In this document: positions 1 through 64,000 of the stretch, in pieces
Layout: every line of letters starts with the position of its first letter
Numbering within the stretch: the first letter of the stretch is position 1
Assembly: GCA_963745645.1 (NCBI GenBank)
Contig: CAVUYD010000009.1
Location: 78,774-142,773, forward strand
Direction: 5' to 3'
Source: an uncultured Actinomycetes bacterium
Lineage (GTDB): Bacteria; Actinomycetota; Acidimicrobiia; IMCC26256; PALSA-610
DNA: 64,000 bases
Notes under the pieces: generated by a model
What the model saw: only the letters and a program-made list of their open reading frames with translations
Told to the model about the DNA's origin: nothing
Database searches by the model: none
Made by a program: the position numbers and the translations under genes

Positions 1-2891
<2,891 letters not shown>

Positions 2892-3013
2892 TCAGCGTGG
2901 AGAGTGAGGAACTGAACCGACGCTACCCACCCGCGACGTAAGCACCCGCGTCGGCGCCCGCGGGCGCGCCCGATGTCGCGGCGCGCGCGCGCGGGGCCGG
3001 TACGGTCGCCCCC

Positions 3014-3833
3014 ATGCCACCGCCGAGTCCCGCGACTCCTGATGATGCCCGCCGCGTCGGCGCCGAGGCGGTTCATCGGCTTCGGCGCTCGGTTGCCGAA
3101 CGGATCGCCGACCTGCTCGCACACGATCCCGATCGTGTGGCCAAGGCTGTCGAGCTCGGTCTTCTACGTCGCGAGTGGCTCGAGGATCCGGGCGAAGAGC
3201 ACTTCACGACCGCGGGTCCCATCGACGTGCTGGAACGGCTGCTGGAGCGAACGGTCGAGCAGCGGCCCTCGACGCTCGCCGCGCTTGGCCTCTCGACGAT
3301 TCAGGTCCTCGCGGCCGGGGTCGACGACGCTTCCGGGGAAGGGAGGCTCGACGTCCTCACGGTGGCGTTCACCGATCTCGAGGGCTTCACTCGTTTCACG
3401 GCCCGGAATGGCGACGATGCGGCGAGTCGTCTGCTGGTGGAGCACCAACGGGTGGTCGGGCCCATCGTGCGCAGAGAGGACGGTCGGGTCGTCAAGTCCT
3501 TGGGCGACGGATTTCTGCTCACGTTCCCGAGCCCGCAAGCCGCTGTGTTGGCAGGTCTCGAACTCGCCGACGAACGACCCGAGCCGCTACGCCTGCGCAT
3601 CGGCATGCATCACGGCGAGGTGCATGTACGGACGCGACCACGATGTCGTCGGGAAGGTTGTGAACACCGCGGCGCGAGTCACCGAGGTCGCACGTGGCGG
3701 CGAAGTCCTCGCCACGGCTGCGATTCGCGACGAGGTCGGCGAGCTACCCGGTGTGTCGTTCGGCCGCTTGCGGCATCGCAGGCTCAAGGGCATCGACGAG
3801 CGGGTGCGCGTCTGTCCGATCCGACGCACGTAA
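3014..3833 (+). CDS. Class III adenylate/guanylate cyclase domain protein (frameshift near 3630)
   Basis: VAFTDLEGFT, VKSLGDGFLL, LRIGMHHGEV, then DVVGKVVNTAARV and LKGI in the second frame. Confidence 0.9.
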
Positions 3834-3968
3834 CGACTCGCGAAATCACCGACGCGCGACTCTGCCCTGCCGTGGAACCCGGCCCATCGTCGCTTGCACC
3901 ACTTCTTCGTCGGTGGTGCCCTGAGCGCCGAAGCTCCCATCGCCGCCCGTCGTTCCCGCGCGTGTCGG

Positions 3969-4888
3969 TCAAGCGGCGAACCGGGCCCAGTCGCCCGATT
4001 CGTGGACTGTCCGTCGTCGGCGACGAGGAGACCGGCCGCGTCGTGGGCCGCGAGCAGTGCCGCACCGTCGACCGGACCCGCGAGGAACGCGGCCTTGGCG
4101 AGCACCTCGGCCTGCCAGGCCCGCCCGGTGATGACGGTGACGCCCGCGAGCCCGCTCGCGGCCGGGAGTCCGGTCGCCGGATCGATCAGGTGGTGTCGCG
4201 GCGTCCCGTCCGGCGCGGTCCAGGCGCGCTTCGTGCGCCACGTCGAGGCCACGGCGCCGGCGTCGAGCGCGATGGTGCCGACAACCCGCTCGGCGTCGTT
4301 CGGGTCGGCGATCGCGACGACCCACCCGTCGCCTTCCGGAGCGACGCCCTCGACGCGCAGGTCACCACCGACGTTCACCAGCGCGCCGCGCGCACCCTCG
4401 GCGAGCATGAGCTCGACGACGAGATCCGCGGCGAGGCCCTTGCCGATCCCGCCCGGGTCGATCTCGACTCCGGACCCAGCCACACCGTGCCGGCGATGGG
4501 GTCGAGCGGGATCTGCTCGGCGCCCGAGCGGGTCGACAGGAGCGGGCCGGTGGCGCGGCCATCCGTGCGATGGCGCCCCGCCCGAACATTGCTCGACGGC
4601 AGCGAGCTCGAAGGACCGGTCGTAGCCGGCGGCACGCAGCTCGCGCAGCAGCGTCGGGTCGAAGCGGCCCGCCGTGAGGCGCCAGCCGTCGAGCGCGCGC
4701 TCGATGAGCTCGTAGGTGTCGGGCGAGACGAGCACCGGGACGCCCGGCCGCTCGTTGAGGCGACTGATCTCGCTGTCGGGCCGAAACCGGCTCCAGCGAG
4801 CCTCCAGCTCCTCGAGCCGCGCGACCGCGCGGTCGGCGAGTCCCGACGGGCCGTCGGTCACGATGACGTGCGCAGTGGTGCCCATCAC
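3969..4888 (-). CDS. apbE: FAD:protein FMN transferase (ApbE family)
   Basis: MGTT, WSRFRPDSEISRLN, FDPT, IDPGGIGKG, VNVGGDL, HHLIDPATG, AEVLAKA; probable frameshift near the C-terminus. Confidence 0.93.
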
Positions 4889-4936
4889 TTCGACGATTCG
4901 CTCTTCGTGCTCATGCCACCATCCAACGCCAGAGCC

Positions 4937-4977
4937 CGTGAAGCCCGAGCGAGCGGTGAGATGAAGCTGCCGTGAAG
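4937..4977 (-). promoter_or_regulatory. Putative OmpR/PhoB-type response regulator binding site upstream of apbE
   Basis: Minus strand CTTCACGGCAG CTTCATCTCACCG CTCGCTCGG G CTTCACG; same 41-bp layout as 6835-6875. Confidence 0.6.
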
Positions 4978-4979
4978 GC

Positions 4980-6097
4980 TCAGGCGTCGACTCCGGGCTC
5001 GTCGGAGCGGGCCATCGGGAGCGTGAGGGTGAAGACGGAACCGGCGCCGACGCCGGGGGACGCGACCTCGATGTCGCCGTGGTGCGCGCGGGCGAGTCCC
5101 CGGGCGATCGTCAGCCCGATGCCGCTGCCGCCCGGACGGGCGCACGGGCTCGTGCACCCGGTAGAAGCGGTCGAAGACGAGCTCGAGGTCCTCGGGCGAG
5201 AGCCCGATGCCGGTGTCGCTGACGGCGACCGCGGCGCGGTCGTGGTCGCGGCTCGCCCGCACCTCGACGCGGCCCCCGGTCGGCGTGTAGGTGAGCGCGT
5301 TCCCGAGGAGGTTGGTGAGCACCTGGGCGATCCGGTCGGGATCGACCTCGACGGGCAGCGGTGGCCCGCTCTGCACCCCGAGGCGTCACGCCCTTCTCGT
5401 CGAACTGCGGCCGCAGGCGCTCGGCGGTGGTTGCGACGAGGTCCCCGAGGTCGACGACCCGCAGGTGGAGCACGATCGCGCCTTCCTCGGAGCGCGAGAG
5501 CTCGGCGAGGTCCGAGGCGAGCCGCTGCAGCCGGGATGCCTCCTCGCCGACGGCGACCAGCACCTCTTCGTTCGGCTCGAACACGCCGTCGAGCATGCCT
5601 TCGACGTAGCCCTCGATCGTCGTCAGCGGCGTGCGCATCTCGTGGGCGACCTCCGAGACCAGCCGGGCCCGGCGGCGCTCGGTCGTCTCGAGCTCGACGG
5701 CCAGCCGGTTGACATCGCGCGCCAGCTCGGCGAGCTCGAGCTCGCCCGGCTCGGTGACCCGCTCGTCGTAGTGCCCGTTCGCCAGCCGGCGGGTCGCGTC
5801 GCGCACCTCGCGCACCGGACGGACGATTCTGCGGGCGACGAGCGACGACACGATCGCCGCCGCGCCGAGGCTCGCGGCCAGCGCGATCCAGAGCGATGAG
5901 TCGAGCGAGTCGACGAGCACGTTGTGCGACTCGCGCTCGTCGCCCTCGCCCCCGGACCCGGCGATCGTCTTGATGTCGTCGTCGAAGCGAGCCGGCGCCA
6001 CGACGCGGACGGTCACCGCGAGCGCCGCGAAGACGACGAGCGCGACCAGCGCGTACGAGGCGAACAGGCGAACGTCGAGCCGGCGCCAGAGCCTCAT
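4980..6097 (-). CDS. Membrane sensor histidine kinase (HAMP-HisKA-HATPase, BaeS-like), frameshifted
   Basis: Two TM helices, HAMP, VAHEMRTPLT H-box, NLLGNAL N-box, DTGIG, GSGIGL. Confidence 0.93.
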
Positions 6098-6794
6098 GTC
6101 GGTGATCCCGAGGAACTTGTAGCCCACGCCGCGCACGGTGCCGATCAGCTCCGGATCGTCGGCGCTGTCGCCGAGCTCCTTGCGGATGCTCCGGATGTGC
6201 ACGTCGACGACCCGCTCGTCGCCGAAGAAGTCGAAGCCCCACACCTTCTCGAGCAGCTGGCGGCGGGTGAGCACGCGCCCGGGCGCGCGCGCGAGCGCGA
6301 CGAGGAGGTCGAACTCGAGCGTGCTGAGCGTGACCGCTCGCACCGTTCCGTTCGACCTCACGAGCGCCGACGTCGATGACGAGTCCGTCGAAGATCATCC
6401 GGTCGGCGGTGTCGAGTGCCGGACCGCCGGCGGTCCGGCGCAGCACGGTCTTGATGCGAGCGACGAGCTCGCGGGGGCTGAACGGCTTCGTGACGTAGTC
6501 GTCGGCGCCCACGGAGAGCCCGACGAGCGTGTCGACCTCCTCGGAGCGAGCGGTGAGCAGGATGACCGGGACCTCCGATGTCGGTGCGCAGCCGGCGCAA
6601 GCACCTCGATCCCGTCGGTGCCCGGCATCATCACGTCGAGCACGACGAGATCGGGACGCCAGTCGCGTGCCGTCGTGCAGCGCGGCGTCGCCGTCGCGCG
6701 CTTCGGCGACGTCGAAGCCGTCGCTCTCGAGGTAGCTCCGAACGATCTCCCGGATCCGATCCTCGTCGTCGACGACGAGGATGCGCTTCGCCAC
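6094..6794 (-). CDS. OmpR-family response regulator, frameshifted
   Basis: ILVVDDE, LDVMMPG, GADDYVTKPF, EFDLL, VDVHIRSIRKEL, TVRGVGY. Confidence 0.93.
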
Positions 6795-6834
6795 GGCGGC
6801 CAGGGTACGCCGACACGCTCGGCGACCTCGTCAC

Positions 6835-6875
6835 CTTCACGGACACTTCACGGAGATCTCGCTCGGACCTTCACG
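6835..6875 (+). promoter_or_regulatory. Putative response regulator binding site (11-bp-period direct repeats)
   Basis: CTTCACGGACA CTTCACGGAGAT CTCGCTCGG AC CTTCACG in the divergent intergenic region. Confidence 0.62.
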
Positions 6876-6948
6876 TCCTGCTGTTGTCTGAGGCAACGAA
6901 GTTCGGCAGGCGAGCCGTTCCGGCCTGAAGAACGCAGAGGAGCGAGCG

Positions 6949-7225
6949 ATGCAGAGGAAGACCGCAGTCGCCGCCGCAAGTGCGATCTCGATGAGCCTCG
7001 TCGCCGCGACGATCGCCATCGGCGCGAACCTCGGCGCACTCGGGTTCGCGTCGTCATCGACCGCAGCACCGGTGCGACCGAACGCGGTGATCGTTTCGAC
7101 CAATCCCGCGGCAACGAGCTCGACCCGCACAGGATCGACGCGAGAGCGGCGAGCGCGAGCACGAATCCGGTACGGCAACGACGCCGCGGAGCGTCCAAGG
7201 AGAAGGACACGGATCCGATGACTGA
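6949..7225 (+). CDS. Small secreted or membrane-anchored Ser/Thr-rich protein, probably ending GEGHGSDD after one frameshift
   Basis: GAGGAG RBS, signal-like N-terminus MQRKTAVAAASAISMSLVAA; stop overlaps the next start (ATGACTGA). Confidence 0.6.
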
Positions 7226-7655
7226 CCACGTCAACGACTTCGACCAGGCCGAGCGGATCCGGAGACTCCAGGAGCGCCGTGCGGCTTCTCGTCGCTCGCC
7301 GGTGCCCGCCGCGGCGGAGAGCACCCCGCCGGGCGAGCGCGCGAGTCGGCCGCTCCTGCGGTGTCGCGAACCGCGTCCACGCGGTCGGCCGGACGGAGCC
7401 GGCGGCGTCACCCGGCGGCAGCCACCCGCTGGCTGCTCGGCGGGCTGAGCGTCGCTTCGTTCTTCGGCGATCGCCGGGACCGTGGCCGCCGCGAACGCGA
7501 ACTCCGTCGCGGCGCCGGCCTCGACCAACGCGACCTCGACCGCGCCCACCGCGACGTCGCCGGCCGCAGCGACACCGGCGACGAGCGCGACGAGCGCGAC
7601 GAGCGCGACGACACACGCGACCCGAGCGCCGCACACCACGACACGCGGCAGCTGA
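7218..7655 (+). CDS. Single-TM protein with Ala/Thr/Ser-rich tail ending HTTTRGS (frameshifted)
   Basis: MTDHVNDFDQAERIRRL..., RRRHPAAATRWLLGGLSVASFFAIAG TM, ATS repeats, stop at 7653-7655. Confidence 0.65.
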
Positions 7656-7680
7656 GCCGTCGTCCCAGTAGGCTCCGCGC

Positions 7681-8241
7681 GTGCGTTCACAGACATGGTG
7701 GTACACGGCGCGGGCCGGAGGGATCGTCGCCTGGGCGCTCGCCTCGCTCGCGGTCGTCGGTGGTCTGCAGCTCTCGACGCGGCTCGTTCGCAAGCCCGCG
7801 CCCAGCTGGGTGCTCGACGTACACCGATTCCTCGGCGGCCTCTCGGTGGCGTTCGTCGGCGTGCACCTGCTTGGTCTCGGTCTCGACCACTTCATCGGCT
7901 TCGGGCCGGCAGACTTCCTCGTGCCGTTCGTCTCGAGCTACAAGCCCGCGGCCGTCGCGCTCGGTGTGGTCGGGATGTACCTGCTCCTCGCAATCGAGAT
8001 CACGTCGCTCGCGATGCGCAGGATGCCGCGTCGCACCTGGCACGCGGTGCACCTCACGAGCTTCGTCGTCTTCGTCGTCGCTACGATGCATGGCCTCACA
8101 GCCGGCACCGATCGGCGCAACGCTGTCTTCCAGTGGGCCTGCATTCTCACGGCGGGCCTTGTGCTCATGATGACGCTGGTACGGATCTGGTCGCCGCGTC
8201 GCGCCCCACGTGCGGCATCAAGCGCGAGCGACTCGTCATGA
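7681..8241 (+). CDS. Ferric reductase-like / MsrQ-like heme-b transmembrane protein
   Basis: WYTARAGG, LDVHRFLG, VHLL, WHAVHLTS, MHGLTAGTD: His-containing TM helices. Confidence 0.88.
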   Translation: MRSQTWWYTARAGGIVAWALASLAVVGGLQLSTRLVRKPAPSWVLDVHRFLGGLSVAFVGVHLLGLGLDHFIGFGPADFLVPFVSSYKPAAVALGVVGMYLLLAIEITSLAMRRMPRRTWHAVHLTSFVVFVVATMHGLTAGTDRRNAVFQWACILTAGLVLMMTLVRIWSPRRAPRAASSASDSS

Positions 8242-8256
8242 CGTGCGCCGCGTGCA

Positions 8257-8880
8257 CTACGAGGGCTTGGCCCACGCCCGCACGCCCGCGCGCAGTGAGG
8301 CCTCGGTGGCGGCCACGAAGCGCGCGTCGAGGCGACTGTTCCCGTCCTCGATCCACACGAGCACGGCTTCGATGAGGTACGCGGTCGTCGCGCGCGCCGC
8401 CCAGCGCGCGTGTTCGGGCTCGACGATGGGAGTGAGCGCCTCCTGGGTGATTCGATGCACCTGCGCTCGGGCCGCGGCGGCATACCGCGCGAACTCTGGT
8501 TCTCGTGCCGCATGCCGCCAAAGCACGCGAAACGCCGAGTCGTCGGCCCGCGCCGCCGCGAGCACCGTCGCCGGCGTTGGGCCGTAACGCCCCCTCGCGC
8601 CCTCCACCGACAGGGCTCGTGTGAGGACATCGATGGCGCGCTCGAGCACTGTCTCGTACAGGCACTCCTTCGATTCGAAATGGCGGTACACGATCAAATG
8701 GGAGACGCCGCACGCGCGTGCGATGTCCGCCATGGACGTTGCGTTGTAGCCTCCGCCGGCGAATGCGACAGTCGCGGCGTCGACGATCGCTGTCCGTCGC
8801 TCGGTTCGGCCGAGACGCTTGTGTGGCGCCGACACCATGATCAGGTGTGCCGCTCGGCGAACAGCCGCGCGTTGTTCCAT
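8257..8880 (-). CDS. TetR/AcrR family transcriptional regulator
   Basis: RRTAIVDAA..F...GYNATSMADIARACGVSHLIVYRHFESKECL HTH. Confidence 0.92.
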   Translation of the reverse strand: MEQRAAVRRAAHLIMVSAPHKRLGRTERRTAIVDAATVAFAGGGYNATSMADIARACGVSHLIVYRHFESKECLYETVLERAIDVLTRALSVEGARGRYGPTPATVLAAARADDSAFRVLWRHAAREPEFARYAAAARAQVHRITQEALTPIVEPEHARWAARATTAYLIEAVLVWIEDGNSRLDARFVAATEASLRAGVRAWAKPS

Positions 8881-9341
8881 GACAGGATGCGGCCGTCGGG
8901 AACGAGCTCGATCGTGCTCACCTCGACGTCGTAGCGCGCTCTCGTCGCGCCGGGCATGTCTGCGCGTGGCGTTCGAAATCGCGCGTACTTCTCGTGCAGC
9001 GCCGCCGCGACCTTCTCCGCCAGTGCTGCATCCTCGACAATCGTCGCGCGGCCGGTGATCTGTACGCCCACGAGCTCGATCCAGTAGTCGCCCGACTCGA
9101 CCAGAAACGAGGCACGCGGGTCACGTCGTATGCGCGCGAACTTCCACGTGTGCGCCGGCCCGCTGACATAGATCCGTCGGTCGATCACGACGAACCACAC
9201 CGGCAAAGAGATCGGCACGCCGTCGCGGCGCAGCGTCGTGAGCACGCCCGTGTGTGCGCGCGCGAGCACGTCCCAGGCTTCCTCGGCCGTCAAGCGCACG
9301 CTTCGTACCACGGTGCCTCTCTCGTCCGGGGCGCGATCCAC
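8841..9341 (-). CDS. Pyridoxamine 5'-phosphate oxidase-like (PPOX / F420-binding split barrel) protein
   Basis: GVLTTLRRDGVPISLPVWF, KFARIRRDPRASFLVESG, LSWNN. Confidence 0.88.
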   Translation of the reverse strand: MDRAPDERGTVVRSVRLTAEEAWDVLARAHTGVLTTLRRDGVPISLPVWFVVIDRRIYVSGPAHTWKFARIRRDPRASFLVESGDYWIELVGVQITGRATIVEDAALAEKVAAALHEKYARFRTPRADMPGATRARYDVEVSTIELVPDGRILSWNNARLFAERHT

Positions 9342-9379
9342 GAGCGATGTTTGTTACATGGCGATGTTACTCTCGGGTC

Positions 9380-10738
9380 GTGAAGTTCGGCTTGTTCTAC
9401 GAGCACCAAGTGCCCCGTCCATGGCAGGACGGCGACGAACGACGAGTGTTCGGGGAGGCGCTCGAGCAGATCGAGTTCGCGGACCGCCTCGGCTTCGAGA
9501 CCGTCTGGCTCGTCGAGCACCACTTCCTCGAGGAGTACTCGCACTCGAGCGCTCCGGAGCTGTTTCTCGCGGCGGCCTCGCAGCGCACGCGCCGGATCCG
9601 CCTCGGGCACGGCATCGTGCACTCCCTACCGGCGATCAATCATCCGGCGCGCGTGGCCGAGCGCATCGCGACCCTGGACCTGCTCTCCGATGGACGCGTC
9701 GAGTTCGGCACCGGCGAGGGGTCCGCGGCTGCAGAGCTCGATGCGTTCGGCATCGATCCCACGGCCAAACGCGACATGTGGGAGGAAGGTGTGCGTGTCA
9801 CGTTGCGGTGTCTCACCGAGACCCCGTTCACCGGTCATGTCGGACCGCACGTTCGGATGCCTCCCCGGAACGTCGTCCCCAAGCCGTTCCAGCGGCCGCA
9901 TCCGCCCGTGTGGGTCGCGTGCAGTCGCCGCGAGACGATTCGCCTCGCGGCGCAGAAGGGCATCGGTGCGCTCGGGTTTGCGTTCTTCGATCCGGAGGAG
10001 GCGCGGACTTGGGTCGATGACTACTACTCGACGCTGGCGAACGAGGGCGTCCCGATCGGCGACGCGGTAAATGCCAATCTCGCGTGCGTGACATCGTTCT
10101 TCTGCCACCCGGATGAGGACGAGGCGATCCGACGTGGGGCGGAGGGTGTGAACTTCATCGGCTACTCCCTCGGGCACTACTACGTGTTCGGCAGACACCG
10201 GCCCGGGTTCGGAAGTCTCTGGGAGGATTACCAGCAACGTCGCGCCGAACACGGTTACGACCCGGACGCGGTCGCGCTCGCCGCGGGGAGGAGTGACCGG
10301 CTCGGTGCGAAGGCGGTTGCCGAGGGGACCAGTGGTTTGCGTGGCGCGATGGGCACACCCGACCAGGTGCGCGACTACCTGCGCCGTTACGAGGCCTGCG
10401 GGGTCGACCAAGTGATCCTCTCCTGCGCGGCGGGTCGCAATCGGCACGAACACATCATGGAGACGCTGGATCTGTTTGCGCGCGAGGTGATGCCGGAATT
10501 CGTCGAACGGGCCGAACAACACGAGCGCGACAAAGCTGCGCGTCTCGAACCGGTGATCGCCGCGGTGATGGCCCGCAAGCCGGCTCGCGATCACCCGGCG
10601 CTCGACTCCGACTACGAGATCCCCGCGTATCCCCGCCTCGATGCCGACCGTGACGAGAGCGGCAGATTCCACCGCTGGCTCGACGACTACGGCGCACGTA
10701 TCGCCGCCGGTGAAGACGTCAGCAAGCGGCTCGCCTGA
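9380..10738 (+). CDS. LLM-class (luciferase-like) flavin-dependent oxidoreductase
   Basis: KFGLFYEHQ, WLVEHHFLEEYSHSSAPE, RVAERIATLDLLSDGRVEFGTG, PKPFQRPHPPVW. Confidence 0.93.
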   Translation: MKFGLFYEHQVPRPWQDGDERRVFGEALEQIEFADRLGFETVWLVEHHFLEEYSHSSAPELFLAAASQRTRRIRLGHGIVHSLPAINHPARVAERIATLDLLSDGRVEFGTGEGSAAAELDAFGIDPTAKRDMWEEGVRVTLRCLTETPFTGHVGPHVRMPPRNVVPKPFQRPHPPVWVACSRRETIRLAAQKGIGALGFAFFDPEEARTWVDDYYSTLANEGVPIGDAVNANLACVTSFFCHPDEDEAIRRGAEGVNFIGYSLGHYYVFGRHRPGFGSLWEDYQQRRAEHGYDPDAVALAAGRSDRLGAKAVAEGTSGLRGAMGTPDQVRDYLRRYEACGVDQVILSCAAGRNRHEHIMETLDLFAREVMPEFVERAEQHERDKAARLEPVIAAVMARKPARDHPALDSDYEIPAYPRLDADRDESGRFHRWLDDYGARIAAGEDVSKRLA

Positions 10739-10856
10739 GAACGGAGCGGCGTGAGTCGTGACCACGGTGGGACCTTCGCCTCTAACTCCGTGTTGGCTGC
10801 GCGGGGCACAATTGCGGCGTCGCGAACGAGTGTCCCGTGGCAAATGGAGGACATCA

Positions 10857-11297
10857 ATGACAGCAACCATTGACGCGCAGTCGATCGGACCGGTCGATGT
10901 AGCCGTGATCGCCTTCGTTGGTGATGCGTTCACCGGTGAGCTCGCACCGGCACTGCGAGAGTTGATTGACTCCGGCACGGTCCGGATCATCGACCTGGCG
11001 TTCGTCCGCAAGGCGCTCGACGGAACGACATCGTCGGTCGAAGTCATTGACACCGACATCGCAGCCGCGTTCGGCGGGCTGGAGGACGAGCAGCAGGATC
11101 TCCTGAACGACGATGACCTCGTCATGATCGCAGAGTCGCTGGAGCCCGCGAGCGCTGCACTCGTCATCGTCTGGGAGAACTGTTGGGCGGCGAAGTTCGC
11201 CCAAGCGGTGCGACGGGCGAACGGGATGCTCGTGAGCCAAGACCGGATACCGCACGAGACCGTCGTGCGCGCCATCGAAGCACTGCAGAGCGAGTAG
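10857..11297 (+). CDS. DUF6325-like actinobacterial protein
   Basis: GPVDVAVIAF.GDAFTGELAPAL..L...GTVRIIDL, LVIVWENCWA; GGAGG RBS. Confidence 0.8.
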   Translation: MTATIDAQSIGPVDVAVIAFVGDAFTGELAPALRELIDSGTVRIIDLAFVRKALDGTTSSVEVIDTDIAAAFGGLEDEQQDLLNDDDLVMIAESLEPASAALVIVWENCWAAKFAQAVRRANGMLVSQDRIPHETVVRAIEALQSE

Positions 11298-11306
11298 GAG
11301 AGATCA

Positions 11307-11654
11307 ATGCCTCGTCGAATGGGACGTCCCGGGCTCATGGGCACCATGGCCCGCACCGCGGTGATCGCGGGGACCGCGACCGCCGTGTCCGGCAGCATGC
11401 GGCGCAACCAACAGCAGAAGGCTGCTGCGCAACAGGCCTCAACGGCCGACCAACAGCAAGCGATGGTGGACCAGGCTGCAGCGCAGGCCGCGCAACAAGT
11501 CCAAGCACAGCAGGCCGCAGCAGCCGCGCCGGCTCCGAACGCCGCCGGCGATCCGGTCGCGAAGATCCGCGAGCTCGGCGAGCTGAAGCAGCAAGGCTTG
11601 CTCAGCGATGAAGAATTCACGGCCGCGAAGGCGCAAATCCTCGGGACGGCATGA
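11307..11654 (+). CDS. SHOCT domain-containing protein
   Basis: ARTAVIAGTATAV, Gln/Ala linker, LGELKQQGLLSDEEFTAAKAQIL. Confidence 0.88.
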   Translation: MPRRMGRPGLMGTMARTAVIAGTATAVSGSMRRNQQQKAAAQQASTADQQQAMVDQAAAQAAQQVQAQQAAAAAPAPNAAGDPVAKIRELGELKQQGLLSDEEFTAAKAQILGTA

Positions 11655-11693
11655 TCGGAGTCGAAGCATGACGTACGCGTACGGTGGTCGATC

Positions 11694-12601
11694 ATGAGGT
11701 CGTCGTTCGAGCCCCAGCAGGTTGCAATTCACGGACACCAAATCGCGTACCGCGCGGGTGGCTCCGGACCCGTTCTCATCCTCGTGCACGGCATGGCCGG
11801 GAGTTCCGCGACGTGGCGCTTCGTGCTGCCCGCGCTCGCTGAGCGTTACACCGTCATCGCTCCCGACCTCGTCGGCCACGGTGACTCGGCCAAGCCACGC
11901 GGCGATTACTCGCTCGGCGGCTTCGCCAACAACTTGCGCGACCTGATGGTCGCGCTCGGTCACGATCGGGCGACGGTCGTCGGTCAGTCGCTCGGCGGTG
12001 GTATCGCGATGCGAATTCGCGTACCAATTCCCGGAACGCTGCGAACGACTTGCGCTCGTTTCGAGTGGCGGGCTCGGCCAAGATGTGAATCTGCTGCTGC
12101 GGGCGCTCACACTTCCCGGTGCCGAGTACGTGCTCCCGTTCGCGTGTACCAACTGGGTCCACGATCTCGGAACCTCTGTAGCCGGCTGGCTCCGTGACCT
12201 CGGACTGCGGCCGAGTCGACACCTCGTCGAGATATGGGAAAGCTACGGGTCGCTCGCAGACGCGGAAGCGCGCGTCGCGTTCTTGCACACGCTCCGATCC
12301 GTGATCGATCAAGCCGGGCAGCGCGTGTGAGCGCCACGGACCGTCTGTACCTCGCGGCCGGTGTCCCAACACTCATCGTGTGGGGAAGCAACGATCGGAT
12401 CATCCCTGTACAGCAGGCGTACAGCGTGCACGACGCGATCCCGGGAGCCGCCTCGAGATCTTCGAGGGCGCCGGTCACTTCCCGCAATGCGAAGACCCGC
12501 AGCGCTTCGTCGAAGTCCTCGTCGACTTCATGACGTCGACGGCTCCGGCCACCCCGGCTTCGTCCGCCTGGCAAGACCGACTGCACGCCGCGAGCCAGTA
12601 A
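11694..12601 (+). CDS. Alpha/beta fold hydrolase (about three frameshifts)
   Basis: LVHGMAGSS, PDLVGHGDS, GQSLGGG nucleophile elbow, AGHFPQ. Confidence 0.9.
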
Positions 12602-12618
12602 CTCCGGACGAGGCAACC

Positions 12619-14036
12619 ATGGACCGACTCAGTGGCCTCGATGCGGAGTTCCTTCACCTCGAAGACGGCATCGCGCACCTGCACATCGCCGGCGTGTCGG
12701 TGTTCGAAGGGCCGCCACCGCCCGCCGACCGTGTAGAACAGCTCCTCGGGGCGAAGCTCGACAGCATCCCGCGCTATCGCCAGCGCGTTCGTTTCGCGCC
12801 GTTCGAGCTCGGCCGGCCCGTGTGGGTCGACGATCCGCACTTCAACCTCTCGTACCACGTGCGGCGCACCGCGTTGCCGGCACCGGGCGGCGATGCCGAG
12901 CTCTGCGCGTTGATGGCCCGCCTCATGTCGCAACCGCTCGACCGAGCGCGGCCGCTCTGGGAGACGTGGGTCGTCGAGGGGCTCTCCGACGACCGATGGG
13001 CGCTCATCTGCAAGATCCACCACTGCATGGTCGACGGCATCTCGGGCGTCGATCTCCTCACCGTGCTCCTCGACGTCCAGCGCGAAACCGACATTCCCGA
13101 GTTCGAACCGTGGACGCCGGCGCCGACGCCGTCGGGGCTCGCGGTGGTGCTCGACGCTTGGGGCGGCCTCGCATTCGACCTCGCCGGCCTCGCGGTGGCG
13201 GTCCCCCTCCGCCGTCCGCAACTGGGCGAACACGTTGCGCGGTGGCGCGAGACACCGGCGCCGGACTCGTCGGCCTCGGCCGCCATCTGGCCGCGACGGC
13301 ACCGCTTTCGATCGAGGGCACGATCGGGCCGCACCGCGTCTGGGCCCACGCATCGGCCGCGATCGACGACGTGCGCGCCATCCGAGCAGCGTTCGACGGA
13401 ACCCTGAACGACGTGGTCCTCGCCGCAGTCGCGGGCGGGTACCGAGAGTTGTTGCTCAGCCGCGGCGAGGATGCTGATGACGCGGTCGTGCGCACGCTCG
13501 TTCCGGTCTCGCTCCGCGGCGCGGACGTGCGCGGCGTGCTCGACAACCGGGTTTCGGCGATGCTCCTCGAATTGCCCGTGCACATCGCCGACCCGGTCGA
13601 ACGCCTGCGGTCGGTGAGTGAGCAGATGCGCGACCTCAAGCGATCGCACATGGCCGAGGCCGGTGGCGTCGTCACCGCGGCAGGAGACTTCCTACCACCC
13701 ATGATCGTCGGGACTGTGACCCGGTTCGCGAGCCACGTGATCCACCGGTTGCCACAGCGCTCGGTCAACACCGTGACCACGAACGTGCCCGGGCCCCAGT
13801 TTCCGTTGTATTGCCTCGGCCGCGAGATGCTGGCGTACTACCCCTACGTGCCGATCGCGCACGGCGTGCGGATCGGTACCGCGATCCTCTCGTACAACGG
13901 TCAGCTCGCGTTCGGAGTCACCGGCGACTTCGACACCGCGCGTGACGTCGGCATGCTCGCCGACGCCATCGCCGACGGCATCCAGCAACTCCTTGATGCG
14001 TCGCTCCACGCCGACGTGCAACCGAGCTCGAACTGA
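12619..14036 (+). CDS. Wax ester synthase / diacylglycerol acyltransferase (WS/DGAT), frameshift near 13230
   Basis: MDRLSGLDAEFL, LDRARPLWE, KIHHCMVDG (HHxxxDG), TNVPGP. Confidence 0.94.
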
Positions 14037-14045
14037 CCGATGGGA

Positions 14046-16126
14046 TCAGTCGAACCGCCCGCCGTCTGCGTGCCACGCCGTACCGTCGAAGAACGAGAGC
14101 GTGCCGTCCTGGCCGTGCGCGTACGCGCCACCTCCGACTGAAGTCGGCGAGTCCGCGATTGCTCCACCGACGTTCGTGTACGTCCATCCCGTCGACGAGG
14201 CGGTGAACCTCCCCAGGGCACCGTCGCTCGTGCGCGCGTGGACGATCGCGAATCCCCCAGACACCGATGCGCTCGGGCTCCCGGCGAACCGGTCGGTCAT
14301 GCGTGCCGGTCCGAGCCGATCCCACTTCCAGGGTCCGTCGTTCAAGGACGACGCGGCCCAGATCCGATCGTCCTGCGCCACTACGAAGACCTGCCGAGTC
14401 GTACCGGCGAAGACCGCGTGGCCAGCGCGGTGGGGAAGTCCGACGCGGTACCGCCGACGAAGTCCTCGGCAACGCCCGAGTCCGACCGGCGAATGTGATG
14501 GATCGCGCGGTCGAACCCCCTCACGAAGATGTCGATCCGGCCGGGGCCGGAGAGCAACGCGGGTTGGCCGAGCCCTCGCGTCGCGCTCACGTGCTCCGTG
14601 CTGACGCCGGTTCCGTTCCACCACCAATGGAACGGGGTGTAGTCGATGCCGAGTGCGACAACGTCGAAGCCTCCGGACGTCGTGCTCGCGGCCACTGGGT
14701 CGGTGATGATCACACCGCCCATCGATGTCGTCGTCCAGCCGCTCGTGCCGACGAACGCGCGCATCAAGCGGTTGCTCGTGTCCCGGTAGAACACGTTGAG
14801 GGGCTCGCTGCCACCTCCGACCGCGGCGGGCGTGCCGAGCATCGGTAGACCCGTGTCCTCCCACCCGGACGGGCTCGAGCGCCACAGGTTCCCGTTCATC
14901 CCCCGCACGAATGCCTCGGCCGGCGATCCCGCGGCGACCGTCCGCCGGTCTTCGTTGAGCCCGGCGAGGATGACGTTCGCGATGTTGCTCCACGAGATCA
15001 TGTGCGCGGGTGCCGATTCGTCCACCTCGAGGCGGAACGAGCCGGACGGCAACGTCGCGATCGTGCTGCGGATGCGCCACTCGTCGCTGTGTGTCGCCCG
15101 GTCGAACGACATCCCCGTCAGGTCGGCCCGATGGAACTGCTCACCGAAGCAGCAGTCGTCTCGACGATTGAGCACCTGCACCTGCCGGCGACCCGCCCCG
15201 TACGAACCCATGACCTGCAGGTCCGGATACCCGGCGATCGAGTAGAAGGGCGTGAGGTTCTGCTCCGTGTCGCCCTCCGACGCCGGAAACCGCAAGTACA
15301 ACGGCAGCGATCCGGCGACCGGGAAGCTGAGCTTGATCCGCGGGTCGATCGCGGCGTACACGACGGTTGTCCAGCCGCCACCCGACAGTCCGATCATGCT
15401 GTAGTCCCGGTACTGCGGGAACTGATCGGCTGTGGCCCGCGTCTGCAGGTAGTTGAGACCGACGGCGACGGGCTCCAGGAAGAACTTCATCACGCTGCCT
15501 TCGGTATGGAGCGTTTGGAACATCTCGTCGTGCGTCGGGTGACCACAGTCGTCCGGCAGCTGATCGTTGATGTGCTGCATGTAGACCGCGAGCACGGAGT
15601 AGCCGTCGGACAGAAGTGCATTGATCGTGCGCTGCATGCCGTAGCCGTCGTCGGTCAGCGCGGTGCTGTCGTTGAACGTGCACGCGTGACCTTGCTGGAG
15701 AACGACGAGACGGTTCGTCTTCCGGTCGTGAGGGATGAAGTGGTGCGCGATGCCGACCTGCCCGGCGTCCATCGCGATGTGGAGTGTGTCCACTCGCTCG
15801 AGGTTCGTCAGCCCTCCGACCGGACTCGTCACGTTCTGGTCGACGGACGCCGGAAGCTTCGCGGACGGGAAACCGGCCGCGCCCCAGATGAAATGGATCA
15901 GTTGGTCACGCCGGGCTGTGACGTCGGCGGCCGAGTGGATCGTGATCGCGCAGTCGTTGACGATCGCCTGCCCGTCGGCGAACGTCGACGTCGGTTGGTA
16001 GAGCGCGCTCGGGCACGGTTTCGGCGCGAATCGCACTTCGCAGCCCGTGAGCGCCGTTCCGGCGAGGCACACGACGACCGCGACCAGCACCGATCGCTTG
16101 GCGTACCCAGGAACGCGACGCGGCAT
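14046..16126 (-). CDS. Lipoprotein: alpha/beta-hydrolase-like domain plus C-terminal Trp-rich lectin-like beta-propeller repeats (frameshift near 14420)
   Basis: Lipobox ALTGC, GLSGGGWTT (GxSxG), repeats such as FVRGMNGNLW..GWEDTG and GWTTTSMGGVIITDP. Confidence 0.7.
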
Positions 16127-16230
16127 CGAGAGTCCCTCCCGCACGAACGGGCGAATGCATCGAGTGTCGCCACTTCTCGGTCAGGCGGGAAGGGCCGAAA
16201 GTCCGTACGGCGACGAAGACCGGCGTGCCG

Positions 16231-17181
16231 TCAGGAGAGGTAGCCGAAGAAGTCGGTCCACGCGTCGTCGAGACGGAAGTCGTCGCGCGGAACGTCGGCC
16301 GGCCCCCGTCGGACGGACACCCAATCGCTGTCGACGCTGACGTCCGCGATGAGGTCCGGTCGCGTGGCGCAGATCATCGTCAACTCCACGGCGAGGTCGG
16401 CGAGCGGACGGCTGCGGCCGATCGCGACACCGTCGAGCGAACCCGCGTCGGCGGCACTGGCCGCTTCGACGATGCGCTCGAACAAGGTGCGCGGGATGTC
16501 GCCGCCGTGCTGGCCCACGGAAGCGGCAGACATCGTCGCGACGACGTCGGACGGGAGCTCGTGGTTCGGCGCGTTGAGGATGTGGAGCACCTGATTGACG
16601 ACCGCGACCCGCTCCATCAAGTCGGCATCGGCCGGGAGCACACGCGCGAGATGTGCGGCGGCGATGCACTCCGAGCTCCAGTCCTCCAAGACGTAGAGGC
16701 CACCCGGACGCAGCCGCGGGAACAGCACCTCGAACGAGGTGCGGGTCGGACCGAGCACGTGCGAGGCATCGTCGATCACGAGGTCGATGCCCCCGCTCGG
16801 GAGTCGAGCGTCGACGAGCTCGGTCAAGGCCGTACGGTCGCCCTGGTCCAGACCGAACGTCGCGACGAGACGGTCACGCAGGTTCTCGGCGGCGATGAGC
16901 TCGGCGAGCAACGGCGGGATCTCACCCTCGAGGTCGATCGCCAAGAACAGTTCGGGATCGGCGACAAGCGCGATGAGCGCGGTCGAGCCACCGTCTTTGA
17001 TGCCCAGCTCGACGATGCGGCGGGGTGACTCGTCTACGAGCAGCTGCAGATAGCGCCGCACCATCGCGGGTGTCTTGACGATCACGAACGTGTCGTCGAC
17101 GCGGCCGAACGGCACCGCAGTCGCGACGAACCGATGGTCCCGGACAACAAGGTGCGTTTCGTCGACCCACGCGACCTGCAT
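16231..17181 (-). CDS. Class I SAM-dependent methyltransferase (CmcI/Methyltransf_24-like)
   Basis: IVELGIKDGGST, IDLVIDDASH, LRPGGLYVLEDW. Confidence 0.85.
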   Translation of the reverse strand: MQVAWVDETHLVVRDHRFVATAVPFGRVDDTFVIVKTPAMVRRYLQLLVDESPRRIVELGIKDGGSTALIALVADPELFLAIDLEGEIPPLLAELIAAENLRDRLVATFGLDQGDRTALTELVDARLPSGGIDLVIDDASHVLGPTRTSFEVLFPRLRPGGLYVLEDWSSECIAAAHLARVLPADADLMERVAVVNQVLHILNAPNHELPSDVVATMSAASVGQHGGDIPRTLFERIVEAASAADAGSLDGVAIGRSRPLADLAVELTMICATRPDLIADVSVDSDWVSVRRGPADVPRDDFRLDDAWTDFFGYLS

Positions 17182-17324
17182 GCAACAACCCTCCAATGAA
17201 TCGGTCGCTCAACCTATTCCGGAGCGCGCGCGGCGCGCCCACGAGGTTCGTCCGCTTCAGCGGGCCGCATCACCTGCGTCGTTGGTCGCGAGGGGATGAG
17301 CGGTCAGTGGTCGTGACGCTTCAG

Positions 17325-17573
17325 TCAGACGTGACCGTCCGCGGTGATGACCATGTCGCCCGGCCCGTCGGCACTCGGCGGGTCGGGCATGAACTCGAGC
17401 AGCCACCGACCGGTCTCCACCAGGTCGTGACGGAACAGCAGCTTCTGCACCTCGGCCATCTGCTCGCGGGTCCCGCCGTCGGGCGGCGGCTCGTGACCGT
17501 GCCGGGCCCGGCGCAGGCGATGGACGAGCGCTCGCCGGTTGACCAGGCCGAGGTACTTCGCTTCCTCGTCCAC
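17325..17573 (-). CDS. Small hypothetical protein (82 aa)
   Basis: GGAGG just upstream of GTG; typical GC3 codon usage. Confidence 0.55.
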   Translation of the reverse strand: MDEEAKYLGLVNRRALVHRLRRARHGHEPPPDGGTREQMAEVQKLLFRHDLVETGRWLLEFMPDPPSADGPGDMVITADGHV

Positions 17574-17767
17574 ACAGACCTCCGAGCGGTCGGTGCGACC
17601 GCACCGGAAGCGTGGGCGCGCGAAGCGGGGGGCCGCTTCGGCTCAGTCAGCCCCCCGCCTCCTGGCATACGGACTGCCGCCCCCGAGTGGGTCACCGGCG
17701 GCATCCGTGCCGCTGACGTTCGTCTTACACCCGCCGCCTCGACCGGCGCCACCGGGACGCGCCGGAA

Positions 17768-18519
17768 TCAGCGCGCGATGGCAACGAGCTGGAGCTGCTC
17801 GAGCGGTCCGGTGACGGAGGTCTCGACGACCTCGCCGATGCCGCGCACGTAGAACTTGTTGTCGATGACGCCCGGCTCGAGCGCGGTCGTCTCCTCGGTC
17901 TTCAAGGCGTGGCGGAACGATCCGTACGGCACGGTGACACGAGCCCGCGCGACAGCACGCGGAACTGGTCCTCGGCGTGCCCGGCGTACCACTCCTGCCG
18001 GAAGCGCCGGCCGATCTGCGGATGCGCTTGCATGTAGACGCCCGGCTGCGCGCCGTCGACGCCGGCGCGGAAGCTGCCTTCGGTGTCCGTGAGGTTGCCC
18101 CGGTCGTCGCGCGCGACCGTGTCCTCGCCGAAGTACCACACGTTGCCGGCGTCGTCCTCCGCGTAGTAGTCGTACGTGCGCTCGTCGAGCGTGCCGGCGA
18201 GGAAGAGCCGATCGAACACGACCCGCGTCCGCACTCCGTCGACGAGCATCGTCCGGTCGGTGATCGTGAACAGCTCGCGTGCGGCTTCACCGTCCTTGGT
18301 GCCGGTGTAGGTGTACGTGGTTCCGGGCTCGAGCGGGAACCACGGGTTGTCGACGTCCGGGCCGAAGTCCTTCGGATCGATCGCGGGGTGGTACTGCGCT
18401 CCCGGTCCGAAGCGCGGCAGCCCGGGCACGTGGCACGCGTCAGCTGCAGCCGACGACAGGGTCAACACCGCCGCCGCGACGACGGGAATGGTCAGCAGCT
18501 TGTGGACGCTCGCGTTCAT
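17768..18519 (-). CDS. Secreted conserved hypothetical protein (frameshift near 17945)
   Basis: Signal peptide; VDNPWFPLEPGTTYTY, DYYAEDDAGNVWYFGE, GSFRAGVDGAQPG, KFYVRGIGEV; GGAGG RBS. Confidence 0.75.
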
Positions 18520-18612
18520 GCGGTCCTCCGTGCGATCGACAGCGCGCTGAGTGTGTGCACCGTCGACCGAACGCCCGCTGAAGCGCGACGGGAGGCCTTC
18601 AGTCGTCGCGAT

Positions 18613-18761
18613 CGCGACGGGAAGTGAAGCAAAGAGAGCCGAGGCTCGGGTGGGCTGAGGACAGGAACGCACACGGGCGGTGCACACGTTCCCTCGAGTT
18701 CTCGAACCCCGTTCGATCCTCGAACGTAGGCTCCCGGCTCCCTTTGCTTCTCCGTACCGCG
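18613..18761 (-). ncRNA. Candidate structured RNA (16-bp closing stem enclosing two hairpins)
   Basis: 18626-18641 pairs with 18735-18750 (16/16 on the minus strand including one G-U); inner stems GGAACG/CGTTCC and TCGAAC/GTTCGA. Confidence 0.4.
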
Positions 18762-18991
18762 ACGCCGGAAGTGCGGGGCCACCGGCAACGCAGCAGGTCT
18801 CGCGGCCCTGGGTCTGGGGACCTGGCGCCCGGATCGGGCGTCCGATGCGTTCACCGTACGCGGACCGGCACGTGAGAGCAACGACCGTTCCGACGGCTCA
18901 CTCCGCGTCGTTCGGCGCGACGGCAGCGGGTGGGTAAGGCTGCGGGGGAGCGCGCCGGAGTGCGCGCCCCGATCGACCCAGTGGAGCAGGT

Positions 18992-19237
18992 GTGACCGAC
19001 TACGAGATCCCGAAGCCCGAGCCCAAGGAGATCGACGAGAAGAACTGGCTCGAGTTCAAGCACATGGCCGAGCGAGCGGTCCTGAAGGGTGAGCCCTACG
19101 GCGCCGAGAAGTGCGAGAACTGCCTCTACTACCTCAACCCGCTCGAGTCGCTCTCGTACTGCTGGCACCCGCAGCTCCGGATCCTCGTGGGCGCCGAGTG
19201 GTGGTGCCAGTGGTGGGAGAAGATCGAGGACGAGTGA
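18992..19237 (+). CDS. HiPIP-like (high-potential 4Fe-4S) protein without a signal peptide
   Basis: EKCENCLYY-x-SYC-x-VGAEWWCQWW matches the HiPIP Cys/aromatic pattern; GGAG RBS. Confidence 0.7.
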   Translation: MTDYEIPKPEPKEIDEKNWLEFKHMAERAVLKGEPYGAEKCENCLYYLNPLESLSYCWHPQLRILVGAEWWCQWWEKIEDE

Positions 19238-19424
19238 CCGGCGCGCCCGTGTCGTGACGGGGCGGGTTGCGTACGTCGGCGGCAGATCGCCCGATCCGAG
19301 GTGCCCTGAATGACCGACGACGACCCGACACCCGACGGTGACCTCCCGACGCCCGAGGACGCCGAGGCCGCGAAGGAAGACCGCTCCCGCTGACCGTCGG
19401 CGCGCGGCCCGATGAAGATTTTCG

Positions 19425-19451
19425 GGAACCGAACGCCGCACCCGCGACGTC
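19425..19451 (+). promoter_or_regulatory. Putative ECF sigma factor promoter
   Basis: GGAACC-N17-CGTC about 50 nt upstream of the DUF2330 gene. Confidence 0.45.
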
Positions 19452-19502
19452 CAACTCTTCGACCGGCGCACAAGTCGTTGTTGCCGGCTCGAGGGGGTTC
19501 CC

Positions 19503-20573
19503 ATGTCACGGGGTTTGGTTCGACGCGCCCGCTTGTCGTTGGGTGTGATCGCGGCGGGGATCACGGGCGCGTTGCTCGCGGTCGGTCCGGCCGCCGCGTG
19601 CGGCGGGTTGGTCGGTGAGAACGGGACGATCTCGCTCGTGCGCACCACCACGCTCGCGGCGTATCACGACGGCGTGGAGCGGTACGTCACGTCGTTCGAG
19701 TTCAGTGGCGAGGGCAAGGAGGTCGGCTCCATCGTCCCGCTGCCGGACGTGCCGACGAAGGTCGAGCGCGGCGGCGACTGGACGTTGCAACGGCTCGAGC
19801 GCGAAGTCGCGCCGCCGGCGGCGGCACGCTTCGCGGAGGACTCTGCGCTGAGTGCTGCGGGCACCGCGCAAGTGATCCTCGAGACCAAGATCGACGCGCT
19901 CGACATCACGATCCTCAAGGGCGGCGGCGACGAGGTCGGCGCGTGGGCGTTGCAGCACGGGTTCTTCTTGTCGCCCGACGCGCCGGAGGTGCTCGACTTC
20001 TACAGCCGGCGCAGTCCGATCTTCATGGCCGCCCGGTTCGACGCGGCGCGCGCCAGCGCGCTCGGTCAGCAAGCAGGCGACGGCACGCCGATCATGCTCA
20101 CCATCCCGACGGACGAGCCGTGGGTGCCGTTGCGGATCCTTGGCCTCGGTCTCGATCGCACCAAGGTCGTGGAAGCGGACGTGTTCCTGCTCACCGACGA
20201 CCAGCCGAAGATGCTGGCTGGCGGGCCCGGCCTCAGCATCCAGCGCGACGAGCGTGCATCGGATTCGCTGCTGACCGACCTGCGTTCGGATGTCGGCATG
20301 GAGTGGGTGCCGAACTCGATGTGGTTCACCTACCTGCGGCTGAATGTCGACGCCGGCGACCTCGACTACGACCTCGCGCTCTCTGCGCACCCGGCGCAGC
20401 TGCCGACGCTCGAGGACGCGGGTGTCGACGCCAAGCAGGCGCAGGTCCTGTCGGCGGAGAGCGGCCGGGTCTGGTGGCCGGTCGTGGTCGGCGTGCTGGC
20501 GGCGAGCGCGACCGCGATCGCACTGGGTGTCGTCGCCGGGCGCAAGCGCGAGCGCCTGGGTGGCTTCCGATGA
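19503..20573 (+). CDS. DUF2330-like exported protein with C-terminal membrane anchor
   Basis: Signal peptide ending AAACGG, SIVPLPDVP, WALQHGF, LDFY, PWVPLR, C-terminal TM. Confidence 0.75.
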   Translation: MSRGLVRRARLSLGVIAAGITGALLAVGPAAACGGLVGENGTISLVRTTTLAAYHDGVERYVTSFEFSGEGKEVGSIVPLPDVPTKVERGGDWTLQRLEREVAPPAAARFAEDSALSAAGTAQVILETKIDALDITILKGGGDEVGAWALQHGFFLSPDAPEVLDFYSRRSPIFMAARFDAARASALGQQAGDGTPIMLTIPTDEPWVPLRILGLGLDRTKVVEADVFLLTDDQPKMLAGGPGLSIQRDERASDSLLTDLRSDVGMEWVPNSMWFTYLRLNVDAGDLDYDLALSAHPAQLPTLEDAGVDAKQAQVLSAESGRVWWPVVVGVLAASATAIALGVVAGRKRERLGGFR

Positions 20574-21046
20574 GCCGGATGCTCCGCGCCGTCATCGTGG
20601 GAGCGGTGCTCGTGACGACGACCGGACTCGGCTACGTGCTCGCCGCGAAGCCCGCGACCGCGGCGCCGGCGCTCGGCCCGGGCTTGGTGACGGTGGACGT
20701 CGACATCCAGTACAGCCGGTTCCACCTCGACGCGATGCGCGTGCAACAAGGCACGACGGTGCGGTTCGTCGTGCGCAACCACGACCCGATCAACCACGAG
20801 TTCGTCGTCGGTGACGACGCCGTGCACGCACGGCACGAGCACGGAACCGAAGCGCGGCATCCACCGGTGCCCGGTGAGGTGTCCGTCAACGCGCAGGACG
20901 TCGGTGTGACGTTCTACAAGTTCGACAAACCAGGGGAGTTCTTGTACGCGTGCCATCTCCCGGGACATCTCGCGTACGGCATGTTCGGCAATATCACTGT
21001 TGTGCCGCGCTCGCAGCCGGCTGGACGGTCGGCAGCCGCCGGCTGA
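20570..21046 (+). CDS. Cupredoxin (plastocyanin/azurin-like) copper-binding protein
   Basis: NHEF...ACHLPGHLAYGM type-1 Cu ligands; signal peptide; ATGA overlap with the upstream gene. Confidence 0.9.
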   Translation: MSRMLRAVIVGAVLVTTTGLGYVLAAKPATAAPALGPGLVTVDVDIQYSRFHLDAMRVQQGTTVRFVVRNHDPINHEFVVGDDAVHARHEHGTEARHPPVPGEVSVNAQDVGVTFYKFDKPGEFLYACHLPGHLAYGMFGNITVVPRSQPAGRSAAAG

Positions 21047-21222
21047 AGAACGAGCGCGATGAGCGCGGCACCGAGGCCGACGAGCCGTGCGTCCGCGTTC
21101 TCGTCGACGATCGCGACGGACGACACCGTGACACTGCCGAGCTGCGACGCGATCACCGTCGTGCCGACATCCTTGGCGACGGTCGCGATCGACACGTTGA
21201 TCACGGAGCAGTCGAGCGCCAT
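21040..21222 (-). pseudogene. Internally deleted MFS transporter remnant
   Basis: MALDCSVINVSIATVAKDVGTTV (MFS TM1 motif) joined almost directly to a C-terminal-like IVDENADARLVGL..LIALV segment. Confidence 0.55.
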
Positions 21223-21239
21223 CTCTCCCCACCGGGTCA

Positions 21240-22914
21240 TCAGGCCAGGGGTGCGGTGGGCTGGTCGGCGATGATCCGCCCCGCGTCGATCCTCAGCTCG
21301 CGTGTCGTCGTGACCGCTTCGAGGAGGGCGCGGTCGTGCGTCACCAGCAGCACGGTGCCGGTGAACGACGACAGCGCTTGCTCCAACTGCTCGATCGCGG
21401 GCAGGTCGAGGTGGTTCGTCGGTTCGTCGAGCACGAGGCAGTTCACGCCCGAGGCAGTGAAGAGCGCGAGCACCGCGCGCGTGCGCTCGCCCGGCGAGAG
21501 CGTGCGCGCCGGCCGCAGCACGTGCTCCGCGCCGAGGCCGAACTTCGCGAGCGTCGACCGGCAGGTCGAGACATCGTCCCCGGTGGCGCGCTGGAACGCG
21601 CCGAGGAGGTCGTCGTCGCCGGTGAACCGGTCACGCGCCTGGTCGAGCCGGCCGATCACGACCGACGGGCCGACGCGCTGCGTTCCCGATTCGAGCGGGA
21701 GCTCACCGAGCAGGGCGTGCAACAAGGTCGTCTTGCCGCTCCCGTTCGCGCCGAGGATCGCGACGCGTTCGCCGTACGCGATCTCCAGGTCGACCGGACC
21801 GAGCACGAAGTCGCCGCGCTGCACCGTGGCGTGCTCGAGCCGGGCCACGATGTCGCCCCCACGCGGCGCGGACGCGACTTCCATGCGCAGATCCCAGCCG
21901 ACCCAGGGCTTGTCGACGGCGTTGTCCTCGAGTCGTTCGAGCGCGCGGTCGGTCGCCGCGCGCCTTGCCCGCGAGCCGTTCGCTCGATGCGGTGCGGAAG
22001 TGGCGGATGAACTTGTCCTTCTCGCCGCTCTTCTTCACCTTGCTCACGCCTTGCACCGCCCACTCGCGCTGCTGCTGCGCACGGGACGCGAGGCTGCCGC
22101 GCTTGGCTTCGTATGCGTCGTACTCCTCTTGCGCGTGGCGACGTTCGACGTCACGTTCGTCGAGGTAAGCGCGCCAGCCGCCCGCGTAGTAGCGGCTCCG
22201 GTGCGTGTGCTCGTCGAGCTCGAGCACGCCGTCGATGGTGCGATCGAGGAACGCACGGTCGTGGGAGACGATCACGACCCCGCCCGGGAGCTCGGCGAGG
22301 AACGACTCGAGCAGGTCGAGGCCGGCGAAGTCGAGGTCGTTCGTCGGTTCGTCGAGCAGGAACACGTCGAAACGCGAGAGCAGGATCGCTGCGAGCGAGG
22401 CGCGCGCGGCCTGGCCGCCGGACATCGCGGGCATCGGCACGTCGAGCAGACGCTCCGGGAGTCCGACACGCTCGACGGTCGCGGCGGCGCGCACGTCGAA
22501 GTCGGGCGCGCCGAGCGCGAGGTATTGCTCGAGTGCGTGCGCGTATTCGTCGTCGGCGCCCGCGCGGCCTGCGCTCAACGCTTCGGTGGCAGCATCGAAC
22601 GCCGCGACCGCGTCGGTCACGCCCGTGCGCCGGCCGAGAAAGGCGCGCAAGGTCTCGCCGGCGCGACGATCCGGCTCCTGCGGAAGGAAGCCGACGGTCG
22701 CCGCCGGTGGCAGCCGCGACACCGTGCCGCGATCCGGGACGTCGAGGCCGGCGAGCAACCGCAACAGCGTGCTCTTCCCGGTCCCGTTGGGCGCGACGAT
22801 GCCGATGCGGCTGCCGGGCGGCACCGTGACCGAGACCGCGTCGAGCACGACGCGCGGCCCGAACGACTTCGAGACTTCACGAGCGACGAGGGTTGCGGAA
22901 GGAGATTGCGACAC
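21240..22914 (-). CDS. ABC-F family ATP-binding protein (frameshifted)
   Basis: Two NBDs (APNGTGKS, GANGSGKT), MSGGQ/LSPGE, LLDEPTNDLD/LDEPTNHLD, VSHDR, no TM segments. Confidence 0.93.
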
Positions 22915-22995
22915 GGACGGACCTCGGGTGCGGCGCGCGCGGAACACGCGCGGGACGGCAGGAGGTGAGGCGTCGCTACATCACCGACGAGGATA
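22915..22995 (-). promoter_or_regulatory. Putative translational attenuator of the ABC-F gene (leaderless GTG-ATG-TAG uORF plus anti-SD)
   Basis: TATCCT -10-like at 22995-22990, GTGATGTAG at 22984-22976, CCTCACCTCCT able to pair with the GAGGT RBS at 22925-22921. Confidence 0.45.
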
Positions 22996-23001
22996 TCGCG
23001 C

Positions 23002-25718
23002 TCAGCCGGCCGGTTCGATCGTGCGGCGCATCTCGACCCGCGTCCCACGGTCCCGGGCGCTCGAGATCTTCAGGTCGTCGGTGACTTCGGTGATCAACCG
23101 CAGCCCCCGATTGCGTTCGGGGTTCTTCACGAGCGGACGCCACACGCCGTAGTCGCGCACCGTGAACACCACCTGCTCGCGGCTGCGGAACCCTTCGATG
23201 ACGACCGAGTCACGCGCCGCACCCGTGTACGCGTGCTCGACCGCGTTGGAGCACGCTTCGCCGACCGCGAGCAGCATGTCGTCACGGATCGATTCGGGGA
23301 GCTCCTGCTCGGCCAACCAGTCCCGCAGCGCCCGGCGGACGTGCGCGAGCTCGGCCGCGGTGGCCGGGACGCGGCACGTGAACGACGGGGCGGCCGGGCT
23401 GAGCATACGGAGCGCGACCAGCGCGACGTCGTCGGAGTGGCCGGCGCCGACGAGCTCGTCGAGCAGCTCGTCGCACAACTGCTCGACCGGCAGCTCCGCC
23501 GCGATGCCGCGCTGCACGCGAGCCGGGCGAGACCGTCTTCGAGCCGTTCGTTGCGCCGCTCCACCAAGCCGTCGGTGTAGAGCAGGATCGTGCTGCCGGG
23601 CTCGAGCTCGGCGACAGCTTCGGGTCGCGGCCGGTCCGGGTCCGCGACCGCGAGCGGCCAACCTCGTCCGCCGTCGAGGAAGCGGGCGCTCCCGTTCGGC
23701 GAGACGATCAGCGCCGGCGGATGGCCGGCCGAGGTGTAGCGCAGCGTGCCCGCGACCGGATCGACGATGCCGTAGAGGAGCGTCGTCGCCTTGGCGCCCT
23801 CGATGCCGTGCGCGAAGCGATCGAGCCGGGCGACCGCTTCGACCGCGGAGTCCGTCGTGCGCGCGACGGCGCTCAGCGCGCTGCGCAGCTGGCCCATCAC
23901 CGCGGCCGCGTTGATGCCGCGCCCGACGATGTCGCCGACCGCGATCGCGACGCGTTCCTCGTCGAGTGGCACCACGTCGTACCAGTCGCCGCCCACCGAG
24001 AGTTCCGCGACGGCAGGTACGTAGCGCGCCGCGACCACGATGTCGGCGTGGGCGAACGGTTGCGGGCTGAGCATGGCGCGCTGCAGCGTCGACGCCACCG
24101 ACCGTTGGAACTCGAACAGGCCGGCGCGGTCGAGCGCCTGGGCCAGGATCGGGCCGATCGCGTGCAGGAGCGCGAGGTCGTCTGCGGTCAGCGGACGCGT
24201 GTCGTCGAAGGCGAGGAACAGGACCCCGAGCACTGCGCCACCCTTGACCAGCGGCAGGTTCACCGTTGTGTGCCAGCCGAGGTTGCGGACGTAGTTCGCG
24301 AGGCCGGGATAACGCGCCGCGAACTCGTCCTGCTCGACGATGATCAGCGTCTCGCCCGAATGGAAGACGTCGATCGCGGGCGCCGGAAGGTCGAGCGGCA
24401 GGCGCGACCACCGCTCCATCGTGCCGGGGCTGAGCCCGACGTCGGCGACGAGGCACAACGCGGCCTGCTCCTGGTCGAGCACGAAGAACCCGCCGTGCGG
24501 GCACTCGAGTTGGGGGAGCAGCTCGGCCAGCGCGGCGTGACCGATCTCCGAGAGCTCGTTCGCCGATGACAGCCGCTCGGTGACCCCGGCGATGACGCGC
24601 AAGCGAGCTTCGGCCGCGGCGTGCACCGTGATGTCCTTCACGGTGCCCACGAGCAAGTCAACGCGATCTCCGTCGCGTATCGCCGACATCGCGATCAAGA
24701 CGCGGAAGAAGTGCCCGTCCTTGTGCCGGAAGGAGACCTCGAACTCGCCGCTGTCGACCTCACCGCGCGCGATCGCGGCCATTCCGTCGAACGCGACCTG
24801 TTGGCGCGGCAATGCCCCGGGGTCCGGCCACCACGCGTACGGCGGGAGCGTGCCGAGCACTTCGTCACGCGTGAACCCGAAGAGGCGCGGCCACGCATCG
24901 TTGACGTCGATGATGCGCCCGTCTCGCGCGGTGACGAACACGCCGTCCTGGAGCGACTGGAGCACGGCCGTGCGGAGCTGCGCGTCGGAGGCCGCGCGCA
25001 GCAGCGCTTCGGCGCGGTCGTGCACGTCCGTGATCGCACCGATCCACTCGCGCACTGCACCGTTCTCCATGATGGGAACGCCGCGCGCGTTGACGTACCG
25101 GTACTCCGCGGTCGCGGCGTTCCACAGCCGGCACGCCGCCTCGTGGAACTCTCCGGATGCGAACGCGCTCGTCCACTCGACACGGAACTGCTCCCGATCG
25201 TCCGGGTGGACTGCGGTCAGCCAGCCCATGTCCGCGTAGTCGGGCCACGATTGACCGGTGTAGGCCTCCCATGCGGGCAGCCGGCCGCGAAACCGGCCCT
25301 CCGCGTCGATCGTCGAGACGATGGCCGCGGTTGCCTCGACCAGCGAGCGGTAACGCTGCTCGGACCGGTCCCGGAGCCGCGCCTGCTCCGTCACCAGATC
25401 CTCCTCGCGGTGCTCTCGCACGGCGGTGAGCGCGACGATCGTCACGCTGGCTGCGACGAGAAAGAACAACCGGAACCAGAGCGCGGCCCCGTGGTACTGG
25501 TCGTCGGCGACCGCGTAGATCCCGCCCACGACGGTGGCGAGCATCGCGACGACGGTCGTGATCCGCCGCCCGAACACGATCGCGGCACCGAGCGGCGCCA
25601 GCAGGAAGGCGGTGACCGGATACTCACGCGGCGCGGTGACGATCGCGCCGATGGCCGCGACTGCGAGCATGACGACGACCGCGATGGTTGCCGCCCTGCT
25701 CGCCCGGCGCCGGAGCAT
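23002..25718 (-). CDS. Membrane PAS-PAS-GAF-SpoIIE (PP2C) phosphatase with C-terminal RsbW-like HATPase (frameshift near 23510)
   Basis: TM helices, VHPDD PAS, GAF, VGGDWYD, GDIVGRG, LYTDGLVE, EACSNAVEHAY, RGLRLI. Confidence 0.92.
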
Positions 25719-25843
25719 CCGGCAACGGTACTGGCCTGGGGAATCGCACGCGGGCATCGACGCACCGCACGGGCGGTGGCGTCCGTTCGGGCACGGCCCG
25801 GATCGGGCCTCGACTAGCGTCGCGGCATGCGAGGTCGGCACCG

Positions 25844-26191
25844 GTGAACCCACTGGCATCCGTCGAGCCCGAGCATGTCGACGACGTCGCGATCGTCTCG
25901 GTGTCGGGCGAGATCGACGTCTCGAACGGCGACGACGTGCGTCGGGCCGTTCTCGACTCGGTCACACTCGAGACCCGGCGCCTCCTCCTCGACCTCTCGG
26001 CCGTCGAGTACTTCGACAGCGTCGGCGTGCGCCTCTCGTTCGAACTCGATCAGCGGCTCTCCGGCCAGCAGATCGACTTCGGCATCGTGCGCCCGCCGGC
26101 GTCGTACGTGCGGAAGGTCCTCGAGCTCTGCGGGGCCGAGCACCTGCTCGCCACCTTCGACGACCGCGCCGCCGCCCTCGAGAACTGCTGA
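25844..26191 (+). CDS. STAS domain anti-sigma factor antagonist
   Basis: VSVSGEIDVSN, LDLSAVEYFDSVG. Confidence 0.9.
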   Translation: MNPLASVEPEHVDDVAIVSVSGEIDVSNGDDVRRAVLDSVTLETRRLLLDLSAVEYFDSVGVRLSFELDQRLSGQQIDFGIVRPPASYVRKVLELCGAEHLLATFDDRAAALENC

Positions 26192-27008
26192 CGCGTCCGC
26201 GTCCCTGGCGCGGTTGCGCGGGGGAGACGAGCGCGCGCACCTGGTCGAGGAGGCCGTCGACGCCGGACCCGTGCAGGGTCATGCCGCCGTCGATCACGAT
26301 GTTCTGACCCGTGATGAAGCGCGCCATGTCGGAGGCGAGGAACGTCACGACGTCCGCGATGTCGTCCGGCGTGCCGACGCGGTCGAGCGGTGTCTTGGCC
26401 GCCATCGCCGGAGCTGCGTGCAGCCCTTGTTCGGTGAGCAGCAGCTCGGTCATCGCGGTATGGATCATCCCGGGCGACACCGCGTTGACGCGGATCGTCG
26501 GCGCGTACTCGAGCGCGGCGGACGCCGTGAGCGCGGCGACTGCCGCCTTCCCCGCCGCGTACGGCGCTTCACCCGCGGCCGGACGCGTGCCGGAGATCGA
26601 CGCCGTCGAGACGATCGCGCCGCCGCCACCGTCGAGCATGATCGGTGCGACCGCCTTCATGCCGTAGAACACCACGCTCAGGTTGAGCGTGACGATCTGG
26701 TGCCACTCATCGATCGGGTACTCGTGCAACGGCCGCAGGTTGCTGCCACCCGCGTTGTTGTAGAGGATCGAGATGCCGCCGAGCTTCACCCGCGCGTCCG
26801 CGACTGCCGCCGCCAGCGCGTCGTAGTCGGTGACGTCGACCGTGTAGGGCAAGGCATCCAACGGACCGGCGATCTTCTCGGCCCGGTCCCCGTCGATGTC
26901 GAACACCGCGACCCGGGCGCCCTCCTCGACGAACCGGCGGCACGTGGCCGCCCCGATGCCCGAACCGCCACCGGTGACCACGGCCGTCCGGCCGGCGAGC
27001 AGCGACAT
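25962..27008 (-). CDS. SDR family oxidoreductase (true stop probably near 26200; the ORF tail overlaps STAS)
   Basis: TGGGSGIG, NNAG, YAAGK, RVNAVSPG, ITGQNIVIDGG. Confidence 0.92.
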   Translation of the reverse strand: MSLLAGRTAVVTGGGSGIGAATCRRFVEEGARVAVFDIDGDRAEKIAGPLDALPYTVDVTDYDALAAAVADARVKLGGISILYNNAGGSNLRPLHEYPIDEWHQIVTLNLSVVFYGMKAVAPIMLDGGGGAIVSTASISGTRPAAGEAPYAAGKAAVAALTASAALEYAPTIRVNAVSPGMIHTAMTELLLTEQGLHAAPAMAAKTPLDRVGTPDDIADVVTFLASDMARFITGQNIVIDGGMTLHGSGVDGLLDQVRALVSPAQPRQGRGRVSSSRGRRRGRRRWRAGARPRRARGPSARTTPAGARCRSRSAGRRAADRVRTRGARRRCRSTRRPRGRGGGAGSRV

Positions 27009-27053
27009 GGGAGGCAACCTAACGCCTCGCGCTATCGTGACCGGTCCGAAGTG

Positions 27054-27127
27054 GGGCGGTTAGCTCAGTTGGTTAGAGCGCTTGCTCGACACGCAAGAGG
27101 TCGTGGGTTCGAATCCCTCACCGCCCA
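27054..27127 (+). tRNA. tRNA-Val(GAC)
   Basis: GGGCGGT/ACCGCCC acceptor stem, TAGCTCAG D arm, CTTGC-TCGACAC-GCAAG anticodon arm, GGTTCGAATCC T arm. Confidence 0.97.
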
Positions 27128-27199
27128 CCGAATCACCGCGCCCTTCGCCGGCGCGGTCAGCTCGTTGGCACGCCCGCGAAACTGGCAGATTCCCGATCG

Positions 27200-28369
27200 A
27201 CCGTATCTTTTCACCCGACGGCGATGCACGCTCCGGGGGCGGACACGTGCCACGGGCGCGTCGACCCGAGTCCGGGGAACGCGAATCGTCGCGGTGCGCA
27301 TCGCAGGGACGCTTCCGATATGGATGTCGTCGGTGCCGAACCGTCGCACGGTTACGTCCGCGGCCGACGGACCTGTTCGTATGACGATCGTCGAGACCGG
27401 CGGGGCAGTTCGCGACATCGTTCGGCTTCGTGCATGGCGCGCCACTCGAACGTATTACAGGTCGCATCCGACCGAGTCGCACGATCGCTGCGTCAGGAGA
27501 CGGCGGGTCAGTGCCGGGGGCGATCCCGTAGAACCGGACCGCCTCTCGGTATTCACCGGCCGTGAGGCCGCCCAAGACGAGGTTGTACAGGTGCGAGTCA
27601 GGCACTGCGGCCGCGCCCTGATTCGCAACGATCATCTGCTGCTTTGTCACCAAAGCTATTTGGCTGTGGACCTTCGCCGCATCGAGCGTCGGTCCGTGAT
27701 TGGCCAACGAAAGGAGCGCCGCAACCATCGCGAGTAGCAACGCCGCCGCCGGCGATCGCCATCGGAGCATCAGGCCGATCGGTGCTGGGGGAAGCGACGC
27801 GACGCAGAATGAAGAGCGATCCGGCAAGCTGATAGCGGAACGTCTCCGGGTTGAAGAAGACGACTCGGAAGTGGACGACACCGACCCACCAGATGATGAC
27901 ACGCGACCGACCAACCGATCGCGTTCGCCGACGCGGCCAGTCCTTGGCGTAATCGCCACGCCAGATGCACGAGGAAAGCGATCGCGAGCACGATGCCGAG
28001 GGACCGGTGTCCGAGTGCCAGCCCGTCGAACGACGCTCGGACGCCGTGGAAGACGCGTTCGATCCAGTCCGACGTGCTCAGCCGAATCCCTTTCGGCACA
28101 CCGCTGGCCTCCCGTCCAGAGACCTGCCACCAGATCGCCCATCCCGCGGACGGCACGAGCACCGCGAGCCAACGATCACGGCCCACCGGCCGCGTCGTCG
28201 ATGATCGCGAACTGGCGTCAACAGCCGACAACCCGAGCCCGGCGGAATCGACGACCGACTCGCCCTCGGCAGTCGAAACGACGTCGCTGGGGCTCGGACC
28301 GGCATCGACCTCCGTCGGCACATCCCCACCCAGCATTGCGCTTACGCTACTGAGGCCGGCTCCTGGCAT
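27200..28369 (-). pseudogene. Degraded multi-TM membrane protein fragment
   Basis: Hydrophobic Trp-rich segments over several frames (WLAVLVPSAGWAIWW, LGIVLAIAFLVHLAW, AALLLAMVAALL); atypical codon usage. Confidence 0.5.
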
Positions 28370-28899
28370 GTGCAGCCCGCAGCGTGACGACGGCGCAGAC
28401 CCACGTAAGCAATTGCGCCCTCAACAGTTCGGATATGGACCGTCGAGTCATGGACCGACCATTGCACGCGCACAGACCTGCCGTTCTGCGTCATAGGCGG
28501 GCGCGACACTGCGGCCGTGTACCCCTCACCGCCGCCGCACGGTTCGTGTCGCGGTTCCCTCATCCAGCCATCTGGACGGAACACCCGCGGGTTGTACGGC
28601 GATCGAGGATGGCGACGAATGCCCGGGACTCGAGCTGCGACACGAATCCGACCCGACGACGTGCGTCGCGGAGTGGGGCGGCTGCAATGTGTGCGGGGTT
28701 CACTGACGCGACGCGGCCAAGCCGAAGCACAAGCGGTAACAGCGGCGGCAGGCGTGGCGCCTACGGCGCGCGTTCTTGTACCCCACCTGCACCCCAAGAG
28801 ACGGTCATAAGCGGCGAAGCGCGGTCAGCGACGGTCAACCGAAAAGTCCGCATGACCTGCGCAGACGCGCATTTGCCCACGTCGGCGCGTCATGGCGTA

Positions 28900-28949
28900 C
28901 TTGCTCGACACGCAAGAGGTCGTGGGTTCGAATCCCTCACCGCCCACCG
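28900..28949 (+). repeat. attR-like duplicate of the tRNA-Val(GAC) 3' half
   Basis: CTTGCTCGACACGCAAGAGGTCGTGGGTTCGAATCCCTCACCGCCCACCG, identical to 27081-27130. Confidence 0.93.
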
Positions 28950-29150
28950 GTTCTGCTTCCGCAGGGAGTTCAGCGCGCGATCAGCTGCGCTCCGCCCCAG
29001 CCGCGGCGCGAGCCGTGGCAGTCGTCGGGAACTCCCGAGTTCGCGGTTCTCCGGACTTCAGTCCGGCCCGTGAGATTCCGGACGTTTGGCGTCGGAAGGC
29101 GTGCCGTTCCGGCGTATCCTTTGCCCTTCGGCACCGATCCGGGCGGGTAC

Positions 29151-30140
29151 ATGGCAGACGTGAGCGAGAACGGGGTGCGGAGTGTCTCCCCGTTCCAGCG
29201 CGGTCCGCGCGCGGCCGCGGCACTCGGGGCCGCCGCACTCGTCTTGCTCGCCGCGCCCGTGCACGCCGGCGCGCAGGTGGTGTACGTCCCGGTGGACGGC
29301 AGCCCCGACGCGGTGCTCGACCCGAGCTCGTACGACGTGCGCGGCAGCACGTTCACCCAGGACTGCTCGGCGTTCTCCTCCGTGCCCGCCGGAGCAGTGG
29401 GGTGGCAGGTCGTGTTGCCACAGGCCGACACGCAGAACCCCGAGAACGTGTTCGACAGCGTCACGCTCGAGTTCGCGACTGCCGGCCCCGTGACGATCAC
29501 GCCGGGACCGTCCGCGTACGCGGTCACGGTGACCCCGACGGATGACGTGCTCTTGAACGGCGCGGCCGACGGGTCCGAGAGCGCGGGCGACGGTTTCCCG
29601 CAGTTCTTCACGCTCGCGGCCACGTGCTACACGCCGCCGCCCCCGCCGCCGCCTCCAACCACCACGACGACCACGACCACGGTCGCGCCACCACCGCCCA
29701 CGGCACCGCCCTCGAACCCGACGACGCCGTCGAACCCGTCGAGCCCGAGCGCACCGCCGACCAAGAGCCAGGTGCTCTGGAGCGCGGCGGCGATCAAGCT
29801 GCCGTTCACCGGTTCGCTGTTCGCGCTCAAGCCCGCAGTGGCGACGACCACCACCACGACCCCCGATCCCGGGGCGACTCCGAACACCGACACCGGCGCG
29901 GCCGCGGCGGCGAAGAGCCCGAGCACCTCCACGCCAATCGACCGGGGCAAGCTCGCCGGGAACACCAAGAAGATCAACGGGGCGGCCGCATCGGTCGAGA
30001 TCTCGAGCAGCGGCTCCTCGCCATGGGGCTCGCTGCTGCTGGGCGCCGTCGGCGCGGGCGTCGTCGTGTTCCTGATCATGGCCATGACCCGCCGCACCGA
30101 CCATCGCGCTCGTGTGCGGCGCGACCCGCGCCTCGGCTGA
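29151..30140 (+). CDS. Cell-surface protein: signal peptide, small Cys-containing domain, Pro/Thr-rich stalk, C-terminal TM
   Basis: AAALGAAALVLLAAPVHAGA signal, poly-Pro/poly-Thr runs, TM followed by a basic tail. Confidence 0.75.
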   Translation: MADVSENGVRSVSPFQRGPRAAAALGAAALVLLAAPVHAGAQVVYVPVDGSPDAVLDPSSYDVRGSTFTQDCSAFSSVPAGAVGWQVVLPQADTQNPENVFDSVTLEFATAGPVTITPGPSAYAVTVTPTDDVLLNGAADGSESAGDGFPQFFTLAATCYTPPPPPPPPTTTTTTTTVAPPPPTAPPSNPTTPSNPSSPSAPPTKSQVLWSAAAIKLPFTGSLFALKPAVATTTTTTPDPGATPNTDTGAAAAAKSPSTSTPIDRGKLAGNTKKINGAAASVEISSSGSSPWGSLLLGAVGAGVVVFLIMAMTRRTDHRARVRRDPRLG

Positions 30141-30266
30141 CGCGTCGGGGCCCGATTTCCCGGGCGGCGCCGAGCTCCCCCGGCTCGTGAAGAGGCACTT
30201 CGGCGCGCGCGCCCGGTCATAACCTGGAACCTGCAACTGCTGCCGCTGCGAGCCGATGGAGGACGC

Positions 30267-32975
30267 GTGTTCCTAGACGGGTCCATACACCAGTTGCCGG
30301 ACACCGATCGGGCCGAGACCGAGGAGTGGCTCGACTCCCTCGACGCCGTCATCGACGCGCGCGGGAGTTCCCGCGCGCACTACATCCTCGCCCGGCTCAT
30401 GGAGCGGGCGCGCGACAAGGGCGTCGGCGTTCCGGCGATGGTGCAGACCGACTACATCAACACGATCGCGCCGGAGCAAGAACCGTGGTTCCCCGGCGAC
30501 GAGTACGTCGAGCGCCGCATCCGCGCGTTCATCCGGTGGAACGCAGTCGTGATGGTCGACCGCGCCAACCACCGCTTCGAAGGTCAGGGCGGTCACCTCT
30601 CCACCTACGCGTCCGCCGCGTCGTTGTACGAGGTCGGCTTCAACCACTTCTTCCGCGGCAAGGGCGACGGGCGCTACGGCGACCAGGTGTTCTTCCAGGG
30701 CCACGCCGCGCCCGGCGTCTACGCCCGTGCGTTCCTCGAAGGTCGGTTGACCGAGGCGCACCTCGAGCGGTTCCGGCGCGAGGTCGGAGGCGGCGGCCTG
30801 TCCTCCTACCCCCACCCGCGCCGCATGCCGGACTTCTGGGAATTCCCGACCGTGTCGATGGGGCTCGGTCCGCTGAACGCGGTCTACCAGGCCCGCTTCA
30901 ACCGCTATCTCTTCCAGCGCGAGATCGCCGACACGTCAGACGCGAACGTGTGGTGCTTCGTCGGCGACGGCGAGCTCGACGAGCCCGAGTCGATGGCCGC
31001 GCTCTCACTCGGCGCGCGTGAACGACTCGACAACCTGATCTTCGTCGTGAACTGCAACCTGCAGCGACTCGATGGTCCGGTGCGCGGCAACGGCAAGGTC
31101 ATCCAGGAGCTCGAGTCGATCTTCCGCGGCATGGGCTGGAACGTCATCAAGGTCGTCTGGGGCACGGCCTGGGACGAACTGCTCGCGCGCGACGTCGACG
31201 GCGTGCTCGTCAACAAGATGAACTCGACCGTCGACGGTGAGTTCCAGAAGTACGCGGTCGAGTCGGGCGAGTACATCCGCGAGCACTTCTTCGGTCCGGA
31301 TCCGCGTCTGCGCGCGATGGTGCAGCATCTCAGCGACGACGACCTGCAGCGACTCCCGCGCGGCGGGCACGACTACCGGAAGCTCTACGCCGCGTACAAG
31401 GCCGCGTTGGAGCACGTCGGCTCGCCCACGGTCATCCTCGCCAAGACGGTGAAGGGCTGGACGCTCGGGCCCGACTTCGAAGCGCGCAACGCAACGCACC
31501 AGATAAAGAAGATGAAGGCCGCCGACTTCAAGGTCTTCCGCGATCGGCTGTTCCTCGACATCCCGGACTCGGACCTCGAGGGCGAGCTGCCGCCCTACTA
31601 CCACCCGGGTACCGACTCACTCGAGTACGAGTACCTGATGGAGCGGCGCCGCGCGCTCGACGGGTACTTGCCCGAGCGCGTCGAGCGCTCGAAGCTCGTC
31701 GTGTTCCCGCGCGACGAGCTCATCGACCAGCTCACCGCGGGTACAGGCGAGAAGGTGCAGGCGTCGACGACAACCGCGTTCACGCGGCTGTTGCGCACGC
31801 TGATGAAAGAGCCCGAGTGGGGCAACCGCATCGTGCCGATCATCCCGGACGAAGCGCGCACGTTCGGCATGGACGCGCTGTTCCCCGAGTACAAGATCTA
31901 CGCGCCCTTCGGCCAGCAGTACGAGCCGGTCGACGCGGGCCTCATGCTCTCGTACCGCGAAGCCGCGAAGGGACAGATCCTCGAGGAGGGCATCACCGAA
32001 GCGGGCTCGATGGCCGACTTCACTGCCGCGGCGACGGCGTACGCGACGTGGGGTCAACCGATGATCCCGTTCCTCGTCTTCTACTCGATGTTCGGGTTCC
32101 AGCGCGTCGGCGACCTCATCTGGTCGTTCGGCGACCAGCGCGGCCGCGGGTTCCTGATGGGCGCGACCGCAGGCCGCACGACGCTCACCGGCGAGGGGTT
32201 GCAGCACTGCGACGGCCAGTCGCAGATGTACGCGATGGCGTACCCGAACCTGCGCGCGTACGACCCGGCGTTCGCGTACGAGGTCGCGGTGATCGTCCGT
32301 GACGGCATCCGTCGCATGTACGGCCCCGAACCCGAGGACTGCTTCTACTACCTGACCCTCTACAACGAGAACTACGTGCAGCCGCCCCTGCCGGTAGGCG
32401 CCGAGGGTACGGCGGCGGGGATCGAAGAAGGCATCGTGCGCGGCATCTACCGATACCGGGCCGCCGACACGGAGCGCACGCACCGCGCCCAGATCCTCGC
32501 GAGCGGACCGATGGTGTTGCAGGCGCTCGAAGCACAGCGGCTGCTGGCCGAGCACCACGACGTCGCCGCGGACGTGTGGAGCGTCACCGGATGGAAGCAG
32601 CTGCGCGACGACGCGATCGACTGCGAGCGGTGGAACCGGCTGCATCCGACCGACGCGCCGCGCGCGCCGTACGTCACCGAACAGCTGGGCGACGCCGAAG
32701 GCCCGGTGATCGCGGTCAGTGATTGGGTGAAGGCGGTGCCCGATTCCATCGCCCGGTTCGTGCCGCAGCCGTACGTCGTGCTCGGCACCGACGGCTACGG
32801 CTACTCGGACACCCGCCCCGCTCTGCGCCGGCATTTCGAAGTCGACGCGGCCCACACCGTCATCGCGGTGCTCGACGGGCTCGCACAGACCGGGGACCTG
32901 AAGGGCGAGGCTGTCGCCGAGGCGCTCAGCCGTTACGAGATCGACACCGAATTGCCGTCACCGCGCCTGACCTGA
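30267..32975 (+). CDS. aceE: Pyruvate dehydrogenase E1 component, homodimeric type
   Basis: ETEEWLDSL, GGHLSTYASAA, FPTVSMGLGP, GDGELDEPES, NCNLQRLDGPV, TGEGLQH. Confidence 0.98.
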   Translation: MFLDGSIHQLPDTDRAETEEWLDSLDAVIDARGSSRAHYILARLMERARDKGVGVPAMVQTDYINTIAPEQEPWFPGDEYVERRIRAFIRWNAVVMVDRANHRFEGQGGHLSTYASAASLYEVGFNHFFRGKGDGRYGDQVFFQGHAAPGVYARAFLEGRLTEAHLERFRREVGGGGLSSYPHPRRMPDFWEFPTVSMGLGPLNAVYQARFNRYLFQREIADTSDANVWCFVGDGELDEPESMAALSLGARERLDNLIFVVNCNLQRLDGPVRGNGKVIQELESIFRGMGWNVIKVVWGTAWDELLARDVDGVLVNKMNSTVDGEFQKYAVESGEYIREHFFGPDPRLRAMVQHLSDDDLQRLPRGGHDYRKLYAAYKAALEHVGSPTVILAKTVKGWTLGPDFEARNATHQIKKMKAADFKVFRDRLFLDIPDSDLEGELPPYYHPGTDSLEYEYLMERRRALDGYLPERVERSKLVVFPRDELIDQLTAGTGEKVQASTTTAFTRLLRTLMKEPEWGNRIVPIIPDEARTFGMDALFPEYKIYAPFGQQYEPVDAGLMLSYREAAKGQILEEGITEAGSMADFTAAATAYATWGQPMIPFLVFYSMFGFQRVGDLIWSFGDQRGRGFLMGATAGRTTLTGEGLQHCDGQSQMYAMAYPNLRAYDPAFAYEVAVIVRDGIRRMYGPEPEDCFYYLTLYNENYVQPPLPVGAEGTAAGIEEGIVRGIYRYRAADTERTHRAQILASGPMVLQALEAQRLLAEHHDVAADVWSVTGWKQLRDDAIDCERWNRLHPTDAPRAPYVTEQLGDAEGPVIAVSDWVKAVPDSIARFVPQPYVVLGTDGYGYSDTRPALRRHFEVDAAHTVIAVLDGLAQTGDLKGEAVAEALSRYEIDTELPSPRLT

Positions 32976-32987
32976 CGCCCGGCGGCG

Positions 32988-33185
32988 TCAGTTCACCTGG
33001 TGGTCGGGGTCCCAGTCCTCGTCTTCGTCCTCGTCGTCCCACTCGTCGTCGTCGTCGACATCCTCGTCGGTGTCCTCGGAGACGTCCGCCAGCGTTCCGG
33101 AGCCTTCACGGAACAACCCGTCGTCGTAGCCCTGCTTGAGCTTGCGCGCCTCACGGAAACGCCGAGCTCTTCCTTTTCTGGGCAC
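32988..33185 (-). CDS. Small protein with basic N-terminus and highly acidic C-terminus
   Basis: MPRKGRARRFREARKLK...EDTDEDVDDDDEWDDEDEDEDWD; GAGG/AGGTG upstream. Confidence 0.6.
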   Translation of the reverse strand: MPRKGRARRFREARKLKQGYDDGLFREGSGTLADVSEDTDEDVDDDDEWDDEDEDEDWDPDHQVN

Positions 33186-33221
33186 GTCGTCACCTGCCTC
33201 GGAGTGGGAACGGGCGCAACG

Positions 33222-33275
33222 TCAGCCGACGCTGGCGGGGATGATGACCGGCCGGAGGCCTGCTGTCTTCGTCAC
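33222..33275 (-). CDS. Putative 17-aa leader peptide MTKTAGLRPVIIPASVG
   Basis: AAGGAGG just upstream of GTG; ORF lies inside a hairpin. Confidence 0.35.
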   Translation of the reverse strand: MTKTAGLRPVIIPASVG

Positions 33276-33353
33276 CCCGCCTCCTTGCTTCGATGATCAC
33301 CCGGGCGACCCGGGCGGGGCCCGTTGTGTCCTCTCATAATGCCACGTCGGGAA

Positions 33354-34037
33354 TTACCGGCGGGCGTTGGCGCGGAACGGCTGGTGCCCGAATCGGTCGA
33401 GATGCACCAAGTTCTCGAGCGGAGGAACCGGCGGCGGCACCACGGGCCCCCGCAGCCGGCCGAGCGGCACGACGGCGACGGGGGTGACGTTGCGGGGGAG
33501 CGCGAGCGTGCGGCGCGCCTGCCAGCTCGACCAGAGCGCGAGGTTGGTGACGCCGGCGCCGAGGCCGAGCGCGGCGGCCGCGAGCAGCAGGTTCTGGACC
33601 GCGGGATAGGCGGCGCCGTAGAACGCGGCCGCGCTCGCGGCCGGGAAGCGGGGCCGGCGCCCCCGAACGCAGGGAACGATCAGCACGGGCACGTCCTCGA
33701 AGTGGTCGGCTTCCCACTGGCGGGCTTCGAGCTCGGCGTCGTCGCCGCTGCGCGTGCGCAGGAACCGCCGGTAGATCGACCAGCCCTGGCGGTAGATGCG
33801 GGCGAGTTGGTGGCGGACGTCGGGGTCGCGGACCACGACGAACTCGCAGCGCCACCGGTTGCCGGCGCCGGCCCGGCTCGCGAGCTCGAGCACCGCGAGC
33901 ACGGTCGCGTCGTCGATGGGATCGGCCGCGAGCCGGCGGGCCGGGACCTGCTCGCGCATGACCGCCGCCAGCACGTCGAACGTCGACCCTCGGGAACCAT
34001 TGGACGCCGGACGCGGGGACAGGGTTGGGCCGGACAC
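33354..34037 (-). CDS. Nitroreductase family protein
   Basis: RRLAADPIDD, EFVVVRDP, YPAVQNLLLAAAALGLG, VVPLG. Confidence 0.88.
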   Translation of the reverse strand: MSGPTLSPRPASNGSRGSTFDVLAAVMREQVPARRLAADPIDDATVLAVLELASRAGAGNRWRCEFVVVRDPDVRHQLARIYRQGWSIYRRFLRTRSGDDAELEARQWEADHFEDVPVLIVPCVRGRRPRFPAASAAAFYGAAYPAVQNLLLAAAALGLGAGVTNLALWSSWQARRTLALPRNVTPVAVVPLGRLRGPVVPPPVPPLENLVHLDRFGHQPFRANARR

Positions 34038-34064
34038 GTGTTGGATTGTGCCCGACCGCGGCGC

Positions 34065-35069
34065 TCAGGCCGCGGACGCGTCCGGTTGCGGCGGGGCCGA
34101 GTGGGGCGCGCCCGACGGTGCCGAGCCGGACGCCAGGCGGCGCCACAGCGCGCTGTAGGTGGGGTACTCGAGCACATCGGTGACGTATCCGGCCCGCCGG
34201 AGCTCGGCGTGGAACTCGGGGAGCCGCTTCATCGGCACGCCGGAGTCGACGTGGTGGGCGAGGTGCCAGCCGATGTTGTGCGGCACGAGCACGAAGCGGG
34301 CCAGCCACGACTGCTTGACGGAATGCGTCGTCTCGCGCCGGTCCTTCGAGCGTTGCATGCCGCCGTGCTCCGCGACCGAGCGCAGCCGGTTGATGACGCG
34401 CCACACCGTGAGGTACGGCACGAACCAGAGCAGCCAGTACACCCACGGGTGCCCGACCGCGATCGACACCGCGATGAGCACCAGCTGCACGGCCACGATC
34501 CGGCGAGCCTGCGTGCCCGCCGACCCGGGGGCGCGCACGCCGCGCAGCAAGCCCTTGAACAGCTTCCAACCGGTCTGGCCGGTCGCGTCGCGCACGAGCT
34601 TGCGCCGGAACGACGCGCGCGAGATCGGGTAGCCGCGGTACAGCGGGATGTCGGGCTCATCGGGGCCGAACTCCTCGCGGTGGTGCGCCATGTGCCCGCG
34701 GCGGTAGAGGTCGGTGGGCGTGAACGACGGGTAGCCGAGCAGCCAGCGCCCGACCCAGTCGTTCCACGTGCGGTTGCGGAACAGCAACCGGTGGGCGGCC
34801 TCGTGCATCAGTGCCGCGAACTGGGCGTGGGCCCGGCCCATGAGGAGGAACACGACGACCCACACGACGAGGTTGTCCGCCCAGACGGCGAGCCACATGA
34901 GCCCGAGCGTCTGCACCCACACCGCCACGACCGACAGCGCATTCCGGAAGTTCGGGATGCGGCGCAGCTCCTCACGGAACGCCGGCGCGGGCCGGGCGTC
35001 GGGCTTCAGCCGGTCCGTGGGCCGGAATTCTTCGAGCAGGCGGTGCTCGGGAACCATCGTCGCGGTCAC
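34065..35069 (-). CDS. Membrane fatty acid desaturase family protein
   Basis: His boxes HEAAH, HMAHH, EH, HLAHH. Confidence 0.92.
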   Translation of the reverse strand: MTATMVPEHRLLEEFRPTDRLKPDARPAPAFREELRRIPNFRNALSVVAVWVQTLGLMWLAVWADNLVVWVVVFLLMGRAHAQFAALMHEAAHRLLFRNRTWNDWVGRWLLGYPSFTPTDLYRRGHMAHHREEFGPDEPDIPLYRGYPISRASFRRKLVRDATGQTGWKLFKGLLRGVRAPGSAGTQARRIVAVQLVLIAVSIAVGHPWVYWLLWFVPYLTVWRVINRLRSVAEHGGMQRSKDRRETTHSVKQSWLARFVLVPHNIGWHLAHHVDSGVPMKRLPEFHAELRRAGYVTDVLEYPTYSALWRRLASGSAPSGAPHSAPPQPDASAA

Positions 35070-35077
35070 GCCCGCAC

Positions 35078-35113
35078 ATTACACTCTCGCGACAGGTGGC
35101 GACAGAACGTAAT
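35078..35113. promoter_or_regulatory. Putative PaaX-type widely spaced operator
   Basis: ATTAC-N26-GTAAT inverted repeat between the divergent desaturase and PaaX-family genes. Confidence 0.4.
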
Positions 35114-35902
35114 ACGCACGCGGAATCATCGCTGCTCGAGCAGCCGCTCTCGGCGCGCTCGGTGATCGCGAGCCTGCTGCTCGGGATGCACCCGCCCCGG
35201 ATGCCCGGCGCACGGCTGGTGCAGTGGTGCGGCGCGTTCGGAATCGCGGAGGGCACCGCGCGCGTCGCGCTGAGCCGCATGGTCGACCGCGGCGAGCTCG
35301 TCGCGTCGGCCGGCACCTATGAACTGGCGGGCTCGGTGCGCGCCCGCCAGCGCGCCCAGGACTGGAGCCTCACGCCGGCGCCGACCGACTGGGACGGACG
35401 GTGGCGCCTCGCCTCGGTTCGCCCCGCGGCGCGGGACGCGAGCGACCGCGCCGCGTTGCGCGACGCGTTCCGCCGCCTGCGGTACGCCGAGCACCGCGAG
35501 GGCTGTTGGGTGCGTCCCGACAACCTGCCGCGCGCGTCGGGTCCGGCGGAGGCGTGGCAGGTCGCCGAGGCGCAGTGCGACTGGTGGCGCGCGACGCCGG
35601 AGCAAGACGGGTTCACGCTGGCGGCGCACTTGTTCGACCCGGCCGCGTGGGCCACGCGCGCCGAGGTGCTCCGCGAGCATCTGGAAGCCGCGACCGCGTC
35701 GCTTGCCCGCGCCGACGCGGATGACCTCGCGCGCGCGTTCGAAGTCGGCGCCGCGGCCCTCGCCCACGTGCGCGCCGATCCACTGCTCCCGCCGGCGCTG
35801 TGCCCGAGTCCGTGGCCGGGACCGGCCGTGCGCGATGCGTACGCGCGGTACCAGCGCAGCTTCGGCAAGACCGTCCGAGAGTGGTTTCGCGCCGGGGCGT
35901 AA
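35096..35902 (+). CDS. PaaX family transcriptional regulator
   Basis: PLSARSVIASLLLG, FGIAEGTARVALSRM, WDGRW, DPLLPPALCPSPWPG. Confidence 0.9.
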   Translation: MATERNTHAESSLLEQPLSARSVIASLLLGMHPPRMPGARLVQWCGAFGIAEGTARVALSRMVDRGELVASAGTYELAGSVRARQRAQDWSLTPAPTDWDGRWRLASVRPAARDASDRAALRDAFRRLRYAEHREGCWVRPDNLPRASGPAEAWQVAEAQCDWWRATPEQDGFTLAAHLFDPAAWATRAEVLREHLEAATASLARADADDLARAFEVGAAALAHVRADPLLPPALCPSPWPGPAVRDAYARYQRSFGKTVREWFRAGA

Positions 35903-35911
35903 TGTCCCGAC

Positions 35912-37114
35912 ATGCAACAACTTCTGGACGATGCCGAAGGCGTGCTGACCGACAGCGTCGACCTGCGGCGGCGCATCCATGCCGAGCCCGAGCTCGGCCT
36001 CGCGCTGCCGAAGACGCAGCGGCTCGTCCTGGAAGCGCTCGACGGTCTCGGTCTCGACGTGCGCACCGGAACTTCGGTCTCGTCGGTCGTCGCGGACCTT
36101 CGGGGCGCTGCACCGGGACCGACCATCCTGCTGCGCGCCGACATGGACGCGCTGCCGATGCCCGAGGACACCGGCCTCGAGTACGCCAGCACGATCGACA
36201 ACACGATGCACGCGTGCGGCCACGACGCGCACGTGGCCATGCTCGTCGGCGCGGCGCGCGTGCTCGCCGCGAAGCGCGATCAGCTCGCAGGGACGATCCG
36301 CTTCATGTTCCAGCCCGGCGAGGAAGGCTTCGCGGGCGCGCAGTACATGATCGACGAAGGCGTGCTCGAGACGCCGACGGTCGACGCCGCGTTCGCGCTG
36401 CACGTCGCGCCCAACCTCCCGTCGGGAACGGTGTGGACGCGCGGCGGTGCGCTCATGGCATCCGCCGACGTCATCGACATCCTCGTGACCGGCAAGGGCG
36501 GGCACGCGTCGACGCCGTATCTCGCGCGTGATCCGATCACCGTCGCGGCCGAGATCATCCAGAGCCTACAAACCTTCGTCACGCGTCGCATCGACACGTT
36601 CGACCCGGTGGTGATCACCATCACCTACGTGCGCGCGGGCACGACGACGAATGTCATCCCCGAGACCGCGCACCTGCGCGGCACCGTACGCGCGGTGTCG
36701 CCGTCCGGTCGGCGACGCGCGCTCGAAGGAGTCGAGCAGATCGCCGGCGGTCTCGCAGCTGCGTACGACATGCACGCGATCGTGACCGTCGAGCCCGGGT
36801 ACCCACCGACGATCAACGACAGCGACTTCGCGAACTTCGCGCTCGAGGTGTCGGGTGGTCTCCTCGGTTCGGCCAAGGCCGGCCGCATGCCCGCGCCGGT
36901 CATGGGCGCGGAGGACTTCTCCTACGTGCTCGAGCGACGGCCGGGCGCGCTCGCGTTCCTCGGCGTGTGCCCGCCGGGGACGCGTCCCGCGGACGCGCAC
37001 GCGTGCCACTCGAACCGCATGACGATCGACGAGGACGCGATGCGTACCGGCATCGCCGTGCACTGCGCCGTTGCCGAACGCTTCCTCGTGACACCGAACT
37101 GGCGTCAGCCCTGA
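35912..37114 (+). CDS. M20 family amidohydrolase (hippurate hydrolase-like)
   Basis: RRIHAEPELG, LRADMDALP, MHACGHD, FQPGEE, GGHAS, MGAEDFS. Confidence 0.95.
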   Translation: MQQLLDDAEGVLTDSVDLRRRIHAEPELGLALPKTQRLVLEALDGLGLDVRTGTSVSSVVADLRGAAPGPTILLRADMDALPMPEDTGLEYASTIDNTMHACGHDAHVAMLVGAARVLAAKRDQLAGTIRFMFQPGEEGFAGAQYMIDEGVLETPTVDAAFALHVAPNLPSGTVWTRGGALMASADVIDILVTGKGGHASTPYLARDPITVAAEIIQSLQTFVTRRIDTFDPVVITITYVRAGTTTNVIPETAHLRGTVRAVSPSGRRRALEGVEQIAGGLAAAYDMHAIVTVEPGYPPTINDSDFANFALEVSGGLLGSAKAGRMPAPVMGAEDFSYVLERRPGALAFLGVCPPGTRPADAHACHSNRMTIDEDAMRTGIAVHCAVAERFLVTPNWRQP

Positions 37115-37148
37115 CGAGGCCGGTGCGGTACAGTCATCGACCCTACGG

Positions 37149-37222
37149 GGGCGGTTAGCTCAGTCGGCTAGAGCGCGTCCTTCACACGGACGAGGTCGGA
37201 GGTTCGAGTCCTCTACCGCCCA
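37149..37222 (+). tRNA. tRNA-Val(CAC)
   Basis: GGGCGGT/ACCGCCC acceptor stem, CGTCC-TTCACAC-GGACG anticodon arm, GGTTCGAGTCC T arm. Confidence 0.97.
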
Positions 37223-37277
37223 CGACCCTCATAGATCCTAGGAATCCGACGCGTCACCCGACGCGCTCGTCCGCGAA

Positions 37278-37700
37278 GTGTGCTCGTTGGGCGGCGACCG
37301 CGGTTGGCTCGTCGGCAACTGGTTGTGGGTACTGCGAGGCTGGTTGGATTGCAGCGTAGGCGGTGTCGGCATGCGGCGCGGACGTCGTCATCCGACCGAC
37401 CTGCGGGTAGGTGATGTCGTCGACTTCTGGCGAGTCGAGGCAATCGAAGCCGGCGCGACTGCTGCGACTCCGCGCCGAGATGCGCCTCCCCGGCGACGCG
37501 TGGCTCGAGTGGTCGATCGCGCCCGAGCCCGATCGGAAGGGAACGTTGTTCGTGCAACGCGCCCTGTTCCGCCCTCGCGGTCTGTTGGGTCACGCGTACT
37601 GGTATTCGGTCTCGCCTTTCTACCGGTTCATCCTCGGGTCACTCGCCGGTCGGATCATGAACGCGCGGTACGCGCGGGCCTTCAGGCTCGGCCCGTCGCG
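37278..37700 (+). pseudogene. C-terminal fragment of a DUF2867 / YbjT-like protein
   Basis: LGGDRGW...WVLRGWLD..VGGVG..RGRR, DFWRVE, LRAEMRLPGDAWL, PRGLLGHAYWY; N-terminal Rossmann domain absent. Confidence 0.8.
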
Positions 37701-37875
37701 CGCGTCTCGTAGCGCTGCAGCTACACGGGCTCGCATCGCGGGCTCGCGGTCGCCGGCGCCGAGTTGAACGCAGAAACCGCGCGGCAGGTCGACAGGCGGG
37801 AAGCGCGACCGTTGGAGAGACGGTCCCTGACCGCGCGAGCTACCTGCCCGGTGTCGTGCTCGCGGTTCGTTGCGG

Positions 37876-38219
37876 TCAGCGGGTGAGGGCCACGGCGAGG
37901 TAGGCGAGGCTGGCCGCGAGGGCGACCAGTGCGGGCGTCGCTTCTTGGAGACGATCTGCCGGACCGCCGGTGGGTAGCCAGCGCGCCGACAAGCAGCACG
38001 CACATTCCTGACGCTGCTGCGACCCCGATTGGAGCCCATATCAGTCCGGCGATGACACCGGCGGCGGCGACGAGTTCGGCGACGCCGATCAGCCGGTAGC
38101 GCGACCACGGGATACCGAAGTGGCCGGCCGAAGCGAGCATCTTCGGGTGGGCTCCCAGCTTCGCGATGGCGGGCACGAGGCAGGCGGCTGCGAGCAGAAC
38201 GAGACAGGGCGATGAACAC
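37876..38219 (-). CDS. DoxX family membrane protein (frameshifted)
   Basis: AKLGAHPKM...RLIGVAELVAAAGVIAGL..IGVAAASG..LLVGALATH; AAGGAG RBS. Confidence 0.82.
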
Positions 38220-38293
38220 GGATGACTCCTTCCGTTGTGGGCTTCGGCGCCGGCCCTTGACACGCCGGCTCATGCACATCATAATCAGAGTTG

Positions 38294-38329
38294 TGATGAA
38301 TCATCAAGACTGTATGTGATCATCATCAC
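38294..38329. promoter_or_regulatory. Paired palindromic operators (TetR-type)
   Basis: TGATGA-A-TCATCA (38294-38306) and GTGAT-CATC-ATCAC (38316-38329) in an AT-rich divergent promoter. Confidence 0.55.
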
Positions 38330-38388
38330 TGGTGTTCAACACGGGAGTCGGCTCTTGCGGCCGTCCTCTCCACACGAAAGGCAACGTC

Positions 38389-38958
38389 ATGCTCAAGTCA
38401 CTCAGCACCTCCCTCATCTGGCGAGGCCTGCTCGCTCTCGGGGTCGGCATCGTCGCTCTCGCGTGGCCGGGGGTTACGGTCCTCGCCCTCGTCGTCCTGT
38501 TCGCCGTGTACGCCTTCATGTGGGCCGGGTTCGAAGCGGTGAGCGCGTTCAGGAGCCGCACCGCCGGCCCGGTCTTCGGGCACTTGGTCCTCGGACTCGT
38601 CGACATCGCCGCGGGCGTGGTCGCGCTCGCCTGGCCCGGGCCGACGGCTCTCGTCCTGGTGCTGCTCGTCGCCGGCTGGGCGATTGTCACCGGTGTTGTC
38701 GAGGTCTTCGCCGCCTTCGGTGCCGGCGAGGAGGCGGGCACCCGCGCCATGTTCATCATCGGTGGCCTCGTGTCCGTGGCGTTCGGCGTCGTGCTGTTCG
38801 CCCGCCCCGACATGGGCGCCATCTCGCTGGCCCTGCTGTTCGGACTGTTCAACCTGATCGCCGGCAGCTGGATGCTCGTGCGTGGCATCGAGCTGCGCCG
38901 GACCGACGCGAAGGTGCACTCGCTGGCGGCGCCGACCGAGCAGAAGGTCGCGGCCTGA
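38389..38958 (+). CDS. HdeD/DUF308 family membrane protein
   Basis: WRGLLALGVGIVALAWPG repeats; about 6 TM helices. Confidence 0.88.
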   Translation: MLKSLSTSLIWRGLLALGVGIVALAWPGVTVLALVVLFAVYAFMWAGFEAVSAFRSRTAGPVFGHLVLGLVDIAAGVVALAWPGPTALVLVLLVAGWAIVTGVVEVFAAFGAGEEAGTRAMFIIGGLVSVAFGVVLFARPDMGAISLALLFGLFNLIAGSWMLVRGIELRRTDAKVHSLAAPTEQKVAA

Positions 38959-39088
38959 GCAGATCAGCCGTCCTCACCGCGGAAACCGGCGGGCGCCAAC
39001 CGGGCGCCCGCCGCCGCAACCAAGCACGCAATCGCGGTTCTGTAACATGAAATCAGTAGTGATTGATCCGCTCCATAAGGAGAGCACA

Positions 39089-39739
39089 GTGAACACGGCG
39101 ACAACGAACGGGGCGGTCCCCGCCAACCGGCTCGATCGCCGGAAGGCCCGCACCCGCCAGGCGCTCGTCGACGCCGCCGTCCGGCTCATCGCCGAAGGCC
39201 GCGGAGAACGGGCCAGCATCCAAGAGATCACCGAAGCCGCCGACATCGGCTTCGGGTCCTTCTACAACCACTTCGCCAGCAAGGAAGAACTCTTCCAGAC
39301 CGCGTCGGAGGAGGTACTCGAGCGCTGGGCGCAAATGATCGACGCCGCATGCGCCGGTCTCGACGACCCAGCCGAGGTGTTCGCCATCTCGCTGCGCATC
39401 TCCGGCCGCCTCGCCTGGACCCACCCCGAAATCGCCGCCTTCATCACCGGCGTCGGCCTCGACCTCCTCGACGCCCCCCGCGGACTCGCACCCCGCGCCC
39501 TGCGTGACATCCGCGCCGGCCAGGCCGCCGGCCGCTTCACCATCCCGGACGCCGAGATCGCGCTCAGCGCCGTCGCCGGCGGACTCCTCGGCCTCCTTCG
39601 ACTCCACGCGCGCAACCCCGAACGGGTCACCGAAACCTCCGTCGACGAACTCACCGAGGCGTGCCTGCGCTTCCTCGGCCTCCCCGCCGCCCAGGCCCGG
39701 CGCCTCGCCCGACTCCGCCTCCCTGACGCACGCTGGTAG
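39089..39739 (+). CDS. TetR/AcrR family regulator
   Basis: RRKARTRQALVDAA, SIQEITEAADIGFGSFYNHFASKEELF; AAGGAG RBS. Confidence 0.93.
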   Translation: MNTATTNGAVPANRLDRRKARTRQALVDAAVRLIAEGRGERASIQEITEAADIGFGSFYNHFASKEELFQTASEEVLERWAQMIDAACAGLDDPAEVFAISLRISGRLAWTHPEIAAFITGVGLDLLDAPRGLAPRALRDIRAGQAAGRFTIPDAEIALSAVAGGLLGLLRLHARNPERVTETSVDELTEACLRFLGLPAAQARRLARLRLPDARW

Positions 39740-39776
39740 TGCGGGCCACGCTGAGGGCGATGAGGAGGAGTGAGCG

Positions 39777-41492
39777 ATGCCGGGATTGCCTGCCGCTTTG
39801 ATGCGCCATCGCGCGCGACTCGACGAGATCGCCGGAGTGTTCGCGAAGTACGGCTTCGCGGCGTGGGTGCAGCGTGGAAGCGGACTGGTCAGCACACGCG
39901 TCATGCAGGGGCTCGTCGACCGCCACGTCGACCCGCAGATCGTTGCGATGTCCGACGGCGAGCGGTTGCGGCGGGCGTTGACCGAGTTGGGCACGACGTG
40001 GGTCAAGTTCGGTCAGATGTTGAGCCTGCGACCGGATGTTGTCGGTGACGACGTCGCCGAGGAGCTGGCGAAGCTGCAGGCGACGGTCGCGGCGGATCCT
40101 CCGGGTGTCGCGCAGGCGCTGGTTGAACGCGAGCTGGGCGCCGCGGTGTCCGACTTCTTCGGCTCGTTCGACCCGGAGCCGATGGCGTCGGGGTCGGTCG
40201 CGCAGGTGCACCGGGCGACATTGCCCGACGGGACGGCGGTGGCGGTGAAGGTGCTCCACGATGGCGTGGAGCACCGCGTGCTCGAGGATCTCGAGCTCAT
40301 GGAAGCGATCGCGGCGTATCTCGAAAACGAGGACCCCGGGATCGCGCAGCTGCGACCCACGGTGATCGTCTCCGAGTTCTCGCAGATGCTCCACGACGCA
40401 ATCGATTTGTCGCAGGAGCTGCAGAATCTCCAGCGCTTCACCGTGAACTTCGCCGACGAGCCCGACATCGTCATCCCGAGGCCGTATCCGGAACTGTCGC
40501 GGCGGCGCGTGCTCACGATGAGCCTGATCTCGGGCGCACCCTTTGCCGATCGTGCGAGCGTCGAGGCGACGGGGTGGGACGTCGACACGCTCGTACGACG
40601 CGCCGCCGAGATGTACCTCGAGATGATCTTCCGGGATTCGCTCTATCACGCCGACCCCCAACCGGGGAACCTCCTGCTTCCCGATGGGACGCACATCGCG
40701 ATCCTCGATTTCGGGGACGTCGGCCGCATCTCTTCGATGCGCAGACGCCAGCTCGAGGATCTGGTGATCGCCGCGGGAACCCACGACATCGATGGCTTCA
40801 TCGACGTCGTCGTCGAGATCACCACGCCGCCGCCGACCGTCGACATGAACAGGCTGCGATCGCAGATCGACGTGTGGCTGAACCGCTACCTCCTCATCGG
40901 TGTCGGTCATCTCGACATGGCTGCGATCATCAACACGGGCATGGAGCTGCTGCACGACAACGGCCTCGTGTTGCCGGCCGACTTGTCACTGCTGTTCCGG
41001 GTCATGCTGCAGCTCCAGGGACTCGGTCGCGAGCTCAACACCGAAGTCCGAGTCACGGAGTTGCTCCAGCCGTACATGAAGAAGTTGCTGGCCGAGCGGT
41101 TCGACCCGCGGCGTCTCGCCCGACATGCGGGCCGAACGATTCGAGGCTGGGACCGTCTGGCTGCATCCCTGCCCGGCGACATCGAGGAGATCGTCCAGCA
41201 GATCCGCGCCGGTCGACTCGCAGTCGACTTCCGCGTCCACGATGCCGATGGCGCGGTCGATCATCTCGTCGACGGCCTCGTCGCGGCCGCGTCGGTGCTC
41301 GCGTCCGCGCAGCTGTTCTCGCGTCGCACCGGCCCGACCGTCGGGCCGATCTCGATGCCGGGGCTGGTCGCAGCCGGCGTCGGCGTGCTCACCTGGCAAC
41401 GACTCGTCCGGCGCCGACGCGAGCACAAGACGTGGGTCAGCCGCGCCCGCGAGCTCGCGGAATTGCGACGACACGCCGGCGACGCCTCCTGA
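39777..41492 (+). CDS. AarF/UbiB/ABC1 family atypical kinase
   Basis: LGTTWVKFGQMLSLRPD, ASGSVAQVH, VAVKV, YHADPQPGN, ILDFG. Confidence 0.94.
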   Translation: MPGLPAALMRHRARLDEIAGVFAKYGFAAWVQRGSGLVSTRVMQGLVDRHVDPQIVAMSDGERLRRALTELGTTWVKFGQMLSLRPDVVGDDVAEELAKLQATVAADPPGVAQALVERELGAAVSDFFGSFDPEPMASGSVAQVHRATLPDGTAVAVKVLHDGVEHRVLEDLELMEAIAAYLENEDPGIAQLRPTVIVSEFSQMLHDAIDLSQELQNLQRFTVNFADEPDIVIPRPYPELSRRRVLTMSLISGAPFADRASVEATGWDVDTLVRRAAEMYLEMIFRDSLYHADPQPGNLLLPDGTHIAILDFGDVGRISSMRRRQLEDLVIAAGTHDIDGFIDVVVEITTPPPTVDMNRLRSQIDVWLNRYLLIGVGHLDMAAIINTGMELLHDNGLVLPADLSLLFRVMLQLQGLGRELNTEVRVTELLQPYMKKLLAERFDPRRLARHAGRTIRGWDRLAASLPGDIEEIVQQIRAGRLAVDFRVHDADGAVDHLVDGLVAAASVLASAQLFSRRTGPTVGPISMPGLVAAGVGVLTWQRLVRRRREHKTWVSRARELAELRRHAGDAS

Positions 41493-41503
41493 GGCATCAT
41501 CGC

Positions 41504-42856
41504 GTGGCATCGGACTCGCCGCCTGTCCGCGCGCGGGTCGTGGCGACGGTGGCGTTGATCGGCTACCTCGCGTTGGCGGTCGAGTTGCTTGTCTCGGTCG
41601 TCGACAATCCGGTGCTCGGGCTGGTCGCGTTGGTGGCGGTGGGCGTCGGCGTCCCCTTGACCTGGATCGGCGCGACCCGCCCACGCTGGCGGGGCCGGAT
41701 TGCCGCGCTCGCCGCCCTCGGGGTGGTGGGCGGCGTCGTGGCGCTGGTGGCGTCCGGACGGAGCGCGAGCGAGTTGGTGGTCGTCGTGGCGACGATCGCA
41801 ATCACGAGTGCCGCGGGCATGTGGGCGTTGGCGTGGGAGATCCGATCCGCCGTCGCCCGCCGGTGGAGTCCGGCGACGCGCGCGCGGCACGGTGTGCTGC
41901 TGATGAACGCGAAGTCGGGGGGCGGCAAGGTCGAGAGGTTCGACCTCCAGGGTGAGTGTGCACGTCGGGGCATCGAGCCGGTCGTGCTCGCTCCCGGGGA
42001 TGATCTGCGCGCGCTTGCCGAGGATGCGGTTGCTCGCGGCGCGGATGTGATCGGGATGGCCGGCGGGGACGGCTCGCAAGCCGTCGTCGCCGCGGTCGCG
42101 GCTGCGCACGACCTCCCGTTCGTGTGCGTGCCCGCGGGCACGCGCAATCACTTCGCGCTCGATCTCGGCGTCGACCGCGACGACGTCGTCGGATCACTCG
42201 ACGCCTACGGCGATGCGCGCCAGGCTCGCATCGACCTGGCCGACGTCAACGGGCGGGTGTTCGTCAACAACGTGTCGCTCGGGGTCTACGCGCAGATCGT
42301 GGCGTCGGACGAGTATCGCGACGCCAAGCTGCGAACGGCCGCCAAGATGCTGCCGACGTTGCTCGGACCCGACGCCCCGCCGTCGGGGCTGCACGCGCGC
42401 ATGCCGGGCGGCGCGGTCGTCGAGAACCCCCAAATCGTGATCGTCTCGAACAACCCGTACCGCCTGAAGAGCCTCGCCGGATTCGGGACGCGTCCACGCC
42501 TCGATCGCGGTGTGCTCGGCGCGGCCGTGCTGCTCCTCATGAGCCCGAACGACGTGACGCGCTTCGTCGCTGCCGAAGCGGCGGGTCAGCTCGACCAGTT
42601 CCCCGGCTGGCAGACCACGCAGCTACCGGAGTTCGAGGTGGCCGCTGACGACATGGTGGCGGCGGGCGTGGACGGCGAAGCAGTCGAACTGACCCCGCCG
42701 CTGCGCTTCGTGTCGCGTCCGCGCGCCTTGACGGTGCGCATTCCCGCCCATCACCTCGGCCTCTCACCCGCCGCGCTGCGGCCGGGCTGGGGACGGTCGA
42801 CGTTCCTCGGGTTGGCCCGGATTGTCAGCGGACGGCCGAGCGGGTCTCAGGGATGA
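41504..42856 (+). CDS. Diacylglycerol/lipid kinase family protein with N-terminal TM helices
   Basis: NAKSGGG, AGGDGS, PAGTRNHFA, FVNNVSLG, VDGE. Confidence 0.9.
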   Translation: MASDSPPVRARVVATVALIGYLALAVELLVSVVDNPVLGLVALVAVGVGVPLTWIGATRPRWRGRIAALAALGVVGGVVALVASGRSASELVVVVATIAITSAAGMWALAWEIRSAVARRWSPATRARHGVLLMNAKSGGGKVERFDLQGECARRGIEPVVLAPGDDLRALAEDAVARGADVIGMAGGDGSQAVVAAVAAAHDLPFVCVPAGTRNHFALDLGVDRDDVVGSLDAYGDARQARIDLADVNGRVFVNNVSLGVYAQIVASDEYRDAKLRTAAKMLPTLLGPDAPPSGLHARMPGGAVVENPQIVIVSNNPYRLKSLAGFGTRPRLDRGVLGAAVLLLMSPNDVTRFVAAEAAGQLDQFPGWQTTQLPEFEVAADDMVAAGVDGEAVELTPPLRFVSRPRALTVRIPAHHLGLSPAALRPGWGRSTFLGLARIVSGRPSGSQG

Positions 42857-43207
42857 GACTCGGAACGCCCGTCCTCCACGCGACCAAGGGCGACGCCGGT
42901 GCCGAGCCATTCACACTGCACCGTTTCGGGCTCCAATGGCCATCCGCCGCCGCGACGTGGAGGTGCACTCCGGCGGTCGTTCCCTTTTTCATGCGCTCCA
43001 TTCTCAGAGCGTGATCGCGCGGCCGCAACATCACGAATCCTCGGCGGATGGGGACTCAGTGGAGCCCAAAACTCAGACGCGCCGGAGCTGCCGGATTTGG
43101 GCGCCCCTCCAAGATCGTGGCGTCTGATCTTCACCTCATCCTTTGCGTACTACGGTGCGCGGTTCTCCTGGGCTTTCGCAGGTGAGTACATCGGTGAGGG
43201 CCGGATA

Positions 43208-43252
43208 CTTCGCACGGACGAGGTCGGAGGTTCGAGTCCTCTACCGCCCACG
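43208..43252 (+). repeat. attR-like duplicate of the tRNA-Val(CAC) 3' half
   Basis: CTTCGCACGGACGAGGTCGGAGGTTCGAGTCCTCTACCGCCCACG; one mismatch, at the anticodon middle base. Confidence 0.92.
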
Positions 43253-43470
43253 CCACGAAAGTGCCCGGTCGTGCCACTACATGCCGCCGACGCGTTGTCT
43301 TGCGTCACGAGTCGATTGAACTCGTAGCGTCGAAGTCGGCACCGAGACACTTGCGAGGCAGGGTTCTTTGGGTGTTGATGGCGCTCTCGGACAGCGTCAT
43401 GGTTGCGCCATGACGGTGTGTCAGGCTGCGGGGGTTGTGGTTGTGTGTCCCGCCGGCTCGAACCCCGCGG

Positions 43471-44448
43471 TTAGGTGTGCTCGTCGGGGAGGTTGTCCCC
43501 GAGGATGCTGGCGGGTGTTGCCCAGCCGAGCGCGCCGTGGGGTCGGTGGTGATTGTAGAAGTGGGTGAAGTGCTCGTAGGCGAGCGCGCGTTGGCGTTCT
43601 GAGGTCCAGGGCCGGATGTAGGCCCATTCCTCGAGCAGGATGCGGTGGTAGCGCTCGATTTTGCCGTTGGTTTGTGGCCGGCGCGGTCGCGTCTTCTTCA
43701 CAGTGGTGCCGGTGGACGCGCACGCGCGATGCCAGAGGCCGGACTTGTAGCACGCGCCGTTGTCGGTGAGGACGCGTTCGCAGGTGATGCCGCGGGCGGC
43801 GAACCATGCTGCGGCGCGACACCAGAACGCGGCGGCCGTGGCGGCTTGTTCGTCGTTGAGGATCTCGGAGTACACGAGCCGGCTGCGATCATCGAGCGCG
43901 CTGTGCAGATAGCGGTAGCCGTGGTGTTGCGCCCGGACGAAGTGGCCGTCGTAGCCGGCGCCGCGGACGCGCCAGCCGCCGCCATCGGGGATCGCGGCGA
44001 GCTTCTTCACATCGACATGGATGAGCTCGCCGGGCTGTTCACGCTGATAACGCCACACCGAATGATCGGTGGCACGGTCACCGCGATCGAGTCGGGCACA
44101 GCCCTCGTCCCGCAAGATGCGTTGCACCGTCGAGGACGCAATCCCGACCGCGAACGCGATCCGATCCGCGCCCCACCGACGCTTACGCCGTAAGCGCAAC
44201 ACCTGGCGGTGCACCGTGCGCCGCGTGCGATTCGGGGAACGATGCGGACGACTCGAACGATCGAACAAACCGGCGTCGCCTTCGCCAAGGAACCGATCTC
44301 GCCACTTCCGGACCGTCTTGGCATCGACCTGGAACCGCTCCGCGGCCTGCTCGATCGTCCATCCGTCGTCGAGGACGCACTTGACCATCCGACGTCGACC
44401 CTCAGGCGTGAGCGGCGCGTTGGGATGCTGGGTTCTAGCGTGGGACAC
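43471..44448 (-). CDS. IS481 family transposase
   Basis: HPNAPLTPEGR, DRSSRPH, PGELIHVDVKK, DDRSR, LTDNG, PQTNGKIER, YNHHRPH. Confidence 0.96.
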   Translation of the reverse strand: MSHARTQHPNAPLTPEGRRRMVKCVLDDGWTIEQAAERFQVDAKTVRKWRDRFLGEGDAGLFDRSSRPHRSPNRTRRTVHRQVLRLRRKRRWGADRIAFAVGIASSTVQRILRDEGCARLDRGDRATDHSVWRYQREQPGELIHVDVKKLAAIPDGGGWRVRGAGYDGHFVRAQHHGYRYLHSALDDRSRLVYSEILNDEQAATAAAFWCRAAAWFAARGITCERVLTDNGACYKSGLWHRACASTGTTVKKTRPRRPQTNGKIERYHRILLEEWAYIRPWTSERQRALAYEHFTHFYNHHRPHGALGWATPASILGDNLPDEHT

Positions 44449-44562
44449 GAGCCCTCCTGACAGCTGTGAGTTGTCGAAGACCCACAGCCTCGTCGGAGGG
44501 CTCAATTCATCCGCGGATCACCCAACACCATCCCGCCAGGGACAACCTCCCCGGTCGTCACA
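43476..44562 (-). mobile_element. IS481-family insertion sequence (1087 bp)
   Basis: Imperfect terminal IRs TGTG..CGGGGAGGTTGTCCC / GGGACAACCTCCCCG..CACA; flanking 6-bp duplication GTTAGG at 43470-43475 and 44563-44568. Confidence 0.92.
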
Positions 44563-44563
44563 G

Positions 44564-45726
44564 TTAGGCGATGGGGCTGAGCCCGAGTGCGACGCGCCCG
44601 GTGAACTGCGTCTGCTTGGCCCGCGGGAGCGGGTGGAACAGGCAGCCGTGGATGTCGCGGTAGAGGCGCTCGATGTCGGAGTTGCGCGTGTAACCGAACC
44701 CGCCGGTGACTTCGAGCGCGAGACGTACGGTCTCGATCAGGCGTCCGTCGCGACCGTCTTGCGGCTGAGCGTGCGGCTGGCGATGCTCGTCGGTGTTGTC
44801 GAAGTGCAGGTCGTCGGCGTCGACGAACATCGATGCTGATGACGTCGGCCGCGGTGGTGTGCGCGTTGAGCATCTCGCCCAGGAGCTGGAGCGACGTGCG
44901 GTTCGGTGCGGCCCGCGACTGCGGCGCGGGCGGCGTCGACCGCGGCGTCGGCGATGCCGAGGTAGGCGGCCATGATGAGCGGCAGGGCGGCGCCGATGAC
45001 GGTGTTCCACACCGGGTGCCATGCGTCGGCCGGCCGGGTGAGCGACGATCGCGGCGTCGGGCACGAAGACGTCGTCGAGCACGACGGTGTGCGAGCCGGT
45101 GGCGCGCATACCGAGCGTGTCCCACGTCTGTTCGATGGTGACGCCGTCGGCGTGCATCGGGATCGAGCAGTGGATCACCTGCGGGCCGTCCGGCGCGTCG
45201 TCCAGCGGATGCTGGTGACGAGCACGTCGCCGACCTCGCAGCCGCTGGCCGGACCCTTGCGCGCGCTGACGCGGAACCCGCCGTCGACCCGCCGTGCGGT
45301 GCCGTCGGCGCCGACCCAATCAGAAGCGCCGGTGCTGACGAGCACGGCGTGGTCGTCGACCACCTTGCGGAAGACGGCCGTGGCATCGATGCCGTGGCGG
45401 TGGCGCCACACCTGCGCGGCGAGCAGGTGCGAGTGCATCGACAGCGTGACCGCGGTCGCCGGGTCGTCGCGGCCCAGCTCGCGCAGGACGTGCCCCATCT
45501 CGGCGTGGGTGGCGCCGCCGCCCCCGAACTCGCGCGGCACGAGAGCGCTCGTGATGCCGCTGGCCCGCAGGGTCTCGAACGCATCGACGGAGATCTCTCC
45601 GCTGCGGTCGCGGGCGGCCGCCTCGGCGTGCAGTTCAATGCCGATGTCGCGTGCGACCTCGGCCCAGGCGATGACGATGTCGGTTGCGGTGGTGATTCGG
45701 GCGGGGTGAATGGCTGTCCGTGTCAT
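44564..45726 (-). CDS. Acyl-CoA dehydrogenase family flavoprotein (multiple frameshifts)
   Basis: [44 protein letters not shown]. Confidence 0.9.
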
Positions 45727-45761
45727 GGGATCGACGGTACGGACGCGCGTGCGGGTCCAAT

Positions 45762-45800
45762 AGTCCAAGAAATGGACTTCCCCGGTGCAGAAAATGGACC
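45762..45800. promoter_or_regulatory. Paired inverted-repeat operators, probably for the HxlR-family regulator
   Basis: AGTCCA-AGAAA-TGGACT (45762-45778) and GGTGCA-GAAAA-TGGACC (45784-45800). Confidence 0.6.
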
Positions 45801-45815
45801 TGCATAATCCAGGGC

Positions 45816-46507
45816 ATGAGCGACGCGAATGCGATCGGGCGGGAGAGCGGCTACGGGCAGTACTGCCCGATCGCGCGGGCGCTCGACGTGCTCGGAGAAC
45901 GATGGTCGCTGTTGATCCTGCGCGACATGCTCGTCGGCACGACGCGGTTCAACGACCTGTGCCGCGGGCTGCCCGGACTCTCTCGGAGTCTGCTGACGAA
46001 GCGCCTACGGCAGTTCGAGCGCGCCGGGCTCGTCGAACGGCTGGGCAATGAGTACCTGCTCACGGACGCCGGGCGTCAGCTCGAGCCGATCGTTTTCGGT
46101 ATCGGCGAGTGGGGCGCGCAGTGGACGTTCGGCGATCCCGACCCTGAGGAACTGGACCCGGACGTTCTCGTCTGGTGGATGCACAAACGCCTCGACACGT
46201 CCCTGTTTGCCGGTCGGCGCCACGTGCTGCACATCCGCTTCACCGACGATCCGAGGTTGTACTGGATCGTGATCGAACAGGGCGTGCCGTCTGTGTGCTT
46301 GACCGAACCCGGCTTCGAAGTCGATGTGACCATCACATCGGATCTCGCCACCCTGCATCAGGTATGGCTCGGGCGATTGCCCGTGAAGGACGCGCTGAAG
46401 ACAGATCGACTGGAGTTCGAAGGAGCGACCTCGCTCACGCGCCGCATGCCCAGCGCGTTGCGTCTGAGTCCGGTTGCCGAGCTTCGTACGTGCGGCGACG
46501 GGCTGAC
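45816..46507 (+). CDS. HxlR-family winged-HTH regulator with C-terminal SCP2-like domain
   Basis: YGQYCPIARALDVLGERWSLLILR, EYLLTDAG, VCLTEPGFEVD; true end estimated (the ORF runs on to 46628). Confidence 0.9.
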
Positions 46508-46569
46508 AACAGCGCTCGCGCATTGTCGATGCCGCCGACCACGTCGCGGTTGGAGCGATGTTGCCGCGT

Positions 46570-46823
46570 CCTCCGCCCGGTCGCTGCTCGGCACCCCCGC
46601 CCCCTCGCCGGTCTCGCCGCGCGATTGACGGACCCAATCGCGTACCGACTCCACATGCACGCCGAGTTGCTGCACAACTTCCCGGATCGCAGCGTCGCGT
46701 CGATTGAAGCGCCCCGGGTTTAGTAGAGGCTGGGTTCTCCCGGGAGTCGTTGCTGCTGGGTATTCATTGTCCGGTAATGGTCAGTTTCGAACTCGATCGG
46801 TGTGACGTGTCCGAGTTCGCCAT
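46570..46823 (-). mobile_element. IS3-family remnants (orfA fragment, orfB C-terminus and terminal IR)
   Basis: QQLGVHVESVRDWVRQ..GEGAGV orfA-like; GELGHVTPIEFETDHY..LPGEPSLY-stop followed by the end sequence AAACCCGGGGCGCTTCA (ending at 46705). Confidence 0.7.
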
Positions 46824-46835
46824 CGCCGCTCGTGG

Positions 46836-47222
46836 TCACGCAGGAGAAGGTGTCTGTTGGTGGTAGATGAGTTGCCATCTGTCGCTCCGCTTGGCATACA
46901 CACTGGTGACGAGCGCGATGTACTCCGGTTCGCTTTCACGATGGGCCGTCACCTTGTACAAGACCGCCGCGCACTCGGATGCGAAAGACACCACTCGTGC
47001 ATCGTCGATGCGGTGACTTGCCCACGGACGCTCCTGCGGGACCGCAGCCAAGAACGTTGCGCGGTCGATCACCATGCCCGGCACGACGAGCAAGGCACCG
47101 TCGTCGAGCCACTGCTCACAAAAGCCCACGTCGCGGGACGAGAGGGCTTGCCAACCCCGTTCTTCGAGCTCGATCAACGCGTCAGACACGAGCACCTTCC
47201 TCTCTCGGGCGCCGACTGTCAC
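46836..47222 (-). CDS. DUF4440 / NTF2-like protein
   Basis: LEERGWQAL, LVTSVY...WQLIYHQQTP. Confidence 0.85.
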   Translation of the reverse strand: MTVGARERKVLVSDALIELEERGWQALSSRDVGFCEQWLDDGALLVVPGMVIDRATFLAAVPQERPWASHRIDDARVVSFASECAAVLYKVTAHRESEPEYIALVTSVYAKRSDRWQLIYHQQTPSPA

Positions 47223-47352
47223 TGCTGTCTCGGAGGATTGCTACCAACGAAACCGCCAGAGCTCTTCCTTTGACCCGGAGTCCGCTGCCTCGAACGGGTT
47301 GTTCGGGGACATCGCGCGTTCTGGAGCACCTCTGTTCATAGTCGTGGCGTGC

Positions 47353-48150
47353 TCAATACACATCCGGGACGAAAGTTTGGTTCTCGAGAGGTGGGCGTAC
47401 GTAGTCGTCGGGCTGGCGTCGTGGGAGTTTCAACGGTTTCGAGGTGACGTCCTGATAGGGCACCACGCTCAGGAGGTGACGGATGCAGTTCAACCGGGCG
47501 CGTCGCTTGTCGTTCGCGTCGACGACCAGCCAAGGCGCCCACTTCGTGTCCGTGTACTGGAACATGGTGTCTTTGGCCCGCGAGTAGTCAGCCCACCGGG
47601 CGCGGGACTCGAGATCCATCGCGCTCAGTTTCCAACGCTTCTCGGGATCCTTGATCCGCGCCTGGAACCGTCGCTCTTGTTCGGCGTCACTCACCGAGAA
47701 CCAGTACTTCACCAACACGAGATCCGAACGGATCAACATGCGCTCGAACTCCGGGCACGAACGCAAGAACTCCTCGTACTCGTCTTGGGTGCAGAACCCC
47801 ATGACGTGCTCCACCCCGGCCCGGTTGTACCAACTCCGATCGAACAACACGATCTCTCCACCGGTGGGAAGGTGCTCGACGTAACGCTGGAAATACCACT
47901 GCTTGCGTTCCCGCTCGGTTGGCTTGTCGAGCGCAGCCACGCGCACCACCCGCGGGTTTGTTCGTTCGACGATCCGCTTGATCGTGCCGCCTTTGCCGGC
48001 GGCGTCGCGGCCCTCGAACAGCACGCACAACTTGATGCCCTCGTGGCGCACCCATTCCTGCAGCTTCACGAGCTCACGCTGCAGCGAAACCAGCTCCCGC
48101 CGATACACCCCCGCCGGCAGGACCGGAGACTCGGCATCCGATGTCGTCAT
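47353..48150 (-). CDS. ppk2: Polyphosphate kinase 2
   Basis: FEGRDAAGKGG, WYFQRY, LFDRSWYNRAGVE, WKLSAMD, DKRRARLN. Confidence 0.97.
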   Translation of the reverse strand: MTTSDAESPVLPAGVYRRELVSLQRELVKLQEWVRHEGIKLCVLFEGRDAAGKGGTIKRIVERTNPRVVRVAALDKPTERERKQWYFQRYVEHLPTGGEIVLFDRSWYNRAGVEHVMGFCTQDEYEEFLRSCPEFERMLIRSDLVLVKYWFSVSDAEQERRFQARIKDPEKRWKLSAMDLESRARWADYSRAKDTMFQYTDTKWAPWLVVDANDKRRARLNCIRHLLSVVPYQDVTSKPLKLPRRQPDDYVRPPLENQTFVPDVY

Positions 48151-48775
48151 TCAGCGAACCTTCCCGCCGCGACAACTGCTCCGCCTCAACCAGCGCACAC
48201 GCACTCCCGAGCCCAACAACGACCGTCGCGCCTGGGCCGGACCGGCACGCTCGCCAATACACGAACCCTCACTAAGTCTGCCCCAGGTACGACCGGACAA
48301 CTCCCGACCCGGTGACCAGGAAGCGCCCATCGGCCACGATCCCCGCCGAGGCAGCGTCTCGGCGTCGCTTCGGGATGGCTGCTCGCTTGGTCGGTTCGGC
48401 CTACTCCCTTCGGTCAGATGATGGAAGGGCCAGACCGACAGCGGGCGCATTCGGCGGTCTCACGTTCGGCCGAGCGGAGCACCCGCGTGATGCAGACTCC
48501 GCGGAGCATCTCGGATTCGCCCCATGAGACGCAGGTTGGGGGGAAGCCGGAGAGGCGTCGGCGAAGGACGAGCTGCGCGGTCCTGAGGCCCTTGGCCTCT
48601 ATCGAGCCTGGGTCGGGTCGGATGGACTGTGGGAGACGCGAGCGCCTCGCGTCGATCCGCTCGCAGAGGGAGGTTCCGTGCGCACGTTGGCTTACCTGCG
48701 TCGAGGCGCTGCGCGCGGCCTCGGCCGCAACCGCCGCGCCGCGGCCATCGTGCGGGAGCGTTCGCTGTGAGCTCG

Positions 48776-51096
<2,321 letters not shown>

Positions 51097-51261
51097 CCCA
51101 AGGGTCCGAGTGCCGGGAACGGGACGGAGTTGTCGCGACGGGGACATCGACTTACGACAACTACACGGACGTGATCAGTGGACAATCGCGACGGCAGTTG
51201 TGATGCTGCTCCCTTCCTTCCCCGCTCAGACGACAGGAGCCGTCGCCCGAGGAGGCCGGCC

Positions 51262-51825
51262 ATGATGTACGCGCACGTGCGCAGCCTCACGATCGCGCTC
51301 GCCGTGTGTGTTTTCGCCGCCTGCTCCGCAGATGACGGCAACAGCGCGCCGTCTTCGACGACGGCGTCGTCGTCTTCATCGGCTTCGTCGGCGGTCGTGA
51401 CGGACACGACCGGCGCCGGCCAGATCACGGTGCAGGTCTTCTTCGTCGACCAGGATGCGTTCAACCAAGCGCGACCGCCGTACGCCACGCCGGTGGAGCG
51501 TGTCGTCAGCGCGCAAGACTCGCCCCGTGCCGCCCTGGACGCCATCTTCGCCGGACCGACCAAGAAGGAACGAGCGGACGGACTTCGGCTCGTCGCCTCC
51601 GGCGCTTCGGGCGTCGGGGACCTCCGCATCGAGAACGGGACGGCGCACGTCGCGCTCGCCGGAGGATGTTCGAGCGGCGGATCCACGCTCACGATCGCCG
51701 AGCAGATCTTCCCCACGCTTCTCCAATTCGAAGGCGTGCAGTCGGTCAAGATCTACGACCCGGAAGGTCGAACCGAATCGCCGAGCGAGCCCGGCGACTC
51801 GATTCCCGAGTGCCTCGAACCGTGA
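51262..51825 (+). CDS. GerMN-domain lipoprotein
   Basis: Lipobox FAAC, Ser/Thr linker, ALDAIFAGPT..E, TLLQFEGVQSV; GGAGG RBS. Confidence 0.8.
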   Translation: MMYAHVRSLTIALAVCVFAACSADDGNSAPSSTTASSSSSASSAVVTDTTGAGQITVQVFFVDQDAFNQARPPYATPVERVVSAQDSPRAALDAIFAGPTKKERADGLRLVASGASGVGDLRIENGTAHVALAGGCSSGGSTLTIAEQIFPTLLQFEGVQSVKIYDPEGRTESPSEPGDSIPECLEP

Positions 51826-52904
51826 CGAGGCGGGCGCGAAGCCGCGCCGTGCTCTTGGCCTGCATCGTCCTGACCGGCGCGTGCCACGGAGGTGACGATC
51901 ACGAATCACGGGAGACCTCGGCGTCCACCGACCGCGCGACGACAAGCACGACGTCGGCCTCGGGACCTTCGACGTCGGCGGCACCCCTCCCCCCGCGCCG
52001 CGAGCCGGCGTGGCGGGGTGACTTCCCTGATCCCTTCGTCCTCGTCGACGGTGACCGCTACTACGCGTACGCGACGGAAAGCGGCCTCATCCGTATCCAG
52101 CACCTCGCCGGCGATGCCTCGGGGCACTGGACCGATCTCGGCGACGCGCTGCAGGCAACTCCCCCGTGGGCCACGCCGTACTCGACGTGGGCACCCGCCG
52201 TACTGCGGCGAGGAAACCGATATGTCCTCTTCTACAGCGCGCTCGTGGCCGGCACCGGTCGCCACTGCATCGGGCGGGCGATCGCGTCGGACCCGGTCGG
52301 ACCCTTCGTGGACGAGACATCCGAACCGTTCCTCTGCCCGATGGATCTCGGTGGCGCGATCGACCCCAGCCCGTTCGTCGACGAGGACGGTTCTGTCTAC
52401 CTGCTCTGGAAGAACGACGGCATCACGCTGCGGCGCGACGCGGCGCTGTGGGCGCTGCCGCTGCGCGACGACGCCGGGGCCGCGGCCGGCGCAAGTGTTC
52501 GCCTCGTCGGGACGGACCAACGTTGGGAATACCCGCACGTGGAGGGCCCGAGCATGGTGCATGTCGGCTCCGACTACTGGCTCGCATACTCGGGCAACTG
52601 GTGGAACCAGGCCGCCTACGGGATTGGGCTCGCCCGATGCAAGAGCCCGGTCGGGCCGTGCACCAAGCCCTTCGACGCGCCGGTGCTCAGCTCGCGTCCG
52701 GGCGCCTACGGTCCGGGCGGACTCGAGTTCTTCCGCGGGCCGAAGGGACAGTTGCTGGCGGCCTGGCATGCCTGGCTCGACAAACCCGGATATCCCGGCC
52801 AGCGCGGCGATGTGGATCTCTGCGGTCGACACCTCCGGTCCGGCGCCGGTGATCTCCTACGGGCGCTGACCGCCCAGACCGAGGCGCCGGCATCCGTGAA
52901 GTGA
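51822..52904 (+). CDS. Glycoside hydrolase family 43 lipoprotein
   Basis: Lipobox TGAC, FPDPF, WAP, AIDPSPFVDEDG, VEGP; GTGA overlap with the upstream gene. Confidence 0.9.
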   Translation: MTRRARSRAVLLACIVLTGACHGGDDHESRETSASTDRATTSTTSASGPSTSAAPLPPRREPAWRGDFPDPFVLVDGDRYYAYATESGLIRIQHLAGDASGHWTDLGDALQATPPWATPYSTWAPAVLRRGNRYVLFYSALVAGTGRHCIGRAIASDPVGPFVDETSEPFLCPMDLGGAIDPSPFVDEDGSVYLLWKNDGITLRRDAALWALPLRDDAGAAAGASVRLVGTDQRWEYPHVEGPSMVHVGSDYWLAYSGNWWNQAAYGIGLARCKSPVGPCTKPFDAPVLSSRPGAYGPGGLEFFRGPKGQLLAAWHAWLDKPGYPGQRGDVDLCGRHLRSGAGDLLRALTAQTEAPASVK

Positions 52905-53046
52905 GTTCGGAGCGCGAGCCACACCCGGAGCACGAGACCGACGCGGGTCGAGCGTCAGGACGGAAACCGGGGGAGCATCAGTCGTCGGGCTCGATGTCGA
53001 CCAGGCGCATACCGTGCATTCTCCCGCGCCGCGCGACCTGATCCGC

Positions 53047-54213
53047 TCACGTCGGGAGGGGTGCTTCGAGGTCGACGACGATCCGGTCTACTTGCACCAA
53101 CAACGCGGCGTATCCGAGCCACTCGCCTTCGTGCTGGTCGTTGACCGGTGCCTCGTCGTGCTCGAGCGCCAACTGGGCGCGGCGGTACGCGCCCTGCGTG
53201 CAGCGCTCCCGCCTCACCCGGACCTCGTCGAGCGCGCGCGACAAGTCAGTGTCGCCGGGCTCGCCGAGCACGTCTCGCATCAACGTGCGAACGGCCTCCG
53301 CCAAGGCGACGAGGAGTGCACCCATCTCGGGCATGGCCGGGTGCGTCGTGCCGGAGAGGTGTGCGTGATCATCGAGCCCTCGCGAGAGGACCGAGACGCC
53401 GATGGCAGTCCGCTCGAGGCGCGGGAGCACGTCCTCATAGCGACCGAGCGTTGCGATGTGACGCCGATCGCGTACGTTCCAGCGTGCCGCCTCCCGGCCG
53501 TTTCCGACCGACTCGGCGGCCTGCCGGTACAGGCGATCACGCGCCGTGCGCGCGCGCCGGCGCCATTCCGCCGTCTGGTCGATCGACCATGGCTCATCCA
53601 GACCCGCGCCCATCGCGTCGAGCACGTCGCCGAGGCTCGCCGCCAACCGGTCGAGCGTCTGCCGGGCATCGACAAGCCGCGAAGCCGGCAGGACCAGTGA
53701 AACAACGACGCCGACTGCGGCACCGATGAGGGTGTCGAAGGCTCGGTTCCATCCCTCCTTGACGGGATTCGAGGCCACGGCCGTGAGGACGACGAGGACG
53801 CTGATGGGAATCTGCCTCGCCGCGGCGGCAGGGAGCCTCAGCACCAACTCCGCGACGCCGAGCGAGAGCGCGACGAGCACGCCCACCGTGAGGCCGTTCA
53901 ACCCGAGCACGTCGCCGAGCGCGAGCGCGAGCAGCACCCCGAGCACCACCGCGGCGCTGCGCTGCAGCGCAGTGCGGACCGACGCTCGCACCGACACCTG
54001 CACCACGACGAGCGCGGTGAGCGGAGCGAGCACCGGGTCCGACACACCCGTCACGGCCCGCGCGACGGACCACGAGAGTCCGGCCGCCAACCCCGACTTC
54101 GCCACCGTGCCGATCTCGGTCGACGTCGGTCGTGTCCAGGAAACGGCGTCGGCCACGCGATGCCATGGCCGCCGGAGGCGAGTGCCCACGCGCCAGTCGG
54201 GTCGCTTCGCCAC
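53047..54213 (-). CDS. FUSC / aromatic acid exporter family membrane protein
   Basis: AKSGLAAGLSW, LAPLTALVVVQ, RAFDTLIGAAVG, helical C-terminal domain. Confidence 0.85.
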   Translation of the reverse strand: MAKRPDWRVGTRLRRPWHRVADAVSWTRPTSTEIGTVAKSGLAAGLSWSVARAVTGVSDPVLAPLTALVVVQVSVRASVRTALQRSAAVVLGVLLALALGDVLGLNGLTVGVLVALSLGVAELVLRLPAAAARQIPISVLVVLTAVASNPVKEGWNRAFDTLIGAAVGVVVSLVLPASRLVDARQTLDRLAASLGDVLDAMGAGLDEPWSIDQTAEWRRRARTARDRLYRQAAESVGNGREAARWNVRDRRHIATLGRYEDVLPRLERTAIGVSVLSRGLDDHAHLSGTTHPAMPEMGALLVALAEAVRTLMRDVLGEPGDTDLSRALDEVRVRRERCTQGAYRRAQLALEHDEAPVNDQHEGEWLGYAALLVQVDRIVVDLEAPLPT

Positions 54214-54238
54214 GATCAGCGCGAGTGCCGGCGTCGGC

Positions 54239-54445
54239 TCAGTTGTCTTCGTACTTGAAGGACACCGACAACTTCGTCCGGTACGTCAACGACCCGTCAT
54301 CGCCGACGTCGAGGTCCTGCTTCACGACCTCGGCGACCCGCAGGTCGCGCAGGCTCCCGCGAGCCGTGGTCACCGCGGAGCGGGCCGCCTCTTCCCAAGA
54401 CTCAGTGCTCGTACCGATAACCTCGATGACCTTGTAGACGCTCAT
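54239..54445 (-). CDS. Dodecin family protein
   Basis: MSVYKVIEVIGTSTESWEEAA..LRVAEV..YRTKLSVSFKY; AGGAGG RBS. Confidence 0.93.
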   Translation of the reverse strand: MSVYKVIEVIGTSTESWEEAARSAVTTARGSLRDLRVAEVVKQDLDVGDDGSLTYRTKLSVSFKYEDN

Positions 54446-54571
54446 CGCTGCCGACCTCCTGAGCAGAGAACTCTGCCTCGCGGCGACCCTACGCCGTCGA
54501 CGGAACTCGGTCACCCGCGAACTGATCACGCGAACGGACGTGCGCGCGCTCCGAACGACGCGCGAGATCTC

Positions 54572-55972
54572 CTACGGCAGCCCGAACGCGTACAGCCCGT
54601 TCTGGCTGCCGATGTAGAGCATTCCGTTGGCGACCGCCGGGGACGCCGTGATGGCGCCGAGCGTCGTCGCACTCCAGAGCGGCGCGCACCGCTTGGGGGT
54701 ACCCGAGCACCCGCTCGTCCCGGACGCGTCGAACGCATAGACGAAGCCGTGTTGGAAGACGTCGCCAGTGGACGGATCGGTGACGTCGACGTAGACGACG
54801 CCGTTCGCCACCGATGGCGACGTCCGCACCGCCCCGCCGGTGATCGCGGTCCAGAGTGGTGCACACGTCTTGGGGATGCCAGTACATCCGGTCTGTCCAA
54901 GTGCATCGAAGGCACGGAGCTCATTGGTAGGTCCGCCGCCGATGAACAGTACGCCGTTCGCCACCGCGGGCGAGGAGCCGTAGCCGGCACTGCCGTTACC
55001 GAACCACCAGAGCGGTGCACAAGTCTTCGGCGTTCCCGAACAGCCCGTCATGCCCTTTGCGTCGAAGGCCGCCCCGTCGTAATAGACGAACCCATTCGCG
55101 ACCGTGGGCGAACCCTGCCCGAAATCGCCCCCGGTTGCATGCCCGCTCCACAGCGGGTTGCACGTCTTGGGCGTTCCCGAGCAGCCGGTCACACCGTTCG
55201 CGTCGTAGGCAGAAAGCCTGCCGTCTTTGCCGCCGACGTAGACAATGCCGTTCGCGACCGTGGGCGACCCGTTCCAGGTGCCCCCGTCGACACCGATCCA
55301 CAGCGGATTGCAGACCTTCGGCGTTCCCGAACATCCCGTCACCCCGTTCGCATCGAACGCGAACAGGTCACCAAATCCGTTCCCGAAGTCGGAGATGTAG
55401 ACGATGCCGTTGGCGACGGTCGGCGCCATGACCCCCGTCATCGAGAACAGGCCGCGGTACGACCACAGCGGGCTACAGACCTTCGGCGTTCCCGAACAGC
55501 CCGTCACGCCGTTCGCGTCGTATGCGAACAGGCCCCAGGCGTACTTGCCCGAGACGCTGAAATAGACGACGCCGTTCGCGACCGCCGGCGTCGCGTTGTT
55601 GAGGAAGGGTTCGTCCGGATACGCGCTCCAGAGCGGGGCACACGTCTTCGGCGTTCCCGAACATCCCGCGGTCCCGTTCGCCGAGAACGCGGACAAGCCG
55701 TTGGTACCGAACGGGCTTCCGATGGCGCCGACATATGCCATGCCGTTCGCGACTGTCGCCGAGCCGTCCGCTTCCATGCCGCCGGCTGGAGCGACGAAAC
55801 GGGTCCGCAGGTTGGCGACGTTCCCGACGCCGATCGTCGTCTCGGTGCTGTTGTCACCCGTGTGTGCGGGTCCGTACCGGAACATCGACCAGTCACACCC
55901 CGCCAGCAGCACCGCCGACACGATCACCAGCGCCGGCCAACACCTGAACCTGCAACGGTGCCTCGTCATCAT
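54572..55972 (-). CDS. PQQ-like beta-propeller lipoprotein with seven Cys-loop repeats
   Basis: Lipobox LAGC-DW, WSMFRYGPAHTG, SPxVANGxVY blades, 7 copies of GCSGTPKxCxPLW. Confidence 0.88.
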   Translation of the reverse strand: MMTRHRCRFRCWPALVIVSAVLLAGCDWSMFRYGPAHTGDNSTETTIGVGNVANLRTRFVAPAGGMEADGSATVANGMAYVGAIGSPFGTNGLSAFSANGTAGCSGTPKTCAPLWSAYPDEPFLNNATPAVANGVVYFSVSGKYAWGLFAYDANGVTGCSGTPKVCSPLWSYRGLFSMTGVMAPTVANGIVYISDFGNGFGDLFAFDANGVTGCSGTPKVCNPLWIGVDGGTWNGSPTVANGIVYVGGKDGRLSAYDANGVTGCSGTPKTCNPLWSGHATGGDFGQGSPTVANGFVYYDGAAFDAKGMTGCSGTPKTCAPLWWFGNGSAGYGSSPAVANGVLFIGGGPTNELRAFDALGQTGCTGIPKTCAPLWTAITGGAVRTSPSVANGVVYVDVTDPSTGDVFQHGFVYAFDASGTSGCSGTPKRCAPLWSATTLGAITASPAVANGMLYIGSQNGLYAFGLP

Positions 55973-56097
55973 GGCGCCTCCCCGCGACGCACACTGCACA
56001 CTCCACCGGTGACGCGACTCCGTCAACGGAGAAATACCCAGCGCTCGACGCTCCCGACTGTTCGCGCGCGCGATGCCCCTGTGGGGCACGCTGCGGT

Positions 56098-56906
56098 TCA
56101 AACAGTCGTGCGGAGGCCGAGCACTGCAGACGGACCGCGGACCTGGAGACCGAGGGCGTGCGCAGCGTGTGCAGTCGAGGCGGAGGTCGCGTGGCACGCC
56201 GGGTGGCGCGGGCACTTCGCGCACTGCCTCGCTGTCCCGGGACGTCGAAGTGATCGAGCAGCATGCGGCCGAACTCCGATCTGCGCATGACGTCGGCGCC
56301 GGTCAGGTTCAGTGGTCCGCGGACGGTTGCGAGCTGCGGGTCGGTCGCGAGGCGGACGAGCGCAGCCGCGAGATCGGTCGCGACGGTCGGCTGCCGGTAC
56401 TGATCGGACCAGAGCGTGACGGCGCGCGGCGCGGCGAGGGCGATCGCCATCTCCTCGACCCAGCGGTCGGCTTCGGCCGGGTCCCAGAGCAACGACGTCC
56501 GCACCGCGACTGCGGTGGGGTCGGTTGCCAGCACCGCGGCTTCGCCTTCGGCCTTCGAGCGCGCGTAGTCACCGAACGGGTGAGGGCGCGCGTCATCCGT
56601 GTACGGCGCGGCGGTTCCGTCGTGGACGACGTCGGTCGACACGTGCACCATTCGCGCGCGCCTCGCCGCGGCCGCGGCGGCGACTGCGTGCGTGAGATCG
56701 ACGTTCGCGACGCGCATCGCGGTGGCATCGCCGAGGCCGGGGTTCACGGCGGCGAGGTGGATGACAGCGTCCGGTTCGAGCGTACGGATGGTCGCGATCG
56801 CGTCGTCGTCGATCGAGACACCCACGACGTCGTCGTTGCGGGCGTTGCAACACGCAAGGACACGTCGACCGAGGAAACCCGATGCACCCGTGACGACGAT
56901 CGTCAT
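56098..56906 (-). CDS. RmlD-like (dTDP-4-dehydrorhamnose reductase family) extended SDR; C-terminal frameshift
   Basis: VTGASGFLG, VHVSTDVV.DG, PY, YARSKAEGE, DQYRQPT. Confidence 0.85.
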
Positions 56907-57061
56907 CGCGCATTCATCACGACGCACCGCCCATGCCGGCAACCTAGCCGTGCATGCGCGCTCGTGCGATGGGTGTCTGTACCAGAGCGGTTCACCCAAT
57001 GCGAAGAACGCGCGACACGTTACCCTCGCTTGCAGTTCAACCGGCCGAGCACGGAGGCATC

Positions 57062-58195
57062 ATGGCGGCGACGGCTTCCCCGACTCGGACGAGTCGCGTG
57101 CATTCCGTCGGACTGCTCGGCCTCCGCGAGCAGTTGCAATTGGTGCGATTCTTCGGCGCGTTGGCGTTGAAGGAGCACATGCTGCCGCGACTGAAGGTTC
57201 GTCCACTCGTGGCGGAATTGTTCCTCACCGAGAACTGCAACCTGCGTTGCACGAGTTGCGCGTGTTGGCGGACGCACACGTCGGACGAGCTCTCGACGGC
57301 CGAGTGGAAGGACGTCATCGACCAGCTCGTCGCCCTGCGCATCGTCAAGCTGAACTTCACCGGCGGCGAGCCGCTGATCCGCCGGGACGCGATCGAGCTG
57401 ATGGCGTACGCCCACGACCGGGGCGCACGGGCGATCCACCTCAACACGAACGGCATCCTCCTCGACGATCGCCGGCGCGCCGCGGTTCTGGCGGCCGGCG
57501 TCCGCAGCTTCAACCTCTCGGTCGACGGGCCCTCGCCCGCGATCCACGACGCGATCCGGGGCGCGACGGTGCGTTCGCCACGACCGTCGAGCACCTGCGC
57601 GCGCTTCTCGCGGCGCGCGACGAGTACAAGCTCAAGATCCGTCTCTCGTTCACCGTGCTGCGCGACAACGTCGCGGCGTTGCCGGAGATCGCCCGACTGG
57701 CCCAGGAGCTCCGCGTCCGACTCTTCCTCAACCTCGGGACGGACACGACGTTCCTGTTCCGGGACACCGAGGTGACCGAGGTCGCGCGGGTACTCCCGGA
57801 GGCGCTGCAGGAGAGCCTGGCGCAGCTCGAGGACATCAAACGCGCCGACGAACGATGGCTGCCGCGCTACAGCGATCTGCGCTACATGCGGGGACACTTC
57901 AGCGAGCTGGTGCAGCGAGATCTGCCGTGCGCCGAGAGCCAGCTGAAGTTGATGATCCACTCACACGGCGAGGTCGGCGGCTGCTGGGGTCACGATCCTT
58001 CCGCGAACGCACGCGAGCGGCCGCGTCCGCGACATCATCGACAGCGACGCGTACCACGCAGAACACGACAAATACTTCCGCAAGGAGTGCGTCGGCTGTG
58101 GGAGCAACTACAGCCTCAACCTCCGTCGCAAGCCGTTGACGTATCTCGAAGATCTGCGCTGGCGGCGCGGTCGGCGCACCCTCGTCGAACCCTGA
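57062..58195 (+). CDS. Radical SAM protein with SPASM/twitch-like C-terminus (frameshifts near 57570 and 58015)
   Basis: CNLRCTSC, FTGGEP, TNG, SVDG, LPC..GEVGGC..KECVGC. Confidence 0.9.
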
Positions 58196-58249
58196 CGCAG
58201 GGGATACGCTGCGCGAATTCACGGATTGAGCAGGGGCGGGGTGGGATCG

Positions 58250-59944
58250 ATGGGTGCGGCACGCACCGGCAGTGAGCGCAGCGCGGTTCGTCTCGGCGAC
58301 ACGCCTTCGCCCACGGCACCGGTTGCGCTCGTGGGCTGGTCGCACGCGGCCGCGGCGGCACGGGCCCGTGTGCTCGGCCGCGAGGGCCGTGACGTCCTGG
58401 TCGTCGACGACGTCCTCGAAGCCGGCTTCGACGCACTCACCGAGTCGATCGCGGGGCGCGATCTCGTGGTCGGGCTCATGAGCGCGGCCGATTCGCCGTG
58501 GCCGTGGGTCGCGGCGCTCGACGCGATCGCGGTGGTCCGCCTGGCGCTCGCCCAGACCGGCGGGCGCGTAACGCTCGTGACGGAGACCGAGGTCCTTCCG
58601 GCCGAGGCCGATGACGACGATGCCGCCGCGCTCGACGTGTGGGTCGACGACGCCCGGCGGCGCGCGGTGCTGCCGTGCCCGCCGTGGCGCGTCGCGGATC
58701 TCTGCCGAGCGCTCGTTCCCGAAGGGACCAGCGTCGATGCGGCGCGCGCCCTGGCAGTTGCTGCCTCCGTGCGCGCGCTGGGCCGGCTCGTCCCGGCCGA
58801 GCAGTTCGAATCACTCGTCGAACCGATCGCGCCGGAGCTCGCGCGGGCGCCGATGGATCCACCCCTTCGGGTCGCGCCACCCCCGCGCCCGTTCCGCCCT
58901 GACGTGGTCGCGGATCGCCAGCAGCAAGCGTTGTGGGACGGCTGTCTCAAGTACGGGAACCAGTGGTCGCAACGGCTGGAACAGATGCTCGACGACGTCC
59001 TGCAGCTCGGGCCCGACCGGCGGGTCGTGGTGACGGCGTCCGGCACCGACGCGCTGCGGCTGGCGGTCGCGGCTGTGGCACCCGTACCCGCGCCCGGCGC
59101 GACCGCGATCCTTCCGTCGTTCACGTTCCCCGCCACGGCCGAAGTGCTCGTACAGCTCGGCTACGCACTCCGGTTCGTCGACGTCGACCCGTCCGGATGG
59201 ACGCTCGATCCCGTCGCGCTCGAACGCGCGCTCGATCGCGCGCGCGCCGATGTCGTCGTGGTGGTCGACACGATGGGGAACCCGGCTCGTTACGACGAAC
59301 TCGTCGCGGTGTGCGCGGCGCACGGTGTCCCGCTGGTCGCCGACTCCGCCGCCGCGCTCGGAAGCCTTTACCGCGGCCACCCGGTCGGCACGCAGGCCGG
59401 CGCGCACGCGTTCTCGATGAGCTTCGCCAAGGCGGTGAGCGCGGGCGGCGCCGGCGGTGCGGTCGTCGTGCCGGCCGGCGCGGACCTTCCCGTGCGGTCG
59501 GGCTGGCCGCGCAACGCGATGTCGGAGCTGCATGCCATCGCGGGCGTGGACCAGCTCGAGATCCTGCCCGCGCTCATGCGGCAACGCGGCGCGGTGCGCG
59601 ACGTGTACGAGGCGCTCGTGCAACGCCACGACGGTTTGGCGTCGCAGGCCGTGGTCGAGGGCGACCGCCACGCCTGGGGGTTCTGGGTCATGCGCGTCGG
59701 CGCGGGGTTGCGCGCCGGGTTGCAGACATACCTCGCAGCTGCCGGCATCGAGACGAAGGTGTACTACCCGGCGTTGCATCTCTCGGGCTGGGACGGCACC
59801 GACGAAGGGCTCACCGTCAGCGCCGCGCTCGACGCGGAAGCTCTCGCGCTGCCGATGTCGTCCGAGCTCACCGTGGCCCGCGCGGCACGCGTCGCGGCGG
59901 CAGTCGATCGCTTCATGACCGAGGCGCAGGCGCCCGCGCCGTGA
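58250..59944 (+). CDS. DegT/DnrJ/EryC1/StrS PLP sugar aminotransferase with extra N-terminal domain
   Basis: ASGTDAL, PSFTFPAT, FVDVD, DSAAALGS, SMSFAK, LALPM. Confidence 0.88.
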   Translation: MGAARTGSERSAVRLGDTPSPTAPVALVGWSHAAAAARARVLGREGRDVLVVDDVLEAGFDALTESIAGRDLVVGLMSAADSPWPWVAALDAIAVVRLALAQTGGRVTLVTETEVLPAEADDDDAAALDVWVDDARRRAVLPCPPWRVADLCRALVPEGTSVDAARALAVAASVRALGRLVPAEQFESLVEPIAPELARAPMDPPLRVAPPPRPFRPDVVADRQQQALWDGCLKYGNQWSQRLEQMLDDVLQLGPDRRVVVTASGTDALRLAVAAVAPVPAPGATAILPSFTFPATAEVLVQLGYALRFVDVDPSGWTLDPVALERALDRARADVVVVVDTMGNPARYDELVAVCAAHGVPLVADSAAALGSLYRGHPVGTQAGAHAFSMSFAKAVSAGGAGGAVVVPAGADLPVRSGWPRNAMSELHAIAGVDQLEILPALMRQRGAVRDVYEALVQRHDGLASQAVVEGDRHAWGFWVMRVGAGLRAGLQTYLAAAGIETKVYYPALHLSGWDGTDEGLTVSAALDAEALALPMSSELTVARAARVAAAVDRFMTEAQAPAP

Positions 59945-60704
59945 GGAGCACGTGCTTCCCTGCGTCGGCCGCGACGGGCTGCGCCGACAGGAAGCGTTCT
60001 CGCGCCAGGGTCCCCTCCGGGTCCACGGAGTACTGCTCGTTCCACCGATCCCGGCCCAGCGCGGTCATACCCACGAGCAGCCCGGAGGTGCGGACGTCCG
60101 CGAACCCGGCGGCGCGGAACAGCGCGGCGAGTGAGGACGCGTCGAGCAGTGCGTACTCGACTGCGGCACCGTCGAGCAGCCAGCGCGATCTTCGGCTGCG
60201 TGCCCGTTCGCGTGCTTCGTCGACGCGTCCGCGTGCGACGAGCTCCAGCACGAGCCCCAGGAACGAATCGACGAGCACGCACGCGAACGAGCCGGGCTTC
60301 GCCCACGCGGCCATGCGGCCCGCGAGCGCAGCCGGATCGCGCGAGTACTGCAGCGATCCCATCGCGATCACGAGATCGGCGCACCCGTGCGGGAGATCGA
60401 CGTCGTCCATCGACGCCTCGATGATGTCCGCGCGCGGGTGCTCGGCACGCGCCGCCGCGACCATCTGCGGCGCGTCGTCGACACCGACATAGGTCCAGCC
60501 CGCGTTCTCGAAGCGCGGCGCCCAGCGCGCGGTGCCGCAACCGAGGTCGAGCACCACCCCGGGCGCGCCGAGCGGGAGCTGCGCGATGTGCTCCCACGCG
60601 AGGTCGTCGTACACGCGCCGGTGGGGCACCGCGTAGAACTCGGCGAACGAGGGCGCGAGCCGGTCGTAGAACTCGGGGCTCGGGCGCGGCGGGTCGTCAG
60701 CCAC
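59913..60704 (-). CDS. Class I SAM-dependent methyltransferase
   Basis: FYDRLA, VLDLGCGTA, GVDDAPQM, ADLVIA, KPG. Confidence 0.88.
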   Translation of the reverse strand: MADDPPRPSPEFYDRLAPSFAEFYAVPHRRVYDDLAWEHIAQLPLGAPGVVLDLGCGTARWAPRFENAGWTYVGVDDAPQMVAAARAEHPRADIIEASMDDVDLPHGCADLVIAMGSLQYSRDPAALAGRMAAWAKPGSFACVLVDSFLGLVLELVARGRVDEARERARSRRSRWLLDGAAVEYALLDASSLAALFRAAGFADVRTSGLLVGMTALGRDRWNEQYSVDPEGTLARERFLSAQPVAADAGKHVLLTARAPAPRS

Positions 60705-61210
60705 GCCCGCCCCGGCCCCGCAGGAGGTGTACGCAGGCGGCGTCGAGCCGGTCGGCGAGCGCCACCGGGTCGGCGCGCTGGCACGGCCGGCCGTTCCGCC
60801 AGGATCGCGGCCGCCAACGTCGCGTGCGCGTCGACGACGGCCGGGATCTCGGCCACGTCCCACACCGCGAGCACCCGGCCGCGAGTCTCCTCCGCGCGCA
60901 GGAACGCGACCTGGTGGTCGTTGCGCATCTCGCCGTGCGCAGCCGTGCGGGCGATCGCCACGGGAACGCGGCCGAGCGACTGGACCAGGCGCACGGTGTT
61001 CCCTGCGTGCGTCACCACGACGTCCGCGCCTTCGAGGTGCGCCTGGAGCTCGTCGAACGGCAGCTGCCGGACCCATGCACACGGAGGCGTGACCGTGGAC
61101 ATGCCGATCTGGGCATACACCTCGTGGTGCGCGCACACGGGCGTGATCGCGCGCACGAGCCGGTCGAACGGGAACGAGCTCATGCCGACAGTCACGAGGA
61201 CTCGGGCCAT
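60697..61210 (-). CDS. PssE/Cps14G (Alg13-like) glycosyltransferase subunit
   Basis: LVTVG...PFDRL, AQIG, VVVTHAG, R...HGEMRNDHQ. Confidence 0.88.
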
Positions 61211-61659
61211 CAGTAGAGCGCGCCCACGTACAACGCCGAGGGCCGCGCCGCGAGCAGCTCGGGCTGCTGCACGAGCACCAGCGACGCGAGGCGCGCACAG
61301 ATCCGGCTCGAGATGCCCGAAGGCTCGACCGTGTTCCACGTCTCGATCCAGATCGCGGGCACGCGCAGGAGCCGCGCGCCGACGAAGTACGCGATCGCGA
61401 CGCCCGCGCCCGCCGACACCACGACGTCGGGCCGGGCCGCCCGCAGGGCGCGGAAGGCGCGTTCCAGCGCGGCCGGCATCGACCACCAACGGGCCGCGCG
61501 CACTTCGGGCACCCACTGCACATCGCGGCCGGCCAGCACCGAGCGCGTGTCCGGCGCCGCGACCGCGTGCCACGTCGTGTCGTGGCGCGACCACCACGGT
61601 TCCAGGGCGAGCAGGTCGAGCAGGACGCCCCCGCTGTCCGACACGACCAGGAGCCGCAC
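61210..61659 (-). CDS. PssD/Cps14F (Alg14-like) glycosyltransferase subunit
   Basis: LLVVSDSGG, RPDVVVSAGAGVA, IWIE, LVQ. Confidence 0.88.
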   Translation of the reverse strand: MRLLVVSDSGGVLLDLLALEPWWSRHDTTWHAVAAPDTRSVLAGRDVQWVPEVRAARWWSMPAALERAFRALRAARPDVVVSAGAGVAIAYFVGARLLRVPAIWIETWNTVEPSGISSRICARLASLVLVQQPELLAARPSALYVGALY

Positions 61660-61662
61660 GGT

Positions 61663-62571
61663 TCAGGTGCGCTCGGACGGCCACAGGTCGATGGGCCCAC
61701 CGATGTAGCCGCCCGTCGCGCGCGCATCGCCGTGCCCCACGGCTCGAGGATGCCGAACAGCTCGTCGGCGTCGTCGCCGAGGCGTTCGATCGCGGCACGC
61801 AGCGCGCGGTCGGTGGCCCGCTCGACCGCTTCGCGCTCCGTTCGGCCGATGTCGGTCATCGCGTCGTCGGCCATCCAGCCGGCGCGTGACGAGCCGGTCC
61901 ATGGCCGCGCCGAGCTCGGCGTCGTTCCATGCGCGCGTCCGGACGTAGGTGCGCAACGGCAAGCCGATGTAGGCCTCGGTGAGGAGGCCGATCTCCGTCG
62001 CGTCGAGCTCCGCGCTCGTCCAGGCGGCGACGTGCGCGTCGCCGCGGTACTCGCGGAACATGTCGCCGAGGTGGAAGAAGCGCGTCCAGGGATCGGTGGG
62101 CGCGTCCCACTGGCTGCGGAGACCGGCGAACAGCGGCCGCCCTTCGGGACGCAGCGGTTCGACCGCCTGCTCGAGCAGGTCCGCGGCGCGCGTCGTCGCG
62201 TCGCCGGCGGGACCGAGAATGCGTTCGAGCTGCGCCACCGCGCCCGCGCGCCGGATCGCGAAGATGGTCGTGGCGTCGGTGAGCGACCACCCGCGGCGCA
62301 CGCCGTCCACCACGACTTCGGGCTTGAACACGCCGAACGCAGCCGCGACGACCTCGGGTTCCACCTGGCCGAGCAACGAGCCCCGGCTCGTGAAGTACGC
62401 CGGGCCGTCGGGCATCGCGACGCCGCCGAATTCGCCCGGGCTCGGCCCGAAGCCGAGGTCGACGTAACCGGCGTGCGCCTCGGGCGAGAAGTACACCTGC
62501 CCGACGAGCGGTTCGAGGCGAGCGGCGAGGGTGCGAGCGCGATTCCGGAGCAGGGCGTCGTCGATCGGCAT
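61663..62571 (-). CDS. SCO6745/EvbL-like actinobacterial conserved protein (frameshifted)
   Basis: LEP...VYFSPEA, YFTSRGSLLG, VAAAFGVF, GRPLFAG, REYRGDAH. Confidence 0.8.
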   Translation of the reverse strand: MPIDDALLRNRARTLAARLEPLVGQVYFSPEAHAGYVDLGFGPSPGEFGGVAMPDGPAYFTSRGSLLGQVEPEVVAAAFGVFKPEVVVDGVRRGWSLTDATTIFAIRRAGAVAQLERILGPAGDATTRAADLLEQAVEPLRPEGRPLFAGLRSQWDAPTDPWTRFFHLGDMFREYRGDAHVAAWTSAELDATEIGLLTEAYIGLPLRTYVRTRAWNDAELGAAMDRLVTRRLDGRRRDDRHRPNGARSGRAGHRPRAACRDRTPRRRRRRAVRHPRAVGHGDARATGGYIGGPIDLWPSERT

Positions 62572-62812
62572 CCGCGCAACGTATCCCCGACAGCGGATCC
62601 GGGGTGTCCGACCACGAGCAGCAAGCGCCGGGACCCGTGCCGGGCCCCAAATCCCGCCGCCGGCCGTCGACCTCGACGGAATCGTGATCGACTGATTGTC
62701 TGCCGACACCACGCGGACCAGGGCGAACGGCCGAAATGGCCCGGCGATCGCGAGGTCGCCGAACCCGCCGACTTTCGCACAAGGGTGTGACTTCGGCCAC
62801 AATGTATTGGCG

Positions 62813-63496
62813 ATGAACGTCGAGTCCCGTGATTCCGTCTCGCTGAAGCCGGCCGAGCTCGATGAGTTCGGTCAACTCCTCCTCGCGACCGGACTTCCGA
62901 TCTCCGACGAGGAGCTCGATCGCCAGGTCGAATCCTTCCCGCTCGTCGTCCTCGCGACACCGAGGGCGACCTCCAGGGCGTGCATGCTCGGCTCGCTCGA
63001 GCGCATCGGCGGCACGCCGTCGATCCTCTGGGGGATGGGCGTCGCCGCGGAAGGGCAAGGCCGCGGCCGACGACGCTGCAGGTCGATGACGGGCGAGCTG
63101 ACCCGCCGGGCCGCGATCTCGTTCCCCGACGAGGACGTGCTCGTCGCCGCCCGCCTCGCCCAGCCGAGCTGTTACGTGCTGCTGCAGAGCTACGCGAACG
63201 TGGTGCCCCGGCCGGGTTACACGCCGAACGGCGAGGACCGCGCCTGGGGTCGCCGGCTGGCCAAGCGCTACGGCATCGACGGCCACTTCGACGACCGCGA
63301 GTTCAAGGTCGCGGTGAAGGGCCGCAAGCCCCCGTGCGTGCCGGTGCTCGACACCAGCCCGGTGAAGGCCACGGGCGGCGCCAAGATCGCGTCGCTCGTC
63401 GGCAAGCTCGACGCGCACCAGGGCCAGGCGATGATCGCGTTCGGTTGGGCCGTCGCCGAAGAGCTCGCCGCCGGCTCCTACCTCGCCGCCCGCTGA
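62813..63496 (+). CDS. Conserved hypothetical protein (possibly GNAT-like fold)
   Basis: Strong coding bias; SLERIGGTPSILWG, FPDEDVLV, GEDRAWGRRLAKR. Confidence 0.7.
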   Translation: MNVESRDSVSLKPAELDEFGQLLLATGLPISDEELDRQVESFPLVVLATPRATSRACMLGSLERIGGTPSILWGMGVAAEGQGRGRRRCRSMTGELTRRAAISFPDEDVLVAARLAQPSCYVLLQSYANVVPRPGYTPNGEDRAWGRRLAKRYGIDGHFDDREFKVAVKGRKPPCVPVLDTSPVKATGGAKIASLVGKLDAHQGQAMIAFGWAVAEELAAGSYLAAR

Positions 63497-63503
63497 CGCT
63501 CCT

Positions 63504-64000
63504 TCAGGGCGCCGTCGATCTGCGCGCGCGGAGTTCGTCGGGGCCGTCACCGGCTGCTGGCACGCGTAGTGCTCGCACACGTACGCGGTCGGCGCACCGT
63601 CGACGAGCGTGCGTGCCGCGAGCAGCGGGCTCTCGGGCAGGCGGTCAGGTTCGCCGAAGAGCATCACCGAGCGGGATGAAGCCGGTGCGTCACCTCGCGG
63701 CGTGAGCGCGGCGGTGCGCGGATCGAGCGCGGTCGCCGACGATCGCGATCTCGAGCGGGCTGCGTCACGTAGCGCTCGATCGCGGCCGAGCAGGTGCGCG
63801 AACGACGTCGGGTGCGCGCTGACGACGCGGCCGAGCATGCTGAGGACGCGCACCGCGGGCTCCTCGTACTTCGTGTCGCCCGTCAGCGCGGCGAGGCGCA
63901 AGCAGGCCGTTCGCGGCGAGCGAGTTCGCCGACGGCGTCGCGTCGTCGAAGACGTCCTTCAGCCGCACGACGAGCTGCTCCGCGTCGTGCCCGTCGTGAA
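63504..64000 (-). CDS. YyaL/SPATA20 (thioredoxin-domain, DUF255) protein, C-terminal part
   Basis: DDATPSANS, LRLAALTG, TAYVCEHYACQQPVT. Confidence 0.88.

Follow-up and report, generated by a model that had tools for sequence, protein, structure and literature searches.

A candidate fold-less flavin carrier in an actinobacterial ApbE/MsrQ-like gene cluster

A gene cluster in a 64,000-nt stretch of DNA from an uncultured actinobacterium (the window; contig CAVUYD010000009.1) encodes a small anchored protein, ORF2, that ends in the heptapeptide H-T-T-T-R-G-S. Our best explanation places the locus among the actinobacterial ApbE/MsrQ-like electron-transfer clusters, as a variant linked to a two-component system. 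We give about an even chance to the more specific proposal that ORF2, held next to the cytochrome by its anchor, is a minimal ApbE substrate with no fold of its own. If this is true, a natural seven-residue tail on a tiny anchored protein may be a new, minimal covalent-flavin carrier. The solid parts of the analysis are the gene content, the synteny, a tag conserved throughout the family, and the lack of any known substrate family in the searched genomes. The initial annotation had read ORF2 as a flavinylated protein that acts as a swinging arm for the cytochrome. That interpretation is partly supported overall; the swinging arm is a proposal drawn from gene adjacency.

Gene content and reading frames

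The minus strand carries apbE (3969 to 4930), which encodes a type-1, signal-less homolog of the ApbE-family FAD:protein FMN transferases (PF02424, E = 7.9e-56) and has its stop at position 3969. It also carries the genes for a sensor histidine kinase (4980 to 6097; two transmembrane [TM] segments, HAMP, HisKA, and HATPase_c) and an OmpR/PhoB-family response regulator (6094 to 6846; Response_reg and Trans_reg_C matches in different frames). No NCBIfam equivalog above the cut-off was found for the kinase. On the plus strand are ORF1 (6949 to 7225), ORF2 (7218 to 7655), and a ferric-reductase-like (MsrQ-like) membrane cytochrome of 186 aa (7681 to 8241). The ORF1 stop overlaps the ORF2 start in an ATGA-type overlap. 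Pfam matches and ORF positions thus bear out the divergent arrangement described initially. Relatives come from soil metagenome runs, and we describe the cluster as soil actinobacterial.

Window positions 3857 to 8289 are 90.3% identical at the nucleotide level to the sister genome G001, with 25 indel events over 4.4 kb, and the majority of the cluster genes are broken. All six orthologs are intact in G001 (ApbE, 320 aa; kinase, 369; regulator, 248; ORF1, about 91; ORF2, 142; cytochrome, 186), and the window coordinates of apbE were mapped from its ortholog there. The window apbE has several 1-nt indels, for example near 4007, and its C-terminal end lies in another frame. The kinase is spread over three frames by 1-nt insertions at about 5134 and at about 5382, with its Pfam matches in three different ORFs. 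There are six 1-nt insertions in the regulator gene and a single indel, a 1-nt insertion near 7137, in ORF1. ORF2 had been taken as one ORF, but this did not hold up: the frame of the ATG at 7218 stops at 7446 to 7448, the TM segment is read in a different frame, and that of the tail runs from 7482. Compared with G001, ORF2 lacks one nucleotide near 7336 and has an extra one near 7466. The HTTTRGS-stop ending itself is as first reported, because the frame 7482 to 7655 carries the heptapeptide codons at 7632 to 7652 and a TGA at 7653 to 7655. The ferric-reductase gene has zero indels and is intact.

The frameshifts could be real, and the cluster a decaying set of pseudogenes in the source organism. 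The indel load and the many broken genes would fit such decay, as would the marker-gene completeness of the source genome (G000), which is only 60.66%. However, this low score comes with an assembly in just 9 contigs and with other broken genes, such as a pyruvate:ferredoxin oxidoreductase at 1 to 2882 in the window, a pattern of systematic single-base assembly error. Furthermore, seven extra bases within 6000 to 8300 (6339/6340, 6582/6584, 6602, 6677/6678, 6798, 7137, and 7466), including five of the six in the regulator gene, are missing from contigs of four independent soil metagenome runs. These contigs belong to relatives 90 to 99% alike rather than to the same strain, so their lack of the extra bases falls short of proof; for the 7336 deletion and the 6106 insertion, the comparison had no coverage or returned no call. 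Once corrected, the frames stay highly similar to G001. The breaks therefore seem peculiar to the window's assembly and look like assembly errors, and we consider decay very unlikely.

The ORF2 family, its tag, and the neighboring cytochrome

Its homologs show ORF2 to be a genuine and conserved protein, a bitopic anchor with four parts: a conserved basic N terminus (..AERIRRLQxRRAAS..), the stretch RRRHPAAAxRW followed by one TM helix, a variable and disordered Ala/Thr/Ser/Pro linker of roughly 50 residues, and the C-terminal heptapeptide (7632 to 7655 with its TGA). ORF2 and its 61 homologs matched no Pfam or NCBIfam family, and the family, which has 175 cluster representatives at E ≤ 1e-3, is unnamed. 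The last seven residues are the most conserved part of the protein and the sole conserved element of its predicted outer portion, with pairwise identities of 0.57 to 1.0 in these alignment columns versus about 0.1 to 0.3 in the linker. The pattern [HN][ST]x[ST]x[GA]S ends 55 of the 61 homologs, with an invariant terminal Ser in these 55. The initial annotation had proposed a conserved C-terminal motif in small ORFs next to apbE and ferric-reductase-like genes; such a motif was found, because [S/T]-x-[G/A]-S-stop ends 57 of the 61 close homologs.

The anchor also has a recurrent gene neighborhood. It lies directly before ApbE or the cytochrome in 32 of the 42 related loci that surround ferric-reductase homologs. 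In 25 the anchor ends in the class A motif [ST]-x-[GAP]-S (22 exact, and 3 with one to three extra residues), and in 7 it ends in the class B motif C-x-G-[ST]-K-C-P/H. A profile search with ORF2 yielded 39 further loci, and the tag directly precedes the cytochrome gene in all of them. In most cassettes the anchor stop either touches the ApbE start or overlaps it. ApbE does not adjoin the kinase in 15 of the 39 profile-found loci (three of the 15 at contig edges), which counts against the carrier proposal; all 10 tested genomes with a non-adjacent ApbE have it elsewhere in the genome.

In related cassettes, ORF1-like proteins with strongly acidic or His-rich tails precede the anchor. ORF1 itself matched no Pfam or NCBIfam family. 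It was described initially as small, secreted, and Ser/Thr-rich, but it fits better as a small signal-anchored protein with a C terminus rich in His, Asp, and Glu; the G001 ortholog ends in ...GEGHGSDD-stop.

The cytochrome matches PF01794 (Ferric_reduct) at 31.4 bits (cut-off, 28). It has five long helices and, across 52 sequences, four invariant histidines (H48, H62, H124, and H137). No NAD or FAD domain was found in its 186 residues, either by Pfam or in the AF2 model (pLDDT 91.6). The best fold matches were STEAP2, SpNOX, and the NOX5 TM domain, with TMq of 0.49 to 0.63 and weak E-values. In the same 52 sequences, G142 is invariant and D144 near-invariant, right after the outer-heme ligand H137.

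These features allow a reading in which the tag serves a purpose apart from ApbE. The peptide might dock on, or act as a ligand of, the outer face of the cytochrome, bind metal, or direct processing or glycosylation, and the real ApbE substrate would lie elsewhere, for example in the cytochrome's conserved loop H-G-x-T-A-G-T-D. The His at −6, kept in 53 of the 55 tags of the window's subfamily, the two Cys at class B ends, the ORF1 tails, the conserved G142 and D144, and the 15 loci with a non-adjacent ApbE all point this way, and the class B Cys pairs hint that the chemistry involves thiols or metals instead of flavin. However, the −6 His is lost in the wider family, where V, P, A, or D takes its place and only [ST]-x-[G/A]-S is general. 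NAD-fused reductases with a normal FMN_bind partner have a G-[ST]-D loop too, and it therefore looks like a feature of the fold. The junction of anchor stop and ApbE start, and a docking prediction that favors ApbE, further argue against a tag unrelated to ApbE, which we hold to be unlikely.

ApbE and its predicted complex with the ORF2 tail

The type-1 ApbEs are a separate, long-branched clade (support 100/100). Among 41 relatives, 32 have ApbE and only 14 have FMN_bind, and all 14 FMN_bind genes adjoin a separate, divergent type-2 ApbE. Type-1 ApbE never adjoins FMN_bind and is present in 18 genomes without an FMN_bind match. The initial annotation had noted the absence of a canonical FMN-binding-domain gene, and this extends to genome scale, with zero PF04205 matches in all of G000 (60.66% complete) and in G001 (94% complete). 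NqrB/RnfD and DUF2271 were not found above the cut-off in G000, G001, G035, G028, or G015. Type-1 ApbE thus appears to have no known substrate family in the searched genomes.

The structural relatives of ApbE in the PDB are ApbE/Ftp structures (E = 2.4e-26 to 2.6e-15). Type-1 ApbE retains the invariant His-His, GGD, Lys of GxGKG, and Ser/Thr of ATS. However, Glu replaces the triad Asp in 30 of 32 sequences, and 27 of 32 have Lys at the Thr that aligns with a Thr of Treponema pallidum Ftp, which we take to be a Mg ligand. Its chemistry could therefore differ. In none of the 32 do the 80 in-frame upstream residues include a hydrophobic 15-mer, and inspection by eye agreed, so the enzyme looks cytoplasmic.

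We predicted a complex of ApbE, ORF2 residues 103 to 142, FAD, and Mg. The score was 0.93 (runs of 0.92, 0.93, and 0.93), versus 0.11 for the best of three controls, which were unrelated natural proteins rather than other low-complexity tails. In the calibration, 58 of 80 solved complexes attained the mark, as did 2 of 110 mismatched pairs; these counts hold only roughly here because our own alignments were used and small molecules were included. The three runs share at least 79% of contacts, with a partner pLDDT of at least 62. ORF2 133 to 142 contacts ApbE 17 to 23, K164, 184 to 191 (GGD), 203 to 208, 221 to 235, and 263 to 273, a set that includes family-invariant positions. The prediction supports binding of the ORF2 tail to ApbE.

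Such binding may also serve something other than FMN acceptance. The tail could tether the signal-less ApbE near the cytochrome, where the FAD bound to ApbE would be the cytoplasmic flavin through which electrons enter. Alternatively, the divergent ApbE could attach something other than FMN. The predicted complex, which passes its controls, would fit either form, as would the Glu and Lys replacements, the missing signal peptide, and the need of the cytochrome, which lacks any NAD/FAD domain, for a cytoplasmic partner. Against this, the tail lies behind a TM helix with a strongly basic N-flank and, by the positive-inside rule, should be outside, facing away from a cytoplasmic ApbE; a permanent tether is therefore no easier than transient modification before export. 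In addition, the tag mirrors the acceptor motif in its invariant terminal Ser and in its [ST] at −3, and ApbE keeps its catalytic His, GGD motif, and Lys. We judge this alternative improbable.

In the carrier scenario, ORF2 would replace the usual membrane-anchored FMN-binding-domain protein, with a cytoplasmic basic N terminus, one TM helix, a disordered stalk of about 50 residues, and the tag H-T-T-T-R-G-S-COOH. The dedicated type-1 ApbE would bind the tag, as the controlled structure prediction suggests, and would transfer FMN from FAD to its terminal Ser. Flavinylation would take place in the cytoplasm, before export of the tail, because ApbE lacks a signal peptide. The tethered flavin may then take electrons from the outer heme of the bis-heme cytochrome, a step suggested by gene adjacency and by the role of FMN_bind in canonical clusters. 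It may hand them to an extracytoplasmic acceptor, and more speculatively to metal ions on the His/Asp-rich tail of ORF1. Two further points weigh against the proposal. ORF2 has no flavin-binding fold to shield the cofactor, and ApbE looks cytoplasmic while the tail looks outward. The same topology conflict occurs in the canonical FMN_bind/ApbE pairs of relatives, which softens the second point without removing it.

Comparison with known flavinylation systems

MsrQ-like flavinylation-associated clusters of Actinobacteria, which combine a PF01794 bis-heme protein with apbE, have been proposed to act in extracytosolic electron transfer (Meheust et al. 2021, eLife, PMC8238504). The window locus shares the clustering of a PF01794 bis-heme membrane protein with apbE. 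Relatives of the source organism have the canonical form, with an NAD-fused reductase, an FMN_bind protein carrying VSGATYTS, and ApbE. Unlike the canonical clusters as described in that work, the window locus has no FMN-binding-domain gene, its cytochrome has no NAD-binding domain, and its ApbE type forms a separate long-branch clade without a signal peptide.

The tag is partly congruent with the canonical acceptor motif D-x-x-[S/T]-G-A-[S/T]. Like that motif (PMC12052999) and the engineered Flavin-tag (PMC9400968), it spans seven residues, with the putative acceptor last (Ser), [ST] at −3, and a small residue (G/A) at −1. However, it has His rather than Asp at −6, and Arg, Lys, His, or Gly rather than a fixed Gly at −2. 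In the canonical motif, Asp-to-Ala had only a minor effect, and Gly-to-Ala or Ala-to-Val lowered flavinylation to about 50% (PMC12052999). Terminal 12-residue Flavin-tags were flavinylated on MBP, ADH, and SUMO (PMC9400968), so the engineered tag works at a chain end with no flavin-binding fold around it, and the ORF2 tag is likewise terminal and fold-less. It differs in being natural, and its putative acceptor would be the C-terminal residue itself, which bears a free carboxylate.

In FMN_red proteins, the flavinylation site is on a C-terminal extension that lacks ordered structure (Huang et al. 2024, bioRxiv 10.1101/2024.03.13.584918), the kind of site that we propose for ORF2. However, the FMN_red tail brings FMN into an existing flavin-binding domain, whereas ORF2 has no folded domain. 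DUF4266, a small secreted protein of DsbD-type flavinylation clusters, is described as having a C-terminal CXC, a motif suggestive of redox activity, as its sole conserved feature (PMC8238504). By that description, the class B C-x-G-[ST]-K-C-P ends of the relatives resemble it, but its motif and partners (DsbD, DUF3570, and a thioredoxin-like protein) differ from those of the class B anchors.

The locus in the window and in a sister genome

The region has a G+C content of about 70%. Six-frame ORF listing and Pfam searches placed an ApbE-family gene (3969 to 4930; PF02424, E value of 7.9e-56), a kinase with HAMP, HisKA, and HATPase_c domains (4980 to 6097), and an OmpR-type regulator with Response_reg and Trans_reg_C domains (6094 to 6846) on the minus strand, the kinase and regulator domains being scattered across three frames. 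On the plus strand are two small ORFs, ORF1 (6949 to 7225) and ORF2 (7218 to 7655), and the gene for a 186-aa MsrQ-like cytochrome (7681 to 8241; PF01794, 31.4 bits against a cutoff of 28). By domain content, read in these shifted frames, the two-component system is of the OmpR/PhoB type. Many NCBIfam equivalog models matched its intact orthologs in the sister genome G001, none of them above its own cutoff. The initial annotation had the genes right, but the single-TM protein that it placed at 7218 to 7655 is an interrupted frame in this assembly. The frame from the ATG at 7218 terminates at 7446 to 7448, and therefore 7218 to 7655 cannot be read as a single ORF. The C-terminal frame (7482 to 7655) finishes ...HTTTRGS-TGA.

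G001, a 94% complete genome of the same genus, carries a version of this locus that is about 90% identical to the window in nucleotide sequence and has all six genes intact. They encode an ApbE of 320 aa, a kinase of 369 aa, a regulator of 248 aa, ORF1 of about 91 aa, ORF2 of 142 aa, and a cytochrome of 186 aa. A global alignment of the window with G001 contained 25 indel events, nearly all of them single-base. They fall in the regulator gene (six), the kinase gene (two), ORF1 (one, at 7137), ORF2 (two, at 7336 and 7466), and apbE (several), whereas the cytochrome gene is free of them. The breaks could mark real pseudogenes in the window's strain. The extra bases at 6339/6340, 6582/6584, 6602, 6677/6678, 6798, 7137, and 7466 were absent from contigs of four soil metagenome runs; because these contigs come from other strains (relatives that are 90 to 99% alike, in runs containing just 5 to 9% of the sampled words), they fall short of proving the breaks to be errors. 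The window's own genome, G000 (3.79 Mb), is in 9 contigs with a marker gene completeness of 60.66%, and few contigs, such a marker count, and split genes together form the pattern that systematic assembly errors of single bases leave. We consider it very probable that the breaks are errors of this kind and not decay, and we based the functional analysis on the intact G001 proteins.

A pyruvate:ferredoxin/flavodoxin oxidoreductase (POR_N, POR, EKR, and Fer4 domains; 1 to 2882, minus strand) is likewise split over several frames. An ORF with an adenylate/guanylate cyclase catalytic domain (3014 to 3850, plus strand; PF00211, E value of 2.9e-07) is convergent with the 3' end of apbE, and its frame extends antisense over apbE, probably through another frameshift. 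Positions 8257 to 11654, which separate the cytochrome gene from an alpha/beta-hydrolase gene, encode five products: a TetR regulator, a PNPOx-like protein, a luciferase-like monooxygenase, a DUF6325 protein, and a SHOCT protein. The hydrolase gene comes almost immediately after the cytochrome gene in G001, and the two sister genomes therefore differ by an insertion or deletion of about 3.4 kb.

ORF2, its C-terminal tag, and the anchor family

The FMN_bind profile (PF04205) had no match in G000, G001, or the related genome G035. ORF1, ORF2, and a paralogous small protein belonged to no Pfam or NCBIfam family, and ORF1 and ORF2 had no match at an E value of 0.1 or below. The statement that no canonical FMN-binding-domain gene is present held for the window's genome at its completeness of 60.66%. 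With the G001 ORF2 as the query, we found 61 homologs among 5.8 billion proteins, none with a Pfam domain and with any names being only "hypothetical." An ORF2 profile matched 175 of 1.84 billion cluster representatives at an E value of 1e-3 or below, 51 at 1e-10 or below, and 18 at 1e-30 or below.

The ORF2 alignment (A2, 59 rows) falls into four blocks. The first, a basic stretch at the N terminus (MTDxxNxxDQAERIRRLQERRAAS), is followed by RRRHPAAATRW and a hydrophobic helix, then by a variable Ala/Thr/Ser/Pro linker with a short A-T-P, and finally by the C-terminal heptapeptide H-T-T-T-R-G-S, which we call the tag. Because the N-terminal flank of the helix is basic, the positive-inside rule places the N terminus inside and the tail outside, and the tail is thus predicted to face outward. 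The C-terminal end [H/N]-[ST]-x-[ST]-x-[G/A]-S is present in 55 of the 61 homologs; of the six that deviate, two have shifted ends, one is truncated, another carries four extra residues, and the last two end in VTATRGS. When the homologs were right-aligned, pairwise identity was 0.57 to 1.0 over the last seven columns, compared with about 0.1 to 0.3 in the linker. The initial annotation had proposed looking for a conserved C-terminal motif in small ORFs beside apbE and ferric reductase genes, and such a motif exists: 57 of the 61 homologs end in [ST]-x-[G/A]-S.

Among 41 related genomes, cytochrome homologs were present in 33, ApbE in 32, and FMN_bind in 14. A strict search for C-terminal TRGS with short flanks gave few matches, because the flanks were narrow and the pattern was too strict; wider loci and a more relaxed reading yielded the family. 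We compared 42 loci around cytochrome homologs. Most have an anchor protein, ApbE, and the cytochrome in that order on one strand, and the anchor stop codon abuts or overlaps the ApbE start. In G000, G001, and G035, ApbE is instead downstream of the divergent regulator-kinase pair. An anchor protein, with a basic flank, one hydrophobic helix, and a Pro/Ala/Thr-rich tail, stands just before ApbE or the cytochrome in 32 of the 42 loci. Of the 10 loci lacking an anchor, three sit at the end of a contig or on a contig of 2 kb, and two come from genomes of low completeness.

The anchor ends exactly in [ST]-x-[G/A/P]-S (class A) in 22 of the 42 loci, for example as HTTTRGS, HTMTRGS, VTRTRGS, HTRSGGS, DTSSHGS, HTSTHAS, HTSSQAS, TTTSGGS, IQTGGS, or TTTGPS, and three more loci have the class A core plus one to three residues. 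Seven loci have a different ending, C-x-G-[ST]-K-C-P/H (class B). Second cassettes occur in G035 (locus L022, ...HTRTRGS) and in G000 (locus L065, ...DTSSHGS). The L065 cassette (G000:C2:418900-427500) has a compact order, with the anchor ending ...DTSSHGS-stop followed by ApbE and a ferric-reductase-like protein, and L061 in G001 is of the same kind. Among 134 further matches of the ORF2 profile, 84 are class A (with up to three extra residues) and 9 have the strict Cys pattern; read by eye, the listing contains at least 9 more that end in C-x-G-[ST]-x-C(P). The class B anchors (L032, L033, L037, L041, L048, L050, and L053) carry the Cys ending after a poly-Pro stretch. This Cys pair suggests a disulfide or a metal site.

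A scan with the ORF2 profile, limited to one genome per species, gave 44 loci from records titled uncultured Acidimicrobiia or Actinomycetes MAGs, apart from a few labeled otherwise. The tag-bearing ORF is directly before the cytochrome gene in 39 of them (L071 to L109). The divergent regulator-kinase pair is present in 38 of these 39, and ApbE follows the kinase in 24. Whole-genome searches for 10 of the 15 loci without an adjacent ApbE found an ApbE elsewhere in every case. Such loci are among the main objections to a flavin tag, since the tag could be unrelated to ApbE; the complex predicted for the two proteins (see below) supports binding instead.

ORF1-like signal-anchored proteins precede the anchor in the window (6949 to 7225) and in related cassettes (for example, L031:1758-2624, L039, L040, L044, and L045). 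Their C-terminal tails are strongly rich in His, Asp, and Glu, for example, ...HEDEHEDDHYEGRDDDD, with milder versions in the window and G001 (...GEGHGSDD), and are plausible metal binders. A strict scan found ORF1-like proteins in 6 of the 42 loci, and further ones were seen by eye in L021, L022, L035, L038, L054, L060, and L066. These tails and the two-component system hint, as leads only, at a role linked to metals. In Bifidobacterium, an apbE transposon mutant was impaired under ferrous-iron chelation (PMC5449479), a weak lead to an iron link rather than evidence on this locus.

Two types of ApbE, the predicted ApbE-tail complex, and the cytochrome

The ApbE of the locus matched PF02424 with 189.9 bits over profile positions 1 to 259 of 266, and PDB structures of ApbE and Ftp matched it with E values of 2.4e-26 to 2.6e-15. 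In a maximum-likelihood tree, ApbEs beside small anchors (type 1) and ApbEs beside FMN_bind (type 2) are separated by a long branch with support of 100/100, and a single clade (100/99) unites the ApbEs from the seven Cys-class cassettes. By itself the tree shows no function; it is consistent with co-inheritance of each ApbE and its neighbor. All 14 FMN_bind matches in the relatives adjoin a type-2 ApbE. The six of these loci that were read (L025 to L030) have the canonical layout, in which ApbE is joined by a ferric reductase fused to an NAD domain and by an FMN_bind protein that is anchored and contains ...VSGATYTS.... Among the 32 ApbE-positive genomes, 18 have no FMN_bind match. NqrB/RnfD and DUF2271 were not found in G001, G035, G028, or G015 (94 to 99% complete). 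For PF03116 there were just two matches, both in G000 and both below the cutoff of 27.7 bits (19.1 and 18.4 bits), which we counted as not found.

The ApbE catalytic center is Ser241/His257/Asp285 in V. cholerae numbering (PMC12052999). Type-1 ApbEs retain the invariant His-His (H246/H247), GGD, and the Lys of GxGKG, and the Ser/Thr of ATS is present. At the position of the triad Asp, 30 of 32 carry Glu and the other 2 keep Asp. The Thr four residues past the triad Asp, which from T. pallidum Ftp structures we take to be a Mg ligand, aligns with Lys in 27 of the 32 and with Thr in 5. Thus, where the canonical sequence is A-D-A-x-[AS]-T-A, type-1 enzymes have W-x-A-E-x-x-A-K-A (E275 and K279 in G001); ADA[YL]ATA is kept in all six type-2 ApbEs examined beside FMN_bind. 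The Lys may indicate an altered metal dependence of type-1 ApbE.

None of the 32 type-1 ApbEs has a hydrophobic 15-mer (Kyte-Doolittle score of at least 1.6) within up to 80 in-frame residues upstream, the N termini having also been inspected by eye, and so these enzymes look cytoplasmic. A signal or lipoprotein peptide at the ApbE N terminus is typical and not obligatory. Cytosolic ApbEs exist (PMC12052999). The type-2 ApbEs of the canonical clusters L025 to L030 are also signal-less, although their FMN_bind partners are N-terminally anchored. Therefore, the question of how a signal-less ApbE meets an anchored substrate is general in this lineage.

We predicted a complex of ApbE (alignment A1, 28 rows) with ORF2 residues 103 to 142 (alignment A2), FAD, and Mg. 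The complex scored 0.93 (0.92, 0.93, and 0.93 in the individual runs), compared with 0.11 for the best of three controls, which were unrelated natural proteins and not other Thr/Ala-rich tails. In calibration, the score mark was attained by 58 of 80 solved complexes and by 2 of 110 mismatched pairs, counts that are only rough because our own alignments were used and small molecules were included. The runs had at least 79% contact agreement, and the partner pLDDT was at least 62. ORF2 residues 114 to 123, around the conserved A-T-P, and 133 to 142, with the tag, contact ApbE residues 17 to 23, 164, 184 to 191, 197 to 208, 221 to 235, and 263 to 273 in the model. The lowest-error pairs join ORF2 H136 to T139 with ApbE 203 to 208, 184 to 186, 21 to 23, and 227 to 229. 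These contact and lowest-error ranges take in the family-invariant M16/G17, K164, G188 to D190, and R235. The prediction supports binding of the ORF2 tail to ApbE.

The G001 cytochrome matched PF01794 with 33.0 bits (cutoff of 28) and has no NAD/FAD domain. All 52 sequences compared have H48, H62, H124, and H137, and the model (pLDDT of 91.6, pTM of 0.86) places the His pairs on two long helices, 42 to 68 and 117 to 140. This arrangement would suit two b hemes. A Foldseek search of the model against the PDB returned no row at an E value of 0.001 or below; the best rows were STEAP2, SpNOX, STEAP1, and the NOX5 TM domain (TMq of 0.49 to 0.63, probability of 1.00, weak E values of 0.025 to 0.17). 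The H-G-x-T-A-G-T-D loop of the cytochrome was also considered as a flavinylation site and ranked low, since NAD-fused reductases with FMN_bind partners share its G-[ST]-D.

A candidate flavin tag and known flavinylation systems

We suggest, with the case for and against evenly poised, that type-1 ApbE puts FMN on the terminal Ser of ORF2 and that this flavin replaces an FMN_bind protein. ApbE would recognize the C-terminal tag seen in the predicted complex and would transfer FMN to the Ser, and the flexible, anchored stalk would keep the flavin by the outer heme of the neighboring cytochrome. In a bolder version, which we regard as possible and on the whole doubtful, the ORF2 family would be a natural flavin tag and the first fold-less class of ApbE substrates. 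The cytoplasmic type-1 clade would modify the noncanonical H-T-T-T-R-G-S (family core, [ST]-x-G/A-S), and the tail would be exported afterwards. The tethered flavin would then act as a mobile one- or two-electron shuttle between a minimal bis-heme cytochrome and acceptors outside the cell, which might be metal ions displayed on the His/Asp-rich ORF1 tail, with the module controlled by the two-component sensor. All support for a flavin tag is computational; the interpretation in the initial annotation gains partial support from the comparative motif analysis and the controlled docking prediction.

There are further objections. Since ApbE looks cytoplasmic and the tail would face outward, modification before export would be required. 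The altered Asp and Thr positions of type-1 ApbE, and a motif without Asp and Gly, are main objections as well. The Cys pair of class B suggests thiol or metal chemistry, and the tail could, with lower probability, serve as an ApbE tether or in a different chemistry; the predicted contacts of the tag with ApbE would also suit a tether.

If a flavin tag is correct, the recognition rules of ApbE would widen to motifs without Asp, without a fixed Gly, and with the acceptor at the extreme C terminus. It would account for ApbE in soil Actinomycetota that lack a known substrate, such as the 18 relatives here, and it would offer a simple model of a tethered flavin shuttle on a Gram-positive surface. 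Export of a tail already modified in the cytoplasm would then need explaining. For protein labeling, type-1 ApbE and the tag could become an orthogonal enzyme/tag pair.

The folded flavin-binding domains on which ApbE flavinylation is known are FMN_bind, NqrB/RnfD, DUF2271, DUF3570, Flavodoxin_4, and FMN_red. In the text of the papers that could be searched, we found no description of a small, natural, tagged, fold-less substrate. Engineered 12-residue tags placed at the N or C terminus of MBP, ADH, and SUMO became fully flavinylated (PMC9400968), and FMN_red proteins offer a natural case, with flavinylation on a C-terminal extension that is unstructured (bioRxiv 10.1101/2024.03.13.584918). 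By analogy, a fold-less terminal acceptor is therefore chemically plausible.

The minimal ApbE motif has seven residues, D-x-x-[S/T]-G-A-[S/T], with FMN on the last (PMC12052999), and the conserved block of the ORF2 family is likewise exactly seven residues long. Among 55 ORF2 tags, the acceptor position is Ser in all, the small residue at -1 is Gly in 47 and Ala in 8 where the canonical motif has Ala, and the [S/T] at -3 agrees (Thr in 52 and Ser in 3). In contrast, the canonical Gly at -2 is replaced by Arg in 41, Lys in 7, and His in 4 and is kept in 3, and the canonical Asp at -6 is His in 53 and Asn in 2 and is variable in the wider family. In the canonical motif, changing D to A had a minor effect, and changing G to A or A to V reduced flavinylation to about 50% (PMC12052999). 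Compared with the MsrQ-like clusters described in PMC8238504, ORF2 would stand in for their FMN_bind protein, which makes the locus a candidate variant of a known ApbE/MsrQ-like cluster type with a possibly new substrate class.
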